In this document: positions 1 through 5,689 of the stretch, piece by piece | Numbering within the stretch: the stretch's first letter is position 1 | How the letters are laid out: the number at the start of each line of letters is the position of its first letter | From: a virus | Taxonomy: Duplodnaviria; Heunggongvirae; Uroviricota; Caudoviricetes | Virus record (IMG/VR): IMGVR_UViG_2648501150_000009 | Span: 1 to 5,689 of that record | Reading direction: 5' to 3' (one strand) | Length of the DNA: 5,689 bases | Program-made: the position numbers and the translations under genes | The notes under the pieces: generated by a model | The model's database searches: none | Told to the model about the DNA's origin: nothing | What the model saw: the letters and a program-made list of their open reading frames with translations, nothing else

Positions 1-332
1 CCGCCGCGACTACGGCTGCTGTAGCTGCTGCGAACTCTGCGAATATCGCAAACCAACAGGCACAGCGTGCTGCTAATGCATCAGCCAGCGTTCACCCAAT
101 CACCATTAAGAGCAGTAAGCAAAATCTGGGATTCATAACGTGCGGCACGCGTTCTAATGAAGCTGTAGGCTCTCTGGGATGTACGGTATATGGCGATAGT
201 GAGCGCAGAGAAATTCCATGGAAAACGTGGCCCGGATACGTTCTCGGATCGAAGCTCCCTGCCAGCTATGAAGTAAACGCCGTATCGTTTGATCACTATA
301 ACGGCGTGGCAACGGTCTATTTTGCATATTGA
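1..332 (+). CDS. 3' end of an upstream CDS (partial, start lies outside the window); unknown product with an Ala/Gln-rich low-complexity stretch followed by a Cys-containing C-terminal region
   Basis: Frame 3 is open from the window edge for about 110 codons (…AATTAAVAAANSANIANQQAQRAANASASVHPITIKSS…GVATVYFAY) and ends at TGA 330-332, while the other two + frames hit stops within the first 75 nt. The stop sits 9 nt before the next start, matching the tight packing of the operon. No start is visible, so the product is not identified. Confidence 0.5.
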   Translation, partial: AATTAAVAAANSANIANQQAQRAANASASVHPITIKSSKQNLGFITCGTRSNEAVGSLGCTVYGDSERREIPWKTWPGYVLGSKLPASYEVNAVSFDHYNGVATVYFAY

Positions 333-340
333 GGCTCCGC

Positions 341-1126
341 ATGAAATTCTCCAAATTTTCTGAGTTGGTGAATCGTATTTTGTCCAACAACCACAGCCAT
401 CGTCGCGATATGGATGTAACGATCGTTGTTCATTCGCCTGGCAGCATTGGTTCAACACCCTCAGTTGAGGTTAAGTCAATTCGCGCTGGTTTTGATTGGG
501 ATTCCGGGAAAGTGCTGATTTTCCCAGCACAGCCACTGACCACGCTAACACCAGAACAGATTACTGATATTACTGATAGTGTGCGCAAAGGTCAGTCCTG
601 GCACGCATATCAGGAATACAAGAAGCATAAAGAGCAGTTGGAAAAATTATCGATTGAACTTGATACCGCAAAACAGCGCATTGCAGAGCTGGAGGGTAAT
701 CGCGCGGCGCTGGCTGCGGAGAATGCGAGACTGAAGGCGATATGTGAGGATCGCCGCACGTTTATTATGAATGGCGTGCAGCTTGGTTTTATCAAGGTGC
801 CAACAGTGGAAATAGATCCAGCTCTTGAAACAATTCGTATCGCCCTATCACCACAAAAAACCACTCCTGCGACCGACACTTTCCTGGATGAAGTGAAGAC
901 TGAAGCACGCAAGGAGGGCGCTTACTTTGTGGCGAACAGGATGCTGGCTGCTTGGGAAGCTGGTTTTATTGATGATACTGCGAAGAACGCCGCGGATATT
1001 GCCCGGATGATTCTTACCTCTACTGAGTTTATGGCTAATGCGCGGGAAGGCGATTTTGACCGCTCATTCTCTGATGGCGTTCTCGAAGATATCGCCGAAC
1101 AGCTTAGAAAAGGAGGTAAACAGTGA
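341..1126 (+). CDS. Ead/Ea22-like family phage protein (coiled-coil, 261 aa)
   Basis: ATG at 341 is preceded by GAGG (331-334, 6-nt spacer); the TTG at 329 in the ORF track is less likely. The central heptad-like stretch EQLEKLSIELDTAKQRIAELEGNRAALAAENARLKA and the C-terminal tail AEQLRKGGKQ are what I recall for Ea22-like proteins of lambdoid prophages. It is paralogous to the CDS at 5075..5581 (shared AALAAENA core, TD(T/A)FL(D/A)EV segment and QLRKGGxQ tail). Family assignment is from memory, not a search. Confidence 0.6.
   Translation: MKFSKFSELVNRILSNNHSHRRDMDVTIVVHSPGSIGSTPSVEVKSIRAGFDWDSGKVLIFPAQPLTTLTPEQITDITDSVRKGQSWHAYQEYKKHKEQLEKLSIELDTAKQRIAELEGNRAALAAENARLKAICEDRRTFIMNGVQLGFIKVPTVEIDPALETIRIALSPQKTTPATDTFLDEVKTEARKEGAYFVANRMLAAWEAGFIDDTAKNAADIARMILTSTEFMANAREGDFDRSFSDGVLEDIAEQLRKGGKQ
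702..730 (+). repeat. 29-nt near-identical core shared by the two Ea22-like genes (copy 1; 27/29 identical to 5202..5230)
   Basis: gcgcggcgctggcTgcggagaatgcgAga here against gcgcggcgctggcAgcggagaatgcgGga at 5202-5230. Both encode AALAAENA within the coiled coil; the flanking DNA is much more divergent. Confidence 0.8.
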
Positions 1127-1371
1127 GTAATACCGCACGACTACAGCTTGGTTTTTCACCGCTATCAAAAACCATCGTGTTGGCAAAAATGCGTGACTTA
1201 GGGGATGGAACAAAACGTCGTGTCGGCAATGATCGCGGTCGTGATGTAACCAACGAGGCCGCACAACTCGTTTGGCATCTAGTCATGGCTGAAGGCGGTG
1301 AAATTAATTGGGAGCTGGATGATGGTTCTCGCATGGTATTGAAGGCAGAAAAGCAGGAGCCACCACAGTGA
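1123..1371 (+). CDS. hypothetical small phage protein (82 aa)
   Basis: GTG start at 1123 overlaps the upstream stop (GTGA, 1123-1126) and follows a strong SD AAGGAGGT (1110-1117). Intact 82-codon ORF, translationally coupled on both sides. No recognisable domain. Confidence 0.7.
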   Translation: MSNTARLQLGFSPLSKTIVLAKMRDLGDGTKRRVGNDRGRDVTNEAAQLVWHLVMAEGGEINWELDDGSRMVLKAEKQEPPQ

Positions 1372-1643
1372 ATATCGACACCACGATAACAATCGATACG
1401 GCCCTAAATACCGGTCTGGCACTTTTCGGTTGGCTTTACATCATGTCCCGTACCTGGCGATGGCTGGGTTCCATTTTCCTAAAAGAGTGGAAAAAACGGC
1501 GCAAACAGGAACTACGCCAGAAGGCATTAGAAGCGTTCTATGACGCATTTGAGCTTAGCCGCATTGAACCAGGCACAACAGCCAGAATAGCGACAAAAGG
1601 CGACCTGATGATAGTGATGTTCAGACAGGAGAAAACCAAATGA
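1368..1643 (+). CDS. hypothetical small membrane protein (91 aa) with one predicted transmembrane segment followed by a basic stretch
   Basis: GTG start at 1368 overlaps the upstream stop (GTGA) and follows AGGAG (1355-1359). Hydrophobic stretch ALNTGLALFGWLYIMS…WLGSIFL (about aa 12-38) is followed by KEWKKRRKQELRQK, a positive-inside-type arrangement. Confidence 0.7.
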   Translation: MNIDTTITIDTALNTGLALFGWLYIMSRTWRWLGSIFLKEWKKRRKQELRQKALEAFYDAFELSRIEPGTTARIATKGDLMIVMFRQEKTK

Positions 1644-1864
1644 CAGAACAGACGATGACAAATCGCGAACTTGTTGATGCCGCGATTGAACTTGCTGGCG
1701 ATTTTTATTCCATGATGGGTTACGAGCATCGACCTGGTTTTAAGTATTGGGAGTCACCGCATCCGCAAGAACAACAGGTGTTTGAAATGGCCTGCCGTGC
1801 TTTTGAGGTTATTCGCGGTTCTGATGTGATGGATGCCGTTGCCGACGTGGAGGATGAAGAGTGA
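1640..1864 (+). CDS. hypothetical highly acidic small protein (74 aa)
   Basis: ATG at 1640 overlaps the upstream stop (ATGA) and follows AGGAG (1627-1631, 8-nt spacer). By hand count about 17 D/E against 5 K/R, with an acidic C-terminal tail [10 protein letters not shown]. Confidence 0.75.
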   Translation: MTEQTMTNRELVDAAIELAGDFYSMMGYEHRPGFKYWESPHPQEQQVFEMACRAFEVIRGSDVMDAVADVEDEE

Positions 1865-2172
1865 GCATCATTAAAGAAATGCCGGTAGAACGTGATGAAT
1901 ATGGCTGCTGGACACATCCGGAGTATGAAAAGTTTTGCGCAGGTCGTGAATATATATCCACTGAGGAATTTGACGCCTGGATGAAGGAAAATAATCTTCA
2001 GTGGACTATTCGCAGTATGGATGAAGATGATTTTAATCTGGACGCAGATGGTCCCGATATTGCCGCCTGGGAACCAGTGCGACCAGAGGGCGAAGGATGG
2101 TTTGTTGGCTCTATTCATGACACTGAAGATGGCCCAGTTTGTATCTGGCTGCGGGAGAAGGTTGCCGCATGA
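1861..2172 (+). CDS. hypothetical acidic small protein (103 aa)
   Basis: GTG at 1861 overlaps the upstream stop (GTGA) and follows GGAGGA (1849-1854, 6-nt spacer). By hand count about 25 D/E against 9 K/R. Its stop overlaps the phosphatase start (ATGA at 2169-2172). The Trp/Pro/Gly-rich C-terminal part ([17 protein letters not shown]…VCIWL) faintly recalls small phage DUF-type domains, but I cannot assign it. Confidence 0.7.
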
Positions 2173-2861
2173 ACCAGGCGCTGCATGAAGTGAATTTATA
2201 TAGCCGTATTGATGGTTCAGGCTACAGAAACATATGGGTTGTTGGTGATCTGCATGGTTGCTACACCAGACTGATGTCCGAACTCCATCGTGTGGATTTT
2301 GACCCGGCGCAGGATTTACTGATATCGGTTGGCGACCTTATCGATCGCGGCACCGAAAATGTTGAATGCCTGGAGCTATTGCAGATGCCCTGGTTTCGGT
2401 CGGTTATGGGAAACCACGAGCGATTAATGATCGATGCGTTAAGTCCCGCAGGCAATGTGAATAACTGGCTAATGAATGGCGGTCAATGGTTCTTCATGCT
2501 GGACGCTGATCGGGAAATATTAGCCAGGGCGCTGGTGGAGCTGGTAAGACGTCTTCCCTATATCATTGAGCTGAACACCGGGCATGAAACTATCGTTATA
2601 GCCCATGCCGACTATCCAGGTGGAGAGTACCAGTTCGGTAAGGATGTGTCGCTTTTTGATGTTGTCTGGTCGCGCAGTCGCGTCGGTGATTCTATAGATG
2701 GCATTGGTGGAGAAATCACAGGCGCAGATCGCTTTATCTTTGGGCACACATCGGTACGAAGACCAAAAGCATACTGGAATCAGCACTACATAGACACGGG
2801 CGCGGTTTTTTGCGGAAATCTGACGCTAATGCAGGTGAAGGGAGGGCAGCTTAAAGTCTGA
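2169..2861 (+). CDS. serine/threonine protein phosphatase, lambda PPase / PrpA-PrpB-like metallophosphoesterase (230 aa)
   Basis: Canonical PPP-family motifs are all present: GDLHG (nt 2244-2258), GDLIDRG (nt 2331-2351), GNHE (nt 2409-2420), plus HADYP, WSRSR and the C-terminal IDTGAVF. ATG 2169 follows GGGAGAAGG (2153-2161) and overlaps the upstream stop. The TTG at 2139 from the ORF track is rejected as the start. Confidence 0.93.
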
Positions 2862-2897
2862 TCAAATCATTTACGCACTCAAAATTGCATTAGAACA

Positions 2898-2926
2898 TTG
2901 ATTTTAGTTTTCTAACATATTATTTT
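2898..2926 (+). promoter_or_regulatory. candidate sigma70 promoter in the only sizeable intergenic gap (-35 TTGATT 2898-2903, 17-bp spacer, -10 TATTTT 2921-2926)
   Basis: The AT-rich 98-bp gap (2862-2959) between the phosphatase and the 331-aa CDS contains a -35/-10-like pair with 17-bp spacing. It would drive the downstream module. No convincing Rho-independent terminator hairpin precedes it. The hexamer matches are imperfect. Confidence 0.3.
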
Positions 2927-2959
2927 ACCGCTCGGAACAAAACAGAGTCGGTATGCATT

Positions 2960-3955
2960 ATGAGTGCAATAATCACCCCATATGTCGTAAATGAAACTGG
3001 TGTGGCTGTCTTTCCTGTAGATAAGCCCACCAGCAATTACATCGGCACAGGACGCCGTTTTCTTATATCCCCATTGCCGCGTGAACAGGCTGAAAACACC
3101 CCTGATGGTGTCGTTGACCTGAATTATTCACTGGTTGCCAACCAGTCACTGGCACCCTTTTTTCAAAGTGAGCGTGTATTTAACGCGTTAGGTGGTGAGG
3201 ATTCTCTCGTTCACTGGGTTAGCACCAACATTCACGATTGCCAGGCGCATGATAAGCGCGATTGCAGCCACCAGCTAACCACCCATTTCTATAACGGTTC
3301 TGCCGTTCGCCTGTGCTGGAAGCATGATGCGGAATACATGATGAAGGGATACGGCAAGCTGGAAGACCAACTGTCACTGAATCGCGCCAACTGGATTATG
3401 AACTGGGCTGCCAGCGAGTTAAAACTTCCGCCAGATCGCGATCTGAGCATGGTTGAACTCACCTTTTGGGCCATTCGCCGGAATCTTAAAGACGAACTGC
3501 CTGATGAAGCTGGTCGCATTGCATTTTGTCAGCCAAAAACTGAAATCCCTACCGGCACTCTGAAAGAGTCGGATATTACCTGGGAGCATAGTACCCGCGA
3601 GCTGGTGGATATTTCCGCAGAGCAGATCGTCAATCTGTCCGTCGATGAAGATTCTGGCCTCCTATATATGCGCCGTCCAAAAACCTTACTCGGAAAAAGC
3701 CCGGCTTATCTCCGGTTTGTGGTGTCTCGCCCGTGTGTAGGCTGCGGCGGCAAGGTTAATCACCCATTCATGTACCGCGCCCGCTCGTTAAACGAACACG
3801 ACCGCTGGGCTGTTCCTCTTTGCGATGACTGCGCCAGAAGCGCAGAAAACGATGTCCGGGCATGGGAAAAAGCACATGGCATACGCCTTTACGTAGCCGC
3901 TAACCAGCTTTTCGACTTCGCCATTGAGCGCGGAGTGATCACGTTCAATAACTGA
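2960..3955 (+). CDS. phage protein with C-terminal HNH / His-Me-finger-like zinc-binding motif, possibly DUF968 (YdfU-like) family (331 aa)
   Basis: Intact 331-codon ORF with ATG at 2960 and only a weak upstream SD. The C-terminal segment PCVGCGGKVNHPFMYRARSLNEHDRWAVPLCDDCA (nt about 3734-3832) has the CxxC…H…N…CxxC spacing of HNH/His-Me-finger nucleases. The size and context resemble DUF968 proteins of lambdoid prophages. Family assignment is from memory. Confidence 0.8.
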   Translation: MSAIITPYVVNETGVAVFPVDKPTSNYIGTGRRFLISPLPREQAENTPDGVVDLNYSLVANQSLAPFFQSERVFNALGGEDSLVHWVSTNIHDCQAHDKRDCSHQLTTHFYNGSAVRLCWKHDAEYMMKGYGKLEDQLSLNRANWIMNWAASELKLPPDRDLSMVELTFWAIRRNLKDELPDEAGRIAFCQPKTEIPTGTLKESDITWEHSTRELVDISAEQIVNLSVDEDSGLLYMRRPKTLLGKSPAYLRFVVSRPCVGCGGKVNHPFMYRARSLNEHDRWAVPLCDDCARSAENDVRAWEKAHGIRLYVAANQLFDFAIERGVITFNN

Positions 3956-3968
3956 TGGGAACAATGCA

Positions 3969-4262
3969 ATGAGTCAAGGTAATGGTGACGGAGCTGCAAA
4001 GTGCAGAATCTCCACTTGTTTGATTAATGACAAAAAAATAGAACCGTGCGCGGCGTTGGCACAATCTCTGGAGCAGGATGCTGAATACACGACGCGGAAA
4101 GGTCTGCTGAAATACAAAATCTATAACCATGAATTAATTCATTCACAAGACCTGATCATGCTGCGGTCTGGTGAATTTTCTAAATCGCCTATTCGAGTTT
4201 CATTTTGCCCATTCTGTGGTGAAAGTCTGAAAACGTGGGAAGCGGAGGCAACCAGTGAATAA
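3969..4262 (+). CDS. hypothetical small Cys-containing protein (97 aa), possible zinc ribbon
   Basis: ATG at 3969 lies 13 nt after the upstream stop, with a weak GGGA upstream. Cys pairs CRISTC near the N-terminus and CPFCG near the C-terminus. Its 3' end carries the SD and start of the next gene. Confidence 0.65.
   Translation: MSQGNGDGAAKCRISTCLINDKKIEPCAALAQSLEQDAEYTTRKGLLKYKIYNHELIHSQDLIMLRSGEFSKSPIRVSFCPFCGESLKTWEAEATSE
4244..4258 (+). repeat. 15-nt junction motif GGAGGCAACCAGTGA (SD, 6-nt spacer, GTG start overlapping a stop); identical copy at 5567..5581, variant GGAGGTAAACAGTGA at 1112..1126
   Basis: Exact 15-mer identity between 4244-4258 and 5567-5581, and 13/15 with 1112-1126. 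In each case the GTG is the downstream gene start and TGA or TAA closes the upstream gene. The motif sits in different codon phases of the upstream genes (…EAEATSE* against …RKGGNQ*). Confidence 0.8.
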
Positions 4263-4899
4263 CCGCTTTTACATGATGTGCTTGCGTGAAACTGTGGGTA
4301 ATAACGCCTCATTCCATTGCCATAACGGCAATGGTTACAGTTCTGATATCGATCGCGCTCATGTTTACACGCTGGAAGAAGCCCAAAAAGCCTGGAATTG
4401 TGGTCGAGATATCGATCAGCCTGTTTGCGCTGATAGCGTGGATGCAATGGCTGTGTGGCACGTTGATTGCCAGTACATCCCTACAGAAAGCCTGATTGAG
4501 TCAGATTGCACTGCGTATGTGGCCTACAAAAAAGGTAGCTGGAACGGCAACGATGTTTACTGGCTTCAACACGGTGGATTGCCAACCGATGACTTCAGTA
4601 AAGCGACCATCTTTTGCGTCGCCAACAAAAACGAACCAGGAATAGTTTGGTTGCCATTTTCCATTGCTGATGCAGTAAAGCGCCGGACGTTCAATATCAA
4701 TAACTTTAACCGCAGAACAATGGTTCAGGGCGCAGGTTTGGTCATGCCTGACTGGTTGAAAGAGCAGAACAGAAGAAAGAAGTCGCGAAGCGGGAAGGTG
4801 CGTAGGAATTGTCCGCATTGCGGAAAAATCACCTGGCAGTACAGCCCATATGATTTTGAAGGCTGTCGTGATTACAACTGTGAAGGATGGCGAGAATGA
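4255..4899 (+). CDS. hypothetical Cys/His-rich protein with a C-terminal zinc-ribbon-like motif (214 aa)
   Basis: GTG at 4255 follows GGAGG (4244-4248, 6-nt spacer) and overlaps the upstream stop by 8 nt. A basic stretch NRRKKSRSGKVRRN is followed by CPHCGKITWQYSPYDFEGCRDYNCEGW. An internal ATG at 4273 is an alternative start. Confidence 0.75.
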   Translation: MNNRFYMMCLRETVGNNASFHCHNGNGYSSDIDRAHVYTLEEAQKAWNCGRDIDQPVCADSVDAMAVWHVDCQYIPTESLIESDCTAYVAYKKGSWNGNDVYWLQHGGLPTDDFSKATIFCVANKNEPGIVWLPFSIADAVKRRTFNINNFNRRTMVQGAGLVMPDWLKEQNRRKKSRSGKVRRNCPHCGKITWQYSPYDFEGCRDYNCEGWRE

Positions 4900-5078
4900 C
4901 AATTGACTATCAAGAACTGCGCGAGGCAGCGGAACAGGCAACGCAAGATGAATGGGTAGCATATATTTTGCCGGGTCATAACGGCATTTATCCTGCGCGC
5001 ACGTCTGAGGGTAGGCATTGTGCGGATACTTTATTGACTGGCCTGGCGTCTGTCAGGGGCGGGAGAGCATCAACATGA
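4896..5078 (+). CDS. small ORF (60 aa), possibly the N-terminal module of an Ea22-like gene, either a separate gene or a frameshift remnant
   Basis: ATG 4896 overlaps the upstream stop (ATGA) and follows GAAGGA (4882-4887, 8-nt spacer). Its N-terminus MTIDYQELREAAEQA matches the start of the partial gene at 5578 (SEINYQALREVAERA). Its stop overlaps the start of the next CDS (ATGA at 5075-5078). Confidence 0.55.
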   Translation: MTIDYQELREAAEQATQDEWVAYILPGHNGIYPARTSEGRHCADTLLTGLASVRGGRAST

Positions 5079-5581
5079 GCATCAGAACCTACGCAGTGAA
5101 TTGCAATGACGCATGGCTAAACACCGAAGGTGATGACATCTCCGGCTCATACGTTAAGTACAAAGACCATCAGGAAGTGGTTGCCGCTCTTGAGGCCAAG
5201 TGCGCGGCGCTGGCAGCGGAGAATGCGGGAATAAAGTCTGCAATTCCAGAATCACGGGATATTGAAGATGACAATGACAATATGGATGACGTATCTCTCG
5301 CGGAAGACTTCGGGTTCAATCATGCAATAGAACGGATGAGGAGACAGATACCTGAAACACCAACCACTGATGCTTTCCTGGCTGAAGTCCGGGCGCAGGG
5401 GGTGGATGCTGCTATAGAAGCTGCAAAAAATCTGGTGGCCCAAGAATATGAGTATAAGGATTTCAAAGCGGCGCAGAGTGATTGCTGTATGTACCCTGGT
5501 TCAGACCTGGTAGGGAAGGTTGAAATGACTGAGTGGTTAGTTGACTTTGCTGCCCAGCTTCGCAAAGGAGGCAACCAGTGA
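5075..5581 (+). CDS. Ead/Ea22-like family phage protein, coiled-coil plus C-terminal module (168 aa), paralog of 341..1126
   Basis: ATG 5075 is the first ATG in the frame and follows GGGAGAG (5060-5066). It shares VAALEAKCAALAAENAGIKS, TDAFLAEVRAQGV and the tail AAQLRKGGNQ with the first Ea22-like gene. The TTG at 5018 from the ORF track is rejected as the start. Confidence 0.7.
   Translation: MSIRTYAVNCNDAWLNTEGDDISGSYVKYKDHQEVVAALEAKCAALAAENAGIKSAIPESRDIEDDNDNMDDVSLAEDFGFNHAIERMRRQIPETPTTDAFLAEVRAQGVDAAIEAAKNLVAQEYEYKDFKAAQSDCCMYPGSDLVGKVEMTEWLVDFAAQLRKGGNQ
5202..5230 (+). repeat. 29-nt near-identical core shared by the two Ea22-like genes (copy 2)
   Basis: Direct comparison with 702-730 by eye: 2 mismatches in 29 nt. 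Confidence 0.8.
5567..5581 (+). repeat. second exact copy of the 15-nt junction motif GGAGGCAACCAGTGA
   Basis: Identical to 4244-4258; forms the stop of the second Ea22-like CDS and the SD/start of the downstream gene. Confidence 0.8.
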
Positions 5582-5689
5582 GCGAAATTAATTACCAGGC
5601 ACTGCGTGAGGTGGCGGAACGTGCAATTCCAGCAATGGAACGCCTGTTAATGTTGCCAGCTGATGATGACTTGTTAAGTGAACAGGAAC
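5578..5689 (+). CDS. 5' end of a downstream CDS (partial); N-terminus resembles the 60-aa ORF at 4896
   Basis: GTG at 5578 overlaps the upstream stop (GTGA) and follows AAGGAGG (5565-5570). The frame stays open to the window end (VSEINYQALREVAERAIPAMERLLMLPADDDLLSEQE…). Confidence 0.6.
   Translation, partial: MSEINYQALREVAERAIPAMERLLMLPADDDLLSEQE

Follow-up and report, generated by a model that had tools for sequence, protein, structure and literature searches.

Background

The modular theory of lambdoid phages is reportedly owed to Susskind and Botstein, and the HK620 analysis of Clark et al. (2001) is said to have dealt with the short boundary (linker) sequences of lambdoid mosaicism. Recombination at conserved motifs, the His boxes, was reportedly described by Tetart et al. 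in 1998 for the tail-fibre genes of T-even phages, and VENN and PxxxxDPxGL are the demarcation motifs of the CdiA and Rhs polymorphic toxins. The boundary-sequence model of phage mosaicism, with its short conserved stretches between unrelated flanks, at which homologous recombination produces new combinations of modules, has been summarised elsewhere (PMC3029335).

The Ea22 proteins of lambda and the Stx phages are built of three parts (N-terminal segment, coiled coil, variable C-terminal domain), of which the N-terminus and coil are spanned by the InterPro/Pfam Ead_Ea22 signature, and mosaicism of their genes has been described (PMC10834534, PMC7093339). The mosaic nature of ea22 has been reported at the level of domains (PMC10834534), and it is for the lambda and Stx proteins alone that a function (prolysogenic, for a tetrameric protein) is known (PMC10834534, PMC7093339).

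In the present work, we analyse a phage operon contained in a stretch of 5,689 nucleotides (hereafter the window), in which two Ea22-like genes of the same three-part design share a 29-nt island. Whereas the published work on lambda and Stx Ea22 describes domain-level mosaicism only (PMC10834534, PMC7093339), the joints that we describe are resolved at the level of nucleotides. We conclude that the island is very probably a recombination joint within modular Ea22-like genes, one of four short joints between shuffled modules.

Organisation of the operon

The operon belongs to a P1/D6-type phage-plasmid, not to a lambdoid prophage, and lies between ref and hot/humD; the prophage context supposed by an earlier reading, made from the letters alone (the sequence-only reading), is wrong. 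Among the closest known systems are orf92 and orf100 of phage D6 (NC_050154; Gilcrease and Casjens). The operon recurs in D6, again between ref and hot/humD, where two Ead/Ea22-like genes flank accessory genes (DUF4752, a ppp-like phosphatase, DUF968/HNH and upf87.4-like), and is 92% identical to positions 1366-4258 of the window, but D6 carries other Ea22-like modules at both positions; in the fetched D6 stretch an island-like core is present in one gene only, with 3 mismatches.

All features of the window lie on the plus strand. The first is the 3' part of a gene of unknown function (1..332; phrog_8805, PHROG match E 7e-71), just upstream of which the related plasmids L003, L004 and L001 carry, outside the window, a third core-bearing Ea22-like paralog, gene U. 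Gene 1 (341..1126) encodes a modular Ea22-like protein of 261 amino acids and is composed of an N module (341 to about 680), joint 1 (681..736), a middle module (737-862), joint 2 (863..894, encoding TPATDTFLDEV), a C module (895-1099) and a tail joint (1100..1126, AEQLRKGGKQ-stop), which contains the next gene's AGGAGG ribosome-binding site and overlapping GTG start and coincides with a breakpoint cluster at 1075-1149.

The intervening accessory genes (1123..4899), mostly coupled by ATGA/GTGA start-stop overlaps, are a DUF7446 gene (1123-1371), a DUF4752 gene (1368-1643), ORFs of 74 (1640-1864) and 103 (1861-2172) amino acids, a Ppp-like metallophosphatase gene (2169-2861), a DUF968/HNH-like gene (2960-3955), a 97-aa ORF assigned by scoring to no Ead/Ea22 family (3969-4262) and a 214-aa ORF (4255-4899). 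A third copy of the boundary sequence GGAGGCAACCAGTGA (4244..4258, direct repeat D2) lies at the end of the 97-aa ORF, within a breakpoint cluster at 4225-4274. Beyond these, a 63-aa ORF (4887..5078) represents the N-terminal third of the Ead/Ea22 domain (Pfam profile positions 2-45) and is ATGA-coupled to gene 2; its IDYQELREAAE motif is conserved and forms a further joint, with 18 distinct breakpoints at 4900-4924 and an N-terminal island profile. Gene 2 (5075..5581, 168 amino acids, Ead/Ea22-like) repeats the plan of gene 1: N module (5075-5180), joint 1 (5181..5236), middle module (5237-5356), joint 2 (5357..5388, TPTTDAFLAEV), C module (5389-5554) and tail joint (5555..5581, AAQLRKGGNQ-stop, which likewise provides the following gene with its ribosome-binding site and GTG start). 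That following gene, also Ead/Ea22-like, is present by its start only (SEINYQALREVAERA..., 5578..5689; Pfam Ead_Ea22 profile positions 1-29, E 5e-09; breakpoint cluster 5575-5624) and is cut by the window end. Ea22-like genes thus do stand at both ends of the cassette, as the sequence-only reading had it, but there are four Ea22-type ORFs in the window (341..1126, 4887-5078, 5075..5581 and the truncated one from 5578), and the impression of a bracketing by two genes therefore comes in part from the position of the window end.

A repeated island in two diverged genes

Direct comparison of 702-730 (GCGCGGCGCTGGCTGCGGAGAATGCGAGA) with 5202-5230 (GCGCGGCGCTGGCAGCGGAGAATGCGGGA) confirms that 27 of the 29 nucleotides are identical; both copies are in frame and encode AALAAENA (codons 704-727 in gene 1). 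The similarity around this core spans 56 nt at 79% identity (681-736 and 5181-5236), the spacing is exactly 4500 nt and the only perfect runs common to both copies are of 13 and 12 nt. A second shared island, TP(A/T)TD(T/A)FL, is 75% identical (863-894 and 5357-5388), and the related C-terminal tail and GTGA junction that had been noted are present at 85% identity over 27 nt (1100-1126 and 5555-5581). Otherwise the two proteins are, as proposed, far diverged homologues (28% identity, E 8e-08). Both match phrog_368 (E 2.7e-59 for gene 1, 5.5e-51 for gene 2). In the Pfam profile search, gene 2 passes Ead_Ea22, matching profile positions 48-138 with 43.3 bits where 27 is the cut-off, but no Ead_Ea22 match was found in gene 1. 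In this failure, in the N module of gene 1 (phrog_6026) and in its location on a P1/D6-type plasmid, the window differs from the lambda and Stx systems, and no sequence match was found between the window genes and solved structures, the C-terminal domain of lambda Ea22 included.

AALAAENA is rich in alanine, and several exact matches to the core pattern occur in unrelated high-GC bacteria among species-representative genomes, as would befit a chance match or low-complexity artefact of Ala-rich coding sequence. This origin, to which we assign a vanishing probability, is refuted: a search of the whole window at up to 3 mismatches returns exactly two copies and none of 200 dinucleotide shuffles does so, the copies lie in frame at equivalent positions of two homologous genes with two further collinear islands, and the island recurs in hundreds of related genes.

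Breakpoints and shuffled modules in related loci

Comparison of the window with 282 related loci, which are not phylogenetically independent and entered the set because they resemble gene 1, gene 2 or the core motif, gave 191 distinct homology breakpoints, whose positions are approximate, being the ends of BLAST alignments. The zones of up to 30 nt from a gene edge, which make up 14.8% of the window, hold 106 of these, and the four intragenic joint zones hold 58. Breakpoints within the 29-nt core had been named as something to look for in relatives, and 25 of the 34 in the interior of gene 1 do lie in the joint 1 zone, 680-740 (binomial P 3e-20); a further 8 lie in joint 2 (direct repeat D3), bringing the two joints to 33/34. 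The corresponding joints of gene 2 account for 25 of its 30 interior breakpoints (10 in joint 1, 15 in joint 2), and many relatives align to gene 2 only from residue 39 onward. Independent matches in E. coli start at 701, 704 and 707, also at 863 and 872, and end at 5399-5406. Within the cassette, breakpoints occur almost only at gene boundaries, with none between 2200 and 3950, and the boundaries of the cassette do involve the Ea22-like genes.

Across about 300 related loci, the island is found in 137 distinct in-frame contexts, in which 37 types of left flank and 45 types of right flank form 76 combinations, with 11 four-combination quartets and a cycle rank of 8; joint 2 of gene 1 yields 15 such quartets, and the three modules are combined in many ways in a protein alignment (A1). 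The left-flank types are mostly unalignable, with any similarity in only 51 of 666 pairs. Two contexts with neither flank type in common show an identity of about 0.27 in those flanks, 0.44-0.61 in the shoulders and 0.90-0.93 over the 24 core nucleotides.

It is possible to suppose that protein constraint alone maintains the island, since a coiled-coil AALAAENA with a register-setting Asn must stay, and that recombination plays no special role. L124, E127 and N128 are invariant and A125 and A126 nearly so (A1), the island lies inside the only element of gene 1 that AF2 predicts with confidence, a long helix (residues 87-147) that is probably a coiled coil, and a manual heptad reading, from which the register is inferred, places N128 of gene 1 and N50 of gene 2 at the 'a' position. 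The nucleotides, however, are more uniform than the amino acids demand. GCG makes up 79-93% of Ala codons at core codons 1, 2, 5 and 8 against 24% in the flanks, GAG 96% in the core against 41%, and AAT 93% against 45%, so that the same codon is used at frequencies of 0.64-0.92 where flank codon usage predicts 0.26-0.52. Together with the clustering of breakpoints and mapped chimera junctions in the island and the combinatorial assortment of its flanks, this renders the explanation unlikely and, as the sole one, it is already contradicted. The coiled-coil constraint of the sequence-only reading therefore holds for the invariant residues but leaves nucleotide identity beyond amino-acid conservation.

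Codon 4 of the core varies freely (GCT 43, GCG 19, GCA 11, GCC 3) beside neighbouring synonymous sites that are nearly fixed, which a purely neutral account of recent ancestry does not predict. Nor does sharing a locus make copies more similar: they have 2.48 differences, against 2.50 for copies taken from separate loci (the observed value being reached in 875 of 2000 permutations), and intragenomic gene conversion therefore leaves the uniformity unexplained. Both observations would suit an embedded nucleic-acid signal (an RNA structure, a protein-binding site or a Chi-like hotspot) that fixes the nucleotides and of which recombination is a by-product or a stimulated consequence, and a single base change in codon 4 (Ala to Val), found in 11 of 202 island contexts, creates a perfect Chi. 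Against such a signal, which we consider decidedly unlikely, neither window copy holds Chi (GCTGGCTG and GCTGGCAG), the island has no Rfam match at E up to 1, the zone folds at the level of shuffled sequence on either strand (z -0.45 to +0.87), and the N-terminal motif, TPxTDxFL and tail joints, of different sequence, show the same pattern as the island, pointing to a general process rather than one motif.

Hybrid genes and deletions

Individual relatives place the exchanges more finely. The chimera L003, which tracks gene 1 as far as 714 and, from 728 onward, gene 2, and L108, which switches parent between 700 and 715, both cross over in joint 1; L298 switches at joint 2 of gene 2. The fused Ea22-like genes without the cassette that had been sought were found: a gene1-N::gene2-C fusion is an intact 246-aa gene in 4 viral contigs, and many E. 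coli chromosomes carry it unbroken, at an identity of about 98.7%. One E. coli carrier is a lambdoid prophage with int and xis, the fused allele sitting, as in lambda and the Stx phages, in the early-left operon upstream of these genes. On plasmid JS316, judged against the collinear backbones of L003 and L004, a clean core-to-core deletion of 1.18 kb joins an upstream paralog to gene 1.

Among the relatives, an exact gene 1 x gene 2 deletion on the plasmid backbone of the window was not found, and neither was a reciprocal gene2-N::gene1-C gene. The surroundings of the fused alleles also differ, with DUF4752 lying upstream in L108 and L299 and a middle module of a third type in L298, so that several events separate the window from them. 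Efficient RecA-dependent exchange usually needs roughly 20-30 bp of homology; the perfect runs of the two window copies fall short of this, and deletion within the window molecule should therefore be rare. The two core types are spaced in relatives by 0, about 600, about 3700 or 4500 nt, and the proposal that the 4-kb cassette is swapped or deleted as a unit does not hold: its genes come and go singly, at gene-boundary joints.

An HNH-like DUF968 gene between the two island copies, and a Ref nuclease gene just upstream of the operon in related plasmids, might suggest programmed diversification, in which a site-specific recombinase or a homing-type nuclease (DUF968/HNH-like, for example) would have the island as its target and shuffle modules at high frequency. 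This is very improbable. The Pfam profile search found no recombinase or invertase domain in the window; the island copies are always direct, with all copies of a locus on the same strand and none of 275 loci having copies on both; prophages with no DUF968 gene in their local neighbourhood carry the fused alleles and joints as well; four different joint sequences behave alike; and about 2.5 of 24 nt differ between the copies of one genome.

A probable recombination joint between modules

The breakpoints, combinatorial flanks, chimeras, fused gene and JS316 deletion support the view of the island as a hotspot of homologous recombination, and the breakpoints, shuffling, chimeras and deletion are the observed part of the recombination-joint account. 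For the remainder, we propose that genes 1 and 2 are members of a large, modular Ead/Ea22-like family of accessory genes that would move among temperate phages of the Enterobacteriaceae, both chromosomal lambdoid prophages and P1/D6-type phage-plasmids. Each gene consists of N, middle and C modules, parted and ended by short conserved joints: an N-terminal IDYQALREAAE (in canonical members), the AALAAENA island, TPxTDxFL and the tail QLRKGGxQ-stop, a sequence that also supplies the next gene with its ribosome-binding site and start. The island peptide would be constrained as part of a long helix, probably a coiled coil, with its invariant Asn at heptad 'a', and, as the only DNA homology between otherwise unalignable genes, the island would be where general homologous recombination crosses over. 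Crossovers between alleles of different genomes would reshuffle modules, and those between directly oriented paralogs on one replicon would delete (or, reciprocally, add) the intervening genes and leave an in-frame hybrid. Candidate enzymes are, in lambdoid prophages, phage Rad52-type annealases (such as Red-beta, RecT or Erf), and also host RecA, possibly aided by the P1-type Ref nuclease that the plasmids encode just upstream. Rad52-like recombinases are described as acting on short, diverged homologies (PMC3945230).

The tail joint, with its ribosome-binding site and GTGA, is of the classical gene-boundary type, as is the boundary-sequence copy at 4244-4258; both resemble the classical gene-boundary sequences known from lambdoid phages. 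Joints 1 and 2 differ in being intragenic, at domain linkers, so that in-frame hybrid proteins result, and the present case is quantified, with four joints per gene, combinatorial assortment and junction intervals of about 15 nt or less. As in T-even tail fibres and the CdiA and Rhs toxins, short conserved coding motifs part variable domains and supply the homology for swapping; those families, however, are unrelated and have other functions, and the window genes have three variable modules each and several tandem paralogs per operon.

Conclusions

Mosaicism by way of short conserved boundary sequences is already known, and the locus of the window is an unusually clean example of it. The island would be a splice point at which phages and phage-plasmids of E. 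coli trade parts of genes and gain or lose the genes that lie between.

The repeat and its neighbours in the window

The two Ea22-like genes that lie on either side of the accessory cassette, gene 1 (341-1126, 261 aa) and gene 2 (5075-5581, 168 aa), encode distantly homologous proteins (28% identity, BLASTP E 8e-08). The near-identity of their core (702-730 and 5202-5230), pointed out in the sequence-only reading, is confirmed: the two copies agree at 27 of 29 positions, both lie in frame and both encode AALAAENA. A search allowing up to three mismatches finds exactly these two copies in the window, and two copies were present in none of 200 dinucleotide-preserving shuffles of it. With a repeat finder the similarity reaches 56 nt (681-736 and 5181-5236; 79%), the spacing being exactly 4500 nt, and the two further islands of that reading are likewise recovered: one at 863-894 and 5357-5388, which encodes TPxTDxFL, and one formed by the tail of the genes with its GTGA junction. 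The perfect runs common to the two copies are of 13 and 12 nt only, so that deletion within the window molecule should be rare.

A 15-nt boundary sequence (GGAGGCAACCAGTGA; GGAGG(C/T)AA(C/A)CAGTGA), which combines a ribosome-binding site, a stop codon and an overlapping GTG start, is present at 1112-1126, 4244-4258 and 5567-5581; the copy at 4244-4258 ends a 97-aa ORF that scored as no Ead/Ea22 family. One arm of a perfect 16-nt inverted repeat (3124-3139 and 4247-4262) is this boundary sequence and the other lies inside the DUF968 gene. We treat the inverted repeat as probably due to chance: it was given by 5 of 300 shuffles, and its arms vary independently and are perfectly complementary in one of four related loci. 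The AT-rich stretch at 2862-2959, upstream of the DUF968 gene, is the only real intergenic gap of the window; simple scans found no sigma-70 promoter or terminator within it. By analogy with the equivalent operons of P1, which carry C1 operators, this gap could hold a repressor operator.

Breakpoints and module shuffling among related loci

Around 300 related loci were compared, comprising viral contigs picked by gene 2, gene 1 or a degenerate core motif together with annotated E. coli and phage records, and a breakpoint was defined as the end, inside a locus, of an alignment to the window that spans 100 nt or more at an identity of 88% or higher. Of the 191 distinct breakpoints, 106 are no more than 30 nt from a gene edge; the zone so defined covers 14.8% of the window. 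Another 58 fall in one of four zones inside genes, namely the cores and TPxTDxFL islands of genes 1 and 2, and the remaining 27 are elsewhere; none falls between 2200 and 3950. The expectation that breakpoints would be found within the core was borne out in gene 1, where 25 of the 34 interior ones are in 680-740 (P 3e-20) and joint 2, the TPxTDxFL island, takes eight more. Gene 2 has 30 interior breakpoints, ten in the core zone (5180-5240) and 15 in joint 2. With the whole window as the basis of selection, matches in the E. coli genome collection start at 701, 704, 707, 863 and 872 and end at 5399-5406. Breakpoints also cluster at all three copies of the 15-nt boundary sequence, which therefore acts as a general gene-boundary joint.

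The core is found in 137 distinct in-frame contexts, in which 37 types of left flank and 45 types of right flank occur in 76 combinations. Most left-flank types cannot be aligned with each other: of 666 type pairs, 51 show similarity of any kind. Eleven quartets, in which two left and two right types occur in all four combinations, are present and the bipartite graph of the types has a cycle rank of 8; since divergence without exchange cannot make such cycles, they imply that exchange has taken place. Three other motifs, none of which was used in selecting the loci, behave in the same way: TPxTDxFL, the tail motif QLRKGG and the N-terminal motif YQALREAAE each form an island, 30-60 nt long and sharply bounded, whose flanks are shuffled; the quartets number 15, 7 and 9, respectively. 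In the protein alignment A1, one N module is combined with no fewer than six different middle modules and five C modules, and a canonical Ead/Ea22 N domain occurs with the middle and C modules of gene 1.

Natural recombinants and the limits of the cassette

The proposal that the intervening genes might be lost through the core predicts a fused gene lacking the cassette, and such genes exist. In plasmid pE2863-2 and several viral contigs a gene tracks gene 1 through 714 and gene 2 from 728, and in four viral contigs an intact 246-aa gene, made up of the N module of gene 1 and the middle and C modules of gene 2 with a switch between 700 and 715, is followed directly, without the cassette, by the gene that comes after gene 2 in the window. 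Mapped in L108, one of the related loci, the parent switch lies at 700-715. Many E. coli chromosomes match the predicted deletion junction, used as a query, in one piece and with about 98.7% identity. One chromosomal fused locus (L299, from E. coli S4) belongs to a lambdoid prophage whose excisionase and integrase genes adjoin yecN and cmoA, the fused allele lying upstream of xis and int. Positions 9006-9746 of L299 align with window positions 336-736 and 5181-5689 at 96.5-98% nucleotide identity, which indicates that genes have recently passed between P1/D6-type plasmids and a chromosomal lambdoid prophage.

Deletion from core to core, the kind of event foreseen in the sequence-only reading, is itself seen, for a neighbouring pair of paralogs. 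Related plasmids carry a further core-bearing paralog, here called gene U (RLEKAC-AALAAENA), just past the window's left edge and two genes upstream of gene 1. Plasmid JS316 is collinear with the backbones of pE2863-2 and a further related locus, L004, on both sides and is without 1.18 kb from the gene U core to the gene 1 core, so that an in-frame hybrid unites the N-terminal part of gene U with the middle and C modules of gene 1; its junction is in the core (JS316 locus 3001-3032 against L004 2524 and 3704, left of the window). The fused alleles of genes 1 and 2, on the other hand, are not simple deletions. L108 and L298 were considered as plain cassette-deletion derivatives and rejected, DUF4752 being found upstream of the fused gene in L108, as in L299, and L298 having permuted neighbours and a middle module of a third type. 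In p2022H047-2 the N module of gene 1 leads into a third middle-module type and then into the C module of gene 2, and the neighbourhood is permuted. No reciprocal gene, joining the gene 2 N module to the gene 1 C module, was seen among the related loci.

The further suggestion that the cassette is bracketed by the Ea22-like genes and moved as a unit is not supported. A gene 1-N-type core and a gene 2-C-type core are spaced by 0 nt in 18 loci, by about 600 nt in seven, by about 3700 nt in three and by 4500 nt in the window; in L004 a single extra Ea22-like gene, bordered by the tail junction sequence, has been inserted after gene 1. The varied spacings, the other neighbours and this insertion imply that the intervening genes come and go singly at gene-boundary joints.

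Nucleotide conservation of the core

Gene pairs unlike in both flanks were compared without gaps from the motif outwards. Their identity is about 0.27 in the flanks, climbs to 0.44-0.61 over the 24 nt preceding the motif and to 0.90-0.93 over the motif's own 24 nt, and drops to 0.5-0.6 in the following 12 nt and to 0.28 beyond them. The AALAAENA peptide is constrained, and L124, E127 and N128 are invariant in alignment A1. Conservation of amino acids alone, which had been raised as the explanation that would undo the proposal, does not account for the identity, codon uniformity being above expectation: the same-codon frequency in the motif is 0.64-0.92 against an expected 0.26-0.52. GCG makes up 24% of alanine codons in the flanks and 79-93% at codons 1, 2, 5 and 8 of the core, while the corresponding shares are 41% and 96% for GAG (Glu) and 45% and 93% for AAT (Asn). 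At the tail joint synonymous identity is 0.90 because this joint includes the next gene's start codon and AGGAGG ribosome-binding site.

An AF2 model of gene 1, built on a 26-sequence alignment, has a mean pLDDT of 56 with poorly predicted flanking domains, and its only confident element is a long helix (residues 87-147, pLDDT 71-89) that holds the AALAAENA segment. Read by hand, this helix is probably a coiled coil in which N128 of gene 1 and N50 of gene 2 would occupy the heptad 'a' position.

Third-position identity of the island copies is about 0.77, and the simplest account that the sequences offer would be descent of these copies from a fairly recent common ancestor, their flanks having been replaced many times. 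Codon 4 (713-715 and 5213-5215) reads GCT in 43, GCG in 19, GCA in 11 and GCC in three of 76 representatives. The synonymous sites beside it are 79-96% fixed, and a free codon 4 amid nearly fixed neighbours is not predicted by a purely neutral account of recent ancestry. Intragenomic gene conversion would be another source of uniformity, and it was rejected on a comparison of 55 locus strands with two or three copies, in which differences within a locus (2.48) match those between loci (2.50). Copies in one genome are identical in one of 42 pairs as compared with 5.8% between loci, a difference that is not significant; a scarcity of identical copies within a genome would agree with selection against joints whose perfect repetition destabilises the operon.

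Other explanations for a short conserved island fared no better. An RNA element is argued against by the absence of any Rfam match at E up to 1 and by the folding of both copies, on both strands, which is no better than that of shuffles (z -0.45 to +0.87). A site-specific system of the shufflon or invertase type is ruled out by the lack of a recombinase domain in the window and by the orientation of the copies within a locus, which are all on the same strand in 275 of 275 loci. As for a Chi hotspot, the window copies read GCTGGCTG and GCTGGCAG, neither of which is the Chi octamer GCTGGTGG; substitution of one base in codon 4 (Ala to Val) would turn the island into a perfect Chi, and the octamer is present only in AALVAENA-type variants, which form 11 of 202 distinct island contexts (for example L298 6524-6547). 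The Chi sites of the window (2531 and 3601 on the plus strand, 3027 and 3268 on the minus strand) lie outside its islands.

Family membership and genomic setting

The window had been read as holding two Ea22-like genes; four Ea22-type ORFs were found. Against the Pfam family PF13935 (Ead/Ea22-like, gathering cut-off 27 bits) gene 2 scores 43.3 bits (profile 48-138), a 63-aa ORF at 4887-5078 scores 46.1 bits (profile 2-45) and the ORF from 5578 scores 37.2 bits (profile 1-29). Gene 1 has no match to this profile at E up to 0.01, and its only family ties are to phrog_368, the 28%-identity match to gene 2 and the shared joints; a fused allele with the gene 1 N module passes PF13935 by virtue of its gene 2-type part. 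The full-length phrog_368 profile matches both gene 1 (E 2.7e-59, residues 17-261) and gene 2 (E 5.5e-51, residues 25-168), the N-terminus of the profile being matched by the 63-aa ORF and the ORF from 5578. The 63-aa ORF and gene 2 together make one complete Ead_Ea22 domain spread over two reading frames with an ATGA overlap. The split is widespread, and the JS316 annotation gives it as two CDSs; breakpoints in relatives at 4968 and 5002-5047, inside the 63-aa ORF, suggest that the split arose via recombination there.

The window does not come from a lambdoid prophage, its best matches being E. coli plasmids of 90-97 kb and the phage-plasmids D6, P7 and P1. In these records the operon starts from ref and a DUF4406 gene and runs in the direction of hot, humD and phd/doc. 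Phage D6 is organised alike, its two Ea22-like genes (orf92 and orf100) flanking the same set of genes. Lambda Ea22 proper lies between the recombination genes and xis/int in the lambdoid early-left operon, whereas the window genes lie between ref and hot/humD. None of ten proteins matched a defence system in PADLOC.

The core zone is present in 590 of the 5426 complete E. coli genomes searched, at 423 places on chromosomes and 317 on plasmids; relatives of gene 1, of which 4404 were found at E up to 0.001, are mostly from E. coli and Salmonella. An exact-pattern scan of species-representative genomes gave only 15 matches, about half of them chance occurrences in high-GC bacteria, the credible ones being in Enterobacter, Citrobacter and Shimwellia. 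Escherichia phage Av-05 (KM190144, classed in Vequintavirinae) carries at 2884-5322 homologues, in permuted order, of the window's Ea22-like gene, 214-aa gene and upstream gene and of the gene 1 N module; the record reflects either a genuine transfer to a virulent phage or an assembly that is chimeric.

Comparison with known systems and significance

In lambda Ea22 an N-terminal segment, a central coiled coil and a C-terminal domain are recognised; the model of gene 1 is confident in the helix only. For the solved C-terminal domain of lambda Ea22, gene 2 gave no PDB sequence match at E up to 1, and a profile from alignment A1 found only chance-level coiled-coil matches in the PDB. A tetrameric, lysogeny-favouring protein is known from experiments on lambda and Stx Ea22 only (PMC7093339, PMC10834534). 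The ea22 genes of Stx phages share an N-terminus and coiled coil and have unrelated C-terminal domains, a mosaicism at the level of domains (PMC10834534; PMC7093339). Rad52-like phage recombinases recombine short, diverged homologies (PMC3945230); for the exchange at this locus, the enzymology is one that we infer. Like the boundary-sequence joints, or linkers, described elsewhere, the island is short, conserved and set between unrelated flanks, with breakpoints and recombinants coinciding, and the conclusion that the locus is a new example of a known mechanism and not a new kind of system is well supported at the level of sequence comparison. No paper in the literature searched was found to connect Ea22-like genes and phage-plasmids in such a way.

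A stronger reading holds that the joints are kept at the nucleotide level as recombination linkers, that conflict with hosts or rival phages has diversified the Ead/Ea22-like genes into a combinatorial and polymorphic set of effectors, and that the synonymous sites enabling exchange are preserved by selection or by a factor directed by sequence, for which the nearby Ref nuclease and a latent Chi one mutation away are candidates. It draws on the uneven synonymous conservation and the lack of homogenisation within genomes, both unexplained by a purely neutral account, and we consider it improbable.

Two views of the origin of phage mosaics have long competed, homologous exchange at short conserved linkers and illegitimate recombination followed by selection. 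The weakness of the linker view is that linkers are rarely identifiable (PMC3029335). The present locus is a compact and quantifiable case for that view: each gene has four joints, the module types that combine number in the dozens, and the junctions are mapped to intervals of about 15 nt or less. It offers a tractable experimental substrate for recombination on 24-56 nt of homology, and it accounts both for the inconsistent annotation of Ea22-like genes and for the operon differences among otherwise similar plasmids. The presence of the same modules, at 97-99% identity, in chromosomal lambdoid prophages and in P1/D6-type phage-plasmids further documents gene flow between very different temperate elements.

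Follow-up and report, generated by a model that had tools for sequence, protein, structure and literature searches.

C1 operators are annotated upstream of lpa in P1 and ahead of upf86.8-87.4-87.6 in P7. The pdcB gene of P1, which follows phd-doc-pdcA just upstream of the lpa operator, was nonessential in a CRISPRi screen and is dispensable for lytic growth (PMC10695390). Its product is a DUF968 protein; a NinB/Orf-like N-terminal domain has been reported in those of Gram-positive origin (PMC4118853). Genes of the YdfU type (Qin YdfU, SfV orf45, Serratia BZS1 p62) adjoin RusA and Q in the nin region of lambdoid phages, and a search of the ydfU literature yielded nothing further on function than PMC5714182. 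A related HNH core occurs in Gp16 of PhiNM1 (Pfam HNHc_6), a RecA-dependent nickase of a Staphylococcus phage that is expressed early and encoded in the replication/recombination gene region. A mutant of Gp16 in the first catalytic histidine was still toxic, and zinc-site mutations relieved toxicity (PMC12817073); in this superfamily, therefore, the phenotype need not track canonical catalysis.

The stretch of DNA analyzed here (the window, 5,689 nucleotides, JHRF01000157.1) is a whole contig of a D6-like (P1-related) E. coli phage-plasmid. It encodes a homolog of PdcB (331 aa) followed by two small cysteine-rich proteins (97 aa and 214 aa), which the initial annotation had proposed to be a defence, anti-defence or superinfection-exclusion cassette. 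The account favored here, a mosaic early operon with C1-type control at an intergenic gap and a His-Me finger that does not cut, is probably correct as a whole.

Gene order and a candidate operator in the intergenic gap

The initial annotation placed the three genes in a prophage, but DNA searches matched the window best to 91-97-kb plasmids and to phage D6 (orf97-100), and the element is a phage-plasmid that is not integrated. Identical DUF968 proteins are encoded by a 92.6-kb contig, within an array of approximately 30 genes on a single strand. The three open reading frames first reported agree with the gene calls of the source contig and with the RefSeq annotation of near-identical plasmids (Table 1). 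The phosphatase gene (ppp), whose product matches NCBIfam PRK11439 with an E value of 6.5e-81 that is below the cutoff of the model, lies upstream of the DUF968 gene in every D6-like locus. At the other end, the start of a 60-aa Ead/Ea22-like gene overlaps the stop codon of the 214-aa gene (ATGA), and the operon runs on beyond position 4899, its genes overlapping by 4 nt, within an array of about 30 that all point the same way. The phd-doc genes are located approximately 7 kb downstream, and an lpa-like gene is found elsewhere. Scans of the window against Rfam and for tRNAs returned nothing.

Table 1. Positions of genes and candidate regulatory elements in the window.
Feature	Position	Strand	Details
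NinI/PrpA-like Ser/Thr phosphatase (ppp)	2169..2861	+	Pfam Metallophos; phrog_246; final gene before the gap
Palindromic operator TTAGAA-N14-TTCTAA (inverted repeat), candidate D6-type C1 repressor site	2890..2915	.	26 bp
Weak sigma-70-like promoter candidate	2898..2926	+	-35 TTGATT 2898-2903; 17-nt spacer; -10 TATTTT 2921-2926
331-aa PdcB-type DUF968 protein	2960..3955	+	Zn-binding middle module and C-terminal His-Me-finger domain
97-aa Cys4 protein, homolog of P7 Upf87.4	3969..4262	+	phrog_4030, E 7e-41
GGAGG Shine-Dalgarno sequence for the 214-aa gene	4244..4248	+	read from sequence; within the 97-aa gene, at its 3' end
214-aa protein, homolog of P7 Upf87.6 and IME10 hkaG	4255..4899	+	GTG start; phrog_2457, E 1e-116
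60-aa Ead/Ea22-like gene	4896..5078	+	source-contig gene calls; junction sequence; phrog_14804

The gap between ppp and the DUF968 gene (2862-2959, 98 nt) is the sole gap longer than 13 nt between plus-strand genes, and the regulatory region proposed for it is supported by a repeated palindrome and by sequence conservation upstream of the DUF968 gene among D6-like relatives. Six copies of the palindrome were counted in the 91-kb D6-like plasmid NZ_CP058619.1 when up to one mismatch was allowed and spacings of 10-18 were compared; every one has a spacing of 14, with zero copies at spacings 10-13 and 15-18, versus a mean of 0.23 copies (maximum 2) in shuffled sequence. The remaining copies adjoin ref, the lpa-like gene before the terminase genes, icd/ant, rdgC and the tRNA cluster. 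One diverged relative (L019) has the right operator arm only, and another (L020) has near-match arms approximately 16 nt apart. The promoter candidate of the initial annotation is present, with its -35 within the operator, but it matches just 8 of 12 positions, which is under the threshold of a 9-of-12 promoter scan that reported nothing in the gap.

Both features of C1-type control, an operator that recurs at early promoters and an encoded C1 homolog (the 345-aa repressor of the plasmid, a distant one), were found, and the gap is putatively under the control of a C1-type repressor. The region would represent the interior of a long, one-directional early/accessory operon in which the gap, with its operator overlapping a weak promoter, may serve as an internal control point. 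If the gap is such a point, the downstream genes are probably silenced by C1 in the plasmid state; release of the repressor at induction or infection would turn them on.

The DUF968 protein and its degenerate active site

HMM searches confirmed DUF968 membership of the 331-aa protein (PF06147, residues 161-325, 153.3 bits versus a cutoff of 27.8) and assigned the other two proteins to the phage families phrog_4030 and phrog_2457. The full length of the 331-aa protein is spanned by PHROG 96 (phrog_96, E 1e-103). The structure model is of moderate quality overall (pLDDT 64) and confident at residues 56-184 and 246-326; it includes a zinc-binding beta-beta-alpha module in the middle (residues ~94-123). 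The His-Me-finger domain at the C-terminus (residues ~246-326, nt 3695-3937), whose active site is degenerate, is the best-conserved portion of the protein. A NinB-like domain was considered and rejected: Pfam NinB was not matched, and the equivalent residues (185-245) are modelled at low confidence. The nearest fold is that of the RecA-dependent nuclease Ref. Sequence searches of the PDB with the protein and its family profile gave nothing useful.

Assignment of the 331-aa protein to the His-Me-finger (HNH) superfamily was borne out by the beta-beta-alpha fold and a structural CxxC...CxxC zinc site. One conserved four-ligand cysteine set was found in each of the three proteins, in which the initial annotation had noted paired-Cys motifs; in this one it consists of C259, C262, C288 and C291, and a second site is formed by C94, C/H103, C119 and H/C122, with two Zn predicted per monomer. 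The C-terminal cysteine arrangement first described therefore stands, but the histidine of its 'NH' motif (H268) does not hold up as the HNH catalytic residue: close homologs have R, T or Q in its place, and the catalytic HH of relatives aligns elsewhere.

Alignment of 47 PdcB-type and 21 YdfU-type unique sequences revealed that the canonical catalytic histidines are absent from the PdcB type. The general-base dyad, which is PHH in the 21 YdfU-type sequences, LHH in Ref and AH in Gp16, has become P-F/Y-M/I-Y in 47/47 PdcB-type sequences, that of the window included, and the metal-binding helix reads C291-A292...E296 in the window protein versus H/C-H...H in relatives. All four active-site histidine positions of Ref, YdfU and Gp16 are replaced, and the glycine-rich loop is deleted, in every PdcB-type sequence; neither clade varies at H280, D281 or D298. 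HNHc_6 is matched by the YdfU-type protein of SfV and by Gp16, and neither HNHc_6 nor RecA_dep_nuc is matched by the window protein at E <= 0.1. As judged from these alignments, the 331-aa protein belongs to a branch that has none of the canonical catalytic histidines. Their loss does not prove that all catalysis is lost. The protein keeps the zinc-stabilized beta-beta-alpha fold of phage nucleases of the Ref, YdfU and Gp16 types and, with the general-base and metal-binding histidines gone, would most likely bind DNA or recombination/replication intermediates without cutting them.

Distribution of the three genes and alternative readings

The 97-aa protein has 59 homologs, all enterobacterial, and its conserved cysteines are C17, C27, C80 and C83. 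Of the cysteine pair originally read from the motif CRISTC, C17 is conserved, but C12 lies within an 11-aa insertion missing from most homologs, and the conserved partner of C17 is C27. Pfam searches with the family gave weak matches alone, to DUF6980 and DUF7835, below cutoffs. The 214-aa protein has at its C-terminus a Cys4 zinc ribbon (C186, C189, C204 and C209; residues 183-210, nt 4801-4884), which a basic linker joins to an N-terminal domain of two lobes. Its structure model is confident (pLDDT 92.7) and found no fold match in the PDB or BFVD; a test for internal duplication of the N-terminal domain was suggestive only (hhalign E 3.5e-4, probability 37%). The family is large (1,030 cluster representatives; clustering at 50% identity gives about 1,000) and offers no informative fusions because its longer and distant members have zero Pfam domains. 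Profile searches of the PDB with the 97-aa and 214-aa families detected sub-threshold likeness to zinc ribbons (eL43, E 0.11; RpoM, E 0.001 over a short motif), and nothing relevant was found in the literature on hkaG or upf87. Both are predicted to be small zinc-binding proteins, and the basic arm and zinc ribbon of the 214-aa protein suggest nucleic-acid binding.

The three genes are independently shuffled, mosaic early-operon genes and not a linked system. Across 5,426 complete E. coli genomes, full-length copies of the single genes occur in 99, 134 and 248, but the contiguous trio occurs in only 9 (12 if insertions are allowed), and the two junctions are intact in 36 and 61 genomes, the latter being that of the 97-aa and 214-aa genes. 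Among IMG/VR loci with the 214-aa gene, 1/80 has the trio. One locus (L174) encodes an identical DUF968 protein followed by other genes, and the slot after the DUF968 gene is filled variously (by ASCH, PAPS reductase, DUF1382 and Ea22 genes among many). Recombination would act at gene boundaries, moving each gene on its own.

Phage early accessory regions often encode defence-type functions, and the three genes are consecutive, on the same strand, behind a regulatory gap, with two of them translationally coupled and the trio recurring unaltered in those 9 genomes. A cassette of an active HNH nuclease with two zinc-ribbon partners is very improbable all the same, given two outcomes that the initial annotation had itself named as refuting it (the rarity of the trio relative to each gene and the missing catalytic residues), the many alternative genes after the DUF968 gene and a transcription unit that extends past 4899; no PADLOC model was matched by the three proteins or the phosphatase, and no NCBIfam model by the three. 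A narrower pairing, of the 97-aa with the 214-aa gene and without the DUF968 gene, draws on their junction: the 8-nt overlap, which in the window comes with GGAGG as originally described, recurs in 20/80 IMG/VR loci and in the 61 complete E. coli genomes, as well as in P7 and SJ46. As a dedicated functional pair they are nonetheless unlikely, since approximately 75% of 214-aa loci have no 97-aa gene, the 97-aa gene is also found without its neighbor (L013, L016-L018, L174), and homologs of the 97-aa protein are confined to Enterobacteriaceae while the 214-aa family is broad, with distant homologs in other genera that have no 97-aa neighbor (it stands alone beside xis/int in Acinetobacter, Yersinia and Pectobacterium prophages). 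Some functional link between the two may exist.

It is similarly improbable that PdcB-type DUF968 proteins still act as nucleases or nickases through H280, D281, D298 and possibly E296, perhaps activated by RecA like Ref and Gp16. The invariance of the first three residues, the fold closest to Ref, the strong conservation of the C-terminal domain and the toxicity of Gp16 lacking its first catalytic histidine favor such activity, but the four replaced histidines and the deleted loop in every PdcB-type sequence argue against it, and H280 and D281 are not a replacement set because relatives of the active type also carry them. That each gene encodes a separate host-takeover or anti-defence factor with its own host target is doubtful, although less so: a mosaic, moron-like spread through the early operons of many temperate phages and the dispensability of P1 pdcB for lytic growth (PMC10695390), the latter as expected of an accessory gene, speak for it, but the libraries searched revealed no similarity to characterized anti-defence proteins. 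The mosaic early operon with a non-cutting His-Me finger accommodates a more specific proposal, offered tentatively: the PdcB clade, confined to P1-/D6-type phage-plasmids, may be an old, strongly conserved, catalytically dead His-Me finger co-opted to bind DNA or RecA-filament intermediates without cutting. It would, for instance, modulate or antagonize host recombination or the co-resident Ref, and would be turned on by release from C1. The 214-aa protein, as a separate matter, would belong to a widespread family whose fold has no solved relative.

Comparison with P1, P7 and related phages

A false lead is thereby removed: the three are mosaic genes from the early region of a well-known lineage of phage-plasmids, common in its D6-type form in clinical E. 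coli and Salmonella, and do not amount to a novel system of defence or anti-defence. The labels of "HNH endonuclease" on PdcB-type DUF968 genes of P1-, P7- and D6-like elements are probably wrong functionally, the candidate D6-type operator set provides a testable map of an immunity regulon, and the 214-aa family is a reasonable structural and functional target, being widespread, confidently modelled and without a relative among solved structures. Overall, the findings are mosaic phage biology of the ordinary kind and add modest new detail.

Full-length homology and a common degenerate motif place the 331-aa protein in the subfamily of P1 PdcB (38% identical over residues 1-328, E 2e-70 to 1e-64), along with P7 Upf95.7 and D6 orf98 (95% identical), all of the same DUF968 layout; PdcB likewise has lost the catalytic histidines and kept the Cys4 site. 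The YdfU-type proteins have the same full-length architecture (26-31% identical over residues 1-328), with the CQ...LCWx[HC]D middle motif and the C-terminal zinc site in common, but they keep the motif PHH-x-IG[HY]G..GG.GTK.HD...PLC..[CH]H..LH, of which the window protein lacks the active-site histidines. Gp16 also matches DUF968 (29 bits, E 1e-6), but its N-terminal domain is NinB-like and its CxxC...H...CxxHH...H site is intact, in contrast to the other N-terminal domains and missing catalytic histidines of the window protein. P1 Ref (a RecA-dependent HNH nuclease, PDB 3PLW) and YbcO (DUF1364, PDB 3G27) have no match at the sequence level, and Ref, unlike the window protein, retains LHH...CKWHH.

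Gene order differs from the phd-doc-pdcA-pdcB-lpa synteny of P1: in the window and in D6, the DUF968 gene follows ppp, behind an operator of its own. The C1-controlled operons of P1 and P7 likewise have a repeated operator at early-gene promoters, and the homologs of the 97-aa and 214-aa genes in P7 lie within a predicted C1-controlled operon. A TCTAA core is common to the D6-type half-site, P1 Olpa and P7 Op(hea), but the operators of P1 are 17-bp asymmetric sequences, whereas the six candidate D6-type sites are 26-bp palindromes with a fixed 14-nt spacing.

Gene order and co-occurrence in a phage-plasmid early operon

The region belongs to a known phage-plasmid, where it forms part of a mosaic early operon of an ordinary kind. 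The window is the entire contig JHRF01000157.1 (assembly GCA_001265355.1), and every gene lies on the + strand. Its closest DNA matches are E. coli plasmids of 91-97 kb and orf97-100 of phage D6, and the pair of 97-aa and 214-aa genes is also found in phages P7 and SJ46; by these sequence matches, the element is identified as a D6-like, P1-related phage-plasmid. The initial annotation had proposed the three genes for the 331-aa DUF968, 97-aa and 214-aa proteins as a nuclease-containing accessory cassette. The sequence features it described are real, including the 8-nt overlap of the last two genes and the GGAGG at 4244-4248, but the three-gene system does not stand.

Features of the window, and the other five copies of the palindrome in plasmid NZ_CP058619.1
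Feature	Location	Strand	Remarks
Partial phrog_8805 gene	3-329, off left end	+	109 aa, function unknown
Ea22-like gene, DUF7446, DUF4752, two small genes	between phrog_8805 gene and phosphatase, in that order	+	
NinI/PrpA-like phosphatase	2169-2861	+	
Gap	2862-2959		98 nt, between phosphatase and 331-aa gene
Palindrome TTAGAA-N14-TTCTAA	2890-2915		26 bp, in gap
331-aa gene	2960-3955	+	
Second ligand set C94, C/H103, C119, H/C122	3239-3328		residues 94-123 of 331-aa protein
97-aa gene	3969-4262	+	
214-aa gene	4255-4899	+	
Three Ead/Ea22-like genes	4896-5078, 5075-5581, 5578-5689	+	after 214-aa gene
Palindrome copy	between ref and first gene of the window's operon		
Palindrome copy	upstream of small gene heading terminase operon		P1 lpa position
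Palindrome copy	upstream of icd/ant		
Palindrome copy	adjoining rdgC		
Palindrome copy	adjoining tRNA cluster		

When 5,426 complete E. coli genomes were searched by megablast, 101 carried the 331-aa gene (full-length in 99; plasmid-borne at 100 of 102 places), 367 the 97-aa gene (full-length in 134) and 279 the 214-aa gene (full-length in 248; 108 chromosomal places), whereas only 12 had at least 80% of the trio at a single place, contiguous in nine and with inserted genes in three. Probes for intact junctions matched 36 genomes for 331/97 and 61 for 97/214. The IMG/VR comparison covered 80 loci whose 214-aa gene has at least 95% identity; the 97-aa gene adjoins it in 20, a DUF968 gene lies within 4 kb in two, and the full trio is present in one. 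The 214-aa gene occurs without its partners in many lambdoid phages; in Acinetobacter, Yersinia and Pectobacterium prophages its homologs lie in the region of the early left operon, close to xis/int, and neither the 331-aa nor the 97-aa partner is nearby. The phosphatase and gap are kept upstream in 11 of 11 D6-like DUF968 loci, with differing genes downstream; at one related locus (L174), an identical DUF968 protein (100%) is followed by a 97-aa variant and then Ea22, the 214-aa gene being absent. The stop codon of the 214-aa gene overlaps the next start (ATGA), a pattern that continues downstream, and the array extends for approximately 30 genes on a 92.6-kb contig, which makes 4899 an arbitrary endpoint for the proposed cassette. 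The cassette was rejected on two outcomes that the initial annotation had itself named as refuting: the genes do not co-occur consistently, and conserved catalytic residues are missing from the 331-aa protein.

A diverged D6-like element (IMGVR_UViG_3300009011_000012) has a second, independent juxtaposition, in which a 214-aa homolog (5006-5638, 60% identical) immediately follows a DUF968 gene (protein 66% identical) without an intervening 97-aa gene. Four Ead/Ea22-like genes or fragments occur in the window's 5.7 kb (one at 341-1126, three after the 214-aa gene), several with a common N-terminal motif, (I/T)(D/N)YQxLRExAE. The 60-aa gene that begins the downstream three resembles an Ea22 N-terminal module that has become detached, suggesting that members of this family recombine often. 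In the partial phrog_8805 product, a segment rich in Ala, Gln and Asn (AATTAAVAAANSANIANQQAQRAANASAS) precedes a compact C-terminal domain.

The DUF968 protein and its neighbours

The 331-aa protein belongs to the YdfU/PdcB family over its full length (Pfam DUF968, 153 bits, residues 161-325; phrog_96 end to end); its identity is 38% with P1 PdcB and 26-31% with YdfU-type proteins of lambdoid phages. Earlier work had assigned DUF968 to the His-Me finger superfamily, in one group with DUF1364/YbcO (PMC5714182), and P1 pdcB is dispensable in lytic growth and of unknown function (PMC10695390, PMC10067587). In 68 unique family sequences taken from loci, the motif C..C...PHH.IG[HY]G..GG.GTK.HD...PLC..[CH]H..LH is present in all 21 of YdfU type. 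In all 47 of PdcB type (P1, P7, D6 and the window) the HH dyad is missing, the glycine loop is shortened, and C..C-[AQS]...[E/A/R] stands where C..HH...H would be. Alignment with Ref and PhiNM1 Gp16 shows that the zinc ligands are retained and that the absent residues are exactly those mutated as the Gp16 nuclease centre (H157, H185 and H189). H268, the "NH" histidine to which catalysis had been assigned, varies inside the PdcB clade, and the catalytic assignment is not upheld. Pfam HNHc_6 and DUF968 are cross-matched by a YdfU-type protein and Gp16; the window's protein has no HNHc_6 match. Conservation along the protein is nevertheless highest in the C-terminal domain, which argues for a retained, non-canonical role and not decay.

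A second conserved motif, C94-Q...[C/H]103...C119-W-x-[H/C]122-D, is modelled as a beta-hairpin plus helix and looks like a further zinc module. Its ligands, accompanied by invariant Q95, W120 and D123, are common to the PdcB and YdfU clades and lie outside the Pfam DUF968 model. In several lambdoid phage records (hits H57, H61, H72 and H79) the feature under the YdfU-type match is "antitermination protein Q", which could be a mislabelled DUF968 gene or a neighbouring Q gene overlapping the match.

Homologs of the 97-aa protein (phrog_4030) are confined to Enterobacteriaceae and are mostly 84-88 aa, without the window's 11-aa N-terminal insertion; C17, C27, C80 and C83 are conserved, and all zinc-ribbon-like similarities are sub-threshold. 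The 214-aa family (phrog_2457) is broad (1,030 representatives at 50% clustering, E <= 1e-3), with a basic arm preceding an invariant ribbon (C186, C189, C204, C209). No Pfam domain was found in this protein or its longer relatives, and searches of PDB and BFVD gave no fold match for its very confident model (pLDDT 92.7). A unit of approximately 80 aa may be tandemly duplicated in the N-terminal domain, whose two lobes match weakly by hhalign (E 3.5e-4).

A candidate operator in the gap

A consensus scan found no promoter in the gap, where the candidate initially placed matches 8 of 12 positions. Across D6-like relatives the sequence preceding the DUF968 gene is conserved; the palindrome in it is only partly retained where the DUF968 protein is 66% and 48% identical. 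The near-identical plasmid NZ_CP058619.1 has six copies of the palindrome at up to one mismatch (17851, 30692, 34103, 51569, 56465 and 68659), with spacing 14 every time and no copy at spacings 10-13 or 15-18; shuffled sequences averaged 0.23 copies, with two at most. The palindrome is not annotated in the records examined. The ref, lpa and icd/ant loci correspond to C1-controlled genes in P1, and NZ_CP058619.1 encodes a distant C1 homolog. The palindrome is probably the operator of a D6-type C1 repressor, which in the plasmid state would silence the DUF968 gene and those following it.

The analysis makes three additions, each modest. One is a set of sites likely to serve a repressor as operators; another is a PdcB clade that is catalytically degenerate, although its members often bear the mistaken label "HNH endonuclease"; the third is a widespread family of uncharacterised 214-aa proteins without a structural relative among solved structures. 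In P1 a C1 operator is annotated at lpa, and in P7 a C1 operator is annotated ahead of upf86.8-87.4-87.6, the operon with the 97-aa and 214-aa homologs; the palindrome has a TCTAA core in common with these operators.

Follow-up and report, generated by a model that had tools for sequence, protein, structure and literature searches.

Short conserved boundary sequences have been proposed as foci of the homologous recombination that assorts modules in the lambdoid phages (Susskind & Botstein 1978; Clark 2001; both as cited in PMC3029335 and PMC2327257). A debate dating from 1978 concerns the origin of mosaic joints, which could form by homologous exchange at such short linkers or by illegitimate recombination with subsequent selection. 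Phage mosaics are also flanked by homeologous 'shoulders' that are about 64-68% identical (Martinsohn 2008; De Paepe 2014). Other described systems share features with the locus presented here: the coupled stop/start junctions (ATGA, GTGA) of packed operons, the cassette arrays of integrons, and the Ea22 proteins, which carry an invariant C-terminal K/R-G-E tripeptide on otherwise unrelated C-terminal domains (Dydecka et al. 2020, PMC7093339).

We analyzed a 5,689-nucleotide stretch of phage DNA (the window), which is a variable accessory-gene array of a P1/D6/P7-like phage-plasmid carrying Ead/Ea22-like and other genes of the lambdoid exo-xis type. Its genes are tightly packed on the same strand in an operon-like manner, and neither a sigma-70 promoter nor a P1 C1-operator-like site was found in its only sizeable intergenic gap (2862-2959). 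The 15-mer GGAGGCAACCAGTGA reported in the initial annotation is present exactly at both of the positions given there, and the 13/15 variant GGAGGTAAACAGTGA was likewise confirmed (Table 1). We believe that this 15-mer is probably a shared translation-initiation junction and short-homology linker between accessory-gene cassettes of E. coli temperate phages, by which we mean lambdoid/P22-like phages and P1-like phage-plasmids.

Table 1. Coordinates of the motif copies, extended patches and flanking genes in the window.
Feature	Coordinates	Strand	Description
Copy A, exact motif	4244-4258	+	SD GGAGG 4244-4248, spacer CAACCA, GTG of ORF 4255-4899
Copy B, exact motif	5567-5581	+	GGNQ* of ORF 5075-5581; SD and GTG (5578) of Ead/Ea22-like gene
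Variant GGAGGTAAACAGTGA, 13/15	1112-1126	+	GGKQ* of ORF 341-1126; SD and GTG (1123) of DUF7446 gene
Extended patch around 1112 copy	1092-1127	+	..CAGCTTAGAAAA + motif + G
Extended patch around copy B	5547-5618	+	Ea22 C-terminal codons (AQLRK), motif, Ea22 N-terminal codons (VSEINYQALRE), conserved
Upstream gene of 1112 variant	341-1126	+	261 aa, phrog_368 (E=3e-59); Ea22-like coiled coil, C-terminus ..AEQLRKGGKQ*
Downstream gene of 1112 variant	1123-1371	+	DUF7446; Pfam match from residue 7 = profile position 2
Upstream gene of copy A	3969-4262	+	97-aa ORF, phrog_4030, P7 upf87.4 family
Downstream gene of copy A	4255-4899	+	214-aa ORF, phrog_2457, P7 upf87.6, 'hkaG-like'
Upstream gene of copy B	5075-5581	+	Ead/Ea22-like middle and C-terminal part, ends ..FAAQLRKGGNQ*
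Downstream gene of copy B	5578-5689	+	Ead/Ea22-like N-terminus, cut by window end
Internal Ea22 patch	681-736	+	Conserved, coiled coil ..AALAAENA..; repeated at 5181-5236
Partner of 681-736 patch	5181-5236	+	79% identity over 56 nt
Degenerate motif relative	1354-1371	+	GGAGCCACCACAGTGA, DUF7446/DUF4752 junction

Like the lambdoid boundary sequences, as summarized in PMC3029335 and PMC2327257, the motif is a short conserved sequence at junctions whose flanks are otherwise unrelated. It differs from them in joining single genes where boundary sequences delimit functional modules, in doubling as a ribosome-binding site and start codon while embedded, in either of two frames, in the upstream gene, and in being common to P1-like phage-plasmids as well. 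With ordinary coupled junctions it shares a Shine-Dalgarno sequence inside the upstream ORF, the GTGA overlap and a packed operon; however, such junctions are specific to one gene pair, whereas the motif joins many different flanks. Integron arrays also consist mostly of single-gene cassettes that are present or absent between copies of a recurring element, but integrons rely on an integrase and on the fold of attC, while the motif has neither, is only 15 nt long and acts as a ribosome-binding site. Exchange at the motif is presumably driven by homology, unlike that in integrons, and in this it resembles the shoulder-flanked mosaics, which are produced through phage Rad52-like recombinases; yet shoulders are moderately diverged, whereas the motif patch is 15-36 nt, nearly identical, and at or below the minimal pairing length. 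The motif clearly exemplifies the "linker sequence" route by which phage mosaics have long been proposed to form; it does not define a new class of element.

In all three copies the GGAGG Shine-Dalgarno sequence is followed by a 6-nt spacer and the GTG of the downstream gene, in agreement with the initial annotation. The accompanying claim that the motif supplies the upstream stop codon holds at 1112 and 5567, where the TGA of GTGA produces 4-nt overlaps (1123-1126 and 5578-5581), but not at 4244, where ORF 3969-4262 reads through the motif and stops at a TAA two bases beyond it (4260-4262), leaving an 8-nt start/stop overlap (GTGAATAA, 4255-4262). The motif does lie in different codon phases of its upstream genes, as had been noted. 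Frame 1 (GGA GGC AAC CAG TGA) gives ..RKGGNQ* at 5567 and ..RKGGKQ* at 1112, and frame 2 (G GAG GCA ACC AGT GAA TAA) gives ..EAEATSE* at 4244, where EATSE represents the final five codons of the 97-aa ORF. Each Shine-Dalgarno sequence falls within its upstream ORF (341-1126, 3969-4262 or 5075-5581). The GTG occupies motif positions 12-14. By the ORF map, no earlier start codon is available to the downstream ORFs at 1123 and 4255, and the sequence shows the same for 5578: reading back from that GTG, one meets an in-frame stop (5542-5544) before any other start codon. For Ead_Ea22 and phrog_2457 the profile alignments open at residue 1-2; position 1 of the Pfam profile aligns to residue 2 of the 5578 ORF, which fits a GTG start. 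Since the Pfam match to DUF7446 begins so close to the N-terminus, at residue 7, GTG 1123 is the sole available start for that gene. RefSeq and GenBank annotators call the same GTG starts, and in-frame ATGs at codons 7-8 of the 214-aa ORF count against certain use of its GTG. Homology, annotation and geometry give indirect support for use of the predicted GTG starts and for putative translational coupling across the junctions. Given this geometry, and what is generally known of how Shine-Dalgarno sequences pair and stop/start overlaps work, ribosomes would start at the GTG either de novo on the Shine-Dalgarno sequence or by termination-reinitiation across a 4-, 8- or 14-nt overlap.

The same arrangement recurs in the databases. 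Among 168 distinct exact-motif contexts, the motif GTG begins a downstream ORF that is 50 codons or longer in 153, and the upstream frame is GGNQ* in 76, EATSE in 51 and ambiguous in 38. The EATSE frame may take 0-2 codons more, borrowed from the next gene; for 47 of the 51 contexts its stop has an offset of 16 or 22 relative to motif position 1, so that the overlap is 8 or 14 nt. For annotation, these observations favor GTG starts and the recognition of 5-7-residue junction-encoded tails such as ..EATSE*.

Two of the copies in the window have a common history. ORFs 341-1126 and 5075-5581 are paralogous (BLASTP E=8e-08; both phrog_368), and the latter matches PF13935 profile positions 48-138 (E=7e-11). 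Since the 1112 and 5567 copies form the C-terminal ends of these paralogous proteins, their similarity is partly inherited coding homology; it reaches about 20 nt further upstream (1092-1127 versus 5547-5582, about 80% identical). The Ea22-like family is absent from both genes that flank copy A. Ancestrally, the motif was probably the boundary between tandem Ea22-like paralogues.

The initial annotation had proposed the motif as a candidate module-exchange point, and our search of related phages agrees with this: the 15-mer marks boundaries where flanking gene content changes, as seen in both flank mixing and break points. Around the exact motif, the flanks seen in public phage contigs fall into about 30 clusters on the left and about 36 on the right, combined in 80 pairs, with 14 left and 17 right clusters each having two or more partners, whereas two composition-matched control 15-mers gave 11 and 27 strictly co-varying left-right pairs and no mixing. 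For the remaining junction 15-mers of the window we found just 1-2 left clusters apiece, compared with 36 left and 35 right clusters for the motif in the same data set. The 97-aa ORF and the Ea22 C-terminus each occur in combination with the 214-aa gene, the Ea22 N-terminus and a third gene. We found 34 complete 2x2 'four-gamete' rectangles, in which the parental and reciprocal configurations are all present. In only three of these are the flanks unrelated as far as the motif itself, with the 12 nt next to it dissimilar on the left and on the right. The number is low because ..CGCAAA is common to most left flanks, and Ea22 N-terminal codons to most right flanks; at Ea22/Ea22 junctions, the crossover cannot be pinned to the 15-mer itself. 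Raw abundance is a poor guide. The motif occurs in at least 120 IMG/VR contigs, and shuffled-spacer control 15-mers occur in 14 (one) and 85 (the second). Given the count for the second control, abundance does not discriminate, and we relied instead on flank mixing and ORF context. The expectation of enrichment beyond Shine-Dalgarno-plus-GTGA composition was thus upheld by flank mixing but not by abundance.

Break points were examined in 12 related genomes or loci picked by overall similarity without reference to the motif, which together provided 65 HSP ends. Twelve of these ends are no more than 2 nt away from a motif edge, where 0.17 would be expected, and the three junction patches contain 17 (1.27 expected), an excess for which binomial P values overstate the significance since the contexts share phylogeny. 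BLAST hits from many other phages begin at 4244 or end at 4258. At copy B the break points are 5549 and 5565, and in the 1112 patch five HSPs end at 1127 and three start at 1092/1094. Likewise, among database pairs that are alike for at least 101 nt to the left of the motif, 100 of 272 diverge 0-3 nt after it.

Gain and loss of single genes follow the same boundaries. The 214-aa gene (4255-4899) is precisely absent from D6, L371 and L373; like a cassette, it comes and goes as a unit whose exact limits are the motif and the Ea22 N-terminus that follows. In plasmids L369 and L370 the 1092-1127 patch is duplicated, and motif-family repeats flank an extra Ea22-like cassette. The 97-aa gene family has motif-family copies on both sides in P7 and 52 IMG/VR loci, and we counted 34 distinct cassette types with such copies at both ends. 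In other plasmids, DUF4752 follows an Ea22-like gene, and the junction is a true member of the motif family (GGAGGCAGCCAGTGA). One cassette is about 97.7% identical between P1-like phage-plasmids and lambdoid/P22-like phages, and the motif is where this homology begins. With a 15-nt core, two frames, dozens of flank combinations and two-sided cassettes, the junction is unusually clean and abundant.

As to how the linker evolved, the pattern is plain in these data, and we infer the recombination mechanism. Since many junctions now carry the same patch of 15-36 nt, occasional crossovers within it would swap, insert or delete whole genes; candidate agents are phage annealing proteins (Red-beta, RecT, Erf), RecA (possibly with Ref) and short-homology-dependent illegitimate recombination. 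Each crossover product would still have an intact upstream ORF end, and its downstream gene a functional ribosome-binding site, so that recombinants would be viable and accumulate, and their accumulation would spread and homogenize the motif. The length of the motif counts against this reading: 15 identical bases fall below the published minima for efficient pairing, which are 23-27 bp for Red-beta and 31-34 bp for RecA (PMC3945230), or about 30 bp (PMC2327257). The exact tract including the motif between distally unrelated contexts has a median of 18 nt, and 24% of such tracts reach 23 nt. The motif is a concrete substrate for gauging how little homology suffices for phage recombinases under natural conditions.

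Break points that coincide with a common patch are also expected if genes simply carry their own ribosome-binding site or C-terminus and selection does the rest. The motif would then serve one set of genes (Ea22 N-terminus, the 214-aa gene) as ribosome-binding site and another (Ea22-like proteins) as C-terminal codons, passively hitch-hiking and not a crossover site, with illegitimate joints forming anywhere and only those at gene boundaries surviving. This is the standard Hendrix-type model (cited in PMC3029335), and we regard it as unlikely, but as the most serious of the alternatives. It is consistent with the short length of the motif, with the observation that the motif always travels with a given gene when one side is held fixed, and with the break points that gather at junctions lacking the motif (336, 1355/1366, 3958-3973 and 4901). 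A second class of break-point cluster lies in the internal Ea22 patches (681-736 and 5181-5236); together with the motif-less junctions, these indicate that the motif is one of several exchange points. Passive carriage accounts poorly for junctions at which both flanks vary and for four-gamete rectangles in which the motif is the only shared sequence. Alleles at motif position 8 occur with the same left flanks and with the same right flanks, so this polymorphism is inherited independently of either side. Direct repeats of the patch mark the ends of cassette indels, and other junction 15-mers in the same arrays are not common to different left flanks. These observations argue against passive carriage.

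An extension of the linker reading, which we offer tentatively and consider possible though not probable, is that the motif family is a general-purpose, recombinase-independent 'cassette adaptor' kept by repeated recombination and second-order selection, and not only by translation. Because it combines a ribosome-binding site, a start codon and a C-terminal tail tolerated in two frames, a crossover anywhere inside the 15-nt sequence would give two functional genes. If this is true, single accessory genes could move freely within arrays and between unrelated temperate phage lineages, and the K/R-G-E end of Ea22 proteins would be explained too.

We also considered whether conservation acts on the encoded peptide, with ..RKGGNQ being a functional C-terminal tag or interaction motif of Ea22-like proteins. 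Two of the three window copies do end paralogous proteins in ..QLRKGG(N/K)Q*, and a K/R-G-E end is common to the Ea22 proteins of lambda and Stx phages (PMC7093339); both lie at the extreme C-terminus. However, at least 51 of the 168 contexts use the other frame behind unrelated proteins, and we find this explanation very improbable. For the same reason, the simpler idea that the motif is everywhere the last codons of the Ea22 family fails in those contexts, as it does at 4244, where the upstream gene is phrog_4030 and the frame is the other one. The claim of the initial annotation that conservation is at the nucleotide level was instead confirmed, both by the two upstream frames and by a pattern of variation that is not codon-like. 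In motif-independent samples, position 8 is the site most often substituted (35 of 139 contexts), and no third-codon periodicity is seen. In the GGNQ* frame this site is the middle base of a codon, where changes turn N into S or I, whereas third positions are nearly fixed and motif positions 10-15 are almost invariant, synonymous site 12 included. Among 80 loci found via the downstream protein alone, which have at least seven unrelated upstream sequences, the start codon is GTG in 79 and ATG in one, and the 11 nt before it match GGAGGCA[A/G/T]CCA in 75, the other five being within 1-2 substitutions. Conversely, 70 of 78 loci found via the upstream protein have the exact motif, before at least five unrelated downstream sequences. 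The lambda exo-xis region has no motif copy within 3 mismatches; lambda ea22 ends in the shorter AAAGGAGAGTGA, and this end (AAA GGA GAG TGA) is itself a Shine-Dalgarno-like string. One homologue ends in ACTAAAGGAGAGTGAtATG, and the next ORF starts there. PMC7093339 assigns the K/R-G-E end no role, whereas the sequence here reads as an embedded Shine-Dalgarno sequence and junction, which offers a simple explanation for the conserved tripeptide.

The array-like layout, with single-gene cassettes bounded by the same element, would also suit a specific recognition site, such as an integron-attC-like recombinase target, a regulator or sRNA site, a structured RNA or a recoding signal. We judge this highly improbable. 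An integron attC site is rejected because the motif contains no imperfect inverted repeats, its copies fold no more stably than shuffled sequences (z = 0.79, 1.04 and -0.19 for the three copies) and, general recombination genes aside, no integrase or recombinase gene is present in the window or among the neighboring genes of the 12 related loci. These shuffle-level folds, the lack of Rfam matches at the gathering threshold and the lack of a slippery heptamer (X XXY YYZ) in the motif on inspection likewise reject a known structured RNA or recoding signal.

That a strong Shine-Dalgarno sequence plus a GTGA overlap recurs by chance or through composition might be suspected from the window junctions, mostly of the form GGAG-N7-9-RTGA, and from the control 15-mer found in 85 contigs, but it is hardly credible and is refuted by the shuffles (four matches with up to 3 mismatches in the window versus 0.17 expected, and 0 of 200 shuffles reaching four), by 139 distinct contexts with up to 2 mismatches in 0.88 Mb of motif-independent loci (about 1.6 expected), and by the controls, which show no flank mixing and whose GTG opens an ORF of at least 50 codons in only 19 of 76 (25%) and 7 of 12 cases, as against 90% for the motif. 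A simple calculation for 5.7 kb of sequence predicts about 0.015 exact direct repeats of 15 nt. The fourth match in the window (3128-3142, minus strand, 13/15) is a chance resemblance inside the DUF968 gene, and it is conserved along with that gene in all relatives. Elsewhere in the window there are seven junctions of the overlapping stop/start type, namely six ATGA/GTGA overlaps and the degenerate relative at 1354-1371.

When one genome per species was searched with the 18-mer AAAGGAGGCAACCAGTGA, we obtained 23 matches, only two of them in Escherichia, against roughly 17 expected by chance; this suggests that the motif is not widespread outside E. coli-type phages, and a count so near chance carries little weight. 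The HK620 genome paper of Clark et al. in 2001 reportedly published seven boundary sequences. No boundary-sequence features are annotated in the HK620 GenBank record, and a 14/15 variant of the motif lies at the hkaH/hkaG junction of this phage.

The window holds a closely packed array of small genes on the same strand, in which 10 of 12 junctions consist of an ATGA or GTGA overlap after a purine-rich stretch of the GGAG or GGA type. The initial annotation reported a 15-mer at gene junctions, with two exact copies and one 13/15 variant, and matching against the sequence confirmed all three positions (listed in the table). When up to three mismatches are allowed, the window contains 4 matches versus 0.17 expected, and none of 200 dinucleotide-preserving shuffles reached 4. 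The fourth match, at 3128-3142 on the minus strand, was taken as a chance occurrence; it falls within the DUF968 gene, together with which it is kept in relatives.

Motif copies and genes of the window
Feature	Coordinates	Strand	Basis or family
Exact 15-mer GGAGGCAACCAGTGA	4244-4258 and 5567-5581	+	sequence match
13/15 variant GGAGGTAAACAGTGA	1112-1126		sequence match
Last codons of Ea22 C-terminus at junction, AAAGGAGG			
phrog_368/Ea22-like gene	341-1126		
DUF7446 gene	1123-1371		
DUF4752 gene	1368-1643		
Two unknown ORFs	between DUF4752 gene and metallophosphoesterase gene		
Metallophosphoesterase gene	2169-2861		
DUF968 gene	2960-3955		
97-aa ORF	3969-4262		phrog_4030, P7 upf87.4 family
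214-aa ORF	4255-4899		phrog_2457, P7 upf87.6
Ead/Ea22-like gene in two ORFs	4896-5078 and 5075-5581		
Another Ea22-like gene, beginning only	from 5578		

The anatomy originally ascribed to each copy, namely a Shine-Dalgarno sequence, a 6-nt spacer and a GTG start, was observed in all three, and in each case the downstream ORF has its first possible start at the GTG of motif positions 12-14. GGAGG followed by a 6-nt spacer is standard Shine-Dalgarno geometry. Inspection shows that the frame of the ORF at 5578 is closed by a stop at 5542-5544 and lacks any start codon from there to the GTG, and position 1 of the Ead_Ea22 profile aligns to residue 2. Likewise, phrog_2457 profile position 1 corresponds to residue 1 of the 214-aa ORF, and DUF7446 profile position 2 to residue 7 of the ORF from 1123. 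The same GTG starts are used in RefSeq/PGAP and in the annotation of P7 and D6. We observed no stable RNA fold around any of the three copies (z = 0.79, 1.04 and -0.19), and Rfam gave no match at the motif copies. GTG start use and translational coupling at the motif junctions are a well-founded inference from these sequence features.

The motif was also said to lie in different codon phases of the upstream genes, and our reading of the ORFs agrees. The ORF upstream of the 5567 copy ends in GGA GGC AAC CAG TGA (..RKGGNQ*) and that upstream of the 1112 copy in GGA GGT AAA CAG TGA (..RKGGKQ*), whereas that upstream of the 4244 copy ends in G GAG GCA ACC AGT GAA TAA (..EAEATSE*). The further claim that the motif supplies the upstream stop every time fails at 4244, where the upstream ORF (3969-4262) instead uses the TAA at 4260-4262 and overlaps the downstream gene by 8 nt. 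With this one detail corrected, the original observation is real. The proteins ending at the 1112 and 5567 copies are paralogues (28% identity, E=8e-08) that both reach the last phrog_368 profile position, and therefore the likeness of these two copies is partly inherited coding homology, extending ~20 nt further upstream.

We compared the motif with two control 15-mers carrying shuffled spacers. IMG/VR has the exact motif in at least 120 contigs and the controls in 14 and 85; because the second control reaches 85 contigs, abundance is unfit as a statistic. The 125 motif occurrences combine 30 left with 36 right flank clusters in 80 different left-right pairs, with two or more partners for 14 left and 17 right clusters, whereas the controls give 11 and 27 pairs that strictly co-vary. 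Similarly, an ORF of 50 codons or more begins at the GTG in 112 of the 125 motif occurrences, compared with 7 of 12 and 19 of 76 for the controls. Thus, the motif exceeds Shine-Dalgarno-plus-GTGA composition, the yardstick named in the initial annotation, in flank mixing and ORF context but not in abundance. Within the same arrays, the 15-mers at the window's other junctions have 1-2 left clusters each, versus 36 left and 35 right clusters for the motif, a comparison that is indicative and not exact because the data set is enriched for motif loci.

For the analysis of constraint, loci were gathered through the 214-aa protein or an Ea22-like protein, independently of the motif. Among 80 loci found via the 214-aa protein, 75 have GGAGGCA[A/G/T]CCA in the 11 nt before the start, with motif position 8 being A in 37, G in 23 and T in 15, and the remaining 5 differ from this pattern by 1-2 substitutions; the start codon is GTG in 79 and ATG in 1. 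At least seven unrelated upstream sequences precede these conserved 11 nt. Likewise, 70 of 78 loci found via the Ea22-like protein carry the exact motif, before at least five unrelated downstream sequences. Such loci, 0.88 Mb altogether, contain 139 distinct contexts at up to two mismatches versus ~1.6 expected by our own arithmetic. In these contexts substitutions are commonest at position 8 (35), where the GGNQ* frame has the middle base of a codon and N changes to S or I; positions 10-15 hardly vary, and third-position periodicity is absent. A change of G12 to A, which gives an ATG start, is seen in only 3 of the 139 contexts, though it is synonymous in the GGNQ* frame (CAG to CAA). Where the motif is exact (168 distinct contexts), the upstream frame is GGNQ* in 76, EATSE in 51 and ambiguous in 38. 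The EATSE-frame genes come from at least seven families unrelated to one another, with DUF7446 and a DUF4752-like gene among them. Given the two frames, the peak at position 8, the near-fixed positions 10-15 and the many unrelated flanks, these comparisons indicate that the constraint is on DNA or RNA and not on peptide, as the proposal of nucleotide-level conservation held. The last 5-7 residues of EATSE-frame genes are by-products of the junction. The rarity of G12 to A (window positions 4255 and 5578) could reflect selection for the weak GTG, or homogenization of the motif by recombination faster than it is mutated.

Many megablast matches to phage genomes (Stx2c phages, P1-like phages, IME10 and others) begin exactly at 4244, and the match to D6 stops exactly at 4258. 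Our break-point set comprised 65 internal HSP ends in 12 related loci picked by overall likeness to the window alone. Twelve of the 65 ends are no more than 2 nt from the appropriate motif edge versus 0.17 expected, and 17 lie inside the three junction patches that surround the copies versus 1.27 expected; the excess is large, though the P values rest on an assumption of independence that is not satisfied. The conserved block at 1366-3958 has, in these 12 loci, no break point at its overlapping junctions at 1626, 1849 and 2155, and one near its fourth junction (gap 2861-2960). Similarity that extends at least 101 nt leftward from the motif breaks off 0-3 nt past it in 100 of 272 database pairs, and similarity on the right breaks off 0-3 nt before it in 68 of 281 pairs.

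Gains and losses of whole genes follow the same boundaries. Two related plasmids (L369 and L370) have an extra Ea22-like gene between direct repeats of the 1092-1127 patch, and D6, L371 and L373 precisely lack the 214-aa gene, so that the motif leads directly into the Ea22 N-terminus. Two consecutive motif-family copies enclose 34 distinct cassette types. Many of these are Ea22-like genes; others are DUF7446 (241 nt), ORFs resembling a methyltransferase and a PAPS reductase, and an 80-aa gene of the upf87.4 type, which spans 253 nt and occurs in 52 loci. In the four-gamete test, left and right classes formed 34 complete 2x2 combinations, 3 of them with both flanks unrelated up to the motif, and position-8 alleles are shuffled relative to left and right flanks alike. 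The break-point excess, the repeat-bounded cassettes and the four-gamete combinations bear out the suggestion that the motif marks places where flanking content changes, and the interpretation made in the initial annotation is supported by this comparative evidence.

The motif is not the only exchange point. Further clusters of break points lie at the motif-less junctions at 336, 1355/1366, 3958-3973 and 4901, and in conserved patches within Ea22-like genes (701-736, 863-869, 5181 and 5399-5406), so the Ea22-like genes themselves seem to be built from exchangeable segments. The Ea22-like paralogues have DNA-conserved patches at 681-736/5181-5236 (56 nt, 79%, coiled coil ..AALAAENA..) and 863-894/5357-5388 (32 nt, 75%, ..TPxTDxFLxEV..).

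The best account, which we consider probable, is that the motif is a translation-initiation junction of Ea22/Ea22 origin that also serves as a short crossover patch reassorting genes. It would have originated at the boundary of tandem Ea22-like paralogues, as the conserved C-terminal codons together with the next copy's ribosome-binding site. Ribosomes would initiate at the GTG with the embedded Shine-Dalgarno sequence, with coupling over a 4-, 8- or 14-nt overlap, and rare crossovers within the 15-36 nt patch would reassort, insert or delete genes through phage annealing proteins, RecA with or without Ref, or the short-homology-dependent illegitimate recombination known from E. coli. Because neither gene is damaged by a crossover in the initiation region, whichever the frame, the products would survive, and the motif would spread and homogenize. 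The main rival is passive hitch-hiking, in which the motif travels as a gene's own ribosome-binding site or C-terminus and illegitimate joints are filtered by selection. Such hitch-hiking accounts for part of the pattern, but we regard it as unlikely to be the main explanation, since it leaves the four-gamete combinations, the repeat-bounded indels and the contrast with the window's other junctions unexplained.

A crossover patch of this kind is short. Fifteen identical bases fall below the minimal efficient pairing lengths of 23-27 bp for Red-beta and 31-34 bp for RecA (PMC3945230), and a minimal pairing length of ~30 bp has also been given (PMC2327257). Pairs of contexts that are distally unrelated share an exactly matching stretch around the motif of 18 nt at the median, and of at least 23 nt in 24% of pairs. 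At Ea22/Ea22 junctions the common patch is longer, ~36-70 nt, and a crossover there is not assignable to the 15-mer itself.

The linker sequences of Susskind and Botstein and the seven 'boundary sequences' put forward by Clark et al. on the basis of HK620, as both are cited in PMC3029335 and PMC2327257, describe a homologous-recombination route to mosaicism. The 15-mer junction is an unusually clear case of this old concept, and it makes the question of linker versus illegitimate recombination open to experiment. Unlike a textbook linker, it doubles as an initiation region, lies within upstream coding sequence in two frames, works at the level of single genes, and is common to P1-like phage-plasmids and lambdoid phages. 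A likeness to integron cassette arrays is superficial only, because the motif arrays have no integrase and no attC structure.

Ea22 proteins have a conserved K/R-G-E end whose significance has been called unknown (PMC7093339). Lambda ea22 (L377, NC_001416, locus 348-362, minus strand) ends in ATC AAA GGA GAG TGA (K-G-E*), which is the motif context AAAGGAG[GCAACC]AGTGA less the six bases GCAACC; no gene starts there, and ~190 nt separate it from ea8.5. Another Ea22 homologue ends in ..AAAGGAGAGTGAtATG, and the next ORF starts right there. This suggests that the K/R-G-E end is an embedded Shine-Dalgarno junction or its relic.

The window is matched best by P1/D6/P7-type plasmids of E. coli, 88-97 kb in size, in which the array adjoins the ref gene; its coverage by any of these plasmids is at most 87%. 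Portions of the window are found in 2226 of the 5426 complete E. coli genomes. P22-like lambdoid phages (Lederbergvirus) carry the same cassettes in the recombination-to-xis region, and HK620 has a 14/15 variant, GGAGGCAGCCAGTGA, at its hkaH/hkaG junction. Window positions 4244-4924, which span the 214-aa cassette, are 97.7% identical to Lederbergvirus vB_EcoP-611R6 (L486, ON470589.1). In the data set of De Paepe et al. (2014), the lambda-like and P1-P2-Mu groups showed no recent exchange (PMC3945230); the 97.7% identity indicates recent gene flow of this cassette between P1-like and P22-like lambdoid phages. In both phage types the array adjoins general recombination genes, an observation of adjacency only: in P1-like elements (plasmids and phage D6; L216 and L366-L375) it lies just downstream of divergently transcribed ref, which encodes the Ref recombination-enhancement nuclease, and in P22-like phages (L486 and L487) between RecT/Erf and xis.

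Several further features of the array were observed. The 97-aa ORF family has a mosaic 5' end, and many homologues match residues 15-97 only. A motif-family copy (GGGGACAACCAGTGA in P7, L376) provides the GTG start of a shorter version in P7 and in 52 IMG/VR loci, so that the linker lies on both sides of this gene. The two halves of the split Ead/Ea22-like gene, 4896-5078 (60 aa) and 5075-5581 (168 aa), correspond to positions 2-45 and 48-138 of the Pfam PF13935 profile, are joined by an ATGA overlap at 5075, and are separate CDS in the RefSeq annotation of a near-identical plasmid. Because the 168-aa ORF is common in IMG/VR at 100% identity, the split may represent two stable genes instead of a pseudogene. 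The array's sole sizeable non-coding stretch, the AT-rich gap at 2862-2959 upstream of the DUF968/pdcB-like gene, had no sigma-70-like promoter on the + strand in a simple scan and no P1 C1-operator-like site at up to three mismatches. The sequence GGAGCCACCACAGTGA at the DUF7446/DUF4752 junction (1354-1371) resembles the motif in a degenerate form. Plasmids L371, L372 and L374 instead have an Ea22-like gene before DUF4752, joined to it by GGA[A/G]GCAGCCAGTGA, and an HSP starts at 1355 or 1366 in four related loci.

Follow-up and report, generated by a model that had tools for sequence, protein, structure and literature searches.

A probable chimeric Ea22-like gene, re-split by a 2-bp duplication, in a P1-like phage-plasmid

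Comparison with related loci indicated that the Ea22-like locus in our window (the whole 5,689-nt stretch analysed) is probably a chimeric gene that has been re-split by a 2-bp duplication along an old gene boundary. Because the fused gene is itself a recombinant, the split would leave behind a 60-residue remnant and a complete short gene that still begins at the original start codon. For annotation, the locus is neither two ordinary Ea22-like genes nor one dead gene; PGAP does both in different genomes.

Layout of the locus and its Ea22-like modules

The features referred to throughout, all in window positions, were as follows.

4255..4899, + strand: upstream gene of 214 aa (phrog_2457); its TGA overlaps the ORF1 ATG (AATGA)
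ATG 4896 to TGA 5076-5078, + strand: ORF1, 60 aa, starting MTIDYQELREAAEQA
4896..5047, + strand: canonical-derived segment, codons 1-50 of a long Ea22-like gene, through D-W-P-G if TG is read for TGTG
4966-4969 (T4>T3), 4973-4975 (GGG>GG) and 4983-4984 (GG>G), + strand: 1-base deletions in relatives, each shifting the frame just as the TG duplication does
5019..5022, + strand: TGTG, a duplication of 2 bp where fused and canonical relatives have TG; puts ORF1 out of the ORF2 frame
5041..5047, + strand: GCCTGGC, microhomology at the recombination joint, from a three-way comparison of canonical, chimeric and winged-helix (wHTH)+short loci
5043..5078, + strand: junction cassette, in the ORF1 frame L-A-S-V-R-G-G-R-A-S-T-stop
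5061..5065, + strand: GGGAG, Shine–Dalgarno (SD) sequence for ORF2, 9 nt before the ATG
ATG 5075 to TGA 5579-5581, + strand: ORF2, 168 aa, frame offset -1/+2 relative to ORF1
5578..5689, + strand: gene 3, partial, starting SEINYQALREVAERA; its GTG start overlaps the ORF2 stop (GTGA)

An earlier note on this DNA had described the ORF coordinates, the frame change, the ATGA overlap and a separate SD for 5075..5581, all of which hold. ORF1 and ORF2 overlap by ATGA (5075-5078), and nearly all gene junctions in the window are stop–start overlaps of the ATGA/GTGA type. The host element is a P1-like phage-plasmid in which the locus lies outside the exo-xis region, and the upstream 214-aa gene (4255..4899), which had no Pfam match, also precedes the 60-aa ORF in the P1-like plasmids L007, L008 and L102.

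ORF1, ORF2 and the gene 3 fragment each exceeded the 27-bit gathering threshold of the Pfam profile Ead_Ea22 (PF13935). ORF1 matched profile positions 2-45 (E 7.9e-12; 46.4 bits), ORF2 positions 48-138 (43.3 bits) and the 37-aa gene 3 fragment positions 1-29 (E 5.4e-9; 37.2 bits). The recurrence of the N-terminal module in ORF1 and gene 3, noticed previously from the letters alone, therefore reflects homology and not chance. Complete versions of gene 3 of 181 aa and 249 aa were present in L102 and L004, and on these matches gene 3 is a separate Ea22-like paralog bearing the N-terminal motif. The proposal of a tandem modular array survives only to the extent that gene 3 is a separate paralog and the family is mosaic. 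Residues 1-44 of ORF1 are the native canonical Ea22-like N-terminal domain, followed by eight out-of-frame residues (CADTLLTG) and then LASVRGGRAST* in the original tail frame of the junction. The 60-position profile phrog_14804 matched ORF1 with this tail included (116.6 bits), and the exact ORF1 sequence was found on 390 contigs. ORF1 is probably a leftover domain fragment.

ORF2 has an N-terminal module with TYAVNCNDAWLNTEGDD, then a predicted coiled coil containing ALEAKCAALAAENAG, and its C-terminal part finishes in AAQLRKGGNQ. It matched the profiles phrog_368/492/614, and its exact sequence occurred on at least 1000 contigs. It aligned from first to last residue with stand-alone short-form proteins (P0167, 72 % identity over 3-168; P0217, 45 %), and about 40 of the best 150 representatives at 50 % identity start at the same residue, with varying first residues (MSEVK, MKIN, MREVK, MTDVK, MEKVK). 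Such homologs were present in Citrobacter, Salmonella, E. coli and the isolated phage vB_CfrS_K1M, where the short-form gene follows an HNH gene after a 21-nt gap. These alignments identify ORF2 as a complete, full-length member, at its native ATG, of an unnamed stand-alone short-form family (M-x-x-x-(K/R/N)-TYAVNCNDAWLNT...), annotated as 'hypothetical protein' in Citrobacter, Salmonella and E. coli prophages. Many short forms are without any Pfam match, whereas ORF2 matches Ead_Ea22 via its coiled coil; the family is thus mostly missed by Pfam. The ORF2 SD/anti-SD duplex was calculated at -7.4 kcal/mol, with other operon starts spanning -4 to -13, and ORF2 is probably expressed.

The fused relatives, the recombination joint and the native junction

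Relatives 97-100 % identical to the window encode a single 228-aa protein, the sole indel difference being 2 bp at 5019-5022. Alignment showed TGTG in the window and L001, and TG in the fused L002 and L004 (228 aa, WP_000034250/251). Fused proteins at 97-100 % identity each occurred on hundreds of contigs, the fused form is the majority arrangement among relatives, and a fused relative covers Ead_Ea22 positions 1-138. The checks that the earlier note had proposed, for homologs spanning both frames and for an indel, thus returned both, and the TGTG lesion lies inside the 5015-5078 interval where the note had placed a frameshift. Its idea that a frameshift had broken a single gene holds for the latest step, but the supposed ancestral gene was itself a recombinant fusion, as set out below.

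Left of the joint, 55 nt are the same as in the canonical loci L099, L057 and L073 except for the TG duplication, and the site pattern of the N-domain segment is common to all classified loci. The canonical protein P0172 covers Ead_Ea22 positions 1-139 and continues ...WPG|IDGQRNAGANARYIAA..., whereas the window and the fused relatives abandon the canonical sequence at GCCTGGC and have no ...D.Q.NA..NA.(F/Y)IAA..P... continuation. Right of GCCTGGC, the window is identical to the wHTH+short junction of L167 with two differences before the ATG. In other phages, unrelated winged-helix genes have a C-terminal tail, ...CLASVRGGRASA*, to which the ORF1-frame product of the cassette is homologous; the fused relatives translate the cassette in the other frame, giving the linker VCQGRESIN. 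None of five cassette substitutions (5048, 5051, 5054, 5055) changes the residue encoded in the tail frame, whereas every one of them does so in the ORF2 frame. On this three-way comparison, the fused 228-aa gene is a recombinant in which an N-domain fragment has been joined to an entire short gene.

Short-form genes elsewhere meet upstream neighbours at an ATGA junction with an SD like that in the window. In place of the Ea22 N-domain fragment seen in the window, the genes upstream of short forms were of the wHTH type (L114, L167 and others), DUF977-like and 99 aa long (L320) or of the HNH type (L319). Unrelated upstream genes end ...CLASVRGGRASA/RAEV with their TGA overlapping the ATG of the short gene, unrelated winged-helix genes end ...LASVRGGRASA* at an ATGA junction, and a Citrobacter prophage junction reads ...FYGRVSA* with GGGAGAGTATCAGCATGA. 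The SD is kept as GGGAGAG(C/T)A... in wHTH+short junctions, Citrobacter prophages included. A degraded Ea22 N-domain in another frame was not a constant upstream neighbour of short-form genes in eight IMG/VR and four other loci. The overlap and SD, which the earlier note took to have been stabilised after the break, are instead an older native junction. Assignment of the LASVRGGRASA-tail genes to DUF977 was rejected, as Pfam gave weak MarR/IclR winged-helix matches and a DUF977-like tail was found only in the Citrobacter 99-aa gene. The view that the Pfam matches at 2-45 and 48-138 prove the division of a single domain was likewise weakened, since P0172 shows the ORF2 match to be mainly coiled coil and the fused gene is chimeric.

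We propose that a canonical long Ea22-like gene would have recombined at GCCTGGC with the 3′ end of a winged-helix gene whose native place is directly ahead of the short-form gene, the two overlapping by ATGA, a step visible in the comparison above. The N-domain frame matched that of the short gene by chance, resulting in a 228-aa fusion in which N-domain residues 1-50 would be followed by the linker VCQGRESIN and then by the entire short gene. The change of TG to TGTG at 5019-5022 in the window's lineage, likewise evident from alignment, would then have returned ORF1 to the original frame of the junction, ending it at the original TGA (5076-5078) over the original ATG of the short gene (5075) with GGGAG retained. 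Ribosomes leaving ORF1 may re-initiate at ATG 5075, or initiation may be directed by the SD, as at other ATGA/GTGA junctions of the operon, and the 168-aa protein would therefore be produced by itself, in its natural form. The product of ORF1, 60 aa long, would be truncated and have no function of its own. The population data suggest that tolerance of the split stems from the self-sufficiency of ORF2. An AF2 model of the fused protein, built from a shallow alignment, was poor (pLDDT 46.8 overall and <50 over residues 1-95, with a low-confidence helix at residues 90-116) and therefore lends the explanation no structural support.

Recurrent frameshifts and competing explanations

A scan of 148 loci for an insert at 5019-5022 returned either no insert or TG and nothing else. 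The TGTG allele is common: 19 of 92 IMG/VR loci and five metagenome loci carried it, and 33 complete-genome records of E. coli, chromosomes as well as plasmids, contained the exact 62-mer of the split allele. The fused TG form was found in all five GenBank phage records carrying the segment. The main TGTG haplotype was the same as the main fused haplotype except for TG (linked-SNP analysis; 0 linked SNPs); the mutation is therefore young and dN/dS powerless.

Together with the three 1-base deletions in relatives, four independent lesions (the TG duplication, T4>T3, G3>G2 and GG>G) each bring the reading frame to the same TGA. N-domain frameshifts were observed in 41 of 74 ATGA-type chimeras, compared with none of 42 canonical genes having the same N-terminal DNA and one of 28 'del6' chimeras, which are without the internal ATG/TGA. 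This excess was seen in two independent collections (Fisher p 3e-11 and 7e-7, both counted by non-independent copies); counted by event it was 4 vs 0-1, with p roughly 0.06 for background and ~0.1 for frameshift class. The deletion sites overlap a small hairpin at 4969-4986, but a deletion hotspot there cannot explain the pattern, as canonical genes have the same sequence and no frameshifts. Of 36 split alleles, 34 had an ORF2 part that was uninterrupted as far as its usual end, and these included at least six C-terminal variants.

Split alleles amount to about half of all ATGA-type chimeras, and the four lesions are all of the class landing on the fossil TGA/ATG. A stronger claim, which we advance only tentatively and consider rather doubtful, is that the split has been repeatedly selected, the short form working best or only with a free N-terminus, the 228-aa fusion being a handicap and the four or more frameshifts being adaptive un-fusions. 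If so, the fossil gene boundary would have served, in nature, as a ready-made site at which a bad fusion could be repaired.

An unlikely, more mundane account is that the 228-aa gene was recently frameshifted and both pieces are dead, the ATGA and SD being leftovers and the allele having risen in frequency by hitch-hiking on successful prophages and phage-plasmids. Such a plain pseudogene would fit the youth of the mutation, the TG in all deposited phage genomes, the pseudogene labels that PGAP gives to the frameshifted relatives L003, L005 and L006, and the second frameshift inside the ORF2 part of the split alleles L005 and L006, as decay would predict. The earlier note would have called the locus a pseudogene had one contiguous homolog aligned across both frames with a single indel, and this is what the alignments gave, the indel being not divisible by 3 relative to uninterrupted relatives. 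Set against this, an independently startable gene is left: ORF2 spans the full length of the proteins in a diverse stand-alone family, its native start, SD and stop–start overlap are all preserved, and the ORF2 part is intact in nearly all split alleles. Canonical genes moreover present the same mutational target, yet frameshifts were absent from them and nearly absent from del6 chimeras in the IMG/VR census, and the metagenome set replicated this with none in either background.

The remaining alternatives to a re-split chimera are far less probable. That the TGTG split is ancestral and the 228-aa form derived by a 2-bp deletion would accommodate the native frame of the ORF1 tail and ATGA, and TG and TGTG are one step apart in either direction. 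We nevertheless think it very unlikely: all 42 canonical N-domain genes have TG, which is therefore native to the N-domain fragment, and their ...EGRH-CGYFIDWPG is the conserved reading; the three 1-base-deletion alleles lie on a TG background; and recombination at GCCTGGC alone gives the in-frame fusion. Restoration of a ~229-aa protein from the split allele by programmed -1 ribosomal frameshifting or transcriptional slippage, in favour of which ORF2 lies in the -1 frame relative to ORF1 with a 60-nt overlap (5018-5078), is extremely unlikely, given that no X XXY YYZ heptamer occurs in the ORF1 frame of 4896-5078, the longest homopolymer in the overlap is ≤4, Rfam gave no match and comparison with relatives shows the lesion to be an ordinary indel. 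A sequencing or assembly error in the window can practically be dismissed, as the 62-mer recurs in the complete E. coli records, TGTG in both locus collections and the exact products on 390 to at least 1000 contigs.

Relation to known systems

Mosaic 'novel joints' occur at gene boundaries of lambdoid phages, where genes are also fused and split by small indels; the model of phage mosaicism is reportedly that of Hendrix and Juhala. The re-split chimera resembles these in its recombination at 7-9 nt of microhomology near a gene boundary and in flanking modules that appear in other combinations elsewhere. It differs in that the joint fell within a gene, giving rise to an in-frame fusion that small frameshifts have undone several times at the fossil stop/start. 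We therefore regard the locus as an ordinary case of phage mosaic evolution and no new kind of system, in which old stop/start junctions within fusions render some frameshifts harmless. ATGA/GTGA overlaps are familiar from translationally coupled genes such as trpB-trpA and many phage operons; the locus shares the 4-nt overlap and an SD inside the upstream ORF, but the upstream ORF1 is probably just a remnant and coupling would have to be presumed. Scans of Rfam, NCBIfam and promoters/terminators returned no relevant match, and a literature search on 'Ea22-like' no description of a split or short form.

The closest characterized proteins are lambda/Stx-phage Ea22 and P22 Ead (PF13935; IPR025153), whose N-terminal motif is found in ORF1 and gene 3 and whose coiled-coil part is found in ORF2. 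The family is mosaic, with a short N-terminal region, a coiled coil and a variable C-terminal domain (PMC7093339, PMC10834534). Like its members, the locus sits in an early, non-essential accessory operon; unlike them, it has the full profile on no single polypeptide in the window, the N-domain being cut at WPG by the recombination joint. Ea22 of the lambda/Stx-phage type is a tetrameric (oligomeric) coiled-coil early protein favouring lysogeny, and by analogy ORF2 is probably an early accessory protein of the P1-like phage-plasmid, acting on the host or on a developmental decision. A PDB sequence search revealed no similarity to any solved chain, the lambda Ea22 C-terminal domain included. 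That domain alone fails to reproduce the full-length phenotype (PMC10834534), and N-terminal parts can therefore matter in the family. The series of canonical gene, in-frame chimera, chimera without the internal start and independent re-splits could be used to probe which Ea22-like parts are needed. A K/R-G-E C-terminal motif has been reported for Ea22 (PMC7093339); ORF2 is without it and ends LRKGGNQ, whilst some relatives end ...IRIKGE or ...IRIKGGE.

Layout of the Ea22-like reading frames and the lesion that separates them

The small genes of the window form a single operon on one strand. The two Ea22-like ORFs, their ATGA overlap, the Shine-Dalgarno (SD) sequence and the start of a third gene were all found where the earlier note had placed them.

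Features of the window, all on the same strand
341-1126 (alternative start TTG 329): second phrog_368 protein of the window, about 261-265 aa depending on the start
2169-2861: metallophosphoesterase (Pfam Metallophos), same accessory operon
2960-3955: DUF968 protein (phrog_96, 'HNH endonuclease'), same accessory operon
ATG 4896 to TGA 5076-5078: ORF1, 60 aa, begins MTIDYQELREAAEQA
5061-5065: SD sequence GGGAG, 9 nt 5' of the ORF2 ATG
ATG 5075 to TGA 5579-5581: ORF2, 168 aa, frame offset -1/+2
GTG 5578, overlapping the ORF2 stop: gene 3, partial, begins SEINYQALREVAERA

The Pfam model Ead_Ea22 (PF13935) matched ORF1 at profile positions 2-45 (E 7.9e-12), ORF2 at 48-138 (E 7.2e-11) and the gene-3 fragment at 1-29 (E 5.4e-9). 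The N-terminal motif previously noticed in both ORF1 and gene 3 therefore reflects true homology, as both match this model. By score all three pieces belong to the Ead/Ea22 family, but the full family architecture is present on no single polypeptide in the window. PGAP starts gene 3 at the overlapping GTG in some compared loci (L004, L006, L102) and at an ATG 54 nt downstream in others (L001, L002, L003), so that the motif is absent from the annotation of the latter. The ORF2 anti-SD duplex was calculated at -7.4 kcal/mol, with other operon starts spanning -4 to -13. An ATGA or GTGA tetranucleotide was observed at 11 of 12 gene starts examined (1123, 1368, 1640, 1861, 2169, 2960, 3969, 4255, 4896, 5075 and 5578), mostly overlapping the preceding stop; the exceptions were 2960 and 3969, which follow short intergenic gaps, and 2169, which depends on the start chosen. 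Translation looks coupled across the entire operon.

Of 5,426 complete E. coli genomes searched with megablast, 1,361 contained the region, and the lengths of the close matches (98.5-99.7 %) varied by 1-4 bases. Alignment A1 shows CATTGTGCGG in the window and in strain 190693 (L001), whereas O111:H21 15A (L002) and O104:H4 (L004) read CATTGCGG and encode one 228-aa product, annotated 'ead/Ea22-like family protein'. The lesion is therefore a TG-to-TGTG duplication at 5019-5022. The earlier note had offered a frameshift within 5015-5078 as one of two readings and proposed looking for an indel relative to close relatives; the two-base difference is such an indel and falls inside that interval. 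Programmed frameshifting across ORF1 and ORF2 would be an alternative source of a joint product, but is unlikely: the ORF1 frame contains no X XXY YYZ heptamer, long homopolymers are absent from the ORF1/ORF2 overlap, and an Rfam search gave no match.

ORF2 as a short-form gene and the origin of the fused form

Scoring ORF2 against 1.84 billion cluster representatives returned 606 matches. Approximately 40 of the best 150 were proteins of 135-170 aa in which residue 1-4 aligned to ORF2 residue 1-3, with N-termini such as MSEVKTYAVNCND, MKINTYAVNCND, MREVKTYAV, MEKVKFYAV and MTDVKIYTI, and C-termini of the same kind as ORF2 (P0167, 72 % identity over 3-168; P0217, 45 %). A second search returned this short form as 'hypothetical protein' of Citrobacter, Salmonella and E. 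coli, as well as from the isolated Citrobacter phage vB_CfrS_K1M, where an HNH gene precedes it at a distance of 21 nt. Most members lack any Pfam domain. Citrobacter freundii prophages carry a shorter member without the TYAVNCNDAW module (P0324), located after lambda-type O and P and a gene of 99 aa whose C-terminal tail is DUF977-like; the overlap is 4 nt. On these alignments ORF2 is a complete gene of a stand-alone family, and it is better described as an unnamed short-form family member.

Seven IMG/VR loci (L114, L117, L166, L167, L168, L173 and L174) carried an unrelated gene 5' of the short gene. In the two examined in detail, L114 and L167, this gene encodes 123-155 aa with weak winged-helix (wHTH) matches. 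The upstream products terminate in ...NPLNNLFNQCLASVRGGRASA or ...RAEV, with a TGA that overlaps the ATG of the short gene. The 'out-of-frame' tail of ORF1, ...LASVRGGRAST, is the same tail as in those upstream products. The ATGA junction is accordingly native, and the fused 228-aa gene a chimera. We performed a three-way comparison around GCCTGGC (5041-5047). On its 5' side, the window and fused genes were identical to canonical genes, i.e. long Ea22-like genes with a complete N-terminal domain (L099, L057, L073), with the TG duplication as the sole departure of the window; the canonical protein reads on from ...EGRHCGYFIDWPG into IDGQRNAGANARYIAAIPPKVALSLLDE..., and canonical P0172 covers Pfam profile 1-139. 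On its 3' side, the window and fused genes matched the wHTH and short-gene junction of L167, bar two bases before the ATG. The 228-aa protein is therefore a composite of N-domain residues 1-50, the linker VCQGRESIN (the wHTH tail in another reading frame) and the entire short gene. Five substitutions among the window and wHTH-type versions of this junction cassette (window 5043-5078), at 5048, 5051, 5054 and 5055, left the tail-frame residues (Ala, Ser, Val, Arg) unchanged in every case and were all non-synonymous in the ORF2 frame, a pattern that shows the tail frame as the coding frame of the cassette over time.

Because all 42 canonical genes carry TG, TG is the native state of the N-domain; the in-frame chimera, formed from a canonical gene and a wHTH/short-gene junction, thus precedes the TG duplication. 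The duplication moves ORF1 from the chimera reading into the original frame of the cassette, where it terminates at the original stop, whilst the SD and start of ORF2 remain those it had originally. A fossil gene boundary is in effect the line along which the fusion comes apart again. Except for TG, the main TGTG and main fused haplotypes are the same; the duplication is young, and dN/dS is powerless.

Recurrence and abundance of the split

Three independent lesions were found in relatives, each on the TG background. All give the +1 frame and end at the same TGA as TGTG.

4966-4969: T4>T3
4973-4975: GGG>GG
4983-4984: GG>G

In a census, every locus found by site pattern was classified. A further class, del6, comprised chimeras without AACATG (window-equivalent 5070-5075; e.g. 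L023, L038, L050), in which 6 bp have been lost within the short repeat GAGCATCA..GAGCATCA, removing Asn-Met and yielding 226-aa fusions; these consequently lack the TGA and the internal ATG.

N-fragment frameshifts (frameshifted/total) in ATGA-type chimeras, canonical genes and del6 chimeras
IMG/VR, 92 loci: 31/52, 0/22, 1/18
Metagenome contigs, 56 loci: 10/22, 0/20, 0/10
Combined: 41/74, 0/42, 1/28

The combined contrasts (Fisher p 3e-11 against canonical genes and 7e-7 against del6) count copies that are not independent, and at event level amount to 4 versus 0-1. The lone frameshifted del6 chimera, L034 from IMG/VR, carried a different lesion. Mutation bias cannot explain the contrast, as the 150-nt N-terminal sequence is common to canonical genes and chimeras, and the canonical genes showed no frameshift. 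A small hairpin at 4969-4986 (TGCCG-GGTCATAA-CGGCA) overlaps the GGG>GG and GG>G sites and abuts the T4 run; it was considered as a possible slippage hotspot and rejected, the same sequence being frameshift-free in canonical genes. The ORF2 part was intact to its normal end in 34/36 split alleles, across C-terminal variants of 137, 147, 154, 166, 168 and 217-232 aa. Our reading of the census is that the self-sufficiency of ORF2 allows the split to be tolerated; that re-splits are adaptive rather than merely tolerated is the less likely reading. Two loci split in the N-fragment, L005 and L006, had a second 1-base deletion at window-equivalent about 5390-5440 that cut the ORF2 part to 113 aa, a sign of decay in some lineages.

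Both alleles are common. Fused 228-aa proteins at 97-100 % identity occur in hundreds of contigs each (P0001, 283; P0026, 395; P0034, 212), and PHROGs assigns the fused protein, along its full length, to phrog_368. The exact TGTG 62-mer was present in 33 complete-genome records, on chromosomes and plasmids of about 90-118 kb, and the exact TG 60-mer in 127; TGTG was carried by 19/92 IMG/VR loci, and TG by all five deposited phage genomes with the segment. Exact split products from E. coli and Salmonella were found in 390 contigs (60-aa), at least 999 (61-aa) and at least 1000 (168-aa). Databases already contain thousands of copies of the split allele. A separate PHROG (phrog_14804, 60-position profile, 116.6 bits) exists for the 60-aa product, including its odd tail. 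PGAP treats the split inconsistently, as two genes (L001, L007, L009, L102) or as a 'frameshifted' pseudogene (L005). As a phenomenon it combines ordinary phage mosaicism with a small indel; our literature search found no account of the short-form proteins as a family, of the 228-aa proteins as chimeras or of recurrent re-splitting at the fossil junction.

Carrier, predicted function and other rearrangements

The carrier is a P1-like non-mobilizable plasmid of roughly 90-100 kb. Its best match, the JS316 plasmid NZ_CP058619 (97.6 % over 704-5615), has the same 214-60-168-181-aa gene order and encodes a Ref nuclease a few kb upstream; the segment also occurs in GenBank records named P1. Ribosomes would begin ORF2 at its native start, through termination-reinitiation at the ATGA, direct initiation from the SD or both, and this start would behave like the other junctions of the operon; ORF1 would give a truncated domain fragment without a role of its own. 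Sequence search returned no solved homolog of ORF2, no NCBIfam model was found, and the PHROGs matched were unannotated. Ea22 itself has a coiled coil between a short N-terminal region and a variable C-terminal domain, and is tetrameric and lysogeny-favouring (PMC7093339, PMC10834534). By analogy, the most likely role of ORF2 is that of an early accessory protein for the carrier element.

The 341-1126 protein shares the coiled coil and the C-terminus ...AEQLRKGGKQ with ORF2 (28 % identity) but differs in its N-terminus (phrog_6026), and Pfam Ead_Ea22 did not match it; it is a third N-terminal solution on one C-terminal body within the 5.7-kb window. Small ORFs near 2169-2861 and 2960-3955 matched unannotated PHROGs only.

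Foreign sequence was joined to the N-domain fragment upstream of CATTGTGCGG in two loci with the TGTG allele, L097 and L153, and upstream of CCTGCGCGCACGTCT in L049; these new joints are further rearrangements, or possibly mobile-element insertions, inside the remnant. Further fusions at or next to the short-gene start (P0307, P0312, P0209, L170:1400-1520) included ...KHSEVKTYAVNC... following a duplicated module, a DUF1627 partial protein reading ...RRASISIRTYAVNC... and a coiled coil joined as LKQSEKE to CGYFIDWPGV. The 5' boundary of the short gene is a recurrent fusion point. Five loci (L039, L052, L083, L094 and L098) encode 152-aa canonical-type proteins that end ...VSEQN or ...TSERN just before TTAATTACCAGGCACT. 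The gene seems to continue into GTGAGCGAAATTAATTACCAGG, where the next Ea22-like paralog begins, suggesting that tandem paralogs recombined or that a deletion occurred between them.
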